64,000 bases of DNA from Girardia tigrina (lineage: Eukaryota). Shown piece by piece: positions 1 to 64,000 of the stretch. Numbering within the stretch: position 1 is the first letter of the stretch; each line of letters begins with the position of its first letter. The notes beneath the pieces are model-generated. The model was not told the origin of the DNA. It did not search any database and was given only the letters and a program-made list of their open reading frames with translations. Both the position numbers and the translations under genes were made by a program. Location: positions 1-64,000 of the forward strand of contig MQRK01231528.1 in the NCBI GenBank assembly GCA_001938485.1, in the 5' to 3' direction.

Positions 1-369
1 GGGGGGGGGTGTAGGCAGAATGCCCATTTTTACCCTACTTGTTTTTAAACCCACATTGATGTTGTTAATATTAATCGACTATAAAGATAAGATTATATGT
101 GATAAATATACAATAAATATACAATAAATATACAATACCAAAAATAAATATATCTTGAAACATAGACACAAGCAGGAAGAGCAATTTTACGTAGTAAGTG
201 TTATATCAATTTTATTCTTAATTGCATTTCTAACACAGAAACAATTACTTATTACAAATGCAAGTTAATAAAGTAAAAAATTACGTTATGGTTATTAACC
301 ATTAAAAAAATCAAAATCAAAAACATAAAAAATAAAAAAATAAAAAATATAATAATAATAATAATAAAT

Positions 370-780
370 CCAAGCAGTACAAAGAGTAGAAACAAAGAGA
401 CGTGCTGGACCTTTGAATTTGAACATGGAACATGATATGCCAGTGTCCTCCGGTGTAACTGATGAGGATTGTCCATATTTTTTATTATCCATAGTGTGGT
501 GCTGAGTTTTCGACTGGATAATGTAATCGATATGGGTGTGTTTTATTGTCCATTTCTCCTTCCCACTAAGTGCGTGTATGTAGCCAAAAGTCTTCAGAAT
601 CATGGAGCAAAGGAACATGACCAGTCATTTCTCAGTAGAAGCCAAAGCTCGTACATTGAAAGCTCTTTAAGCCGAAGCTGTGTGATAGGATCAGAAAATA
701 ATGTTTTTATCAAATCGTTTCTACCTCACAAAGAGTCTATGATTCACTACCCTATGCACCAATCGTGAGTAGTTTTGTAA
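370..780 (-). mobile_element. possible highly decayed piggyBac transposase C-terminal remnant
   Basis: Broken minus-strand frames read 'CIG**IIDSL*GRN' and 'LSMYELWLLLRND', loosely like piggyBac 'MGGVDLLDSLIGRY...VVNAWLLYRR'. Very degenerate. Confidence 0.25.
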
Positions 781-1976
781 TACACAGTAACCCGTCACAG
801 TCTAGGGAGGCTTATATATCTGTATTAATACATCCAGTTAATAAAGACGACATTTTCCAGTTTTATTTTACGTATTTTTTGAGAGTATTTGCATGTTTTG
901 GGGTTCTTTTATTCATTGATAGCCAATTTAGGAAAAAATACAACTTTTACATAAAGAAATATTTTGATTATCCTTTAGATATGGACATTTAATTATATTA
1001 TCCTTTTCATATGTAGCGCAGCACAAAATCCTTATTTCACTTTGTAAAGTGTATAAAGAATAAGATTTATTATTTTTTATTGCCTTTCTTCTACATTAAA
1101 ATAGAAAGCGTATGAAAAAAGTGTTTCATTAATTTGGACAAAAATTTGTTTTCAAAATTTCTTTTTAAATATTAATATATGGCCCATATATAAATGACGT
1201 CACTGGTCGCTTTGCAATTCTATTTAACACTTTATTTGAACCCAATAAATTAATTAAAATAAATTAAATAGATAAAAGTAATTAAAATAAAAGCAAAAAA
1301 TTAAATAAATTAAATTAAATGTAAACATTAAAAATAATTAAATTAAATATATATAAGTATATATATAAATTTATATGTGAGATCATTACGTTCATATGGT
1401 GTTGTTATGATTGCCGCTTTAATTAATTATGAGTCGATTTTGTTTCGATTTCAGCTCGCTCAGTGATACTCAATTCCAGTTCCATCGAAAATAATTTTTT
1501 TAACAAAAATTCGCAAATTTTCTGCTAATTCGAATTAGCTAATTTTATAATTTATAACTTGATAGATTTAAACAAAGATTCCTTTGTTTAATTTACAATT
1601 TGCTTTATTTGTAATTCGTGTTCATTTTGAACACGTGAATTTGAATTGACCAATTGGGTCATGTATTGTGAATGTAATGCGTATTTTGTAAGTCAATTGA
1701 ATGAGTGAATATTGATTCTAATTGGATTGTCATGGGTATGTGTGTTGTGTGAGAGTTTTTTTGATCAATTTGGTTTTACAATTTTGGTTTTTGTGCAAAA
1801 AAATAATTGTCACAATTCGTAAAAAATAAATTTGTTTAAATGAGTCAATGGCAATAAATAAAGTTTTTGAAAAAATTAAATTCTCCTTTAATATATGAAA
1901 ATATTGCTGATCAAAAATGATGAAAATTAGCGAAGCAATGTTTAAAAAATAAAAAAAAATTACGTCATTTTGCTGA

Positions 1977-2262
1977 TTGCTCAATTTAATTAAAAAAAAT
2001 TCATTTGAAAGAATTAATGCTGTTGAAAGAAGTAATGTTTTGGTCGTTGGAGCAGGCGGTAACGGATATGATTTGCTAAAGAATCTCGTAATGTGGTGGT
2101 TCAAAGGCATCACTGTGTTCGATTTAGACACAGTCGATGTGAGTGATTTAAACAGACAGTTTTTGTTTCGCAAAGAGCGTGTAGGCAAATCTAAAGCTTT
2201 GACCGTAAAAAAGTGTCTTAAAGTTTAATCCCGATGTAAATATCGAGGCGAAACACGACGAC
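1977..2262 (+). pseudogene. UBA2: N-terminal fragment of SUMO-activating enzyme subunit 2 (UBA2/SAE2), frameshifted and truncated
   Basis: VLVVGAGGNGYDLLKNLV...DLDTVDVSDLNRQFLFRKERVGKSKA matches the UBA2 adenylation domain (VLVVGAGGIGCELLKNLV...DLDTIDVSNLNRQFLF). It continues after a frameshift as KFNPDVNIEAKHDD (2221-2262), then similarity stops. Confidence 0.85.
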
Positions 2263-2620
2263 TTTAACTCGAATATTCCGAGTATTCAAACGAGACTCAT
2301 TACAAGCGCAATTCAGTAACGATAACGACTTCATAAATCGACCGATTAAAATAAAAAATATTATTAATTTTAAAAGTGACGATAATAAAAATAATAATTC
2401 TAGTAAACCGAGAGATAATAAAAGATCATTTCAGCCTGTTTCTAATGATAACTCACACAATCAGGCTCAAAAAGTCATAGATTTCAGCAACAAAATCGAT
2501 ATGGGCGTACGAATATTCAGTTTGAAATTGAGTAGAGCTCATCAAGTTTCGATTTTGTTAAATAGAAAAGTCAATGGAATTATTTTTGAGGTAGTCGGCC
2601 AAATCGAGAATATCGAAAGA

Positions 2621-3091
2621 AAGTCTCCAACGGGAATCGTACATTTCGATATTAAAGAGGGCCATTTTGTTCAGAAATCGAATTTCTGCAATATGGACGA
2701 GATCGATGCCGATTTGAATGCGAATGTTTATTTATTTATTTATCGATTTATCGAACTGTTAAATTCGGCCGTGAAATTGTTTCAATGTTTAAAGATTTCG
2801 ATAATCACCGATAAATCAATCAATATTTGGTCGATGAAATATACGTCAAACAATGCTTCAAAGAATCAGATGGAATTGTCTTGCAGAACGTTAAACAACT
2901 CATCAATACCTCAATTTAGTCATGGGATCAGTTATCTTTCTATTACTTCAGACAGTCAATTATGGGTGATCGATTCCCTGGACAAGAAGGTTCGCACTTA
3001 TCTACAGACTGACCTGATACAGCGAGTGTTAGATCTCCACGGTCACACGGAACCCGTGATCGCTATCTCAATTCGATACGACAACGAACTT
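2621..3091 (+). pseudogene. WDR3: internal WD40 fragment resembling WDR3/UTP12/DIP2, inside chimeric ORF 2501-3331
   Basis: TDKSINIW...ISYLSITSDSQLWVIDSLDKKVRTY...LDLHGHTEPVIAISIRYDNEL is colinear with WDR3 'ADKSVKFW...VLCVSYSPNQKLLAVSLLDCTVKIF...LSLYGHKLPVICMDISHDGAL'. The flanking parts of the ORF are unrelated. Confidence 0.6.
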
Positions 3092-3328
3092 CATATGTCC
3101 TTTCTCATGAGCGATACGTCATTGAAGCCACTGATCAAGTCGCTAACCGTTCCCGTTCACGGCAAGTATTCAGTCTCGAACATTTTGCAGTCTCAACTTG
3201 GAAAAGTAAAAGAAGCACTCGAATATCATTTCCCGTCGATTCCGATTGAACCTCTCGAGTTGAAAGTTGGTAAAGAAACCAAAAAACCCTCCGCTGAGAT
3301 ACAACAGTCACAAAAAAACGAGTTTTTA

Positions 3329-3383
3329 TAATAATAATAATCGTAATCATAATAATAATAATAATAATCGCAATCATAATAAA

Positions 3384-3419
<36 letters not shown>
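3329..3419. repeat. (AAT)n microsatellite
   Basis: Imperfect AAT run read directly. Confidence 0.9.
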
Positions 3420-4280
3420 TAATGGAGCAAATGAATCTTATTAAACTAGAAACTCTTTTCTAAATAATTCTTAATTTTCCTAAATTATTTTTTTCATAAA
3501 AGTAATTGAATATTTGATATATATTTCTAAAATAGAATTAATTTCTTTTTTTATGTATGGCAATCAACAAGAAAAATTTTAAATATTATTTTTCAAAAAC
3601 TTTTAATTGAACAAATAAAAGTTCAGAATTAATTATGTCAAGAAAATTTTAACAAAATAAATTTTCTTTCCAAGTAAAAAAAATAAAATTAATATTATAA
3701 AGGATTTTTAAATTTTTCATTTTAAATTTTTGGCTTTTTTATTTTGATAATTGGAATTTTTTATTTATTTTGTTCTTTTATGGAAACTTATTTCACTAAA
3801 TTAGTAAAATGATAATTATGAAAAAAAATTCTACTTATCTTTTATTATTTAATTTGAAAGTGCTTTTTACTTAAGTTAATTTAAATTAATAATATTAAAA
3901 ATATTATTTTTCAAACACTTTTAATTGAACAAATAAAATCACAGAAATAATAAAAGTTTATGGCTTCCATACATGTGATGATATTGCCCTCTGCACCTTG
4001 CAATTTCAAATTCACCTGATTCTAGATGTTAAATATGTCGGAGACGTATGTCAGTTTCAAAAGAAATTCATGGTTCTCGAAGTAGTTGCTCTCGATTTGT
4101 AGGAGTTATTGGACTTTTCCACGCAGCTCATACAATCTACCAAACACATGCCCCTTGAAAGCCATCGAACTTCTCTATGTAGTGTAAAAGTGATTTTACT
4201 AACAAATAAACGTATATAGTAAAACCACTTAACAATTTTCAACCAGAATTTATTAAATCAATCAAATTGTACTATTGATC

Positions 4281-4463
4281 TCATTGTACAAAAACTCTCA
4301 ACAAAGTTGTAGAGAGTGCAGTTTGAACGTTAATTTTAGGATCCAAAGATCTAATATATAACGCTTCACATGTCACTCTCTCCCAATAATTTTTAAATTG
4401 AGTGCACAGAATTTTAAAGTGTTGTGAAGTTATATCTCCTTTACAATTTCTTCTATGTCGCAC
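4281..4463 (-). mobile_element. Penelope-like element GIY-YIG endonuclease C-terminal fragment
   Basis: HFKILCTQFKNYWERVTCEALYIRSLDPKINVQ is the typical PLE 'F.IL...R...EAL.I....P.LN.Q' ending. Confidence 0.8.
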
Positions 4464-4536
4464 AGACTTGTGCGATGCTCGAGATTCTCGGGCATCCTAT
4501 GTGCATGGGTGCAGTGCATAACATCTGCCAATTACA

Positions 4537-5141
4537 GCATTATTTTCTCCGACAAATCAAAAGCGATTGACAAATGTTTCCAATGTGAAACAAACAGTAA
4601 AAACCGATAGAAAAAGTCGTCGATTTGAAATAGCGTATTTTCCGAATAAAGTGATCGCTTGGCGACAAAAACTTGAATTTCAAATTCAAACTCTGCAAAA
4701 CGAGCTGATTTACACGAATGTGTCGAAAATGAAAATCGCGAGCAAAGACAATTCGAAAGACGCTTTTCAAACGACGAATGTTTTGGAGATTTATAAAATT
4801 ATATTGGAGAAAGGAGAGCTCAAATCGATAGAGAAAAAGAGACAATTTGTGGTGGATAATTTAATTAAAGATGTCGCAAAAATTGTGACTAGTAAAACGT
4901 TGAATCAAAACTATGCTTTCCACCGGGTGTGATAAAAAAAATGGTTCACGATTGTCACATCAATTTGAAACCGAATAAATCCACAAAACAACAATCTCTC
5001 GACGTTATTCGAATTTTGATAAATAAATTGATTGTTCCGATCGATGCCGCTCTTTTATCTATCAACATTATTGCGACACAAAAACAAATTAAATCAATCA
5101 AAAGAGAATTATTGAGTTATTGTGTAAGAATGAATTTGTAA
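4537..5141 (+). pseudogene. SBDS: 5' two-thirds of ribosome maturation factor SBDS/Sdo1, no ATG, frameshifted
   Basis: LFSPTNQKRLTNV...RRFEIAYFPNKVIAWR...YTNVSK...DAFQT...IILEKGEL, a frameshift near 4920, then KPNKSTKQQSLDVI. Colinear with SBDS. Confidence 0.88.
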
Positions 5142-5149
5142 GAACGAAT

Positions 5150-6166
5150 TGGTAAGAACGAACAGATATCTCATCTCAAAATGCATTCGATCTTGGTTTA
5201 ATGTTCCTGGACAAGTTCATGGTTTAATGTTCATTGCCTCATTGCTCAATACATCACCACAAAGAAATCATTCCGGCTTGATTTTATTAACATTAGATTC
5301 TATGAAACTAAACATCAAATCTTCCACACTGTAGCAACGAGTTTTTTCCAGGCCTGTTGTTGAATGCTTTGTCATTGTCATATACAGCTATAGCTAGATT
5401 ATGATTGTATATTCAAACACAAAGAGATAAAGGATAATTATAGCTACATGTGAGAAATACTTTCATTTAATTCGATATCAAAAAAATCTACTCTCATTAG
5501 TTAATGACTTTCAATCGGTACTTCACATCTTCCCTTTACACTCGTCACATTTTAGCTTACTCTCCTATACATGTACACTTGCATATTCACTTACTATTAT
5601 TATTTAACTTTGTTATTCAACTTTAATAGAATAGGCGCCGCTAATACAGACAAACCTATTTATTTTTAGAGAAATATTCCCACAAGCGGATATCCAATAA
5701 GAATGTTTGGCACTCCAAACCGTTAAAAGCTGTATACAGCAGGAAGGGGGAATGAATCGTAGGTGCATTTACACCCTAGGCGCTTAGGGATCTACTTAAA
5801 TTTCTAATGTGAGCGTAAGAGTAATCCATTTCTAATGCATTTACACTTTCTTTATCAATAGAATAGCCATACGTAAATATATTAGAAAATCTTTAATTCC
5901 CACTGCTGCTTTAAGTATTAAACTTTCGACCACCATGAGCTGCAAACGAATGAAATAATATATATCCATCTTTTACTTTTAAAATGACTTGATCATTAAC
6001 AAAATTAAGACATTTTAGTTATAAATATATGTATGGATATCCAACTATAATATTGTGAACTTTCAAAAAATAGACGAATCCTTTGTGAACCCTAACAGCC
6101 TGATGTAACATTCTAGCGTTTTGTGGACCCCGAACGGGTCCACGGACCAAAGATTAAGAAACACTG
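5150..6166 (-). mobile_element. hAT (Buster/Charlie) transposon left end with decayed BED-finger N-terminus
   Basis: Minus-strand terminus CAGTGTTTCTTAATCTTTGGTCCGTGGACCC at 6166, flanked by GTTTAGAA (NNNTANNN Buster-type target). Minus-strand remnant 'RCYSVEDLMFSFIES...FLCGDVLSNEAM' at about 5235-5345. Confidence 0.65.
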
Positions 6167-6339
6167 GTTTAGAAAATATTTCTCTTTATTTTAATTATAG
6201 CACTCACAATTTTAAATATTTAAAATTAATATATAAATTATATAAAAAAATAAATATTTAAAACTATTATCCATTAAAATAAAATGTAAATAAAATTTAA
6301 TAAAAAATAAAATAAGTTGAAAAATATGTTTTGTAATAA

Positions 6340-6790
6340 ATCAAAATCTCATTTTAGTTTGTGATCAAAAGTTGTTTGTATAATATATGCACATGTAATT
6401 GGTGCAATGCTACATATACTGGAGAGACTGTCGGTCATCTTTACAAAGGAGTCCATGAACATTGTTATGAAAGGGATAAAAGTAATATTGCTGAACAAAA
6501 AAAACTTGTAAATGTAACTTAAGTATAGATGATTTTATAATTTTGTGCAAGTATTTTAATAGCTATTGGTAAAGGGTGTGGTGTGAATCATTGTTAATGA
6601 AATCTGGTTATCCTAAAATCAATGTTCAACCACTTTGTTAAAGTTTTCTATTAATTCTCCGTAATAGATTACACAACCATGCATTTAACATATCAAAAAT
6701 AAAAAAAACTCATATTCAATGATCTGAAAAAGACGGTAACACTGTAGAAATATATTATCATAAAATATATTTAAAAATGACGTTCCTTTT
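6340..6790 (+). mobile_element. Penelope-like 3' end (GIY-YIG remnant and degenerate hammerhead)
   Basis: CNWCNATYTGETVGHLYKGVHEH, followed by ATGAT-CTGAAAA-AGACGG..CTGTA-GAAA-TATA-TT-ATCAT at 6719-6761. Confidence 0.7.
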
Positions 6791-8427
6791 AGTTTTTTTA
6801 AAGTGTTGTTATTGTTTAAATTTATAATAATTATAATTTTCAATAGGTATGAAATAATAATGGTGTCTAAATGTCCTAGCGTCGAAATGGCAGCGTTCAC
6901 ATGTACACCTACATAGATGTCCATATTCATGCTGTATTAAATTAAATATTAAAAATCAGAAAAACAATATTTACCACAAATTTAAAAAACTAAGTATTTA
7001 TTGATAACAATTATAAATTATTTATAATACTTCTTCAAAATTATTATTATTATCATTATTAAAATAATTTTTTGATATTTAAAAAAAAAATAATTTTATA
7101 TTTCTATGGATTTAAGATTTTTGTTGATCGTAAACACTTATTTATATCATATATTGATCTACTTCTAGAAGAGAATCAACCTTAAATAATTCTGAATAAC
7201 AATCTGATAGATTACACTGATTCTGGGAGAGAGAAATATTTTCATAATTCATCTTTTCTTATAGAAATTTATTTATTGATAAAATAAGGAAATAATAAAG
7301 AAAACCTTACTGACATACACAATTTATAAATATTCTTTATCTCGATGTGATCTTTTTAATTTTTGTCGGATGAAAATTAATTTTTTCCCTTAGAAAAATA
7401 GGACGGTCAAAAAAATGGATTGCTCTAAAATTTCTTTTTCATTTTCAAATAATGTCTTTTATCACAAAAACCTTTTCTTGAATATTTTTGGTATTTTGGT
7501 CAGCTTCCTCAATTGTATTGTTGATCTGGTTGATTTTTGATCTGATTTATTCGATGGGATTCTGACGATTTCGACGCCGTCCAGTTTGTGATCCTTATTG
7601 AGAAGTCTAGTTAGCCAAACTTCTGTTTTTATAAGTCTTTTAATGGTACGGAAAAATACAACTTTTCAAATGTACAAGTTTTTTAACCGGTGACAATCAA
7701 ATTTATAAAATATATATGCTTGAAATACACAAAACGCTTTCGATTTTTTTGAGAGAAAGTTTTGAACTTTGCATGCCATGTGAATTACTTTGACACTACG
7801 TATATTCAAACAAATACTCTTCTAAAATGCTTTAAATTTTTCAGAATACCGTATTTTTATGATTTGTTTGTTCTATTTAATGTTTTCAGACGATTTTTTT
7901 CCGTAACAGACGATTATTCGTAGAGATGATTTTCCCCTGCTTTCTCATATAACTGATATTATGTCCTTTAGGTTTTCCAGAATCAGAAATGACACGTTCG
8001 AAATATTAAATATCTGAAAATGAAACCAACACGTAATAATCTTCTTTTTACCTTTCTACAACTATACTCTCCTATCACAAATGTCTTGTCTCTTTTCCTA
8101 TCAAATCCCAAATCTTATTTTGCTGATTTAGCTTATTTATATACAAAATTAATTTATTTAGCTACTAAGTCTATTCATATATCTTCTAATTTATTACTAA
8201 TTACAATCAATATCCCTCTACAAATTATATTTTATACGTATTAAAATTTATCGTCTGGAATCAATTATTTATCTTATAAATTAATTTATTTATCTACTGT
8301 GATTATTCATACCTATTATGATATATATATATATATATATATNNNNNNNNNNNNNNNNNNNNNNNNNNNNNNNNNNNNNNNNNNNNNNNNNNNNNNNNNN
8401 NNNNNNNNNNNNNNNNNNNNNNNNNNN

Positions 8428-9230
8428 AATAATGGGTACAATAAAAATTATTTAAATAATTTGATAAAAAATACAATTGACTCAATTCGTGAAAAATCTA
8501 ATAATAAAAATGAAAACATTATAAATAATGATATTAGTAATGTAATGAAAACAATAAATTTAAAATTACCATTTTCTGAAAGCGCTTTTGATTTGAGGAA
8601 AGGTCTAATGAAAAACGTTCCTTCGGGTTTTAATTTGCGGGTGATCTTTATAAGTAATAAACTATCGAAATATTTCTCAAATAAATCAAAAACTTCTTAG
8701 GGTGTCCAAGCTAATCTAGTATATCAATTTAAATGTCACAAGTGTGAATCCTTGTACATTGGAGAAACAAATCGTCATCTCCGCACTAGAATAGCTGAGC
8801 ACACCCAATTGAGTAGGAATAGCTCGATTCTAGATCACATTAAAAAAAATTCAGAAATAGAGATAATAATGAATAACTATGAAACAACTAATGAATAACT
8901 ACTAATGAATAAAACAACTATGAATAACTAATAATAACTATGAAACTGAATTTACAGTTTTGAAGAAAAATTTTGACACATATCATGAGAGGATAGTCAC
9001 TGAGGCATTATTAATAAAGCATTTAAAACCATGCTTAAATGTTGAAAGTGAATTATCCAATCATATTAAAATCTTTTAATATTAATTCAAAAAAAGATTA
9101 ATTGCGTAAGTCAATGTGCCATATAAATGACTTGTAATTTGAAATTTACTTCACAACTGATGATTCCGTAATGGCGAAACATGTTTTGAGAAATAAAAAA
9201 CTTTTAAAATGGCGTTTGTTATTCATTTTC
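8428..9230 (+). mobile_element. Penelope-like element 3' part (RT thumb, GIY-YIG, pLTR)
   Basis: NNGYNK...LKLPF...LRVIF...*GVQANLVYQFKCHKCESLYIGETNRHLRTRIAEH...EALLIKHLKPCLNV. Ends in a hammerhead motif and (TA)n. Confidence 0.88.
9150..9192 (+). ncRNA. minimal Penelope-type hammerhead ribozyme motif (probably inactive, GUU site)
   Basis: TTCACAA-CTGATGA-TTCCGTAATGGC-GAAA-CATG-TT-TTGAGAA: both core boxes and a palindromic stem III (ACATGT). Confidence 0.65.
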
Positions 9231-9249
9231 TTTATATATATATATATAC

Positions 9250-9288
<39 letters not shown>

Positions 9289-10310
9289 CAAAATAATTAT
9301 TTCTGTTATATTTTTTATTATACATTACTATAGTGATCATACGTATGGAGACGTCCGCTGAAAGTACGGCATCCTACTTGTCTGTTACGCAGAAGAATAA
9401 GTAATGTATAAGAATTTTATTATATATAAATAAGAATAATATCTGAGTGAAAAAATGGAAATTAATATCTTTTGATTTGTTAATTATATTAACAAATTGA
9501 ACGGACGAAATGAGAACAGAAACCTCAACTCAGTAATGGGAAATAAATCATCCGCAGAACTATCAAAATGGTATTTGATTATCCAAAGAATAATAAAGTT
9601 ACAAATCTGGAAAAATATTTTTTTTGTTGTTTATTATGATTAAGCTACGATAATGTATAATTGAGGAGGATGTAGCATCATAGTGAGAATCGTAATGATG
9701 CGTTGAGATATTTATAGATAGTGACTTTTCAATCTCTTCAGATTCCTATTTTTCCAGTTAATAGTATATTTTAAAAAAATACATTTTTTATACTTGGAAT
9801 AAACTATTGATGAATAATTTTAATGAATAATAAGTTATAAAAGCAGTACACTTGACTGATAAATTAAATAATAATAGTTCAATCCACAAATTCATATATT
9901 AATTTATATGAAATATTTACAATTATACAAAAGTTATGTTAGAGATTAAAAATGAAATTAAAATTTTTGATACATAAAATTATTTTTTTAAAAAAAAAAT
10001 TTTCCTAGAAAATTTAAAAAAAATTAAGTTTAATAAATTTAAACACATTATTTTAAAGCATATAATAGTATTGGTTACATATTGGGCTTTTGTCCGGCCA
10101 AGAATATTTTTACTAAAATTGTTTGCTAATCTAAATAAAATGTTTTCTTAAATTCAAAAAAAAGATATTTAAAAAAATATGATAAAATATAAAAAATAAT
10201 ACTAATAAAATAATTAAATAAAATATATCAAAAGTAATATTTCTTAATTGTGGTGTTTTTTAATTCGGCCACCGGTCTTTTCATTCAACTTTGTTTAATA
10301 AATATATTTT

Positions 10311-10366
<56 letters not shown>

Positions 10367-10554
10367 ATTTATATCGCTTTTATTTTCTCTATTTATAATT
10401 TCGTTTTAAAATTTAAACTTTATAAAAGAAATTATTAATTTTGATACAGTAATACGTTTAAACTGAATTTTTAAATCGATTAAATAAATGTTGTTTAAGG
10501 AAATTATTTTAATAATAAAACTATTTTTAAAAAACAAAAAACGATCATCAGAAT

Positions 10555-10600
10555 TTATTGTGATCAATTTCGACGGATCGACCGTCATCATCAGACTGAA
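10555..10600 (-). ncRNA. minimal hammerhead ribozyme with intact core
   Basis: Minus strand CTGATGA-T-GACGG-TCGAT-CCGTC-GAAA-TTGA-TC: perfect 5-bp stem II and an AUC cleavage triplet. Confidence 0.7.
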
Positions 10601-10960
10601 TTAACAATGATATACTCGCGTTTATATATCAAAGCAATGTTTATGTAATCATAATGTCATTTAAATCATGAAAATACTTTCAATAAAGTTGAAGAGGATG
10701 GTGTTTGACATTGATTTTAGGATCAAAAGATTTGATCAACAATGCTTCACATATCGCCCTCTCCCAGTAATTATCAAATTGTGAACACAAAATCTTAAAA
10801 TTACTTACATCAACTTTACTAGCGATTCTGTCCTGGGAAGTGTTAATCATTGAAATTACTAGTCTCACAGGAAGGTCTCATGTTTTTTAAAAATAGTCTA
10901 TCATCATTTTTTAAATATTTATATGAATCTTATCCTACTGCAATCAAAACTATTTTTAAG
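10555..10960 (-). mobile_element. Penelope-like 3' end (GIY-YIG C-terminus and hammerhead)
   Basis: NFKILCSQFDNYWERAICEALLIKSFDPKINV, followed by a hammerhead at 10562-10594. Confidence 0.8.
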
Positions 10961-12154
10961 TAAAAATTTCGAAGAATATATTATGGTAAAAATCTAGATA
11001 ATAAAATCATTGAAAATAATTCATATCTATAAAATTAATTTGAATAATTATAATTTATCAATTTAACGAGATGTCAAATTACAAAAGTTTTTCCAAGAAT
11101 TGTCCCAAAGACAATTTAAACTATGATAAAAATGGAATTTAACATAAAACGTAAAAATGGTTTTATAATTCAATTATCCAAAATCTTGATTAATTGATTA
11201 TTAATTGATAAATATTAAGTCCGTCCCTCTACGGCGTTTCTAGAAAACTGTAACCAAAAAGGTACAAGATCAAATATCAATATTAAAAAAACTACAGTCT
11301 TACTCTTCCAGTAATTTCGAAAAATTTAATTAACTCATATAACGATTTAATAAAAATTAAATTTGTTTTTTTATAACATTTTCATTTTAGAGGGAAAATA
11401 TTTTCAATAATTTTCATTTGTCTCAGCTCAATTTTCTACTTGGATAAACTGGAAATTATTTTCTGAGAGCATAAAAGAAACACCAAAAAAAATCAATAAA
11501 TTTTTATAAAACAAATTAATTTTTCTAAGTAAAAACAATGTTAGTGTTTAAAATTAATTAATTATTAAAACAAATAAATATAATTTTTAAAAGAGATTTC
11601 TGGTACATTTTGTTTACATAGGCCTTTGCTGTCATTTTTGTAATAAATTAAATATTAATAGCGAAATGTTTGGATTATTTTTTAAGACCATGCTTTAACG
11701 TTTCTGATACATTATTTAATTCGATGAAATATTTATTAATGTTGTTTTTTGGCAATATTAATTTATCTTTTATAAACCCTCTGACTAAACATGACTAGTT
11801 GAGTTGGGTATCACTATTTTTATAAGAATTAAAAAAATAATGGTAAAGTTAAGGGCGGATTGTTGGCTTATGAAGTACGGGTTATTTTGTTTAGATGTTA
11901 AGGATTCTAAAATGATCTTTCTTTTATAATATCATTTATCATGATAATTTATAAATAGTGATTAGGACTTTAAACTCTTAAAATAAGGAAGAATGACTCT
12001 TGTACGTGCAAATGATCATTGTCAATTTCCATGATTCTAAACTTTAAGATGAGCAATTGTGGACATCACCGTTTTGTTATTTATTGTTTTCGTAATGTTA
12101 GTTATTATATGTGAAGTTAGATTTGATTATTCATAGGAGAAAACAATTTTGATG

Positions 12155-13413
12155 TTAGCCTGATGCAAAAGAGATGTCGTTTTTTAACCATCAACTTTAA
12201 ATGAACATAACTTTTTTTAGAATTAACTTTATTAGTCAAAATAAAAACCCATTACATTGAACACACTGTTACCAAAGGGTAACAAGTTTTTTATTCCAGT
12301 TTCATAAAATTCTGGAGTTCTGGAGGGATGAAGTCGTCCAAGGCTCTGTCAGCATCTTCTTGATTTCTGAAACATTTTTTTGCGAAGGAACTGGCTGAAA
12401 TGTTTGAAAAGGTGATAGTCTGTAGGAGAAAGATCTGGTTAGTACGGTTGACGAGGCAGAGTTTCATATTCCAGTTCGTTTAAGTTCAGCATGGTCTTTC
12501 TTGTAACACGTGAACGAGCATTGTCATGCAGAATAATTAGCCCCTTTCTATTGAGTAATGCCGGCCGTTTTTTTGTAGTTTTTGGTTCATTTTGTCAATT
12601 TGCTAACAATACTTTTCCGCTGTAATTGTTTCATTTTGTTTTAGGAAGCTGTAATGGATTAAACCGTGTGCGGATCACCAAACAGTTACCATGACTTTTT
12701 TGGTGTAATTTTGACTTCAGGAAAGACTTTGGAGCCTCACTGAAATCCAACCACTGAGCTGAACGTCGCCGGTTATCATATAGGATCCATTTTTCATCGC
12801 ACGTTACAATTCGATCCAGAAACGGGTCGCTTTGATTACACAAAAGAAAAGAAGAACATACGTTAAAACGACGATTTTTTTAATTTTCGTTTAATTCCTG
12901 CGGCACCAATTGTCCAGCTTTTTCACTTTCCAGATATCCTTCAAATAGCGAACAACTGTTGATTGGAGAACGTTAAGTTCTTGAGTGACTTCCCGTGATT
13001 TTTTATGCGGGTCGGCATTGATTAACTTTTTTAAATGGTCGTCGTCAACTTGTGATGGTCGACTACCGTTTTCTTCATCTTCAAGGCTCTCGTTGCCACA
13101 ACGAAACTTAGAAAACCAACGTTGTACGGTTCGTAAATTAGTGGTATTTTGTCCAAATATATTGTTGATATTCAGAGTCGTTTCTGTCGCTTTTCGACCT
13201 AGTTTGAAATCGTAGAATAAAATTGTTCTCATTTCCTTCTTTTCTAACATTTCTAAAATAAAATAAATACACCTTAAATTAACAACAATGGTGTTAAAAG
13301 TTTAAGATTTAAAGTAAATTTAAATATGAATCTATTTATTAATGATTTTTTAAATATTTTAAACAATGAATATTAAATACATTAAAAACGAAATTTCTTT
13401 TGCATCAACCTAA
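12155..13413 (-). mobile_element. full-length decayed mariner (Hsmar1/cecropia-like)
   Basis: TIRs TTAGCCTGATGCAAAAGAGATGTCGTTTT and AAAACGAAATTTCTTTTGCATCAACCTAA+TA. The transposase MLEKKEMRTILFYDFKLGRKATET...IVTCDEKWILYDN is broken by frameshifts. Confidence 0.93.
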
Positions 13414-13519
13414 TAGTTTTATTTTGGGATCCAGATAAAACAATAAAGTAAATTCGTTGCTAGAAACATTGACTGATTATATTACTGTATAAGCTAATTA
13501 AGTGCCAAATTTTGCAAAA

Positions 13520-13895
13520 TTTTGGAGATCTTGAGATCATAAATTCTATTTCTGACAATACTTCCGTCCAATCTCTATGCGTTCCATCCTTTATTCTGAT
13601 ATTAAGAGCATCTCTAATTGTTCTAAATTGTCGTTCTATAATTCCATTGGTATTGTGATGATAAGGACTGGAATAAAATACTTCTATCTTAAACTTCTTC
13701 AGTGTTTCTTTAAATAGTTCTGATTCAAATGTTTTGCATCTATCCACATGGATTTCTTTAGGTGGTCCATATTTATATATCCATCTATCCAGCAATATTT
13801 TCCGTAGCGTTTTCTCGTCTTGGTGAGCAAATGCATCCAGGCTAATATATCGGCTAAATTGATCAATTATCGCCAAAATATACTTATTAGGTTCG
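13520..13895 (-). mobile_element. Ty3/Gypsy integrase core fragment
   Basis: KYILAIIDQFSRY...YGPPKEIHVD...SSPYHHNTNGIIERQFRTIRD (rve core). Confidence 0.88.
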
Positions 13896-14402
13896 TGATA
13901 AAAATTCGAAGTCATAATTTTGTAAACTTTATTTCTACTACAATTTTTATTATTGAAACAAATTTATGAGGAACAATATTTCGATTACATAATCCAGATC
14001 TAAAAATTTTAAATATAAATAATAATATCGATGTATAAATATATATGTTATTTTCTTCAATTTTGCATAAATCTTATTTTGTTTCTGTTTTATTAATTTC
14101 TTTTACAATGTCTATAAATTTAGATCTTTAGAAATATTTTAATGGACATATCCTGTAAAAAATTCAATTCCTAAATAATTTTCTTTAATTTTAAATCATT
14201 CCATTTTAAATTATATTTTTTTTAATAAAACTTTCCGTGCACAATAACATTCTAATTTTATTTTAAATAGTGTTACAAAATATATCAAAATCTTCTTTAC
14301 AATATTCTTTAACTTCAAAGATGATATTTTAATTGTGAATTTTTTAAACTTAATTTTTATAAAAAATTTGTCTCAATTTAATTTAAATATTATCATTACT
14401 GT

Positions 14403-14640
14403 AAAATTTTTACAAAACTTATTTCATTTTAATTAGTAATATACTATCTGTGAAATATAAATTTTACAAAATTTATTTTAATTTAATTGGTAGAAATGTT
14501 ACCTATAAAATATATATTTTATAAAATCTTATTTATTTCAATTAGTAAAAAATATTATCTATAAACTTAAATTTTTTATTTAAAAGATTATTTCATTTTA
14601 ATTAGTCGAACATTATTTTTAATTTATCTAAAATATAAAT
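14403..14640. repeat. about four degenerate tandem copies of a ~57-bp AT-rich unit, in or next to the Gypsy 3' LTR
   Basis: Core like TTATTTCATTTTAATTAG recurs at about 14419, 14474, 14529 and 14588. Confidence 0.55.
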
Positions 14641-16532
14641 ATGATTTTTAAAAAATATCAAAAATTTAAAGTTCACCAAAAGGAACCCCGACATCCCCCT
14701 CGTTTTTAAAATTTTTGAATTTTTCAACATTTCGAATAAGTTGTCTACCATTTTTGTCTTCCAACTTGTAGCTTCTTTCGTGAATTCTTTCTATAATTTC
14801 ATAAGGGCCCTCGAATCTATCTTCTCCTTTCGTTCTATTTTCCTTTTGAATCCAGACCTTTTCGCCAACCTTATAAATTCTTCGCGTTACATTTTCCTCT
14901 GGCATGTTTTTTTTTCTTTTAGTCTTATTCTTGTATCCTCTCGGTTTATTTTGCTGTTATCATACCACAATTGTCTATCTATTTTCTTCCCAAATACGAC
15001 TTCTGCTGGACTGCACCCTATCGTCTTTTGTTTCGTTGCATTTATAGCAAATTCCACTTCCGGTAATATGTCTGCCCAACTTGTAGCATTTCTTTCTTTC
15101 AAACTTGCCTGTATGAATTCTCGTATTGTCCGAAACTATCTTTCAATTATCCCATTTGTGTTATGGTTATATGGGCTACAGAAAATCAATTCGATACATT
15201 TTGCTTCCAACATTTCTTTTACTTTTTTCGCTTCAAAACATTCTCTGCAGTCTACGTGGATCTATTTTGGTGCTCCAAATTTTAATATCCATTTCTGTAA
15301 TATCATATATACTATTGTCTCTTCTTCTTGTCTTTTAATTGCTGTCAAGCTCACGTATTTACTGAAATGGTCAATTATTCCCAAGATGTATCTTTCTTTT
15401 CTTACTGTCTCATTCCATGGTCCGCAGATGTCTATATAAACTTTCTCAAATATTTCTGACGTTGTTATTTTTATGTTTTCTTCCTTTGTCTTTGTGGTTA
15501 TTGTCTTTGATCGTTGACACTCCATGCATGATCCTACCACCTCTTTTACCGTTTTCTTTTCTTCTTCCATGTCAAACTTGCCCTTCAGATATTCGTATAC
15601 TTTTTCAGCTCCCGCATGGCACAATAATCTATGTGTTGGTATGATAAGATCGCTTCTTTTTTCTTTCGTTATCCATTCTTTCATACCCGCTCGGGCTTGA
15701 CTCCTCGTAGTCACTGCCAATAATCTCGTCTTGTTTTATTTCCTTTTTTCGCTTCTTCGTGTTCCATTTGGCATTGTATACATATGTCGCAATTCTGTCT
15801 TGATAACATATCAGCGTTGCCGTGCAGCACTTCCTTTCTATATTATATTTCGATATCCAAACTACTTAAGTAATTCATCCATCTTTGGAATTGAGCTGTT
15901 AAGGGTTTCTTTGTATGGAACATGAACGTTATAGATTTATGATCCGTTCTCAATTTAAATCTCTTCCCGTACAGATAATGGTTGAAATGCTGGCAAAAAT
16001 AAAAAATTGCCAAAAGTTCTTTCCTTGTTATACAATAACCTTTTTCATTTGCTGACATTGAATGTGATCCATATGCTATTACTTGCTCTTTCCCCAAATC
16101 ACTTATCTGTGACAGTACCGCCCCTATGCTATCAAAACTGGCATATGTATCTAAAATAAATTGTTTTCCGAAATCTGGGAAGCTCAGTATTGGTGCCGGT
16201 ATCAATGCTTCTTTCATGTCCTTAAACGCTATTTCGCATGCATCCGTCCAGATTAACTTTTCTTTATTTAAACCACACATTCCTTCTAATACTTTGACTT
16301 TCTTTGAATATCCTTTTGATGTGGACAAGGCCACCGATCGATCGCATGCTAAAATGCGACAGCGCAATATTTGCTCGTTGATCAATAAAGTTTACCATAT
16401 TTCGGTGGCGTTCATACTTTCGAAGGGTCGCCACCATACCCGCGCGCACCGTGATCCAGACGATGAAGGATCGGGGATCGGTCACTCGTGACACATCGGA
16501 AGTNNNNNNNNNNNNNNNNNNNNNNNNNNNNN

Positions 16533-16701
16533 ATGTCGACGATTTACAATCGATAAACGCGACAATCGCTCCACGGGAGTTGTTGTTCTGATGGATTCGG
16601 ATTGTTTGGATTTTGCCATGACTTTGAGACGTTTGTCTAATGTCGGTTTCTCCGCAATTTTTCGGTAAATTATTAATCCATAAATAACGAGTGATTCACA
16701 T
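16533..16701 (-). pseudogene. SPEN: 5' end (RRM1) of a SPEN/SHARP-like gene, stop at codon 2
   Basis: Not in the ORF track. Reads M*ITRYLWINNLPKNCGETDIRQTSQSHGKIQTIRIHQNNNSRGAIVAFIDCKSS, versus SPEN MVRETRHLWVGNLPENVREEKIIEHFKRYGRVESVKIL...AAFVDFVDIKSA. Confidence 0.65.
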
Positions 16702-16774
16702 GATTTGGAACAAACAGAAAATTTTGATGTGGATAAAGTCATCAATATCGGTTGCGCCAATCATCGCGTCACTC

Positions 16775-17145
16775 GTTCCCTCCTCGAGCGGCGGCCTCAG
16801 CATCCCCAGCAGCACAGCGTCAGTGGACAGCGCGTCCTCGAGCACCAACCACTGTCCTTGTCGCGGAGCCGTCACGAGGGCGCCCGCGCGCCACTGAGAG
16901 TCTCCGGGCGAGTCCGTGTAGCTGTATCCGCCCAGGATAGCGCGCGCATCCGCGTCGTCGCTCACTTGCACCCGATTGATCGATCGGCCCATCTTATCGG
17001 CCATGAAATCGATCAGTGCAAATTTACCACTGCCTACGGGACCGAACACGAAGATCGATCGATTCGCCGCGATAAATGTCGCGAAATCATCGATCTGCGA
17101 GGCGAATTGACCAGGTTGCACGAATCGGTTCATTCTCGGCCGATC
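16775..17145 (-). pseudogene. MDN1: midasin (MDN1/Rea1) AAA1 domain fragment
   Basis: FVFGPVGSGKFALIDFMA...VQVSDDADARAILGGYSYTDSPGDSQWRAGALVTA..GQWLVLED matches MDN1 'GPIGCGKTSLVE..VQLGDQTDSKMLLGMYRCTDVPGEFVWQPGTL..GHWILLED'. The Walker A motif is damaged. Confidence 0.85.
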
Positions 17146-19239
17146 NNNNNNNNNNNNNNNNNNNNNNNNNNNNNNNNNNNNNNNNNNNNNNNNNNNNNNN
17201 NNNNNNNNNNNNNNNNNNNNNNNNNNNNNNNNNNNNNNNNNNNNNATCGATTATTTATGAAACCACTCAATAAATTGCAATTGTGAAGACAAGCAAGTGA
17301 TTTAGTAAAATTTTTTATTTAGAAATTTAAAAAAGTACATATCATTGTTATTATTAAAACACCAGCAGTTTTTTTTCAGTTTTTATCAAAAATTTATTGA
17401 AATTTTTTTTTAATGCGCATCTGGATTTTTCAGTTTTAAAAATTTCAGGGGTCGCAAATCCAATTAAGAAAGTTTTTTTTCAAAATTAAAATCAAAAAAA
17501 TTAAATTAAATATCACTTAAAAAACTCTTAATTGGTTGCTACTGCTGATGCGATTTAGTGAACACTACACCTTTAATAAACCTTCTATTATAGTTGCAAA
17601 TTCTTAAAAAAACTTCTCAAATTCTTAATACATTTCGGCCTTTTGGAAATTCTCTATCGCTGCAATCTTTTCTGGATCTGTTTGTATCCCTTGGTCATTT
17701 ATTATGTGTCCAAGAAATTTTACTTCCGCTCGTAACATCTTACATTTCGCTGGTTTTATTCTTAGTCCTGTTTGTTGGATCCTCTCAAATACTTCTCTTA
17801 TCACCTTGTAATGTTCTTCCTTTGTACTTGTCGCTATTAGTATGTCATCCAAATAAACTGATGCCCCTTTCTTTATTGGTTGTAACACCTTTGTCATTAG
17901 TTCTTGGAATGTTCCTAGGGCTGCGGCTATGGCAAAAGGCATTCGTTTTGAACAAAACTGTCCTGTCTTGGTGGAGAACGCCGTTTTTTCCTGCGATTCT
18001 TTATCCAATTCTACTTGATAGTATGCATTCCCTAAGTCTATTGTACTAAAATATTGGGTACCGTATCCATCCATCATTTCAGCCATATTCGGCATGGGGG
18101 AATGCTTGACGCTTAGTGATTCTATTTAACTGTCTAAAATCTAGACATAATCTGATTTCGTCCTTGTCCTTTTTCCACACGCATACTATTGGTGTGTTCC
18201 ATTCAGAATTACATGGTTTTATTATTCCGTTTTTCTCCAAACTTTTTATAGCTTCTTCTAGTTTGTCTTCCAGATGTACCGGCTGTCTTCTTGGTTTTAT
18301 GTTTATGGGTCCCCCTGTTGTCTCTTTTCGGTGTTGTAGCAAGTTTGTACGACCTATATCCCAATCGTTTGCCATAAATACTCCTCCATGTTCGTGAATT
18401 ATTTTCTCTAGAGTTTTATCGTTCTTTGTATCTATCACTTTTAATGCCTCTTGAACGCGATTCTCGTTGGTGATTTCTTTTCTAAATTTAGTTTCGATTT
18501 CACATATGTTGATTCTCTCTGTTTCCTGATAATTCCGCTCTTTCCATTATAATTCTATTCCGAACTCTTTCATCAATGGTATTCCTCCGATCATCTCTGG
18601 TCTCAAATTTTTCACTATTACAAATCTAATTTTTTCGGCTTTATATCCAATCTTTACTATCGTTTCTATTTCTCCTCTGACTTCCATTTGTAGTCCATTT
18701 GCTGCGGTAAATGTCTGATTTGTCTGTTCCATCCTTATGTAATTTAAGTTTTTTTAATATTCCTTCCATCATAACATTCAACGCTGCACCCGTATCCAGT
18801 AAACATCCGATTTCTATGTTTTCTATTCTAACTTTTACACTCGGTCGGCCCTGTAATTTATCGTATGTAATCGGAACATTTTCACACTTATTAATAATTA
18901 GCAATTCTCTATCACCAAATGATTTTTTTTATAAATGTCACGACTTTCTGATTTTCTGGTTCCTGATGGGGTTTTGGTTCACTTTGTTCTTTTTGATTAT
19001 TTTTCTTAATTTTAACATTTATATTATTAATATCAACTTTATTATTTATTTTATTTATATAATTTATATTACTACTACTATATATATAATTTATATGATC
19101 TGGTTCATGCGCATGAAAACTTACTCCAGTGCCAAGATCGGTTCCTTGTCGTCTTGGCACGATTCGTTTTTTTCTATATGTTCTTGCTCTCCTCCGTATT
19201 CTTCCTTCTCCATCATCGTGATCTGTCTTCTCTTTCGAA

Positions 19240-19800
19240 CCCTACACATAAGTCCATTGTTTCAACTAAAGGAACATTAGTAAATAAACTGACTACATTA
19301 AAAGACACCATCACTTCCTCATTGGAACTAGCTTTGTAATTTAAGATCTGATTAACAAAAGCAAAACTGTCTTTACATTCCAACGCCTCAATAATCTTTT
19401 CAGAACTTTAGCAACATTATATTGCGTTGTGTGAATTATCGAGATGACCGGACGCATAGGAATACCCTCTTTATGAATTTTGGGTAATCCGTATAATTTA
19501 GCCGGTTGAGCACCCTGACTTATTAAACCGTTACGAAAGGATTCATTTATTTCTTTACTTTTTACTAATTGATTGATCAATTTATTCAATCTTTGTTCAT
19601 CTTTAATGGGTATCGGTATATTATTTTGTCTCAATTTAATCTCAGAAAATTTATCAGGTGTAATTATTTGCATCATTTTGTCTATATATTCAGATTTATT
19701 CTGTATATATACCCCTTTGCCTTTATCAGACTTTGAAATACAAATATCGTCTCTTTTCATAATTAACCTCATCCATTTTAAAAGATGAGTTTTCTGTTTT
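19240..19800 (-). mobile_element. Penelope-like RT N-terminal fragment abutting the Gypsy gag end
   Basis: ISKSDKGKGV...YGLPKIHKEGIPMRPVIS...YNVAK, a frameshift, then VSFNVVSLFTNVPLVETMDL. Confidence 0.9.
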
Positions 19801-20080
19801 ACAAAATGGTTTTGATTCACATTACGAACGACAGTTTTGTGAATCTCTACTAATAAGACACCACAACCCATCAATTAACATTCAGAATGGGCAAAGTAAA
19901 GTTATTTCAATACTTACAAGTTTTAATTAAGATATTTTTTGCCAATATTAATCAATAATACTTTAATAAATTATAACATATTTTTAAAATTATTCCATTT
20001 AAATTTAATATACCTTTTAAAATCATATTATTAAAAACAATTAAAATATTGAACTATTTAAATATTAAAATACTAAATTT

Positions 20081-20134
20081 ATAATATTGCTGATGATGAT
20101 GTATGTAAGCATCGAACTTGCTTTCACAAGACTC

Positions 20135-20143
<9 letters not shown>
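20081..20143 (+). ncRNA. hammerhead-like three-way junction (degenerate core)
   Basis: Stem I ATAATATTG/CAATATTAT, CTGATGA, stem II GATG/CATC, GAA, stem III CTTG/CAAG. Confidence 0.55.
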
Positions 20144-20186
<43 letters not shown>

Positions 20187-20588
20187 TTTAAGGCAAACTA
20201 AATAGTTTAAATCAAATGAAAATAAAATCCAACAATTTTATAAATTAATTACTTCAAGAAATATTTTTAAAAAATAAATTTTTCATTTACATGAAGTAAC
20301 AACTTTCGATTTAAGCAAATAAAAATGTTCACAAATAATTAACTAATTAGTTTAAAAGAATTCCTCTAAATATCTTTTTTAAATGTCTCTGAATTTTGGC
20401 AATTACATTAAAAAAACAATTTCATTCAGTAAATTAGTAAAGTTTTTGTACATAAAGAGTATAATTATAATTTTAATTTTATATTTATGAAGATAGAAAT
20501 ATGTATAATTATTAAAATTTAAAATCAATACAATAAAATTTAAAGAATATTTAAATATTTCCTTTTATTTTATTATATATATAATAAA

Positions 20589-20632
<44 letters not shown>

Positions 20633-20635
<3 letters not shown>

Positions 20636-21767
20636 TTTATTTCGAGCATTATATGGACTAGGAGATTACACAGCTTGAAATCCGAGTGTTGCTGCGTCAC
20701 TGTTGGAAGAAAGGGTTGACAACACGAGATGTTGAGAAGGCAATTTGCAAAGTTGTAGGTACACAAAGGGTCGAAAAAAGTACGGCAATTGATTGGTTCA
20801 AGCGCTTCAATAAAGGTAACTTTGACTTGAAGGACATTCCTCGTTCTGGACGACCAACAAAATTGGATAACGATGACTTGCAAGAAGAGTTGGACATGAA
20901 GCTTTCGTCAAGCACTCGCGATTTGGCATTTAAGCTTAGAGTTGGCAAGTCAACCATACATTGGCATTTGAAGCAGCTCAACTTTGTGCACAAGAAACCG
21001 CGTCAAGATCCACACGAACTCACCAAAGCACAGGACGATAAAAGATCCAAATTATCCGACAACGGCTTCATAATCCACGAGATGACCGCTTTTGGAAACA
21101 AACTGTGACATCGGACGAGAAGTGGGTCTACTTGGTCAACTACAACCGATAAAAGCGATAGGTTGCACCGGGTCAAGCAACGTCATCAGTTCCAAAACAA
21201 GATCGATTTGGCTTGAAAATCATGTTGTGCATCTGCTGGAACTTTGAGGGAGTCCTGCACTTTGAGTTGGTGCAGAACGGCCAGGCCATCAATGCAGAGC
21301 TTCATCGTTAACAGCTGGATCGCTTCTACGAGAAGCTCAAGGAGAAGTACTCTGTCTTAATCAACCGAAGACATGCACTGCTTCATCAAGACAATGCCAA
21401 GCCGAATACCGCCAAGAAGACCACGGGCAGGTTCCAAGAGTTGGATGGAGTCGAAATACTGCCGCATCCTGCTTACAGCCCCAATTGCGCTCCATCCGAC
21501 TAGGGCCTTCTCCTATCCATGCAACACTTATTGAATGACCGACGATTCGAAGAATTTGATGAAGTTGAACAAGCATGTCTAGAGTTCTTCAATTCGAAGC
21601 AGTCGGAATGGTGCTTTGACCAGATCCGAAAGCTAGCAGGCCGTTGGAAGAAAGTTGTCAAAAACGATGGACTGTATTTTGAAGATAATTGTTTTTTATT
21701 TAAAATAAATTCTTATACAAATAATTATATTTTTCATTCTTGACCGGAAACTCTTACGACAATCTAA
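20633..21767 (+). mobile_element. decayed mariner (DD34D), left TIR lost
   Basis: IRVLLRHCWKKG..WFKRF..RSGRP..VTSDEKWV..HQDNAKP..HPAYSPNCAPSD*. Right TIR ...CCGGAAACTCTTACGACAATCTAA. Confidence 0.9.
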
Positions 21768-21991
21768 CAAAATATATTGAATGTTACTCGTTAAATTAAT
21801 TCATTGAAAACATTCGATTTGTTCTTTTACTTAATGATTCGCGGTTCATCGTTCCGAATTTTAATGGGAAATTTCGGAATTTCATTTCATTTTTTACATA
21901 TTTAAATTATTTAAATTCTAACAGCAAAACGAGAACAAATTAACTTATCATGTCCCTCTTTATTAAGAATATCTTTTTAAACATTTCGGTC

Positions 21992-22260
21992 CTATTTTTT
22001 TAGGTCTCTGCCTACCAGGAAAACGCCATCCAGTGTCTTGCAACTTGCAGGGATCCATGCACCCAGAAAACCTACGACGAATAGGTAAAGCAAAACTAAG
22101 TGATCACGGTATTGTTCTTTAATTATATCGCGGAGCGGTTTGTACTCATCCAAGTTGTCGCTGTCCAAGTTCTCCTTCTCATCAAAAGGACACTTGACAT
22201 CAATCAATACTTTCCGCGTAAGATCAGGAAAGAATTCTTGCAAATCAACCCTCAGGGTTA
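21992..22260 (-). mobile_element. restriction-like endonuclease fragment of an RLE non-LTR retrotransposon (NeSL/R2-type)
   Basis: PDL..VLIDVKCPFD...YKPL...FVVGFLGAWIP, a PD-(D/E)xK RLE signature. Confidence 0.7.
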
Positions 22261-22334
22261 ATAAACAAACCTGCAGGTGACAATAACATACAGTTCAGCA
22301 TTGCAATACTCTTGGATTTCAGTCTTTAAAATGT

Positions 22335-22710
22335 CAACCTAGTTTAGCATTATAAATGTCACTAGTGTGAATCCTTGTATATTGAAGAAACAAATCGTCA
22401 CCTCAGTATTAGGATTACTGAACATACTAAATTATGGATAATATGTTGAAGTGACGAAAAGAATTGTTGGAAAGGACATGAAAACGATTTTCAGGTTTTA
22501 ATTACTAACTTTAATTATAATTATGAAATGAGTATTACTGAAGCACTGGTAGTTACATTTTTGAAACCCATTTTAAAAGTGAAAAGGGATTCCTCAAATT
22601 ATATGGAAGTATATTAACGTAAGACATAAATGATGTAATGGTTGATGATGCCATAAAGATAAAACATGTTTTCAATAAATAAAAATTTAAAATAGCGTTA
22701 TTCTCTTTTA
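22335..22710 (+). mobile_element. Penelope GIY-YIG remnant with degenerate hammerhead, same family as 8428-9230
   Basis: NLV*HYKCH*CESLYIEETNRHLSIRITEH, then TTGATGATGCC...AAAACATGTT at 22642-22670. Confidence 0.75.
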
Positions 22711-23859
22711 TTTTAAATTATAATTTATTTCAATTATATTACGAAACTTGATTTCAAATTTTTTTTAAAATGTTGTTATAAGATTTTAAAAATTATGTTT
22801 TAAAATTTAAACTTTTTAAAGTTTTTTTTTAATTATTTAATTTTTGTCAGAGAAAAGAAAATTAACTAACTTCTCATAATTATATTTTTACTAATAATAG
22901 AAATAATTACTGGAAACATTAATTATATAATTAAACAGTCATGCATTTAATTAATGGTAATTACTTTCATATCTGATGTAAACAAAATATCTTTGTTTTA
23001 AACAAAATAACAATATTCTTTTTATATTATTTATATTTGATATTTTTTGAACAAATACAGCATTATTTTCTTTTTTTGTAATTGTTTCAATTATTCGTTA
23101 AATCGATGATTAAATCTTCTAATTTTTGTTATTTATTCTTAATTGTTAATGTTTTTAATTAAATTTTAAAAATATGACTATTCAATAACATTTATTAATT
23201 TGAAAATTATTAAATATCTTTTGTTTGGTTTTTAATATTTTTTAAATGTAATTTTCTATGTTTGATAGTTTTGGTTGTGTATCTCTTCCCAAAATAATTT
23301 TTCATTTTAAAATTGCATTTATTGATGATATTAAAAAATGTATTTTATTAAATTTTTAACACTATGGAATATTTTTGTGGTAAGGGAGAATGTGTTCAGA
23401 AAACCCTGTATCAATTATTTTACAATCGACAAAGATTATTCTCTTCATTCTTCCAGATAATTCCACTTTTCATCTATTTAATCCAGAAGTTGTCAGAAGT
23501 TGTTCGATAATACTGAGCTGACTTTTAAGTATAAAATATGTCAAAATACGTATTTGTGTTCTAGAATTAAATTAACTTTGCCCGAGCAGTCTTTACAAAT
23601 CATTGTACTAAAGTACAGTTCTTTACAATGATTATATTGTTGGGGATGACAATTTTCTGTAAATAACAAAATTGTATGAAGTCTGTTATTATTATATGAA
23701 AATATAAATAAAATTGAAAATGTTTATTATTTTTCAAATTAACTATTACAAAGGAGTTAGTTAATTTTTATTTCGTTGAATGATATACAAATAATTTAAA
23801 ACTTATAATAGATTTAGAAAATATTAAATCTAAGTAAAAAAGATTATATATTGAAAATT

Positions 23860-24930
23860 GTATGAGGTCCTTGAGTATTATATTTGTTGAACTAAAGTCA
23901 AAGTTTATTAATAATTTACCAAAACAAATATTTGTCTTTCATCAAAGTATGCACCCATTTTACTGACACACTTTTACCATTTGAGCGGCAGCTTGTTGAG
24001 GCCATTTGAATGACTAATTATGGTGGGCTAGAATCTAAAAATTTTTGCAAGGCCATTTAACGGCATCTTCAGAATTGAAAGTTTTTCTATCAAAAAGTTA
24101 TTCAAAATGAGAAAGGAATGGTAGTCAGTTTAGGCTAGGTCTGATGAGTTTGAAGAATGAATATGTATTCAGAAGATCTAACTCAAGTTCCTATAGTTTT
24201 GTCACAGTTTTAAGTGCAGTATGTGGTTTTGCAATGACGTGTAGCAAAATAGGAGTCTACTGTTTACTAAATGAAGCTGTTTTTCGTTTATTCCGAATCA
24301 TATATTCCAAATGGTTCCAGTAAACATCTTCTGTGATCGAGGATCAGGTTTAATGAAGTCATAATGGATACATCTGCGGCAAACCAAAAAACACTTACCA
24401 TCAGCTTCTTTTGATGAATATTGTACTTTAGACTATATTTAGGGGTTTCATTCATTTCCACCCAGCTTGCTGAATGTTTGCAATTATTATATTGTATTCA
24501 CTCTTCATATTTTAGAACGAACATTACTAAGTAAGCATCACAGATCACAGATGAGTATAATGAATGATTTTATCAAACCCTTTCGACACAGAAACAGTAA
24601 TATCAAGAAACAGCAGATCCTAGAACGACAGCTGACTATTTTTGAATTATTTGTTTTCCCTAAAATATGAATTAATTTGTAATAAGTACTGTGTTACTGG
24701 TTTTCGATCTTGGACTTTTGCATATCAAATTCTTGATATACCGTCAATGGTAGTGTCAACAGTGTGAAGGTTGTGCTCTCTAGCACAAATAAAATTTCCT
24801 TTTTTAAATCAAAAAATGTTTGATGGAATAACACGATTTTTAAAAATTGTTAAAAAAAATGTTTGAATAGTGGAAAAAATATCAAATCGAATCTTGTACT
24901 AAAAGTATACTAAAGTCAGCAGTATATATA
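23860..24930 (-). mobile_element. highly decayed mariner
   Basis: C-terminal 'NGLNKLPLKW*KCVSKMGAYFDE' near 23935-24005. Length is about mariner size. Confidence 0.6.
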
Positions 24931-24938
24931 AAACCAAA

Positions 24939-24980
<42 letters not shown>

Positions 24981-26134
24981 CCAAATAGTTTCCAAATAAG
25001 TTTTCAGTTTTTATGATTTAAACATTCTTTCGTGACAAAAAAACCCTAAAAGTGTTTGTTGGTCAAGATAAAAATGGGAAGAAAGAGGGTAAAATCTCAT
25101 AGACGATTTATTTTTAGGGCTTTCAAATTTTCAAAAGTTAAACTAAAAAAGATGCATCCAAAGCCTTATAAAAATTACTTACTGTTAAAGTGTAAATCAT
25201 GGACGACAAAACATTAAAATTCTTAAATATGGATTAATCTTCAATATTCAATATTTATGTTCATCTAAAACATCTCTTGCAGGGTTTCATGTTTACAAAA
25301 ATTTTTTCGATAACAATTTTGTTAAAATAAAATAACTAAATATTTTAATTATTCAACAGGAATTTAAAAATTAATTTTATAATAATTAAAAAATTTATTT
25401 TAACAATTAAATAATTTTAATTATTTTCTTTATAAAAATCAAATTATTATTTTTATTATTTATATTTGATGTTATTTTTCATTTGATATAATAAACATGA
25501 TAGATCAAACAATTTTTTAAAAAAAATCTAAATTTAGTTCATTTATTTATAGTCATAAAACTGAAAATAAAAAAATATTAAATTATGAATGAATATTTAA
25601 TAGAAAATATACTTAAATAATAAAATTTTCAAAAAATATTCATTATGAATGTCAATAAGCGACTTCACGCTATTTTCGTGATTATTTCCCTTCAAATGTA
25701 CCGCTTCCCAGGGGATGGTCGAAACTATTATTTTAAATGCTAAATGTATAAATATGACATTTATTTCAGATACGATTTTTTTTTAAATATTTTAATATAA
25801 ATAATGCATTTTATAAATATATCATATTAAATTAATCAAATTTTATTACATTGGTAAAATTTAGTATGAAGAATTTATGATTTCTACACATTTTCACCCG
25901 CAAAGGTAATCACTTAATTTTGGGACCCCTTCCTCAAAAACCGATTACCATTTTTAGTTATTGTTTAATTACCACGTTTTTATTAGCTTGCTTTCTTGCC
26001 TGGAACAAATCTTGCGATTGATTTTTCGACCACTTTCAGTCATCCAATTAAGCTGAAATTTTTTATACAGGCTTGCTTCCGATGACAATACAATATTTTA
26101 AAACATTTACGGCTCTACATAAACCGCATATGCT

Positions 26135-26940
26135 ATAATTTAACTTTATGAAAAAAATCAATAATATTAATTAATACGTACAAAAAAATTATTTTGAAAT
26201 AAAACTTGCTTTTATTAAAATAAAACTTTGTTATTTTGGTTTTATTATATTTCTGTTATTCGAAATCAATCGAAAGATTTGAATTCCTAAATGATAACTA
26301 AAAATAGTAAAATAATATTATTAATAAAAAAATTTTTTTATAAAAACAACCACGTTTTTCAAGCATTACCAATGCACTAAAAAGAGGAAAATAATTTTTT
26401 TCTAGACATGTGCAAAATTTTATACCTAACTAAAAACGTGGGGCATAGAAATGATCGATTGTTACTAAAAAGCAGTAAAGAGGAAATAGCAGTTACTAAT
26501 AGCAGTAATTGAGAAATCCGCCCCACGTTTTTGGTTAGGTATAAAATTTCNNNNNNNNNNNNNNNNNNNNNNNNNNNNNNNNNNNNNNNNNNNNNNNNNN
26601 ATGCTTGAAAAACGTGGTTGTTTTTATAAAAAAATTTTTTTATTAATAATATTATTTTACTATTTTTAGTTATCATTTAGGAATTCAAATCTTTCGATTG
26701 ATTTCGAATAACAGAAATATAATAAAACCAAAATAACAAAGTTTTATTTTAATAAAAGCAAGTTTTATTTCAAAATAATTTTTTTGTACGTATTAATTAA
26801 TATTATTGATTTTTTTCATAAAGTTAAATTATAACATAAAATTATAATTATAAAATTATTTTCCTCTTTTTAGTGCATTGGTAATGCTTGAAAAACGTGG
26901 TTGTTTTTATAAAAAATTTTTTTTATTAATAATATTATTT
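26135..26940. repeat. long foldback inverted repeat (MITE/foldback-like) centred near 26480
   Basis: 26135-26366 is the near-perfect reverse complement of 26601-26832. Inner arms AAATTTTATACCTAACTAAAAACGTGGGGC and GCCCCACGTTTTTGGTTAGGTATAAAATTT. An extra partial arm lies at 26852-26940. Confidence 0.85.
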
Positions 26941-27162
26941 TTTTTGTATTTATTTTTGAAACGAAAAAAAAATAATACTGTGCTGACACCTTATACTTAT
27001 TTATTCATATACCCTCATATACATAGTTTTTTTACTGTAATAAAATTAATATTTCAAATATTTCTTTTTTTTATAAAATAAAGCTAAAAAATATATTTTT
27101 CAAATCTAACCCTTTTTTAATTTAATGTCAAGTGTCAAAAATTAAGATGAAATATTACGATT

Positions 27163-27660
27163 TTACCCCTTCCCGCATAGCGGATCATATATGATCCAAA
27201 ACATTTTTTAAAAATTTTATTACCATAACTGCATAGCTTGCCATATATGGATCGAACTGTTTGTTTGGATATTCTTCATCTCTACTTCTTTTTCTCAATA
27301 TTATATTTTTCTATTAAAATAAAAATAATCATACAATAGGGGTTAAGTTATAAATAATTCCATCACTAATAAAAGTAAATTGAAATATAAAAATTAAAAG
27401 AAATCAATAAATCAATTTTAAGTCCAGGAAATTACCTATCATCTTAATTCAGTATGAAAAGGACAAGAAGATTCATATTTAGAATTCAACGCCAACTAAG
27501 AAAACAAGGAAAATAACAAATTCATCAAAATTCACTATTTTTTCGTCCTAAAGGAACAACAACTAATTGTACAAGAACCATTCATCACTTATGAGATTTC
27601 CGGAATATTATATCTTTATTAATCGTGTCAATATTTGTACATTGTTACATCTTACTGTCG
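27163..27660 (+). mobile_element. possible piggyBac left end with decayed N-terminus
   Basis: TTACCCCTTCCCGCATAGCGGATCATATATGATCC (TTAA-CCC-type terminus with palindrome). Weak remnant 'KDKKIHI*NSTPTKKTR'. Confidence 0.35.
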
Positions 27661-29387
27661 AAGACATCTAATTATTAGAATTTATACAATGAAGTTTATT
27701 GTAAAATATTATCCTTTTCAATCTGGCCCGGGGTCAAAAATTGTTGACCATGCCGGCAATAAACTGTCTAGAGACATCTTCATTAATAATCCAAATATTC
27801 ACCAATACATTTCTTGTTATTCTCTACGGAAGATAATCTCCACAATTTAAAATCATTAGCAGATTCATTCAACATAGGAACTTTCTACAAACTGCACGAG
27901 ACTATGAACCCTACTATTTAGTATAATTTGTAGTTCTATTATCTTCCTCATAATCTCTTTCATTTTGTACCTGGATCAAAACATTACCTTCGTTTTATTC
28001 CTTCAGTTAATATTGTTATTTTTTTGAGGTAATATTTTAAAATTTATAATTTATTATGCATTTGTTTAAATTAATAAATATTAGTAAGTAATTATATTTT
28101 TTCATAAATGCAATATTTATGATAAGAAATATAAAATTATATTTCTTATAAAAAATAAATAAAGAAAATAGGATAGTTTAAATAAATAAAAGAAAAGCAA
28201 ATTTAGATTAATTATAGGAAATAATAAACAAAAGAGTAAAAATAATAAATACAATTAATTTAAAAAGAAAATACTTAAAAAATTATAATATAAAAAGGTC
28301 GTTATTAATTAAGAAGATACGAAGATCAAGAGTACAAGTTTAAGAGAGAAACATTGAAATTTTATCTGGTCTAGACAACGTCGCATAAATTAACAACGAG
28401 AAAATATATTTAAGTACGACTCAGAACAAGTTGATTAAGAAATTTTTGAATTGAATTGAAAAGTTCAAGAAAACTTGTTGAGAATCTAAAAGCGAAGAAA
28501 AAGAAAAGAACTATTAAAAAGTAATTGATATTAAAGTAATTATTAAATATCATATTTTCATATAAACACGCTGCAAAGTATGAGGTTAAACTCTTAAAAT
28601 TCATAAACAAACCCGAGTTGTCGTTAAGGCTCTCGGTCAACAAATATAAAATCGGCCAGGGGCCAAATAAAATATTTCCCTTCATTTTTAACTTGTAATC
28701 AAATTGTACATATCAAATGCATTTTATAAAGGAAATAATTGTATTCTTCCTATTTATTCTTATAGACACATTAAAGGCTCAACAATTTAATAAATTTCTT
28801 TTCAAAATGGAATTTTTTATATTTATTTACATTTTTAAATAACGAGGAGTGTTCAGAAATCGATAAACTGATTTTTATTCTTCTTACAAATACACTTTTA
28901 TAATATATACTTAAATTACATGGATGTATTTGGTAACCATATTAGAAAATGAGAGGGCAATTTAGTTATAGTAAGAAGCAGAACAATTACTTTAAAATTC
29001 TGCTGAATGATTATGAAAGGTATTTAATTCTTGAAAAGTATTATTAATTAAACATTTGAAACTATGCTAAAATATTGTTACTGGAATTCACACTGATAAC
29101 AGAGTGTGATCGCAACAAAATGACGCTGGGAAATGGTCATCAAGTCGTGAAGAATAACAAATTAACATAACCCCAAGAGGATTGTGTGTATTTAGATTTA
29201 AAGAACTATCTAAATCATCTCCAAGTAAATTAAAAACTAAGACAATGGTTAAGGTGGACTATATGATCATCAATACATTTGATTGGTTTATAAAGAATTT
29301 AGAACCATAAGATCACCAATAAGAGTATATTGAGATGGTATGGCAGTTTGAGTGGGTTGAACATCTTTAACATTTTTCACAGAATCA

Positions 29388-29885
29388 TTATCTCCACCGT
29401 CTGCACGTGAACTTCTCGTTTAAATTACGCACAATCAAATTCCTCAAAGAACTAAATCCTTCAGGTAATCTAGTGATAGGGTTATTAGTTAAATAAAGAC
29501 ATTGCAATTCATTGCAAAATTTAATATTGTAAAGAGCGTTATCGATATGATTGCCACTGACATCGAGCTCAACCAAGTGATTAACATTGTCAATACTGTC
29601 GGGAATGTGTGACAACTCGCTATCGTTCAGAATCGACACTTGGATCTTTGACAATTTTTAAGGGGGTCTTTAATCTGATTGGCATCTAAAAATGCACTTC
29701 AATCGATCCAGCATTTCTAATCACTTTATCCTGGACATATAACAGATTGGAATGATGTTTTAGTTTACGTTAATTTAAGTGCCACAAGTCGTAAGAAACT
29801 CAATGCCCTTGTTCACAAGAAAATTGAAATCTTTGAAAATTTTAATTCGTTCAACATCGATTGCATACAGCAAAATGACAGACAT
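29388..29885 (-). pseudogene. N-terminal LRR fragment of a scribble/LAP-family gene
   Basis: LNDSELSHIPDSIDNVNHLVELDVSGNHI..NIKFCNELQCLYLTNNPITRLPEGFSSLRNL..LNE versus SCRIB '[55 protein letters not shown]..LND'. Broken upstream remnants include 'KHHSNLLYV'. Confidence 0.75.
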
Positions 29886-30138
29886 TTTTTATAATGATTC
29901 AATTCTAACATTCATAATTTTACCAAAAAAACTAAAATCAGATTGATTTAACCAAGCAAAATTAAATCATTTCAAAAAAATTCAAAGATTGATTTAACCA
30001 ACAAACATTCTATTTAAAAATAAAGAAAATTTCAAAATCATAATTTTTCGGCTGATGTCATTCATTTCTTTTTTAAACGGGACAATCAAATTCAGCCACG
30101 AATCAAAGTTTAACTATACTCCACTACGTTGTGGTCTT

Positions 30139-30880
30139 TTAATTACAAATTTTAATTTTTCGATACTTTGGCGCTTTTTTTCTTTTTTTTCTTTTATTTA
30201 TTTTATTTGAACATCGAATCATATTTATTTGATGACCATAGTTTTTGTGGAAATTAAACAAAATTTCTATGACTATATGTTTTCTTATAGGATTACCCTG
30301 TACACTTACATCACTCTTGCTTTCGACCAACACGTCATCTATGCTGTTAAAATGAAAATAACAAGAATATTGAAAATGATTTGTCACATCGGAAAAGAAT
30401 GTTTCCTCTGATTTGTAGAAAAACAACGATTTTAAATTATTATAATTATTCGCATAGAAATCGAAATACGTATCCAAACAAAACGCATATGATACATTGG
30501 ACAATTCTTGAATCTTTTCGAACGGTCAGAACCGTAAACGGGACTGCAATGGGGGATATAGTCGATTGATTTCGTGGCACAAATCTTGCACTTCCTTTTT
30601 TGAATTCTTTTTATTTTCGTTTTGGAAATTTCTTTTTTAATTTTATTTTCCTCCGACGTTTTAACGATATTCTTTTCTTTAGATTTATTTTCTTTTTCCA
30701 CATGATTTGGATTTCTTATCAAGACTTTTTTAATTACCTCTTTCTTTTCTGAAACAGAATTTTCTTGTTTGATATTAGTTTCAGTTTTTGAACTTTTTGT
30801 AACTTTATTAATCTTTTTTGATCTGCAGGATTGTAAATTCATTTGTAGCACGTTTACAGTGGTTGTCAGACCAAATTCTG
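30139..30880 (-). pseudogene. frameshifted fragment of an unidentified gene (K/E-rich region then Cys-containing segment)
   Basis: Two overlapping ORFs with coding-like composition; CKIC...KNC/SNVSYAFCLD may be a decayed zinc finger. Confidence 0.35.
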
Positions 30881-30884
30881 TCAT

Positions 30885-31371
30885 CACAAACAGACGATTC
30901 TATTCGGACATAGACGACATTATCGAACCGTCGATACACGTTTATAAATTCAAAGAGAACAAGACTCTCAATGCATTGAGAAATCGACTGCTGTATTAGA
31001 GTCGTAATCGAGGAATGTTGGAAAACGATTTGTTGTTGACCATGTTGAAATAGAGAGAAATGTTTCCATATTGATTTACCAATTGTCTATTTGCAGAGTA
31101 TTTTAATAATGATTTTTTTCTAAGTTCCTTCAAAATTTGAATTAATCAATAGAATTAGATCTTTAGTATTACCTTTTTTACATTAACGCGGATTTTCCTT
31201 TTTGATATTTGACATATTGATTATAACTTGTATTGGAGTTTTAACTTCCGTTTCAACTAAATTTTGCTTTCGCATATCTCACCAGATGAAAAATGCCTGA
31301 AAATCAAAAGAACTTTAAGGCGCTCATAAAGTTTTCTTCTAAGAACTCTAAACGTTTTCCTCATTTAAATA
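30885..31371 (+). pseudogene. SDHAF2: succinate dehydrogenase assembly factor 2 fragment with stop codons and apparent short introns
   Basis: RRFYSD...LRNRLLY*SRNRGMLENDLLLT, then LFAEY and HIDYNLYW after short AT-rich interruptions. SDHAF2 reads '[35 protein letters not shown]'. Confidence 0.8.
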
Positions 31372-34300
31372 ACATTATGACTAGAACATTATGATCAGAA
31401 CATTAAATGACATTATGATCAGAAAATACATTATTTTTATCCTTAAAATAGATATTTTTACTTATTGCTTTTCTTATTTATAAATATTTATTCATGGATG
31501 TTTTCATTAATCCATTTATTCGTATCTATGTTGATTCCGTTTGTCTCAGTTTTGCCTTGGGAGTTGAGCAAAACAAATTCTTCTTGGAAAAAATAAAATT
31601 CCGCATGCAGAAAATTTAATAAAATAATGATAAAAAATCAATATTAATATTCGAATCAATATTGATAATAATCCATGAAATAAAGTTATTTTAATTTTGA
31701 ATGTCAAACCTTTTGTTTAAATAATTGGGTAAAATGGGATTGATAATTGGCGCGGATTTTGGAAATATGGAATTTTCTTCGAAATCAGGCGAGTATTAAT
31801 TTTTCTTTTAAATAAAGAAATTTTTAATGAAAGAAAATGTGATTGAGGATTGTTATTATTTTTTAAATAATGAATGTTGGAATGTTTTGATTGAATTTTT
31901 ACGAATAAATTATCGAACTCGAAAGAGCCAAAATATATTCTCCGGAGCGGCAGCTAAATGAAAGCTTTCAGAATAGATCGATGAATGAATTGTCGAAATA
32001 GAATGAGACAAAAAAATTCCTGGGCGGAGGCTAAATGAAAGCCTTTGGGAAAAAAATAAAAAAAGAAATATGAAATATAAATAATGAATTATGTTTATTT
32101 TAAAGTAAAGTAAATATATGACTTTGAAACTTGAAAAAGATGGAAATGATAAAATCAGATTACTACAGGTTCGTTAAACTATATTATAAACCTCCCACTA
32201 TAGATAGTAAACTACGATACTTAGCATTGACGCACAGTGCTGTGAATCTTAGATTCTATATCGGGAGGAAACTATAAAAAACAAGAGCTTCTGTCAATAT
32301 CACACGGCTTTAGATTCATGAGTACGATCCTTCATTGCACAAGCATGTTTCGGTTTGCTTCCAAGAAATGATCAATTTGGATACCCTGTATAAGAGCAGT
32401 TTGTGCAACAGGGAAAGTGACAATTAAATGTCTCTATTTTATAATATTCAGCCAAAAAACCGAAACAAACTTTGAATTTAAATTATCTATATGTATTTTG
32501 TTTTAACAGTTTAGTGCAATTTTACGGTATTAGTAGTAATTTTATCCTTTTTTAGATAATCAAGTAACTTACGCCTTCGTGTATCCCATTCTTTTATACA
32601 AATTGACCGTAGTATAAATCAAAGTTTATGTGGTTTAAGGGTGCACAATCACCTCTAAATACATGGCTACCCAAATCTTTAATGGATATCAGACTATTCG
32701 GTTATATATGTTTGACCCGTATTTTACTGTCTTTCCTTCTGATGCCCAGAATCACAATACATTTCGAAATGCTCTCCTTGATTGTTTTTTCATTTTGCCA
32801 TCTCAACCAGCTTTATTGAAAAATTCAAATTTTGAGTCAAACACCAGAAATTGTTTCATTCCAATCTAGTTTAAAACATTCCTTCAAATATGACTCAGAT
32901 TAACAAAAAACACAGAATTTAATATATGGAAAGTTTCAGTCGATCGTGGTGATCTCCACGGTTTTTCACTGAAAATCGATGACAATTTGATTGTAGTCTT
33001 TAAAAAAGGATGTAATTACAATTTCCTTGTTGATAAATTTGCTTAACTGGAGTTGCTGATCAGAATTATTCAGCAACGGAAACAGCTTTATTAGATAAAT
33101 GGAATTTAAAACAATAATCAGTAAACTAAGATTGAATAAAACATCTTAATAACAAGTTTATTAATTAATAAATATTTTCAAATTTATTTAACCAGAGCGC
33201 TAATTAAACCATTTTGTGAAAATCGGATGGAAATAGAGGCTGAAATCAATATTCGCCAAAAAGATGTATTTCCAGACACTGGATCGAATTTCAGACAGGA
33301 ATAAAATTTATTTAAAATTCAGAGACAAACACAAACAGTAAACACTGAAAATGAGGTTGAAAAAAATTTAGATTGAACAAGCAAAATTTTGCAATAGGGA
33401 AATAAATCAAAAATAAACAATGTACCCAAAGTACGTATAGATTCGTGGATTTAGTCAGACTACCAGATTCAAGATACTTAAAAGTCTTGGGAGTTAGTAA
33501 GAGGATTGTAGAATCATGATGAGGGATGAAAGTCATTTTGTGCCGGAAATGGAAGTGTTTGATATTGTTGTATATTTTTGGAGATGTTTTGAGTATTAAT
33601 TTTCTGTTTTAAATTGATACATAAATATTTGATAAAAGTACAAATTAAAATACAAAGCTGGTAAAAAAATCGTTTAAATCTTCAAGAAAGAATATAACGT
33701 TATTTTTATCTAATTATGATTACAAATTCATTCAGTAAAAAGCATTTTATTAAAACATTACTGTAAAAACATTTTATTACATATTATTGTAAAAAACACG
33801 TTATTTGAAAAATTTTTATGATCTTGTTTTATTAAATGCAAGTAGTTAGAATTGTTTTACTGTATAAATAACGAACGCAATTTTGGAAAATTGAGAATAG
33901 AAATATACGATCAAATCACGAAAGGACTTTTCACTTTAAAAACAGAAATGGTGTTTTTGACCTAAATGAGGGTCACAGACTCTCCTTCAGGGACCACGTG
34001 AAACACCATTAAAGAACTGAAGATGATGATGAGCGAAACGATTCTCCCAAGGAACCATCCAAAATAACACCCCTGATCTAGAACGAGAGACTCTGTTGAC
34101 CAAAGCAGATTTCCTAAATACACACGTGCGTTAAAAGGCGCTGCAGTCGAAAGTTAGCGCTATTCTTGTGGGAATAGGAACATCAAGAGCAGAAGGACCT
34201 TGGGAATAGAACAAGTCTCCAGTGTAGACGGAACATTTGACCTCGATTTCCGGCTGACATAACCCTCCACAGTCGAGGGGCTTGCAGGGAAGCTGACTCG

Positions 34301-34777
34301 ATTAACCGCTCGGACTAAAGGGCAAATTTTAATATTTATTAGAAAGTCGTTCAATTGTTACTCAATGCGATTTTAAAAAAAAATGGGATTTATACCCATT
34401 GAATCACCCTGTTTTATCAAATACATAATTGGAAAGTTAAAAATGAAATATTGTTAATATTATAGTGTCATAATGCCACTACTAATTCTTATTTTTCAGT
34501 GGTTTTATGTTTGATTAACTTTTTTGTTTGATGTTATTTTCATGATTCCTTACTGAATAACTTTTCCTTTTTCTTGTGTATTGTGTTTGTTTTGTGGGTA
34601 TGTGATTTTATTAGACGAAAATTGTGTCTTTGATTTTTGTGTTGAAAATGCGTAGTATATGAAAACATTTTTATTTTTTTATCATCTTAAAAAAAGAAAA
34701 TTGAAATTATTACAGAAATTGTTTCCCTACAATATGAATTCACAGGTGTAATTAATCAATAACTACTTGATTCAAGG

Positions 34778-34830
34778 GATTAGACGAATGTTTCCCAACC
34801 TGTTTCAGGTGGCGGCACCGCAATATGCAA
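34778..34830 (+). mobile_element. hAT/Charlie terminus remnant
   Basis: GATTAGAC (NNNTANNN) followed by GAATGTTTCCCAACCTGTTTCAGGTGGCGGCACC. Confidence 0.45.
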
Positions 34831-35027
34831 CTTTAACATTTTAAAATCATTGGAGATTAAAAAAATTACAACAGTTTCAAAGCATGTCTGTTGTGGTTTC
34901 TACACCAGAATTATTTAAATTAATCAAAATATTAGAAGAAAAGAACTGTAAAAACATTATTGTGTTTAAGCTCTAATTTATGCTTCATAAAAATTGTAAA
35001 TTGATTATATACAATTAAAATTATTAT

Positions 35028-35115
35028 GATAATTATACCTTTTACAATTCAATTTCACATTATTGAAAATTAATTTCACGAAAATATAAAAAACATAGAT
35101 CAAAATAAATATCAA

Positions 35116-35157
<42 letters not shown>

Positions 35158-35480
35158 NNNNNNNNNNNNNNNNNNNNNNNNNNNNNNNNNNNNNNNNNNN
35201 NNNNNNNNNNNNNNNNNNATATATATATATATATATATGTTTAATCACAATTGATTAAATATTAAAACAAATAACCCAAAAAAATCAAATTCAAGAAATT
35301 TTTTTATAATATTCTGATATATTATAATTCATGAAATATTTACATTTGATATATATTTTGATTTATGTTTTCATATTTATATTTTCGTGAAATTCATTTT
35401 CAATAATGTAAAATTGATTTTCAATAATGTGAAATTGATTTTCATTTGTATGAAATTGAATTGTAAAAGGTATAGTTATC
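35028..35480. repeat. inverted repeat flanking a (TA)n/gap; the right arm has extra ~21-bp tandem subunits
   Basis: 35028-35122 is the reverse complement of 35340-35480 apart from added TGATTTTCAATAATGTGAAAT-like units. Confidence 0.75.
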
Positions 35481-37175
35481 GAAATTTTATATATGACTAA
35501 AATTTATTGTTAAATGGATGAAATGTTTGGTAATAGTCGAAATAATCGGCGAGATAATCTACGAATTAAAATTTCAAACACAAAATCCAAATAGAATAAA
35601 ACTGTAAAAACAATTTAGCCTTTGTCATTTTCATCATTTTTGTTTAATTTAATCACAATCGATTCTACGAAAAGCAAAACATACAATTACTAAATGTCAA
35701 ATGCCTATTTTCTGAATGTTGTAAGTTTCTTGTTTGTATACTGTTTAGATTTGTGACTCTCCTACTCAGATGGGATTGATATATTATTGATTTATTATTT
35801 AAATCTAATGAGGTTAATATTTAAATACTAATTAGTCAAAAGTTTTTAAATATTTTAATAATATTTTTGAGTAAATAATTTAACTTATTAAATTTAATAT
35901 AATTAAAAGCTAATATTTAATTTAAAATTTACGTAATGTATTTTTACCAAATAAAATTTTGAGAAATTAAAAATAATCAATTTTAAATTCTCATTCATTA
36001 ATCAAGATTTGAATAAAGTTACAAAATATATATCAATCAAGAAAGATGTTTACTGAAGATGGCTTTACTGAAAATTGTTGTAAAGGTGAGTCTGTTTTTG
36101 TTGTTAATAAATGTTTTCACGTAAATTGTGATGTTGTTAATATGAAGCAATTCTTCAATCTAGTTCAAAAGAACGATCAGATCATATTACAAAAACAACT
36201 TGTACTTCGAACGACGGAAAATATATATTTATTCTAAATTTATTAAAATCAATTCAATTTGAACATAACACAACAAATGAATATTAAAACACACATTTCA
36301 ATTACTCTAGAAAACGAAATATTAATATGTCTCATTCTACACAAATATTTGGAAATTAATAATTATATCTAGAAGAAAGTGTTTAGTATTCACAATTTTC
36401 AGGGATCAGATTCATAGTGACTTTTTATTTGTTTTTATTTTTATTGAGACAGTTTTTTGTCATTCTTAGTCAAATCTTCTGTTTCGTTATTGTGATATCC
36501 TTAAGTTAATATTTTAAACTCTTTTTTAAAAAATCGAATTTATTCTAAAGACTGTTTCTTTCTTTTATAAATATTAATAAAAAAATTATAAAAAAATCAA
36601 ATCTTCTTTTCAGTCAATAAAATAAAGTAATAAAAAAATGACCCCATAAAACTTTACCGATTTCGGTTTATAAAACGACCTTTTGTTATGTATCCGTTAA
36701 TATGAATTTTTATATTTCAAATATTTTTTTGTAGAAAAGATAAATTACATTTGATAAGAAAAAAATAACTCATTTTCTTCTTTTTCTGAGGAAAATTCTG
36801 AACCCAACACATCTTTGAAATGAACGGAAATCACATCGGAAATGTAATTTAATGTATGGAAATAATATTTAAAGAATATTATTTTTTTCATTAAAATAAA
36901 CTTTTCTTGAAAATTATTTTTTTAATCAAATTTTAAAATGAATGAAAATTTTATAATATTTTTATTTGGATTATTTAAATTTAATCAAGAATCAAATATT
37001 TATTTCAATAATAAATATAAAAGAAAGGGATCTCAAGCTACAATAGTTTTGAATTTAAAATCTTTTCCTTTTCCATTATTTTAATTAGCTTACTTTCTAT
37101 ATATAAATAAATGTGTGTGTATCCAGGGAATTTAGTAATATATTTTTGAAGACTTTACTCATTCAATTTTTTTCT

Positions 37176-37917
37176 AACTTTGTACACTTACTCATTCTCG
37201 ATGACAATAAATGAGTATGTGAAAATTTGATCAAAAAACCTTTTTAAGGTCCCAAAATAGGAAAAAGACGGAAAATTCGGAGTTCCAGAACAATATTCCA
37301 GTCAATATTGGTAGTCAATGGCCGCATTTGGGTAAGTCGGATCTCATCCGATCTCCAAAGTTAAGCAACCAACGGCAGCGTTAATACTTATTTTGGTCCG
37401 ATAGGAAATCGCGGGTCCATTGACTACAGGTCAGGTCAGGCAAGCTGTCTGCTACAGGTACTATGTAAACCTGTAACACCTGTCTTATGGTCGAATGGTT
37501 GGCGACTAAACTGGCTCCCTCACCCACATCAACCTGGGTGAAGATGGTGTGTGGACACTTGTCAGGATGAGAAACAAAACCTAGCGAAGGACGGATGAGC
37601 TCCTTGAAGCAAACGTCCATTCATACCTGGAGAGGAGATAGGCACTACCAGGTTCCTTGCCTACTGAGACACTAAAAAAAATTGCAAAAGCAACCCACAA
37701 TGCTTGTGCATAATTGAGTGCACCCACAGCCCAACGGCTACGGTACAAAAAAAGAACAATATTAATTAAAGAAGATCTACTTATAAAGGATAAGTAGTTT
37801 ATAATAATTTTTATTGTGTTTTTTTAAATTGTTTTTTTTAAATAAAACTTTGTTGACAAAGTAGAGTTCTGTCTGCATAAAGAATGGATATAAAAAATAA
37901 TTTTTTGATTTACTAGT
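37176..37917. repeat. dispersed repeat copy, interrupted by a SINE; second copy at 57365-57641
   Basis: Colinear with 57365-57641 on both sides of the SINE. Confidence 0.85.
37298..37752 (+). mobile_element. 5S rRNA-derived SINE (SINE3-type), 455 bp, 11-bp TSD and A-tail
   Basis: TSD AGAACAATATT at 37287-37297 and 37753-37763. Head 37311-37427 has 5S features (GATCTCATCCGATCTCCAAAGTTAAGCA, GTTAATACTT) and terminal stem GTAGTCAATGG/CCATTGACTAC. Empty site at 57478-57487. Confidence 0.88.
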
Positions 37918-38959
37918 TAATATATATAAAAAAGAAGAAATAACTATTAACGAAATTATACTGCTTACTAACTTTTGAACGGAAGGATAAGTAAAAGAAG
38001 GTAATCGTAATGACAAAAAACTCTCGAGGTTGGAAATAGCAAAGAACAGTTAAGTTACTTGATGTAATACAGTAAAAAAAGTTCAGTTTAAAAAATTTTT
38101 ATTTCAATTTTTTGTATTTTAAAATTTTTAATCGTTTATTGATTTTCTGTATTAATCAATTTTGATTTCAAAGTTTATTATTATTATTATTTATATTTTT
38201 TACTATAGTCTTCTCGTAAATCGCTCCGTCAAATGATGGAGGTAACGATCGACTAGTTGGTGTTAAACAAATATATATTTATCATTAGATTTAAAAAAAA
38301 TGATCAATAAAAATAAAATTTTAATTTAGGAAAAACTAAATTGAATTTATTTTTTATTTAAAAAAATAATATTATAAAAAAAGAATTAATTAATTAAAAT
38401 TTAATTTCTAGTTACCTAATGAAAAATATTATAAATCGATAAAATTAGAATGTAAAAATTTTGATATATAACCGATTTAATGTAAATTTTATCGTTTTTC
38501 TTTACCCGTTTGGGACCAAATGACATTTAGGTATTTTTTTGAGGAATATTTCGTCACAGATGAAGAATTTTTTGACACTAAAAGGTTTTCGATGGATCGT
38601 TATTAAATCTTTTATTTTTTTTTATTAGATCAAAAAGTATTTATCCGTAAATAAAGAAAACGTGGATAAATTATTTATTTAAAAATTATTTTTTTTATTC
38701 TTTTATTTATTTTTTATAATTACAGTTCTTTCCTTTTTAACGAGTTTATACAATTCGATTTCATACCATTATTTTCGAATATCTCATTTTACACAAATCG
38801 CTTTTACATGTTTATCCTAATATCATTCGGGTTGTACAAGTGTTTCATTATCGAAAGCTTTTTTGCCAAAAGACGTACCATATTAATCGTTTTATTATTT
38901 TATAAAAATGATAACTCATCTAGTAAATTATTGTCAAGTAATCGTACCTTATTTTTAGA

Positions 38960-41115
38960 CCAGTTTGATGTTTTGAGTGACAGAGAGAATCAATTGGAGT
39001 GATTTCAACAAGAAACATCTGTGAGAGTGTTGGGGTGGGAAGTGTATAGAGGCAATCATGGCGCGTTTCGCTGGAGACGGGTAAACAGATTGCATTTAGA
39101 CTTGGAGGAGGTTAAAACTAAGCGAGATCTTTATTCCTTCTGAGGCCAAATCACGGGAATCAACCCCGTCTGTCACTGGTTACGCGTTGTAACGTAGTTT
39201 CTTGAACGACAATCTACCCTAAATTTAAACAATCCGATCCACGAAGAGTTGAAGAAAGTGATAGGGGAAAGGGTACAAAAAGTCAAGACAAATGATTGCG
39301 CCTGTGAGACTTGGTCGGTGAAAGACGATAGCCGAGCCACTCTTTGGTGTGATGCCAGTACAATGGATCTGGGCGTTTTTTTAGATGTCGACGGACAGAT
39401 AATTGAGGATGACTTTTGGCTTCGTAAAGTCTACGACTGTCGGCACATAAATTTATTCGAGTTTGAAGCGGTAGTGAAGGGTTTAAACTTAACGATTACA
39501 TGGGGTTGTTCAAACATTGAGTTGAGGCTCGACAGTCAGGCTGTTTGTTGGTGGATATCAAACGTCATTGATAACGTTGAAGAAAGAAAATTAAGGGGGT
39601 TTTTTGAGCTATTGATTTGTTAAAGACTGAATCTGCTCAAAGATATTGTTTCCAAGTATAATTTTAAGCTGCATGTGGTATACGTTAGAACTGAGATGAA
39701 TGATGCCGACATCCTAAAGAGAATTTTCTCACAATGGTCTTTTTTAAGATTTTCCGCCGAAGTTGATAGCATTCTATCGACGTCCTCGGAATTGGATATT
39801 TGAACGATTTAAGGAGATTCATGACGGACAGCATATGGGACTCCAGAGATTTCCAAGGGAAGGAATTCAACTTTAACATCCGCGATGAAACCATTCGGTA
39901 AATCATCCTTCAGTGTAACCGGTGCCAATCTATCAATTCCGCAACGATCCGACGGGAAAAAAGGAGCTTAGATGTTGCCAAAACTTGGAAAAGAATTGCA
40001 ATTGATGTCGAGGGAAAGGGTACAAAAAGTCAAGACAAATGATTGCGCCGAAACTTGGAAAAGAATTGCAATTGATGTCGTAAAGTTCGAGGAGTTTAGG
40101 TACCTCACCAATTTTGATTGTGGACCCTCGCGATTTGCAATCTGGAGACTCATTAGAGTTGAAAGAGAACAGGAAGTCATGAAGACTTTGAGAAACGTAT
40201 TCTTCGAATGTGGAGCCCCTGCTGAGTTTTCAGCGGATAATTATACGTCTTTTCATTGAGAAATTTTTACTTCTGAGATGAAGGTCTGGAATATTCACGT
40301 CGGGTATCGAATCGTGAACAGATCGAGTGAGAATGGAACTACTGAAAAGAGTCACTGGACCGTCAAGGCGGTAACCAGGAGAGCTGGAAACGGGATCTAG
40401 GAATCGGTTTACTGGATGAATAATACTGCCGGAATAAACGATGAGTCACCAGTCGAAACCTTTAGGGGTATAAGCCTCGATTAATGTTGATCGTTAACTC
40501 AACCGACAAAGCAAGTAATGAAACCTTTTGTTCAGCTATGTTAATGGTGAGAGAGAAAGTTTGTGTGAAACCAAACTAGATCCTGCGCACTAGTGATAGA
40601 TGAACTGAAGGAGTCTTTAAAGAAGTAATCAGTCCACTTAAATTTCTTGTTTACATCAGGAATGTCTATTCCTTGCGTCTTTTCACTGACCTTAGACTGC
40701 GATCAGAGTTGATTGTCTCAGATCGGATGATATGCCTCATCGTGTTGAGGACTCACCGAGTGATTTTTGCACCACGGTCTCAGTTGACACAGAATTAGTT
40801 GTCCGAGAGCATCAATCTCCGAGGATATTTCACGACTGTCTCAAGGGACGATTTAGATTCTTCCGAATCTTGGGGAGATGTAGAATGAGACATATTACTG
40901 AAACTGAATTATTGTCGAAACGTATTTATTAATAGATTTATGATTTTTTTCGGTGATTCATACTTATTTATCGAACTGTTTTTTTTTAATTTTGAAATTA
41001 AAATTTATTTGTCTAAATATTTTTCGAACCGAATTTATTTTTCAAACTAATTTCAATTAACGATTTAAAGATATGAAGATATTATTATTCGATGGACAAA
41101 CATTTACTCTCTACA
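38960..41115 (+). mobile_element. decayed divergent LTR retrotransposon 3' half (tether, RNase H, integrase, PPT, LTR)
   Basis: VRVLG..RWRR..KTKRDLYSF; LWCDAS..HINLFEFEAVVKGLN..LDS; WKRIAIDV..FDCGPSRF..GAPAEFSADN. PPT GGGGAGA, then LTR TGTAGA(40879)...TCTACA(41115). Confidence 0.85.
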
Positions 41116-41724
41116 ATAATATGGGCCTAGCATGAATACAAAATCTCCGAGCTTCATATCGGCCAGTGCCACTACATCACTACCACCGTCCAGTCTTCGG
41201 GACAACCTGGAGATCTGGAGGAACAGTTATATATATTTATGTATATTATTAATTATTTGTTTTTAAATAACATTAAAAATAATAACAATATTTTTTGAAA
41301 CATGAAATTTTTAAAACTTTTTAAATCTTTTATTATCTTATTCCTGATTTTAATCTAAAAGCTTTTTGGACTTCAATTAATATTTTATGTTTCGAAAAAT
41401 TGCACTTCATGGGGGGGGTTAAATATTAATGCGAGTGTTTTTCTTGTTACATGAAAATGTATTATAAAACTTGCATTAAATATTTTTAAAACAAAATGTA
41501 TTTATTTCCTAGAGGGGTTTAAATTAGAAAATGTGTTCTTTAGGAAATGTATGGTTTTGAAATCGATTACTATATTAAACAATATTATTTAAATTATTCG
41601 AAATAAATATATAAAATTACTTGATTCAATTAATATTTCAATTGATAAAGAAATTTTTTACTATCAAATCTCTTTTTGGTAGGAGGTATGAGACAAGGGT
41701 CTAACTTCAAAAGCTGGAAATCAG

Positions 41725-41768
<44 letters not shown>

Positions 41769-41892
41769 AATATATTTACAGTGAAACAAAAGAAGTTTAA
41801 CTGTCTTCAAAAACATTATCTAACAAACATTTATTTCGACGAAGTGTTTCTTGAACATGACTGGTGGAAATGTACAACAATAAAGTCTATAC

Positions 41893-41941
<49 letters not shown>

Positions 41942-42827
41942 GGAATTGTTATTAAAATTTTGTTTGTTAACTCTTGCATAGAGAATTTCAGCTTCCTATA
42001 AAGCAATTGACTCAACCTAATTTCTTTATAATTAACCAATTTAAGTATATCTTTTTCATACCTTCATAAAATTAGCGATATATTCTCTTCTGGTGTGAAT
42101 TTTCATGTTCTTTAAACAATCTTTTACTGTCACAGGTTCTACGTGGTGAAGAAAAATGGCAACCATAGAAGAATGTTCCACAAAATCAGAAGGGGTTGTA
42201 TTTTTTACAATTTAATAGATATTATTTTGTTTGAATCTTCCGTTAAAGGTTGCAAATCAGTCTGGTATCATTGTAATAACTTTCCTCTTTATGATATGCT
42301 TGAGATACTCGACGGTGATCGCCTACTTCTGATATGCCATAAAAAATGACAATTATTTATATCTGTTTGTTAAAAGTTTTGTTAAAATTAAATTTTTCAA
42401 AAGGTCAATTCAACCATGCAAGACATATCCTAGCTAGAAAAGTCGTTAGATATAGATTTACTTGTTGACATCTATCGATACAAACTTTGCCATTGAGTAG
42501 CTGTAAGTACAGTCATAGGTATTCATTGCATTATGAATAGATTTGCCAGCTTCAATTAATAACTTGTATGCAAATAGTCATGATGTTGGTTTTGTGTTCC
42601 TCATTTTTATATTCCTTTTTAGTTTTCACAATCCTTATTTTCTCAATACCTTCACTAACATATTTTCTTTTCCAAAAATACATCAGAAGAAGAGGTTGAA
42701 TGTGTTTTAAAGTTATACAAATGATACATTGTAAATTTTTAAGGTTTTCTATGCAAACTATTATAGAAAAATTGACCTTACTAACAAGTAATTTATGTTG
42801 TAAAATCTCTTTCTGAATAATATTATA

Positions 42828-43172
42828 CTAGAAATAGACCCGTCATATATGACGGTGAGATGAATTTTCGATTTTGAAAGTTTATGTTTTAATTTTTAAA
42901 GCGTAATTATTATAAATTGTTTCGAATTCTGTGTTGAATTAACAGTCAGTCAGTTATATCGGCTCCCGGCGCCATTCGGTAAAGGCGCTGTACAGACAGA
43001 ACCGTCTCGATATGGACTATGCAGATCTATCTCAACTTTACGCGGATTCACTCACTGTTCCTCCACTATTTCGTATTTTATCAGCATCTATATGATCGTA
43101 GTAAAATTTCAGCTTGACCGAAAAACCGTGCATCAGATGATAACGAAATTTTGCAAATTTAATGTAAATTGA
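42828..43172 (-). mobile_element. non-autonomous Helitron, 345 bp
   Basis: On the minus strand: A|TC start at 43172, 16-nt palindrome CCGTCATATATGACGG (42840-42855), and CTAG|T end at 42828. Inserted in AT with no TSD. Confidence 0.7.
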
Positions 43173-45309
43173 TTTTTAGAAATATAATTAGTAAATAAGT
43201 GATAGAAATCGTCATTTATCAAATAAATTAGTATTTTCATAAAAACTTTCACGAAATTCCTTGTAGTAATCATCAAAATCGTCATTATTTGAAATAGGTG
43301 TTAATTTAACCATTTAACGAATTGTACGACTTTCGATCGATTTCATCTGCACCAACAGATTTGTATTGATGTTGGCTATCCAGATTGACCACGTACTTAA
43401 ATGGATTCACTCTGCTTCCTCCGCAATTTTACAGTAAGCCTTTGTTAGTTAATCAAATTCTATTAATTAATGATTAAATTAACAAAAAAGATAAACAGAA
43501 GATGAATTCCCATCACGTGAGAAATGAATCGAAAGAAGTAGCAATAAAAGTTAAGTTACTTTAATTTGGAATAGGATTTGGCTCCTTGGACATAGGTCTA
43601 GTTCGTTGATTAAATTTTCGCTATTCTTATTCTAGAAGATTGCAAATTTGAAATAGATATCAAGGTAATAATTATGGATCTTTTGATGCCGAGGATTATA
43701 ATAGTTCGATGTCTGATGGATAGGTCGTAGCTGGAAGTATAAGTGTTCGTTATAGGATGAAAGAGTTCTTATCAGGAAGTAAAGGTTATTCGTTGTCGGG
43801 TGAATTGTTTATAATCGCAAATTATTATTTTCTATAGGAAAAAAATTGTAGTTCTTAGAAATTGAGAATATTCGTTGTCAGGTTTTAAAATTTGTATCAA
43901 TTTATTGATATTTTTTAATCTAAATGTATTTTGTTTAAATTATAGATATATTTAAATACTGTGAGGAATATTTTAAATTTGGTATGTTGAAATTGGTTTG
44001 TTGAATTTTGTATGTTGAGTTTAGTATTTGGAAATGTGTTTCTCCCACCCAGATGGAAAATTGATATTTTANNNNNNNNNNNNNNNNNNNNNNNNNNNNN
44101 NNNNNNNNNNNNNNNNNNNNNNNNNNNNNNNNNNNNNNNNNNNNNNNNNNNNNNNNNNNNNNNNNNNNNNNNNNNNNNNNNNNNNNNNNNNNNNNNNNNN
44201 NNNNNNNNNNNNNNNNNNNNNNNNNNNNNNNNNNNNNNNNNNNNNNNNNNNNNNNNNNNNNNNNNNNNNNNNNNNNNNNNNNNNNNNNNNNNNNNNNNNN
44301 NNNNNNNAAAAATTATCAATTTAGAACGATGTCGAATGACGAGAGTTTTGTTGAGAGTTGTCCAAAAGACAATTCTGATTGTAATGAAAATAAAAGTTTG
44401 AAAACCCATGTTGGTGTTCTTAATAAATACTATTGTATTTATTTCTATTTATGAGTCGCCAACCGTTTTGTGGTGGTGATTAAAGAATCGCTCCCTAAAC
44501 GGTACTGGTCCCAAATAGCCAACTGGAGCCACTAAAAAAACATATATATTTATTTATTTTGTGGACAAGATGACATTACAAAAACAAACTCCATTGAAAA
44601 GCAAATCTAATTTTTAGTACAGAAAAAGAGATTTCCATTTTAATTTTCTTTATCAAAATAAATGAATTAAACTGTTTTTCTTTATAAATAAAAAATAAAT
44701 AGAAAAAAATCGTTTTAAAAAATCAAAAATATAAAATAAGAATAAAAGAAAAAAAATATTTTTTTAAATTAAAATTAAAAAAAAATAATTTTTACATTTT
44801 TCAAATGAGACGAAAAAGCAAAATTCAATTTAACAAAAAAAACAGGAAGAAAACCAAAATACATGCATGATATTTTTTTCTCTTTTCAAAGAGGAAAAAA
44901 AGCAAAAAAAATCCATCAATTAAAACAATGCTGATAATTAAATAAAACAAATCCCCATCGAATTTCAGTGACAAAAATGGGAAAATTACATTTTTTTTAG
45001 GTTTCGAGAATCGTGAATTGTAAAATTACTTTCAACTGAAAATCAATTTTCAAGAACCACTTGACAAAAAAAAAGATTGTAAAAATTTCCTTTCAGTGTG
45101 ACGATTTAAACAACAAAAAAATCAAAAATATTTTATAAATTCAAACGACAAAAACAAACAAAAAATAATTTTTCTATAATTTTGATTTTTAAAAGAAAAA
45201 TAAATAATAATATTTTTTAAAAATATTCATGGTCTCAATTGTCTCACAAAATGCACAACACAACATTTAGTATATATATTTTTTTTGAAAAAAGACAAAA
45301 TGCAGCATG

Positions 45310-45358
45310 TTCTTCAGCTCTTCTTCTTATTCTTCTTGTTCTTCTTGTTCTTCTTCTT
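45310..45358. repeat. imperfect (CTT)n microsatellite
   Basis: Read directly. Confidence 0.8.
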
Positions 45359-45883
45359 TCACGTTTTTATTACTAATGAATGTAAAGGGAGAAAGTGTTT
45401 GAATTTTATAAAATTATATACTATCAACCAATGGAACCATCAATAAAGTTTACAGATAAATGCTATTATATTACCCAAAAGACACACGATCATTCCTATT
45501 ACAAACAGAAAACTAGAAGAAAATAAATTTCCTGCTTCTTGGCACTGAAACATACAATCTTTTAGGAATTTTTCCTAAATATGTTTGGTTGGATCAAAAT
45601 AGGAAGAGAACGAACATACAATAAAATCGAGTATGCCACAAACATACTTCTTATATCCTGTCGATTTATCTCGGTAGAATTTCCCTTCAAACTACATCAA
45701 TTTTAATTAATAGTATTTTATTTTATTTTTTTTGAAGAAATAAACAGTAAAAATCCTTCAAAAACCAAACCTATCTCTCAGGCATCCCAAACGATGTTCT
45801 TCAGATTTATCAATTGGGAAAATGGATTCCAAATTTGACAGAATTTCGTGTGTTTTAGTTTGTCCGCTGAAAAATGTTCGACG

Positions 45884-48250
45884 ATGCGTTTGGCTCATTA
45901 TAGCCTGTGTTTGTTTTTGCTTTTACATTTGATTTTTCAAGACGTTCAAGCAATCAAAGGTTGCGTGGTGACGTTAATCAACTCGAGCAGCTCGAAACGA
46001 CGAATACTTTGCGGCGACCCCAACTCGACAATAACTCGAATTCCAGACAAACTACCCGAAACGACAGCGATGTTGATCATTACAAATCAGAATATCATTT
46101 CAATAAAAGAGAACGATTTGGAATCCGTTTCCGAATTGTCGACCCTTTCATTAACGTTTTCCAATCTCGAAACGATTGATAAAAATGCTTTCAAACATCT
46201 TTCACAATTGACGATTTTAGATTTAAGTGGAAATAAATTGACGATTTCCGAAACGTCTTTTCCCAGTGATTTGTTGCTTAATCTTAGCAACTTACAACAT
46301 TTAAAATTGACGAATAATCCTCTGAAATTGATTCCGGATTTTTTTTTCAAACCTCTTTCTAATCTTCGGAAATTATTCATCAATGATTGTGGTGGTTCCA
46401 GTTCTTTGATTGTTTCCAAACAAGCATTTAAAGGTTTAAGTTTGATTGAAGAGATAGATATGAGAAAGAGTGGACTTGAAAAGTTACACGAGTCTATGGA
46501 AACCGATTTTCGGGATATGAAAAACTTACGTTCGTTGTTTTTGGCCGAAAATCCGTGGATTTGCGATTGTCATCTTCGATGGCTCTATATGTACCTAACT
46601 CAATTACTACAGGATAGCATTACTCTTCAAATTGAAAATATCGGTCCTCAATGTAAAAAACCTCCTCGTTTGAAAGGCAGCCGATTTCCGGCTATAGACG
46701 AAAGAAGCAGTCTGAAGTTTGTGGATTTTGTTTGTCAACCAAAATGTTCACGTTTATCACCAGAAATTATCGAATTGAAATCTGGCGGCAGTTTTAATCT
46801 CACTTGTCAATGTTTTTCCGACCCTATCAAAACGTTAGTTTGGACGAAAAACGGTCATCAGGTGGAAGAAAACCCTAATAAATTTCGTATATATCATTCG
46901 GGAAATCGACATTTCCAATCGACTCTTCAAGTACGAATGTTGGAATCCATCGATAGCGGAGATTGGAGTTGTAAACTCGAGGATATTGTGAAGAACTTTA
47001 CGGTGAAAGTTAATTCAAATACTTTATTCCCCATAGCAGCATCATTAAATGTTTATATATTCGTTGGGTTAGGAAGCTCACTGTTACTCATTTCTCTTAT
47101 TATTGTAATGATGGTCATGTTTTGTAAACGAGATTCTTTATGTCAGTATCGAAGTCAAAACCCGATGGTCATTTGTGGATATGAAACTCAATTACGAAAA
47201 CCGTCGGGTTATGATGGCGATATTCAATTTACGTATAATCAACAAGACGGTCGATTTCATAGCAGTTTTTATGAAAATTCCATTCCTGTAAATTCTAATT
47301 TCAATTTGTATCAAAGAACCAACCCATACCAAAACGATACCCTTTCCGAGAAGAATAGACTCAGTGATCTTGATCAGAAATCCCAGTTATTAATCAACAC
47401 CAAAACTCCAAGTAATGATAAAATGTTGAATATTTACTGTGGATGTCACAATTATAGTATTTTCAATTCTGATGATGAACCAAACCCTGACCTAATGACC
47501 GATTCTTTTACTTGTAACTCAAAAACCTTGAAACCAAGTTTAGACCATAAAAGACCAATCAGTACTTTGGATTCGAAATTCGAAAGAAATTTTCAAACAT
47601 TGCCAATGAAAAACTCAACGGAAATCGAAAAATTAATACCGAAAATCCGTCAATGTCCATTCCATGGAAGCTCAGCAACGTTAACTCGAGTCCCTGGTGA
47701 TAAACCGTGTCCCGTTCATGGATCGACGGCAACTCTACCAAGTCGACTCTCGTCGAAAAAGATCGAGCATCGATTAGGTTGCCCGAAACATGATAAAGAT
47801 AATATCAGTGTGAAAAGTTTAAAAATGGAAAGCACAAATCATCACAAAATTCAAGCTCATCGATCCAAATCTGTAAATAAAATCTCAACAAATCCCGAAG
47901 CAATGGAAATCGTAACTCCGACCGGATATCGACCGTGTCCACTTCACGGGGATATTTTGGCAGCGATTACGGAAAATTTAATCGAGCCTCTACCAAATAG
48001 TCATAAAATTCATCGGAAAGACATCCTTTCTAAAAAGTCTCATTCCAAAAACATTTACGAATCGAATTTGAAAATTCCACCGACAGATTGTGATAAAATG
48101 AACAGAAAACCGGTCGAGTCCATCAAAACTCGTTCCGAGTATTTTCCAGTGACATCAGCGAACATCTCACATAATCTCACGTCTCCAGTCCAGTCGAGTC
48201 TGTCCAGTTCCCCATTGTTAACGTCTGATGTCCATGGTACTCTTGTATAA
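45884..48250 (+). CDS. Kekkon-like LRR and Ig-domain type I transmembrane protein (788 aa from ATG 45884), single coding exon
   Basis: Signal peptide MRLAHYSLCLFLLLHLIFQDVQA, LRRNT, about 7 LRRs, LRRCT (NPWICDCHLRW), one Ig domain and a TM segment (VYIFVGLGSSLLLISLIIVMMVMFC). The cytoplasmic NPDL motif and C-terminal GTLV resemble Kekkon PDL and GTEV. A splice acceptor TTTTAG at 45853-45858 precedes the ATG. Confidence 0.9.
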   Translation: MRLAHYSLCLFLLLHLIFQDVQAIKGCVVTLINSSSSKRRILCGDPNSTITRIPDKLPETTAMLIITNQNIISIKENDLESVSELSTLSLTFSNLETIDKNAFKHLSQLTILDLSGNKLTISETSFPSDLLLNLSNLQHLKLTNNPLKLIPDFFFKPLSNLRKLFINDCGGSSSLIVSKQAFKGLSLIEEIDMRKSGLEKLHESMETDFRDMKNLRSLFLAENPWICDCHLRWLYMYLTQLLQDSITLQIENIGPQCKKPPRLKGSRFPAIDERSSLKFVDFVCQPKCSRLSPEIIELKSGGSFNLTCQCFSDPIKTLVWTKNGHQVEENPNKFRIYHSGNRHFQSTLQVRMLESIDSGDWSCKLEDIVKNFTVKVNSNTLFPIAASLNVYIFVGLGSSLLLISLIIVMMVMFCKRDSLCQYRSQNPMVICGYETQLRKPSGYDGDIQFTYNQQDGRFHSSFYENSIPVNSNFNLYQRTNPYQNDTLSEKNRLSDLDQKSQLLINTKTPSNDKMLNIYCGCHNYSIFNSDDEPNPDLMTDSFTCNSKTLKPSLDHKRPISTLDSKFERNFQTLPMKNSTEIEKLIPKIRQCPFHGSSATLTRVPGDKPCPVHGSTATLPSRLSSKKIEHRLGCPKHDKDNISVKSLKMESTNHHKIQAHRSKSVNKISTNPEAMEIVTPTGYRPCPLHGDILAAITENLIEPLPNSHKIHRKDILSKKSHSKNIYESNLKIPPTDCDKMNRKPVESIKTRSEYFPVTSANISHNLTSPVQSSLSSSPLLTSDVHGTLV

Positions 48251-50086
48251 AAAAAAAGATTTTTTTTATGATAAAATTAGGAATAATTTGTACCATTATG
48301 AGTAATAATATCGATTTTACGTAGATTATAGAAATTTATATTTTATTAAAACGTTGTTTTGATTATTTTATTAAAAAAAATTTTTTTGATTGATAAATCA
48401 ACATTTTCTAGAATTTCAGAATTTGNNNNNNNNNNNNNNNNNNNNNNNNNNNNNNNNNNNNNNNNNNNNNNNNNNNNNNNNNNNNNNNNNNNNNNNNNNN
48501 NNNNNNNNNNNNNNNNNNNNNNNNNNNNNNNNNNNNNNNNNNNNNNNNNNNNNNNNNNNNNNNNNNNNNNNNNNNNNNNNTCTCAAATGCTCCATTATTT
48601 ATATATTTTTATACAATTATAGAGAAGAAAATAAAACATTCACGCTCGTTATTGGTATTTTGGCAAATAAAAGATTTTTATGTTTGGATAATGTTTCATC
48701 TTTTCTTTTTTTATGGCAAAAAAAATTCAATTGATTATTCAAAGAAAACGAAAAATTAATAAATATATTTTAGTTAAATGTATATTTAATTATTGAAAAT
48801 ATCATAATTATATCAGTTCTATTTTCTTTCTTTCTTTTTATCCTCCTTCAAAAAAATCGTATTGAGAATTATTCGTTGTGAATATTTTTGAAGATTTTTT
48901 TGACAAAATGAAGAACGTTTCTTTTTGTATTGAAAAAAATATAAATAATATAACTTTTATTTTTCTCTTTACTATTATGGGATGTTATAAAAATGCCGAA
49001 TGTGCTTGAAACGTTAAATAAATGATTCTAGTAGTCTCAATATGAACATTGCTGTATTCCCCCTCCCGGTTTATCCTCCAAGATGTATAGGAATTCGTTT
49101 CAGAGCGCTGCCGCCATACCGCGTAATTCGAGTTATTGTCGGCACCTGTGTCACAAAAAAAATAAAATTAATACCAATTTTCCTTTATTCATTTTAATCA
49201 GTACACTTTATATCCATAGCCACAACAAGATCAAATGATACGGACTGGGAAATAGGATAGTTCTAGTTGTCATATATTCTTTTCGTGTATCTCTTTCGTA
49301 AGAACGATGGGGATAAATTTATTCTAATCGGTTATCTAGAAGGTTTTTTATTCATGATTTTTGAAGATTTTTTCTGTGTTGAATTAGAATGAAAATTTAT
49401 AGAAATTACATAAAAGTTTAAAAATTTTAAATTAAATATGTGATGAAATTAAAATAAGTAGCATCTGTTTGATGAATATGGCTTAAGAAAGAAAAGGGAA
49501 GTAAACCAAGGGCAAATTGCATGAGGGATATCTGGAATTAGGAAGAAGTTCACAGCTCTTAAATCACGAAAATCTGCTTTGAAGATAAAATAAATTTTGA
49601 ACAATAAATTAGAGTCGTGGAATTAAAAAAAATGGAAGTTTATTGAATAAATCAGTATGTCAAAGGCATTGCATTTCATTTTCTTATTTTCAAATACTTC
49701 TTCAAACTTCTCCATAAATTCTGAAATTTATTAATGAGAAGAATATGACAAATTAGACTAGTAGCACGGTAAATACAAGGAACATCGCAGACGAAAGCCA
49801 TAGAGATACTTTGAATCCGATTCTTAATATTAATGTGCTAGTGTAGTTGGTACTGTTGACGAGTTTGATCCCGGACATGGTTTAAGCTTTTTGACTGGAT
49901 AATATAACAGAAAAAGAGATATTCAAATATTCCTTTCTCGATTGCACATAGCATTATAACACCTTGATCATTAATGGTTATTTGTAGAAGCAAACCGAAA
50001 CGTGTCCTGTACTGAAGGCTCACTCTTTTGTATCTAAAGCCATGTGAGAAGACCAGAAGTTCATTATTTTTGAAGTTTCCAACCGA

Positions 50087-50880
50087 TACAGAGTTTCAAG
50101 TACGTGTTTAAAAATACTTTAACAAACTTTTTGGACAGATACCTTACACCAAGACAACAAAAAAATTATATAAACATATTAAAGTTTTCGTTAAACGGGA
50201 TTACTGGTACATTTCAACCAGCATTTTTCAATGCACTTATTTAGGTTGAAGACTGCGACTCATAATCTTCGACTGGATAGATAAATATGTATTTGTTAGG
50301 AGTCTTATTTTACCTGTAATATTACATTCATTTTTATAATAGGCGTCGTCTCATTGTACATGACTGGTTAGTACTTGGACATTAGTGTGTTTTCAATTGT
50401 GTATATTTAATATTTGAAAGTTAAGAGAATGTTTAACGTTGAACCATGTTTGATTACTAATTTCGTTGGCAGAAAGATTTGATGTTTATGTACGGCTGCA
50501 CGAATTATAATGGACGTGAGGCATCATTACTTTATAACATGATATTTCTAGAGAAAGACAGCCAAATCCGCATACCTTTACAGCTGTTTATAGTTACTTT
50601 GCTGAAACAAGATGCTAAACTTCATTAAAATGATTGTAGAAGAGTTACTAGTACGCTTTACCATGAAAAGTATGTTCTATATATTGTTTAAGAATGGGCC
50701 CTAGACGATTTAGCATAGACGATGCTTTACAAATAACTCATTTTGTGTTTAATTTTCAACTTTTCAAGGCATTTTAGCTACATATAATCAATCAACGGAG
50801 AAATTTTCTCATTTTTTTCAAGCATAAACTGCGTATCCATTGCTTTTTTACAGATAAGTCAACATTTGAAAGAGATGGAG
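50087..50880 (-). mobile_element. decayed Tc1/mariner-superfamily remnant
   Basis: Terminus-like TACAG...GTGTTTAAAAATACTTTAACAAACTTT..GGACAGATACCTTACACCAA. The coding region is barely readable. Confidence 0.35.
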
Positions 50881-51008
50881 TAATAAATTTCGAGAACCAA
50901 CACAAGTGGGCCTATTAAAATCTTCATGCTATAGTTCTGGCTAGACATCTACAAAAGTTTAAGATAAATTTTTTGGGTACCCGGACATTTGGCCAAAAAA
51001 TAAAAAGG

Positions 51009-51034
51009 CCTCGATACCGCGAGGTATGACTAGT
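51009..51034 (+). mobile_element. possible Helitron 3' end
   Basis: Hairpin CCTCG-ATACCG-CGAGG, 5 nt, then CTAG|T. Confidence 0.4.
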
Positions 51035-51554
51035 TTGCAACAACTGGAGATTAGGTTGTGCCTAGGGATGAGTTTTCTTGATTTTTTATGAGTTTTTTAG
51101 TCCTCTCCTACCGCGTCTGTGAATAAAGTAGTTTTTATGATTACGGAAAAGTACATAATTCCGCAATATTAAAAAGTAGGTTAAAAATTATTACTTTTAT
51201 ATTCGATAAATCAAAAAATTCTATAACTAAATATTTGTGTTTTACAAACAAATATTAATGATCTTTATTGTTATTTTTATTTTTTTACGAATTAAATTTT
51301 TATTATCCTTTATTGTACTTTTAATATTATTATTTTTGATGTGATTAAAATTTGTAAATTTGTTATATTTTTTAGAATTTCGTTACATTTTAATTTTTTT
51401 CTTCCTGGTGTGTTTGCATTAGGTTAAAAGGTTTTTAAAATTTCTATTTTAAAGCTTCATAAATATCTTTCGTATTATATATATATATATATATATCTAT
51501 NNNNNNNNNNNNNNNNNNNNNNNNNNNNNNNNNNNNNNNNNNNNNNNNNNNNNN

Positions 51555-51586
<32 letters not shown>

Positions 51587-51587
<1 letters not shown>

Positions 51588-54500
51588 GTCATTTCCATGC
51601 ATAGTAAGACAAATACACAAATTTTAAAACTTAATTTTTTTACATAACTTGGCACAAAATGCTAGTATAATCACTGAGTTTTTGATTTGCAATATTAATT
51701 TTTTGTTTAAAGATGTTCATATTAAATTTACCCGCTACGTTTTAATTTCATCTTGTGCTGTAGCCTTTCCGGGCGTTTGCGCCATACATTGTTAGACTTT
51801 TGTTACTTTAGGCGAGGTGAATTTTTTTATAAATGTATAAAAACATTTGAATATACATTCCAGAATCGTGCATATTGATAAATTGTTGTCTGTTGATTAA
51901 AATTCTTGTTTAAAATCAGAACAAAACATTTAAATTTATTCCAAATAGAATTTCATCAGTGAATTATTTTTGTATGTATGTTCATCCTTAAATGATTTTT
52001 CATAATAGAATATCAATAGAAAACATTACAAATTAAATAATGACACACCTAACGCATTCAAAACAAAAGTCCCTTCTCATGCCATTTACTTTATTAAGAT
52101 GACAAGTATGTCAAAATAAGCAGTTTTACATAATATAGAAGATGTACATATCCATTATCTTTTGCATAGCAAGGTTGTAAGAATGCGTGACGCACCTAAC
52201 AATTACGTTAGGTGCGTCATTACATAAGCCCAGAGACGCACCTAACGCTCAACTGAGATGTAATAAATAATTGATTTCCCATCACTTTGTTCAATAAACC
52301 TATGTAATCGAAATAAGTTTCTTACATGTTCTTTTTTATTTCAGAAATTGGCACCTCCCAAATCAAATGCAGAATGGCACAAAGCATATCGGGAACGCCA
52401 TGGTAATCAAGGAGAAAGAAAGAATTTTTCATAAAAATTTCAGAATAAACATGAGTCAAGTAGCTTTATCGAAGAAACGTGAGCAAGCTCGTATTAGAAA
52501 TTCTCATTATCGAGAAAGAAAGAGAGCTCAATAAAACTAATCAAATGGGACGCCTTATCGTACAAGAAATGCTGAAAATTAGACCATAAACCGTTTTATG
52601 ACTAAACTGAATGACTTAATTCCACATTCACCTCGTAAGCATGCGTTTGTTAAGAACCAAGTTGATAAAGCCTTGTTAGGAATAAATCATCGTACTTTAC
52701 ATAAAAACCATTTGCCGTGCTTATCCGAAGACGCGATTAAGAAGGTGACTGACTTTTTTGAACAGTATGACATATCACGTTTATCTCCTGGTCGACGAGA
52801 CTACATAAAAGTTTGAAGTCAGTTTTTGCAGAAGGTACATTATTCAGATTAAATTATCTTTGATAAAATAGTGATGAAATTATACATTTTTAGAGGCATT
52901 TGGTGATAACATTGAGAGAGGTGATAACTCTTATCTTCTTATCATGGCCTGGCCATAGGCAAATCAAAATTTGCTAGTTTGCGACCTCCGAATGTTCTTC
53001 TTTGCAACGAAACGCCTTTGAACGTCTGTGTGTGCGCGACTCATCTCAATTTTATTCACAGGGTGAATATGTTATCCCTATATTTGCAACAATATGATGA
53101 GAATTGGATCGAGTAGTATGTGGTTTGTCGTCCACCTTCTCTTCATTGCTATCTTAACGAATGCTCCATTTGTAAAAATGCAAGTCTTGTCATTTTACCA
53201 ACAGAAGTCTCTTATGAAGAATTTGTTACCTTTTCTCAATGGCAAAAGCGCTTTAATAATTCCATAAAGCGAGATCAATATTCTGAAATCAAAATTACTG
53301 AGGTCACCAGTCTTTTGCAGGTACCCTAGTTTTGATAAATGCTATTTCCGTTATATATTTTACCATCTTATTTCTTTCCAGAATGTTAAACAAGAAATAC
53401 CCTCTTTTGTGCTCCATCATTTCCTCAAGCGGACACAAGCCAGTAATTATCGCAACACGAAAGCAAATTCTTCAATTAATGAAGTGCTTTTGCATATCGA
53501 TTTCGCCGAAAACTTTACCTGCTCTCATCCGGATGAAGTTCAGCAGGCTCACTGGAGGCAAAGCCAAGTGACGGTTTTTACAGCCTTTATTTTCAAAGGA
53601 GCATCGACACCAACATTGTACGTCGTGGTTTCTGACAATATCAATCATGATAAACGTACAGTGATCGCCTACCTTATCATGGTCATAGAAGCTCATAAAC
53701 TCTCCAATGACGAAGTGCATTCCGTCAACATTTTCAGTGATGGACCAGCATCACAGATTAAAAATCGTTTTGTCTATGCTATCCTCGACAATCTTCTAAG
53801 TTATTCGCAACTCAAGAAACTGATCTGGTCTTTTTTCACAATGGTAAGGGGCCCGTAGATGGTGTTAGCGGTGCTGCAAAGAGAACGGTCTGATGTGCTA
53901 TTCAGGCAAGAAAAGTACTCAACGTAATGAATGCTAAGGATTTGTTTGTCAGATTAAAGGATTCATCAGGAACTATCAATGCAATTTCGTCATCTCCTGA
54001 GAAAGAAAAGGAAATTCTTGAATGTACATATGCTGAACGAGAGTTCGCAACAGCTCAAAAAGTAAGGGACATCTCATTGGACCACCACTGGGAAAGTTTT
54101 CCTAGTGGTATCAAAAACCGCTATCGATTTACTCCTGAAAAGGTCCCAGTCTCAGTAATCGATCTTGATTTATCATCACCTTTATTGACACCAGCGGAAA
54201 CGACACCCCCAGCAATGATTCCTTCATCGTCTTCTGGTGCAACTCAAACATTCAAATAGGGACAGGTTGTAACGATTCATCACCTTTTGGATAAAAAGGG
54301 AAATGGGAAACGATTATTGGCTAGCATTATTGGAGTTTATAATAAGGAAATTGGTGTGAAATTTCTTCGACAACAACGAAAAAATACATATGTATTCCCT
54401 GTAGTCAACGATATTTCTTATGAACCTATTCAGAATATTGAACTGCTGCCATTCCAGACAATTAATAATCATCTTGGTCATTTTATTTTCCCTGAAACAT

Positions 54501-54987
54501 GACAGAAATACCAATTATCTTAACAACTGGTAACGAATATAGCTTTGTTGAACTTGTATTGCAACCTGAAAAGCTTAAGATGACGCACCTAACGAAATTC
54601 ATAGTGACGCACCTAACGAGCTAAATTTATGACTGAATCAATACTGGGAAGACTTTTATTGAATTTCAGGTTTCTAACTGATTCTACTTACTTTAATACA
54701 CCTACATAATAAAAATTATCAAGATTAGTCAAGCAGTTCCACTGGAAATTTAGTGCGAAAATGGGTTTCAAAAACATATGTCTTTTTCACATTACGCACC
54801 TAACGCATGTTTCTTTGAGATTTGCTCCTTGAACCCTGAGCAAAATCCCCTAACATGTGATTTATTATTAATGCTCTCAATAAGAATTTTCTTTTATCAA
54901 AAAATAAAAACAAAATATGGCATTTAAATCACTTAAAAATCAATTTTATTGTCTGTAAACGGACGCACCTAATGAATGGAAATGACC
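51587..54987 (+). mobile_element. full-length decayed Sola2-like DNA transposon in (TA)n
   Basis: TIRs GGTCATTTCCAT(G/T)CAT and repeated GACGCACCTAAC motifs. Intron-containing transposase with HIDFAENF..DEVQQAHW..VSDNINHDK..FSDGPASQIKNRF..GKGPVDGV. Confidence 0.8.
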
Positions 54988-55009
54988 ATATATATATATC
55001 GAAAATATA

Positions 55010-56525
55010 CTACTGGACAAAATATTTGCAATTACATTTTGGTGCATTTTTAAAAGTTTTAGGTAAACTAATTCTTTTTTAAACTAAAGTCAACCTATTG
55101 ATGTATTATAATATATATTGACACATTTGTTTGTTTTAATAGTTCAATAAATAATAATGAATTTGCGTATTTTTGTAATGTTTTTTTGGCCACATTTTTG
55201 CATTACTATATTTTAATGTTTTGTAATTAATTATTTAATGTTATTTTGATAGATATATTATTTTTAGATATTTAGAATGACGCTAAGCATGGAAAAAATT
55301 GATATAATTAAAAATTATTTATTGAAAGGAACCTCCAAAAAGGTCATAGCTGAGACCCTAAATGTTAGCCTGAGGACGATTTATAGTGTCGCAAGTGGTG
55401 CAAGAGGTTTTAATCCTCCAAGGAATTCAACCTCGAAGAAATATAAAATAAACAATGAAATTAAAAAAGCTAGAGTGTCTTTAGAAAAGGGTCATAAAAA
55501 AGTGACATCAGTGGCAATTGGCAATATATTGTCCAACAATGTGTCCACCCGCATAATACGAAGGCGTATGTGTTCAATGGAATTGAGTTATCGTAGGAGA
55601 TGTCAAAGGATACAATTGTCAGACAATCAGAAGGCCAAAAGAGTAGAAATAGTGCAGTCATAGATTATTGAAAATGTCGATTTTGACAAAGTTGTTTTTT
55701 CTGATGAGTGCCGCTTTTCTCTCGATGGCAACGATAACTTTATGTCATGGAGCAAAGATAATAACACACAGCTTGCAAGACGACCGTTTGGTGGTGGCTC
55801 GATAATGATTTGGGGTTGCATTAGCCGTGATGGACCATTGCTTGTTAGAAGAGTTGAAGGTACCATTAATTCTAATTCCTATTGTGATATGTTGAAGGAC
55901 GACATATTTCCGTTGCTAAAGATTGAAATAGATTAATTTTTATTCCAACAAGACAACGCGCGTGCGCACACAAGCAAGAAAACCATTGAGATGCTTACTG
56001 CTGAAAAAGTAGACATATTACCCTGGCCAGCTCATAGCCCTGACTTATCTCCTATAGAGAAANNNNNNNNNNNNNNNNNNNNNNGATTATATAATGGTCC
56101 ACAATTTGATGGCAAAGAGTCACTATGGTCTGGAATTTGTCATGAAGTGGATAAAATCAATGATGAAGAGTTTGGTATTTTATCAAACTTATATAGACAT
56201 TTTAAACAAAAGGTGTGTCTATTATTAAAGAATGATGGTGCATTATTGCGATAATAAATGTTACTTAGTTTTATTTTTATTACTAATAAAAATATTAAAT
56301 GAGTGCAAAAATGTGGCCAAAAAAACATTACAAAAATACACAAATTCATTATTATCTAATAAACTATTAAAACAAACAAATGTGTCAATGTATATTATAA
56401 TACATCAATAGGTTGACTTTAGTTTAAAAAAGAACTAATTTACCTAAAACTTTTAAAAACTTTTAAATTTACCTAAAACTTTTAAAACTGCACGAAAATG
56501 TAATTGCAAATATTTTATCCAGTAG
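55010..56525 (+). mobile_element. full-length Tc1 element with ~200-bp TIRs and TA TSD; transposase 55277-56254 has two in-frame stops
   Basis: TA|CTACTGGACAAAATATTTGCAATTAC ... GTAATTGCAAATATTTTATCCAGTAG|TA. Motifs FSDECRF, IMIWG, FQQDNARAHT and HSPDLSPIE are all in one frame. Confidence 0.95.
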
Positions 56526-57311
56526 TATATGTAATATTGATAAATATTTCTAAACAGATTAAGGGCCAGTCAACCATATCTTAAAAATAATTCGTAATTT
56601 AAAGGATTTAGTTTTATCGACGTTCGTTATATTGAGACTCGACAGTAGTATACTAAAATTAATCAGAAACTTTTAAATTAATGTTAATATAGTTATGTAA
56701 AAAAATTTAATCAAAGCAGTGTTTATTAAAAATAGGCCTTTTTATTTTTCAGCATTTTTTTCTTTCGGCCAAATATCCGGGAACCAAATTTTCGAATTGG
56801 AATTTCTAGAAAATATCTAGGTGTATATGTTTTCTTAGGACTAGTAAAAGATTTTATCTTCAATGGCTTCATTCTGAATACACTACAAGACTTACTAAAT
56901 GATTTACCCATGTAAATACAAAGAATCGTGTGGTTTATAAATGAGCAACTGTACATTTTAATTTCATTGTTCAAAATGCTATGAATAATATCTATCATGA
57001 CAGGTGAATATGAAGAGGAGAAACCGTTCCATGACCTGTGCGTTCTTCCTACCTCAATCTTTTAAATTATTATATCAGGACAACAACATTTTGATGCATC
57101 AGATTACTCGAATGTAGGATATTTATACTAGCATATCATGGAAAACTGCAAAGCCATTCCACATGGAACAGTAGTGTAAGATAAAGGACATATACAAAAT
57201 CTAAAACACTTGAAACATAACTTGCCATGTCTACTCGTTCACATTTTAATCATTTGTTTATAATCATATCTAAAATAATAAATAGCATTCATCCATTCTT
57301 TTTACTACCAT

Positions 57312-57350
<39 letters not shown>

Positions 57351-57364
57351 GGAATTTACAAACC

Positions 57365-57641
57365 AAACTTTGCACACTTTCTCATTCTTGATGACAATAA
57401 ATGATTATGTGAAAATTTAATCAAAAAAAACTTTATAGTGTCCTAAAATTGGAAAAAAACGAAAAATTCGGAGTTCCGAACAATATTAATTGAAAAAGAT
57501 CTACTTATAAATTATAAGTAGTTTATATTAATTTTTTATTGTGTTTTTTTTAATTATTTTTTTAATAAAACTTTGTTGGCAAAGTAGAGTTCTGATGCAT
57601 AAAGAATGGATATACAAAATTTAATTTTTTCATTTACTAGT
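57365..57641. repeat. dispersed repeat copy carrying the empty SINE target site
   Basis: Matches 37176-37297 plus 37764-37917, with a single GAACAATATT. Confidence 0.85.
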
Positions 57642-58735
57642 TTGTATTTCTGTTTTTTTGAACTACTTTCTGATTTGTCACCATTATATATTCTTTTTTG
57701 ATTTTATATTTACTTCTAAGAAATCTAGAAAAATCTAATGAATATAAACAAAATATAGAAACCAATTGTTTTGAAATAAATCTTTATTTTAATATTTTTT
57801 GTTACCATTATTTATATTGGAAAACATCTCTTTGTTCCAAAAAAAGATTCAAATCGACATTTTCAAGTTCTTTTTGAATGAAAATCGCTGAAATTTGTTT
57901 ACTTTATTGTTTGCTATGTAAATACATGATATTTAACAAAATTTTTAAAATTGGTCGAACATTTTTTATTTTGAAATTTTAATGTTGATTATTTGAAGCT
58001 TAGTCAAACTTTTGATTTTAGAAAATTTATTCGAACGGTTAATTTTGAATTAATAATTTTCTGAATCAGAAATGAAAAATTTCTCATCATTCGAAGTGAA
58101 CATTTACTTTCCACAATAAAATGAGCGCAGCACAAACACCAAATTCTTGAATTTAAAATTCGACACGGCCACTCTATCGGGACAACCTGAGGATCGGGCG
58201 GAACACCAATAAAACCACAAATAAAACAAAAATTTATTTTTACACAATTGAACAGTCACATAATTCTTTAGAAAAATTTACTTGAGAATTGATAAAAATG
58301 AAAATCAATATATAATTTTGTGGATTAATTGTAAAAAAGAGAATTTTAAATTATTAAATTTAAAAATCAAAATTAAATTAAAGTAAAAGAGAAAACCGGC
58401 TTATATAAACAAGAAAAAAGGATTTTTTTTTCAATTCATTAATTAAAATATTATTGCTGTTTTTATATTTAAGCTCAAAAAAGGCAATATTTAATTTTTT
58501 CTTAATTTTTATGACACTAGGGAGAGGTTTTCTTGTATTTTATTACGTTGTCGAGTCAAAGGGTTGTTTTATTCATTAAAAAGACCAAGACTAAGATGGG
58601 AATATTTAGATAAACTCTTTCAAAGAAAATTTGTATCATATTTGATAATATTCAATTTTTCTTAATGGAAAGACGAAACCAGTTTGAAGCTTTAAGTTTT
58701 ATTTAAAATGAAACACTGAATAATAAAAACCCGGA

Positions 58736-59184
58736 TTAGAAATGTTTGGTACAGTTCCCAGACTGCTCTAAAGACTGATCTAAAGGCAGCAGAGTCATGT
58801 CGGTGAATTTGTTACTTATACTACTATTTGTTTCGGAGAGCGTGTCTTCCCCAATGTCATTGACCAAAGACATTGATGTTAAACTTTGCATTGCATTGAT
58901 TAACTTGTGATTCAAATAAAAAGAATTTCTTTCATTTTTATCAATTGATTCTAAATAATTTTTCAATTTATTGATAAAAAACTGCAAATTAAATTAAATT
59001 CGTCTTTCACGCGCTTGAATTTTGAATGATCTGGATTTAAATGGCCAGACCATTCTTTCAAATCTTCATATTTGACGGCTTTTAGAAAAATAATTATATG
59101 ATCAAAATCTTTGTTTTCGAAAAGTTCTAATGCGTCTGATACACTTTTAATTTCTTCAAACCCAATTGCTTCTTGATTGCTCAT
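58736..59184 (-). CDS. unidentified coding segment (two ORFs joined by a frameshift or tiny intron); gene or pseudogene
   Basis: ATG-initiated, protein-like composition, about 200 bp downstream of a CCAAT palindrome. No family recognised. Confidence 0.35.
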
Positions 59185-59394
59185 TATTATTTAATTACTT
59201 TAATTTTAATAAAAAAAATCGTCAAATGTCAAAATATTTTTTGTGAATTAATTGAAATTGAAGATTTGTTATTTTTTTACTCAAAAAATATTCAGTAACC
59301 AAAGAATTCGTTTATATAACAAGATAATCACAAATTCGTTCATATGAAACATCAACAATGATTTTTAATAATCAGTCAAATTGTCACTAACGAA

Positions 59395-59428
59395 GTTCGC
59401 TCTGATTAGTTAACCAATCAGAGCGAGC
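59395..59428. promoter_or_regulatory. palindromic CCAAT-box element, candidate bidirectional promoter
   Basis: GTTCGCTCTGATTAGTT|AACCAATCAGAGCGAGC. A strong donor CAG|GTAAGC lies at 59533 on the plus strand. Confidence 0.4.
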
Positions 59429-61836
59429 TAATCCACTCAAAAACTTTGGCAATCTCTTACCAAACACTGCACACACAGCGGCAACCTAAGAAGAACAACT
59501 ACAATAACTCTAACAAAGATATCTTTCTTCAGGTAAGCATTATTTTAATTATTTTGAAATTTAAAATTGTTTAATTTACTTATTTTTAATTTAATATTTT
59601 TTTAATATTAATTGAAAATATTTATAACATGTCTTATATATATAAAAAGATAACAAGTAATTTTACGATGAATAATTATTGATTATAGAAATTCAAGTTT
59701 TTCAAAACTACAAATATGATCATGATTGTCTTTAGATAAGGAAAGAAGGCATTTAAAATGTAGATAAAAACAAAAATATATAAATATGAATTTATCTAAA
59801 AATCAAAAACAATGAATATTTTTGTATAATAAATATATTTATATATTATAAATAATATTTTATACGTATACATAGTTAAAAAAGGAAATATATTCAATTT
59901 TCAATATCGCTATTATTATTTTTATTTTTATTTATACTTCACTAGTTTTACTTTTTCCTTTACGCATTTTATTTATGACAATTAAAAAGGCAATGAATTT
60001 TTTATTATAATTGTTACATTAAAAAAGCTGAAAAAATAGAATCAGTACTTTAATAGGAATATGTTATAATAATTTTATATATTACATTATATTATATTTT
60101 ATCTCATTCAAACTCTGAATGTTTTATATTGTTTAAATTACTTCTAAAAATACATTTTCCAAAACATTGAATCAGTAAAAAAATGAATTTGTGAGGTTTT
60201 TATTATTATTATAATTATAAGTATCCATTTTACTTTAATTATTTATTATTTAAAAAGTATTTACTCTACTTTAAAGATATTTAGTAAATAATTTGTTTTC
60301 TAGCAATTATTCTCAGAGAAAATGTAATCTGCTTTGAAATTATAAATCCTAAAAGTAAACTAGGGAGTATACAAATATAAGATTTAAGACTTATTGCTTT
60401 GTGACAGTCAACGACAAAAAGTATGCGCAACCCTATTATAAATAGAACCTTCCTCTATCACTGAAACGTAAAAAAAACTTCATTCTTGTCAGCAGAAACA
60501 TTTTAAAATTTGTTTCTTACAGTGCATATATCTTATCAAAAGTACGTGCCAAAGACTATTGCTATAAAGAAATTTATGCGGTAAAAAAAGACAATGCAGT
60601 ACAAATATTTTAAAAAGTAAATTTTGATTTTGAAAGAAGTTTTGATAATTATATTTATAATGCATACTTACTTTTTACTGATTTTATATTATTAATTAGT
60701 TTTAATGGATTAAGAGCCCAATTTTCGTACTATTTCTTGATAAACTTTTGTTTTATTTTGATTTTTATTTAGATAGAAATATTGTAATAGTCTTTCTGGT
60801 CAATATTACCACATATTCGTTATGAGTCGAAACTCATTTAGCGTCTCAACTTTCGGAACCGAATAGATGCAAAGCGGGGCCTTGGTGTATATGTATTCAA
60901 TAAAAATAGACTAGAAGACATCTCTGATTACTACAAAACCTCAGAGTCTATTTTTATTAATACTTAGTTTTAAATAAAAAATATGATAAAAATTTTAATT
61001 TGACAAATAAAATAATAATAAAAAACCTAACAATCACAGTAGCAACTGAGCACAAGTGTATTACTGGTTATACCACGAAACGAATTACCACGAATATTGG
61101 GAATTGAAAATAAATGTCGATATCAGATTTAATAAAAAATACGGAGTCTGATTAATTAGAAAATAATACTGGTGGAAAAATTTAGGTGAGAATTAAGGGA
61201 ATGATATAAATATTCGGATAGGATCAGATTTATTCTTTTGGTTTTAACGGCTTTTGTATTGAAATTTTCAGTGAATTTGGAAAAAAATCTGTTTTTGTAC
61301 AGTTTCTTAAAATGGTATTCAGTATTTCTGATGTTGATTATCGATTTTTTTTTGAATTTGATATTATTTGAGCTCTATTAACGAGGGTGTTTTGGAACAA
61401 AATTATTTTTGTTGATTTTTTTATCCTAATATAATTAAATATCAATCCTTTCTTCAAACGACATTTAGATTGTTTCTTCTTTTTAAATTTCTTTTGAAAT
61501 TTTTCACGCTTGACTAAAAAATAAAATATATACAGAATGTAAAAAAAACACACTTATACACATAAATTAACACATCAAAAGTAAAACCTACCATCATCCA
61601 AAAATTTAAATAAATTATGTTATTTTATATACTTATGATATAAGAATGGTGTGTCATAGTGCAAGTTTATACACTATAAAATAAATTTTAATTTGACAAA
61701 ACTATATTAAAAAATAATGAACTAACATAAAGTTCACAAATATGTTCTGTTACAACGAAAAGAGGAATAAAGTTGATTGTTAAGTAAATTGAAAAATCGA
61801 TATAAAATATCGATAATTATATTTTTTATTTGAGTT

Positions 61837-62021
61837 CCGTACTATCGCGCAGATTAGTCGCAAGCACGAATAAGTCGCACATGAGTTTTTTTTTAAAATG
61901 CACTTTTTTGAGAGATAAGCTGCATTTATGACATAGGTCGTATAAGTCGCAAGTACTTTTGTTTCTTTTTAACTTTCATTTTTTCTCAGTTAGGCCGCGC
62001 CTTATCTGTGCGATAATACGG
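61837..62021. mobile_element. pogo/Tigger-like MITE, 185 bp
   Basis: TIRs CCGTACTATCGCGCAGATTAG and CTTATCTGTGCGATAATACGG|TA, with internal ATAAGTCGCA repeats. Confidence 0.75.
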
Positions 62022-63219
62022 TAAGATTGACATATGACGGGGTGTTTTGCGTTCGAATAATTTGAATTGCAATTTGAATTATTAATCAAGCTTGAGAGAG
62101 ATGCTTCGAGCAGGAATTATTATTAATTATTGTTTTGATGAATTATTTATATTCTAGTGATCTACAGTCACTCATATATATATATATATACATATATATT
62201 GGTGACCCGATAAAAGCGCTCCGATATTTACATTATACAGTTATAGTTGAAGCAACCTTGATAGCACATTACAAACTTTTTACATTTTATTTCCGTTTCA
62301 AAAATGACTCCGAAATTCAAATTAATCTCTTCAGAGAATAAAATAAATTTAAACATTATCTTTATATAATATACACAATTAATTGATTTTTTTGTCTATA
62401 TTTACGTTAAATTATTATAATTATTTTACTTAATATTTGACTTATATAAATAATAAAACAGATATTGTAATGTAAATAAAAATTATTATACAAAGAAAGG
62501 TTTTACAATTATTATTTCTCCGTTCATATTAATGAACTTTTCAGTAAATGACGAAACTTGTCTTCTATCTAATTTTACAAAATAATTTATTATCATTTTA
62601 TTTTTCCCTGAAAATTAATAAGAAAAACATAATCAAAAAATTAAAACAATAGCATTCGAAAAAATGTACTATTAAATATATTGATTTTCTTTCTCCATCA
62701 TTCAGTTTCAGTAAGGGGAAATTAGTTTATTCGCTCTGTGATTTTGTTTTAATAATCTTCAGTGCCTTCGGCTTGTTAGGTTATGAGTTCCTTATGGTCC
62801 TCATATGCAACAGGCCGTCATCATAAATCGGGTCATTATTTATGATGTCTATTAAAGATCAGATGATCCAAAAATAGAGCCAAATATTTTAGCACTTAAT
62901 TTTCTAAATAAAGGAAAATAAATTTTTAGCCGCAATATTTACCAATGCGAAATTCATTTGCTTCATATTTGATATTCTTTAATTTGTATCAAACGACGAA
63001 TGCCGCATGAATCGACTATGTATAATATATAAATAATATTTTAATTTAAATTGATTATTATAATTATTATTACATTTAATAATGTAAATAATTAAAGAAA
63101 AATCAGTATGGTTCTTTATTAGCAACATTTTTAGTAATTTGAAACTTAACTTAATTTATTTGGTTGTGAATGTTCACCAAAACGTGCTTAGCGATACTGA
63201 TCTATAATACACACACACA

Positions 63220-63256
<37 letters not shown>

Positions 63257-63267
63257 ATATATATATA

Positions 63268-64000
63268 TTACCCAAATTCTTATGTATTCGGACACGTAAA
63301 ATAATTCTTATTAAAAATTTTAAATTATAAATTATATGTACTTATTTGTGTTATAGATGAATTAATTTGATATTTTACGATAATCTAAATATAATTCTAA
63401 AATAATTTGAAGAAATCAAATAAAAAAGTTAACTAATAAAAATTTTATTCGAATTTAAAAATTTGTTCTCAAATTCAAAAGAATTCGGACACCTAATCTT
63501 GTAACATCGTCCTTCGCTTTTATGACATCTTCCATTCTTCTATTCATTGAATTGTATAAATCCTGACATTTATCAATGGGAAAACTATTCCATATTGCTA
63601 AAATTTTATTCTTCAAATCAATTTTATTTTTAGGACGTTTTTTTCGTAATTCTTTTTTCATAATTGCCCAAACATTCTCTATAGGACTTAAATCTAGGCT
63701 TCCTGAAGGCCATGTCCAGAAGGACATATTATTTTTCATCATCCAAGTTTTTGTAAATTTAGAAGTATGACAAGATGCTCCATCTTGTTGAAAAATGAAA
63801 TCGCCATTGTCAAAATATTGCGTAATAGATGGGATTTCCCTTAATATGTCTGTATACTTTGTAGAGTTCATTGTGCCCTCTATAAAGGGAAGACTGCCAA
63901 GTCCTTTGCTTGTCATTCAACCCCAAATCATTACACTTTCTGGAAATTTCAGAGTTCGGTTTAAACACTCCGATAATAATGACTTGGTTTTTCCATTTTC
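63268..64000 (-). mobile_element. Tc1 element 3' part, runs off the window
   Basis: PESVMIWG*..FQQDGASCHTSK..WPSGSLDLSPIENVW. Outer and inner direct repeats ATTCGGACAC at about 63286 and 63483. Confidence 0.9.

Follow-up and report, generated by a model that had tools for sequence, protein, structure and literature searches.

A Ty3/Gypsy family of Girardia tigrina with front ends of host genes inside its long terminal repeats

The segment at positions 16317–17569 (minus strand) of the 64,000-nucleotide stretch of Girardia tigrina DNA analysed here (the window) is a solo long terminal repeat (LTR) of a Ty3/Gypsy family that has its own gag and pol, and the host gene fragments inside it are part of the LTR. 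The evidence below makes it probable that LTRs of this family carry, in frame with gag, front ends of spliced, sense-strand host mRNAs, that the cargo is likely captured by template switching and kept only when its start codon feeds gag, and that it would be cut from Gag after a Gly-Gly.

The segment comprises 1,253 bp between two copies of CCTTT (16312–16316 and 17570–17574) and reads TGTAGTG...CCACATCA on the minus strand. It interrupts the pol gene of an AT-rich Gypsy element, also on the minus strand, whose reverse transcriptase lies on one side (17625–18125; RVT_1, E 5e-28) and RNase H on the other (15843–16313; RT_RNaseH_2, E 7e-32, and RT_RNaseH). This target is unrelated to the LTR family, and a DNA comparison with the internal region of that family gave no match. 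The original prediction had recognized the perfect duplication, the insert of ~1.25 kb and the split pol, and all three hold. It had taken the insert for a separate, non-autonomous "pack" element in need of an autonomous LTR or Ginger partner; the insert is instead the LTR of a family that itself has gag, reverse transcriptase (RT) and integrase (IN), as the full element L238 and copies with the same TG...CA ends next to a purine tract or primer site demonstrate. The outcome named there as a refutation, host contigs mis-scaffolded into an ordinary solo LTR, is half correct, as this is a solo LTR whose cargo belongs to it. The proposed search with the terminal sequences found both ends to be high-copy (a first look gave 1,691 candidates for one and 952 for the other, of which 40 each were scored) and yielded paired ends with 5-bp duplications around other cargo.

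LTRs of the family share one plan: a constant start of ~165 bp, variable cargo, a short conserved end and then the primer-binding site. In the window, where all parts are on the minus strand, the constant start is U3-like, presumably contains the promoter, and occupies 17405–17569 (85–96% across all cargo types). A variable AT-rich stretch follows (17302–17404) and contains a 25-bp SPEN remnant (17326–17302) that matches other LTRs where their SPEN piece begins and also the 5' region of host SPEN (88% to the SPEN-like locus L174). The midasin (MDN1) piece (16780–17301) consists of a leader, a short N-terminal stretch and the first AAA domain (AAA_5, E 7e-11), and its coding part is 60% G+C. 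Behind it, the LTR 3' end of the family occurs a second time, internally, as ...TCCACATCA plus AAAT (16721–16779). LTRs with midasin only stop at a TCCACATCA-type end, followed by a 5-bp duplication or the primer site; by this comparison, 16721–16779 is the end of a midasin-only LTR, recombined in the window with a SPEN-type LTR. The SPEN piece (16534–16720) contains the end of the 5' UTR, a start codon at 16701 and the first half of RRM1 (RRM_1, E 1e-6), and the host intron is missing at 16622/16621. The last part (16317–16503) is a "GC piece" (51% G+C) with the LTR 3' end, which is common to many cargo types, is open in the gag frame, and has no match in Pfam, PDB or Rfam. Both named domains had been called correctly from the start, with two corrections: the last ~20 codons assigned to midasin (16779–16725) are the LTR's own end, and the SPEN start codon is directly followed by a stop in this copy. 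The predicted shuffling of host gene fragments is borne out by several host cargos recombined with one another, as midasin-SPEN (the window type), reductase-SPEN and reductase-midasin.

Among 173 fetched LTR starts, 63 belong to solo LTRs with perfect 5-bp duplications, as foreseen for integrase-made ends; none has a duplication of only 4 or 6 bp. A purine tract directly precedes the LTR start in 38 of the 173, and a primer-binding site follows the LTR in 25. L238 has the order LTR, primer-binding site, gag, RT, IN, purine tract, LTR, and is flanked by matching GTGAT duplications. Direct TG...CA repeats also enclose an internal region in L059, L239 and L047; the LTRs of L047 are 97% identical over the 335 bp that could be compared, and L251 has two LTRs of different types. 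The assembly is fragmented (255,254 contigs), and none of the recovered copies is an element whose two LTRs are both full, identical and cargo-bearing. Each of the five named cargo types is present both in 3' LTRs flanked by a purine tract and in 5' LTRs flanked by the primer site. The family encodes gag followed by protease (PR), RT, RNase H (RH) and integrase, with the Pfam domains DUF7041, RVT_1, Integrase_H2C2 and rve. Values of dN/dS for gag, RT and IN (0.15 for shared against 0.57 for rare variants) indicate that its gag-pol is held under purifying selection. The primer site, almost invariant across 11 bases in 48 copies, reads TGGTGTCAGAA(G/A)T; we take TGGTGTCAGAA to be tRNA-Leu-like, the fetched loci containing no tRNA gene for comparison. 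No published description of such LTRs was found in the literature, and a repeat library such as Repbase or Dfam may hold an entry for the family.

The cargo consists of sense-strand N-terminal pieces of host genes for midasin, SPEN, a ketoacyl reductase, a UBE2G-type E2 and CUX1. The SPEN piece is 93–98% identical to exons 1 and 2 of the host locus, and the 129-nt intron between them is missing in 50 of 50 LTR copies. A 46-nt E2 intron is missing in 29 of 30 copies, and a second one in all six inspected. The 5' edge of the cargo lies ~290 nt upstream of the host start codon for SPEN, ~40 nt for the reductase and ~75–100 nt for E2. The CUX1 cargo matches CUX1_N from model position 5. Among the 150 matches listed, the midasin piece aligns best to the first AAA domain in most midasins, a domain that in trematode midasins lies ~75–85 residues or less from the N-terminus. 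None of the 85 antisense ORF representatives tested (of 149) had a Pfam match inside an LTR. Overlaps of 9 nt (microhomology) are found at the SPEN-to-next-piece junction, the midasin-to-GC-piece junction and a 117-nt SPEN deletion. For the reductase piece, the 3' limit coincides with the exon-1 donor of the host gene (AAAA/gtgag), microhomology is not evident, and splicing is a better account of this end than a template switch.

The search for intact host loci proposed earlier succeeded for SPEN (L174) and for midasin returned downstream exons only (C226361, C24489). A pattern search for the host midasin first-domain exon found no match; its premise was wrong, because the codons sought are the LTR's own end. 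The source exon was also absent among the 50 fetched of 89 protein matches, each either an LTR-type copy or a partial one in which midasin does not continue. In four public runs the 3' half of this piece is covered by no contig, which carries no evidential weight. Because the host first-domain exon was not found, the GC-rich midasin piece may have a foreign or older source. Five further pieces (TTGD, EEPRS-NGGP, L015x, L103x and L099x) had no match in Pfam, PDB or Rfam. The cargo of L041, which may resemble ANKRD27/VARP, had none in Pfam or the ESM Atlas and is not counted among the five named ones.

In the mechanism that we favor, minus-strand DNA would start at the primer site and copy part of U5. 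The nascent strand would jump by microhomology to a co-packaged host mRNA, copy it nearly to its 5' end, and jump again onto the U3 end of the element RNA. The new host piece would enter both LTRs and overwrite the front of older cargo. Recombination between LTRs, which leaves solo LTRs behind, would have produced the copy in the window. An unlikely alternative keeps the same element and frame rule and has the cargo gained by 5' transduction: a copy in a host intron would be read from the promoter of the host gene, splicing would attach first exons of that gene to the LTR, and the chimera would be reverse-transcribed. Front ends, sense strand and intron loss are explained equally well by this route, and the reductase end at the exon-1 donor, two different cargos that reach SPEN ≤1 base apart and an AG at the SPEN join point of copy L018 speak for it. 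Against it, the long SPEN piece stops within an exon, at a microhomology of 9 nt, and overlaps of that length occur at two more junctions; where the reductase exon is joined, AG is lacking in host SPEN and in most of the LTR copies.

Intron loss, a frame in common with gag and a ubiquitin-like domain were overlooked in the original prediction. Cargo is in the gag frame in 60 of 72 gap-free cases (13 more were excluded for N gaps); the copies are related, so these are not 72 independent trials. All five Pfam-defined cargos are in the gag frame, for which chance gives (1/3)^5 = 0.004. The common frame passes the primer site, continues across a likely ubiquitin-like domain with Gly-Gly at its end and enters gag; from an ATG in the primer site it is open for 370 codons in L034 and 348 in L046. 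As the primer site supplies an in-frame ATG, a captured start codon is not strictly needed by gag. Leader length variants between subfamilies are multiples of three. Frameshifting indels common to at least three copies form 30 classes in the first 300 bp and one class in ~3.6 kb of cargo, leader and gag, against 43 and 92 rare ones, a contrast that leaves out larger in-frame leader variants and is inflated by homopolymer runs (12 in the first 300 bp versus 16 in coding references).

Selection on the amino acids of the cargo is another matter. Pooled cargo dN/dS is 0.48 for shared and 0.67 for rare variants (p 0.23), which suggests no significant constraint on the residues themselves, with the frame kept. 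It is improbable, at well below the standing of 5' transduction, that the captured domains are retained for their own protein function, for example as dominant-negative fragments on the particle. The pooled value of 0.48, the low shared-variant values of SPEN (0.2), CUX1 (0.25) and E2 (0.37), which rest on small counts, and the apoptosis- and ubiquitin-related domains described for the planarian Burro polyprotein (PMC6431247) would fit such a role. The pooled values are, however, indistinct, unlike those of gag, RT and IN, and midasin (0.68) and reductase (1.48) are higher. The domains are cut mid-fold and have been shortened again and again by in-frame deletions, and in a tree of LTR starts the midasin, reductase and SPEN cargos are intermixed within one young clade.

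Gag is preceded by an extension of ~190 residues, and the domain between primer site and gag is likely ubiquitin-like (UBL) with a C-terminal Gly-Gly. As a single sequence it matches ISG15 (E 0.012, Gly-Gly aligned), and in the ESM Atlas it falls in a ubiquitin/Rad60-SLD cluster (0.94, 174 shared features). Gly-Gly is present in 16 of 24 readable copies, and dN/dS is 0.34 for shared against 0.99 for rare variants (p 0.014). The end motif is LPGG, not LRGG. Pfam ubiquitin matches were obtained in only 3 of 12 cases, at E 0.1 or worse, and searching with a profile gave a poorer E value (0.086) than searching with one sequence. A host ubiquitin-like domain did not back the assignment when profiles were compared (probability 0.1), and structural comparison (VIA-align) of an AlphaFold2 model of low confidence (pLDDT 51) gave no meaningful match. 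Element RNA would begin upstream of the cargo, and the captured AUG would therefore be scanned first. Out of frame, it would act as an inhibitory upstream ORF; in frame, it would yield cargo-linker-UBL-Gag. A host deubiquitinase may cut after the Gly-Gly of the putative UBL and free a uniform Gag, so that arbitrary cargo would be tolerable.

A non-autonomous Ginger-like or pack-type DNA element, mobilized by an integrase in trans, has very little probability left. The TG...CA ends, the 5-bp duplication and a segment with no mobility coding capacity would suit it, but the same ends have a purine tract before and a primer site after them, gag-pol lies between the repeats, the cargo is intron-less, and terminal inverted similarity is only ~5/7 bases; L238 and the 25 primer-site copies rule it out. 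Least probable is an assembly artefact that joined host gene contigs into a solo LTR, which the two N stretches of the window copy and the fragmented assembly might suggest and which is ruled out for the family by dozens of gap-free cargo LTRs, each with its own duplication, and by related composites that turn up in Logan contigs from four public runs. Among the gap-free copies is L007 (1,203 bp, own 5-bp duplication), whose parts are ordered as in the window; this order supports the contiguity of the window copy across both N stretches, for which the original prediction had asked for confirmation.

LTR elements are known to capture genes, but as damage in which cargo displaces coding genes. 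In LTR-mediated retroposition as described by Tan et al. 2016 (PMC5131818), internal ORFs are in part replaced by the retrocopy, and what results is a non-autonomous element. The features reported there include spliced host mRNA pieces, template switches driven by microsimilarity, several genes per chimera and onward spread within the element, as here; in the present family, unlike in that account, the cargo is inside the LTR, is always a front end, is held in the gag frame, and accompanies a gag-pol kept under purifying selection. In the BARE-2/Veju chimeras (PMC13317346), foreign sequence likewise entered an LTR by template switching (BARE-2), but the insert described came from another retrotransposon and not serially from host mRNAs. 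The flatworm family shares with the CsRn1 clade (CsRn1, PwRn1, AgCR), as characterized in PMC2582038, the CHCC (CX2HX9CX3C) Gag motif, the PR-RT-RH-IN order, a size of ~5 kb and a flatworm host. It differs from that characterization in having two CHCC boxes (L237, L238, L241), duplications of 5 bp throughout rather than 4 bp (PwRn1), a primer site (TGGTGTCAGAA) that is probably tRNA-Leu-like rather than tRNA-Trp, LTRs of mostly 0.7–1.3 kb rather than 381 bp, and the pre-Gag extension with its putative UBL. We compare the two by features and do not assign the family to the clade.

Burro, a giant Gypsy element of planarians, also has host-like domains in its polyprotein (a SUMO-like domain and a midasin-like region among them); as described (PMC6431247), the element is 30 kb long and its extra domains follow an N-terminal Gag, whereas the cargo here precedes Gag. 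In the account of cytopathogenic pestiviruses with captured ubiquitin (PMC8310069), an essential protein is immediately preceded by a ubiquitin-type domain, itself preceded by host-derived sequence, and cleavage of that domain by host hydrolases leaves an authentic N-terminus. Those are one-off insertions of true ubiquitin in an RNA virus; here a diverged, putative UBL is fixed in the family and offers a testable ubiquitin-fusion strategy in a retroelement. Start-snatching segmented negative-strand viruses, according to PMC7323901, use host 5' ends with start codons to lengthen frames N-terminally. The leaders in that account are short, transient and not inherited, while those of the LTRs are hundreds of bases long, fixed and inherited.

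Capture here appears to be built into a working element and to recur across at least five named host genes, with a selective mark on the cargo that lies in the frame and not clearly in the amino acids. A tentative reading, to which we give slightly less than an even chance, is heritable start-snatching: an autonomous LTR retrotransposon would renew its RNA leader and start codon from host mRNAs and store the leaders in its LTR, and a ubiquitin-fusion cut would give the same Gag from any in-frame cargo. If so, the element would have a route to borrow host translational control or to outrun silencing, and hundreds of promoter-linked starts of host genes would have been spread through the genome. 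In these LTRs, template switching at the strong-stop step would also have left a natural record. Near-identical copies of host first exons sit in hundreds of solo LTRs and can be expected to confound gene models, the design of RNAi, the mapping of reads and small-RNA studies in this flatworm.

For the window segment at 16317-17569, identity as a solo LTR carrying in-frame cargo of RNA origin is well supported. This 1,253-bp segment is flanked by CCTTT at 16312-16316 and 17570-17574, reads TGTAGTG...CCACATCA on the minus strand, and separates Gypsy RT from RNase H. Sequence and domain matches (AAA_5, E 7e-11; RRM_1, E 1e-6) bear out the original prediction of a CCTTT duplication, TG...CA ends, and midasin and SPEN fragments splitting a Gypsy pol. 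The prediction's concern about contiguity across two N gaps is answered by L007, a 1,203-bp copy without gaps that has the parts in window order and its own 5-bp duplication; the window structure is therefore no artefact of the N stretches. The midasin piece scores highest against a Clonorchis midasin, with a Paragonimus midasin third, which points to a flatworm host. The interrupted Gypsy element belongs to a family other than the LTR's own. Decayed elements, which we take to be mariner-like transposases, another Gypsy integrase and a Penelope-like RT, lie at window 12891-13301, 13460-13963, 19341-19874 and 20662-21108. A 56-bp match (82%, minus strand) to the leader of the LTR family lies at 6208-6261.

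Both segment ends are repetitive: a first look gave 1,691 candidates for one and 952 for the other, with 40 scored per end. The fetched loci hold 173 distinct LTR starts. Solo LTRs with a perfect 5-bp duplication account for 63 of them, a purine tract lies ahead of 38, and a primer site follows 25 (one start has both); another 33 have an end but no duplication, and for 15 no end is visible. AAAAAGGGGGCTGA stands immediately ahead of TG in some copies, and AAA-TGGTGTCAGAA immediately past CA in others. Downstream of the primer site are gag (DUF7041), protease, RT, RNase H and integrase, and L238 is a whole element with GTGAT duplications matching on both sides. The termini recur around the five named cargos. 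An integrase-moved family shuffling host gene fragments had been proposed; the cargo is real, and the carrier is an LTR with purine tract, primer site and gag-pol, not a separate pack element. The family's Gag has two CHCC boxes, which mark CsRn1-like elements. Unlike this family, however, such elements have a tRNA-Trp primer site and, in the case of PwRn1, a 4-bp duplication and 381-bp LTRs (PMC2582038). Internal deletions have cut the 5' LTR to 13 bp at L039:1313-1328 and to ~120 bp at L238:1843-1963, with the primer site still next.

The LTR consists of ~165 constant bp, then ~100 variable AT-rich bases, then cargo. Five cargos are named by Pfam (midasin AAA, SPEN RRM, short-chain ketoacyl reductase, UBE2G-type E2 and CUX1_N), the gene names below family level being partly our assumption, and at least six further pieces are unnamed, among them the window's GC piece (16317-16503, LTR 3' end included). 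Each named cargo is present in LTRs next to a primer site and also in LTRs next to a purine tract. In the window copy, a midasin-type LTR that runs to its own end (16725) and is followed by AAAT has recombined with a SPEN-type LTR. In a tree of 136 LTR starts with rough supports, the E2 and CUX1 cargos track sublineages, as does an older midasin set, and midasin, reductase and SPEN cargos are mixed within one young clade. An older midasin LTR type (L314, L316, L317, L325, L107; 83% to the window copy) differs in its N-terminal stretch, its P-loop looks intact, and it represents either a second capture or another stage of the same one. The family was also found in contigs of four public runs, of which X5 alone is recorded as RNA; start sites are not visible from these contigs, which include LTR-to-primer-site joins and a reductase-midasin-GC composite also present in the host assembly (L319).

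The cargo derives from the front parts of spliced host mRNAs. A 129-nt GT-AG intron of the host SPEN-like locus (L174) is absent from 50/50 LTR copies, a 46-nt intron of the host E2 locus (L274) from 29/30, and a second E2 intron from all six copies inspected. The reductase cargo matches exon 1 of host paralogues at 90-96%; this HSD17B12-like gene is expanded in the host genome into several close paralogues (L169-L173, L146-L155). Cargo starts lie upstream of the host start codon by ~290 (SPEN), ~40 (reductase) and ~75-100 nt (E2). Among antisense ORFs, one of 85 representatives scanned (of 149) matched Pfam, and that match is in the flank. Of the two donor genes of the window copy, SPEN has a located host locus, and the 50 fetched of 89 matches yielded no source exon for midasin.

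The LTR end and primer site (AAA-TGG) contain an ATG whose frame continues into the gag core, open for 370 codons in L034 and 348 in L046; subfamilies differ in length here by +15, +27 and +33 nt. Cargo is in this frame in 60 of 72 gap-free cases, 13 being left out for N gaps: midasin 13/15, SPEN 19/19, reductase 8/9, E2 10/15, CUX1 9/13 and the L041 piece 1/1. Since copies are kin, events are the fair count, and by events all five named cargos share the gag frame (p about 0.004). Recombinants, and deletions of 117 nt (in SPEN), 444 nt and 147 nt, also keep it. Of the frameshifting indels seen in at least three copies, 30 fall in the first 300 bp and 1, private to the reference, in ~3.6 kb of coding references; the corresponding rare ones number 43 and 92 (p 6e-12, a contrast that homopolymers inflate). 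For shared variants, dN/dS is 0.15 in gag/RT/IN, 0.48 in cargo and 0.68 in linkers; rare variants give 0.57 in gag/RT/IN and 0.67 in cargo, the cargo difference having p 0.23. What is preserved is thus the reading frame, with no clear preservation of the cargo proteins. In L034 (minus strand), codons ~38-75 past the primer site form a hydrophobic, AT-rich stretch of the Gag extension whose frame but not sequence is kept (dN/dS >1 over the first 60 codons), and which could be a membrane anchor or a mere spacer.

The ~75 residues ahead of the gag core are, judging from sequence, very probably a ubiquitin-like domain. They match ISG15 (E 0.012, Gly-Gly aligned) and a ubiquitin/Rad60-SLD cluster of the ESM Atlas at 0.94; of 24 readable copies, 16 have the Gly-Gly, and dN/dS is 0.34 for shared variants versus 0.99 for rare ones. 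Pfam ubiquitin matches only 3/12 (E 0.1 or worse), a profile search gave a weaker match, profile comparison lent no support to this identity, and a structure model (pLDDT 51) had no usable structural match. We lean slightly towards cleavage of the domain. A deubiquitinase cut would release Gag, a proposal likened to cytopathogenic pestiviruses, where cellular hydrolases release NS3 behind captured ubiquitin (PMC8310069).

Minus-strand synthesis starting at the primer site probably switches onto a co-packaged mRNA, reaches its 5' end and switches back to U3. The main rival is that host first exons were spliced onto an intronic element copy, a route favoured by the reductase junction, which sits exactly at the exon-1 donor and is no case of 9-nt microhomology, but opposed by the 9-nt microhomology at three other junctions. 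Template switching would explain the sense strand, front ends, intron loss, fixed place behind U3 and nesting. With cargo then lying ahead of gag on the RNA, start codons outside the gag frame would not be tolerated. Capture by template switching is established for LTR elements (PMC5131818), although in the captures described there cargo replaces internal ORFs, whereas here it lies inside the LTR. BARE-2 has foreign sequence within its LTR (PMC13317346), planarian Burro polyproteins have extra domains (PMC6431247), transient fusions to host starts are known (PMC7323901), and the consulted part of PMC5408684 describes no such case. In the openly accessible article texts searched, we found no element whose LTR carries a series of mRNA fronts in frame and whose Gag is preceded by a ubiquitin-like domain.

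Three further loci were observed. At L040, the 1.5 kb around the primer site lack a start of the family's LTR. A host-like stretch, duplicated and weakly matching ubiquitin (E 0.0009), lies there instead, ~160-330 nt ahead of the primer site, and an ATG just ahead of the ACATCA end is not in the gag frame; the locus is possibly a single-copy, out-of-frame capture. Long single ORFs close to family copies at L062:2276-2879 (+) and L063:2094-2949 (-) resemble an E2 of the UBE2K type and an enzyme of the MOCS3/UBA4 type, and are possibly retrocopies.

What the first reader, a model, noticed from the sequence alone, without database searches (positions are those of the whole stretch)
16317..16746. 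The element's 3' terminus occurs twice, marking the MDN1|SPEN junction
Seen: TGATGTGGACAAGGCCACCGAT (16317-16338, the true end) recurs as TGATGTGGATAAAGTCATCAAT (16725-16746). The match is 17/22 with all differences being transitions, and the copy sits between the midasin piece and the SPEN start codon. Inference: an older unit ending at 16725 inserted just upstream of a SPEN ATG and was later remobilised with flanking DNA using a second end, or one copy nested in another. Either would explain stepwise capture and the bias towards 5' gene ends.
Basis: partly seen in the sequence, partly recalled or inferred. Interest (0 to 1): 0.7.

Follow-up and report, generated by a model that had tools for sequence, protein, structure and literature searches.

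The report
Retrotransposon LTR stacking host mRNA starts
The doubled end lies inside a leftover terminal repeat of a Gypsy-type jumping gene, where two sister repeats were joined, likely by a copying slip; this family's repeats carry front pieces of host messenger RNAs in the same reading frame as the element's coat-protein gene, which would let it borrow host start signals.

Summary
Observation confirmed (17/22, all transitions). 16317-17569 (minus) is a solo LTR of a Ty3/Gypsy family, with a 5-bp target duplication. Sister LTRs abut integrase plus polypurine tract, or a primer site plus gag. Both motifs are working LTR ends: the inner one closes an independent midasin-carrying subfamily, and neither is native SPEN or (likely) native midasin. 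The proposed route, insertion before the SPEN ATG then remobilisation, is not supported. The native SPEN gene has no insertion, the SPEN piece lacks its intron, and the inner end is followed by the element's own LTR-primer spacer instead of target DNA. A reverse-transcriptase switch between sister subfamilies fits best; the junction occurs in 6 copies. The larger finding: this family (671 exact left ends) stacks front pieces of unrelated host genes inside its LTR, in frame at 7 of 7 junction types and, in 12 of 13 primer-adjacent LTRs, in frame with the gag start. Transcript ends and translation are unmeasured, and point-mutation support is modest. Other notes of this scan describe similar capture on other DNA of this genome.

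The parts
16317..17569 (-). Solo LTR (1253 nt, TG...CA) of a gene-capturing Ty3/Gypsy family; 'double' subfamily = whole midasin LTR plus the 3' part of a SPEN LTR
17570..17574 (-). 5-bp target site duplication, left copy
16312..16316 (-). 5-bp target site duplication, right copy
17300..17569 (-). AT-rich 5' part of the LTR (likely U3); the first ~160 nt are shared by all cargo subfamilies seen; its first 24 nt occur exactly 671 times
16754..17299 (-). Captured midasin (MDN1) piece: leader, ATG (in the N gap, seen in sister copies) and first AAA domain
16725..16753 (-). Inner LTR 3' end: true end of the midasin-only subfamily; a related end closes LTRs without midasin (L139, L166)
16721..16724 (-). 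Four bases equal to what follows a 5' LTR of the family (3-nt spacer plus first base of the primer site); absent at this place from the SPEN leader
16534..16720 (-). Captured spliced SPEN mRNA piece: last 19 nt of leader, ATG at 16701-16699, RRM1; exon-exon junction at 16622/16621; this copy has a stop at codon 2
16339..16533 (-). Shared LTR tail of unidentified origin, open in the same frame, joined to SPEN by a deletion at a 9-nt repeat relative to the longer LTR L115
16317..16338 (-). Outer LTR 3' end (SPEN-type); in 5' LTRs followed by spacer, primer site and gag
15262..18125 (-). Host of the insertion: decayed pol of an unrelated Gypsy element (RT 17625-18125, RNase H 15843-16316, integrase 15262-15735), RT 35% identical to the family's RT

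Best explanation
The stretch 16317-17569 is a solo LTR of a Ty3/Gypsy retrotransposon, and its end occurs twice because a complete midasin-carrying LTR was joined to the back half of a SPEN-carrying sister LTR, likely by a reverse-transcriptase template switch between co-packaged RNAs or cDNAs. Shown: both ends work as LTR ends; the SPEN piece comes from spliced mRNA; the junction carries the element's LTR-primer spacer; it arose once and was copied to 6 places, one of them as a 3' LTR behind integrase. Inferred general mechanism: first-strand synthesis starts at the primer site, copies the LTR end, jumps to a co-packaged host mRNA, runs to that mRNA's 5' end and then transfers back to the element. 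Each new host 5' end thus lands upstream of older, 5'-truncated cargo and is copied into both LTRs. Because the 5' LTR cargo lies upstream of gag, a captured ATG out of frame would block Gag, so in-frame captures likely are the ones that spread.
For: LTR identity: integrase then purine tract directly before the left end in L004, L026, L029 (rve E 3.8e-12); PR-RT-RH-IN order in L187 (best RT hit Ty3); primer-site motif directly after the right end in 10 places against 0 control, followed by gag (DUF7041 weak, E 3.8e-4); 39 of 132 left ends closed by a 5-bp duplication (one insertion counted twice). RNA source: a 127-nt GT-AG intron of native SPEN (L116) is precisely missing (gene identity). Junction: element spacer rather than SPEN leader; 6 copies, 0 control. 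Frame: host-domain anchors in the terminal frame in 10/14 midasin, 20/22 SPEN, 5/5 SDR, 1/1 UBE2G-like and 1/1 L119-cargo closed LTRs; 11 of 11 CCACATCA-ended 5' LTRs read in frame into the primer-site ATG; L217, with another end and a 2-nt spacer, keeps the frame as predicted beforehand. Frame-breaking changes are rarer among shared variants (5 vs 165 substitutions) than private ones (38 vs 359), p=0.005, while syn/nonsyn does not differ, p=0.42.
Against: No complete element with two matching LTRs was recovered from this fragmented assembly. The spacer match is only 3-4 nt and the double junction shows no microhomology, so end-joining of cDNAs fits equally. L200, a family 5' LTR with a 1-nt spacer, is out of frame. 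The 11 in-frame 5' LTRs represent only two end types. Stop-gains in the gag frame (2 shared, 17 private) against the other five frames (46, 120) are not significantly different, p=0.16. Recurrent substitutions and haplotype duplicates can inflate the shared class. Start site, poly(A) site and translation are unmeasured. Splicing was tested for SPEN only, and a 5'-end origin of the midasin piece is not shown (yeast midasin has about 295 residues before this domain).
Confidence: 0.8

Rival explanations
1. Integration route (closest to the first reader): a midasin-LTR element integrated into a SPEN-type 5' LTR, or before the SPEN gene, and transcription from the inserted LTR read through to the outer end and primer site.
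For: The inner end stops exactly at its terminal CA, as integration would leave it; the family's LTRs do land in other retroelements (window).
Against: After integration the next bases must be target sequence, but only 1 of the 4 matches the SPEN leader while 4 of 4 match the element's spacer. No nested left end, no insertion at native SPEN, and the cargo is spliced.
Confidence: 0.08
2. DNA end-joining: the unprocessed right end of a finished midasin-type cDNA was ligated to a broken SPEN-type cDNA before integration, with no template switch.
For: The four extra bases are what an unprocessed cDNA end would carry (recalled from retroviral biochemistry, not from a call); the joint has no microhomology.
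Against: It needs a further replication round to place the joint in a 3' LTR (L004), and it does not account for the spliced host pieces, which need an RNA template.
Confidence: 0.1
3. Capture is as described but the open frame is incidental: captures persist for another reason (promoter activity, or shielding from small-RNA silencing), or for none.
For: No amino-acid constraint; stop-only control not significant; L200 out of frame. Host fragments in Drosophila telomeric elements are tied to piRNA conflict (PMC7785250 abstract; PMC13534243 passages).
Against: 7 of 7 junction types in frame (about 5e-4 if each had a 1-in-3 chance, set chosen after inspection); the frame is kept across two spacer lengths.
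Confidence: 0.3
4. Pack-type DNA transposon with TG...CA ends that picked up genomic DNA.
For: Most copies are short units with a 5-bp duplication and no enzyme gene.
Against: Adjacent integrase, purine tract, primer site and gag; intronless cargo; only a 7-bp imperfect terminal inverted repeat.
Confidence: 0.02

Closest known systems
LTR-mediated retrocopies in animals (Tan et al. 2016, PMC5131818; abstract and sections 5 and 8 read)
   Same: Partial, intronless, mostly sense host mRNA pieces joined to LTR elements by template switches, sometimes from two genes, then re-amplified.
   Different: There the retrocopy replaces part of the internal ORFs in all Drosophila cases. Here the pieces sit inside the LTR, spread mainly as solo LTRs, are stacked serially, leave gag-pol in place and are in frame with gag.
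Cassandra, Helenus and Ajax TRIMs (PMC10886601 passages read; 10.1101/2023.07.14.548913 search listing only)
   Same: Host-gene sequence carried inside the LTR and thought to supply an expression signal.
   Different: Those carry one fixed small-RNA promoter (5S or tRNA) in non-autonomous elements; here many protein-coding mRNA fronts turn over in a family with gag-pol.
BARE-2 and Veju chimeras from abnormal template switching (PMC13317346, passages read)
   Same: A template switch between co-packaged RNAs put another element's sequence into an LTR; the closest match for the doubled end itself.
   Different: Those are element-element swaps or unknown DNA, without stacked host mRNA starts or a retained inner LTR end, as described in the passages read.
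TART-A/nxf2 and related Drosophila telomeric captures (PMC7785250 abstract; PMC13534243 passages)
   Same: Host gene fragments fixed in a retroelement lineage and turned over.
   Different: Non-LTR elements that take piRNA-pathway genes; here the cargo is unrelated housekeeping genes and biased to front ends.
Yeast Ty1 (recalled; lead from note e1-9515205)
   Same: The gag frame starts inside the LTR and reads across the primer site.
   Different: Ty1 uses its own fixed start; here the upstream frame is host-derived and exchangeable.

Membership tests
Ty3/Gypsy LTR retrotransposon | pol order PR-RT-RH-IN next to the LTR | tested here: met
   L187; best RT hit Ty3, E 7e-42; rve
Ty3/Gypsy LTR retrotransposon | TG...CA termini with 4-6 bp target duplication on solo LTRs | tested here: met
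   window; 39 of 132 left ends closed by a 5-bp duplication
Ty3/Gypsy LTR retrotransposon | Primer-binding site after the 5' LTR and purine tract before the 3' LTR | tested here: met
   (7 and 6 of 132 left ends)
Ty3/Gypsy LTR retrotransposon | Identity of the primer tRNA | tested here: inconclusive
   tRNA-Leu is recalled only; no tRNA gene in the 13 loci scanned
Ty3/Gypsy LTR retrotransposon | One complete element with two matching LTRs | tested here: inconclusive
   0 of 5 long stretches held both LTRs
LTR-mediated retrocopy (Tan et al. 2016) | Introns of the parent gene removed | tested here: met
   SPEN, one intron; other cargo not tested
LTR-mediated retrocopy (Tan et al. 2016) | Microsimilarity at switch points | tested here: inconclusive
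   about 5 nt at midasin-to-end, 9 nt at the SPEN-to-tail deletion, none at the double junction
LTR-mediated retrocopy (Tan et al. 2016) | Host piece replaces internal ORFs between two LTRs | tested here: not met
   cargo lies within the LTR; gag and pol lie outside it
CsRn1 clade (PMC2582038, passages read) | tRNA-Trp primer site and 4-bp target duplication | tested here: not met
   different primer-site sequence and 5-bp duplications
Pack-type DNA transposon | Terminal inverted repeats around genomic cargo, no retroelement signals | tested here: not met

The most novel reading that the evidence does not exclude
A Gypsy family that 'snatches starts': it keeps replacing the front of its own transcript with 5' ends of host mRNAs, using them as exchangeable leader and start-codon cassettes translated as N-terminal extensions of Gag. 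Selection acts on the reading frame only, and hundreds of solo LTRs spread these host-gene starts through the genome.
Probability: 0.45. Interest if true: 0.85.

Novelty: new variant of a known kind. Interest (0 to 1): 0.68.

Why it matters
The doubled end is a rare preserved intermediate that shows how this LTR family recombines. The family as a whole explains, by one mechanism, scattered 5' fragments of unrelated genes in this genome. It gives hundreds of dated natural products of mRNA capture by template switching, and predicts Gag proteins with host-derived N-termini. It also makes testable whether host 5' ends serve a transposon as start signals or as cover against small-RNA silencing. 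For annotation and RNA-seq, these LTRs mimic real genes (SPEN, midasin, an SDR, a ubiquitin-conjugating enzyme).

Tried and rejected
Protein search with the midasin piece found nothing (only proteins up to 2000 residues were candidates). The midasin lid-domain contigs did not hold the captured exon, and walking upstream hit a repeat. One motif search for the native midasin exon gave 0 hits; a second found it at a contig end. Its 90 residues had no PDB hit, so 'native midasin' rests on shared letters with a 13,725-nt contig of run X1, a continuing open frame and a GT intron start. An exact search for midasin-ended 5' LTRs gave 0; L109, with a variant primer site, came. Of 30 loci from the CAACA-primer pattern only 2 belong to this family. 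The first indel comparison had mixed groups and was dropped; L154's terminal phase was set by eye and is not counted. SPEN-only LTRs L054, L058 and L060 were first taken as the ancestor, then rejected: they keep a midasin-leader remnant and are deletion products of the double LTR. Sequencing runs are contigs only: they show presence, not strand, level or transcript ends; X1 is only guessed to be RNA. A midasin-like region reported in a planarian Burro-like polyprotein (PMC6431247, passages read) was not compared. Searches for cargo inside LTRs listed no paper with this arrangement; the library lacks most subscription journals and no repeat database was searched. No supplements were read.

Full report
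OBSERVATION. The degenerate profile has 232 exact hits in the 1.43-Gb assembly and the reversed control has none. On the minus strand the unit 17569-16317 begins TG, ends CA, is flanked by a 5-bp duplication, and interrupts the RT-RNase H region of an unrelated, decayed Gypsy element (RT 35% identical).

IT IS AN LTR. Three sister copies have an integrase frame and a purine tract directly before the left end (rve E 3.8e-12). One of them lies behind protease, RT, RNase H and integrase in that order (best structural-database hit Ty3 RT). The right end is followed by a 3-nt spacer and a primer-site motif in 10 places against 0 control, then by a long frame that runs into Gag (DUF7041 weak). Of 132 distinct left ends in hand, 39 close with a 5-bp duplication (one insertion counted twice), 7 with a primer site, and 6 follow a purine tract. 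The rest could not be closed; many run off short contigs. The first 24 nt occur exactly 671 times. No complete two-LTR element was recovered (0 of 5 long stretches).

BOTH ENDS WORK. Most matches to the midasin part stop exactly at 16725. Of 33 distinct midasin-type ends, 5 are internal and 28 terminal. Of the 15 terminal ones with both ends in view, 10 have an exact duplication and 2 a one-mismatch duplication; one is a 3' LTR (L026), one a 5' LTR (L109) and one is unexplained (L010). SPEN-ended LTRs form a separate set, with a native SPEN leader or with other cargo in front. The double junction exists in 6 copies, 0 control, with the same sequence at the joint. Two have both ends and a duplication, and one is a 3' LTR behind integrase, so the double form arose once and replicated. 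L054, L058 and L060 are its deletion products.

NEITHER END IS NATIVE. A loose end in run X1 led to the native SPEN gene (SHARP RRMs E 4e-32). A 127-nt GT-AG intron is precisely absent from the LTR copy, so the piece came from spliced mRNA. The native region holds no element left end and no match above 16/22. The likely native midasin exon follows the LTR to about 16754 and then continues as its own frame. A 13,725-nt contig in X1 leaves the LTR at 16765. A related end closes LTRs without midasin. The exon's identity rests on these links, since its 90 residues had no PDB hit.

HOW THE JOINT FORMED. Native SPEN and SPEN-LTRs share one sequence upstream of 16720; the double LTR has four other bases there, identical to what follows 5' LTRs of both subfamilies. 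Integration would remove such bases and leave target sequence (established integrase chemistry), and the N gap holds no nested left end. The joint therefore formed on an RNA or unprocessed cDNA. A template switch between co-packaged sister elements is the simplest reading; end-joining of cDNAs cannot be excluded. The match is short and there is no microhomology.

THE WIDER SYSTEM. A sample taken by the left end shows many cargo types behind one conserved left end (part of the output was cut). Pfam finds adh_short, UQ_con, BTB, AAA_5 and RRM_1 in 6 of 10 frames tested; the other four had only a marginal hit or none. The UQ_con LTR is itself a multi-copy subfamily. Newer pieces sit upstream with their own ATG and older ones are cut at the 5' side, as expected if first-strand synthesis jumps to a host mRNA and runs to its 5' end (inferred). 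In 45 closed LTRs, host anchors share the terminal frame in 10/14 midasin, 20/22 SPEN, 5/5 SDR, 1/1 UQ_con and 1/1 L119-type cases. Indels in these regions are nearly all single-copy. Seven junction types are all in frame: midasin-end, end-SPEN, SPEN-tail long and short, SDR-SPEN, UQ_con-tail and L119-tail. The double joint reads open in 5 of 6 copies; the window copy has a stop at SPEN codon 2. All 11 CCACATCA-ended 5' LTRs read into the primer-site ATG frame (two end types; two of them break shortly downstream). For CAACA ends a 2-nt spacer was predicted: L217 fits and L200 does not. Shared variants are poorer in frameshifts and stops than private ones (5 vs 165, 38 vs 359; p=0.005; p=0.02 at three or more copies), with no syn/nonsyn difference. 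The stop-only test against the other five frames is not significant (p=0.16). Frame selection is therefore likely, not proven.

COMPARISON AND NOVELTY. It works like LTR-mediated retroposition (PMC5131818, abstract and sections 5 and 8), but fails that paper's pattern of internal replacement. It resembles Cassandra, Helenus and Ajax in carrying host sequence in the LTR (PMC10886601, passages) and BARE-2 in an LTR chimera by template switching (PMC13317346, passages). Searches listed no paper on serial, in-frame mRNA-front capture inside LTRs, within a library that lacks most subscription journals. Earlier notes of this scan describe 5'-fragment capture and open frames on other DNA of this genome. 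A look-up by sequence found no look-alike, and I did not test whether those are this family. PMC5131818 and the Ty1 comparison were leads from such notes.

VERDICT. Observation confirmed; interpretation partly supported; new variant of a known kind; interest 0.68. Most novel reading: exchangeable host start cassettes for Gag, probability 0.45.

Noticed in passing
L051 (G000:C214642:147-1203): One LTR with a purine tract on its left and a primer site on its right: two elements in tandem sharing an LTR.
   Followed up: partly
window 16438/16447 joined to 16883: Contigs in all four runs laid join midasin to the SPEN-type tail, skipping 444 nt, a multiple of three: a further subfamily, not fetched from the assembly.
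   Followed up: no
window ~16755-16765 vs L242: Just before the switch point the LTR copy has one base more than the likely native midasin exon; this sets the midasin frame in phase with the LTR end and gag.
   Followed up: partly
L081, L115, L135, L139, L154: The family uses at least five different 3' ends behind one conserved left end.
   Followed up: partly
L188:8097-9404 (minus): About 170 open codons lie between the primer site and the recognisable Gag, including an AT-rich stretch with splice-like signals.
   Followed up: no
window 45839-48250 (+): Single 803-codon open frame that reads like a signal peptide, leucine-rich repeats, Ig domain and membrane helix (by eye).
   Followed up: no
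window 26129-26838: Perfect 238-nt inverted repeat with 234 nt between the arms.
   Followed up: no
window 55047-56459: 184-nt inverted repeats around Tc1/mariner-like frames.
   Followed up: no
L188:1037-2257 (minus): Long frame rich in FG/FS repeats, like a nucleoporin (by eye).
   Followed up: no
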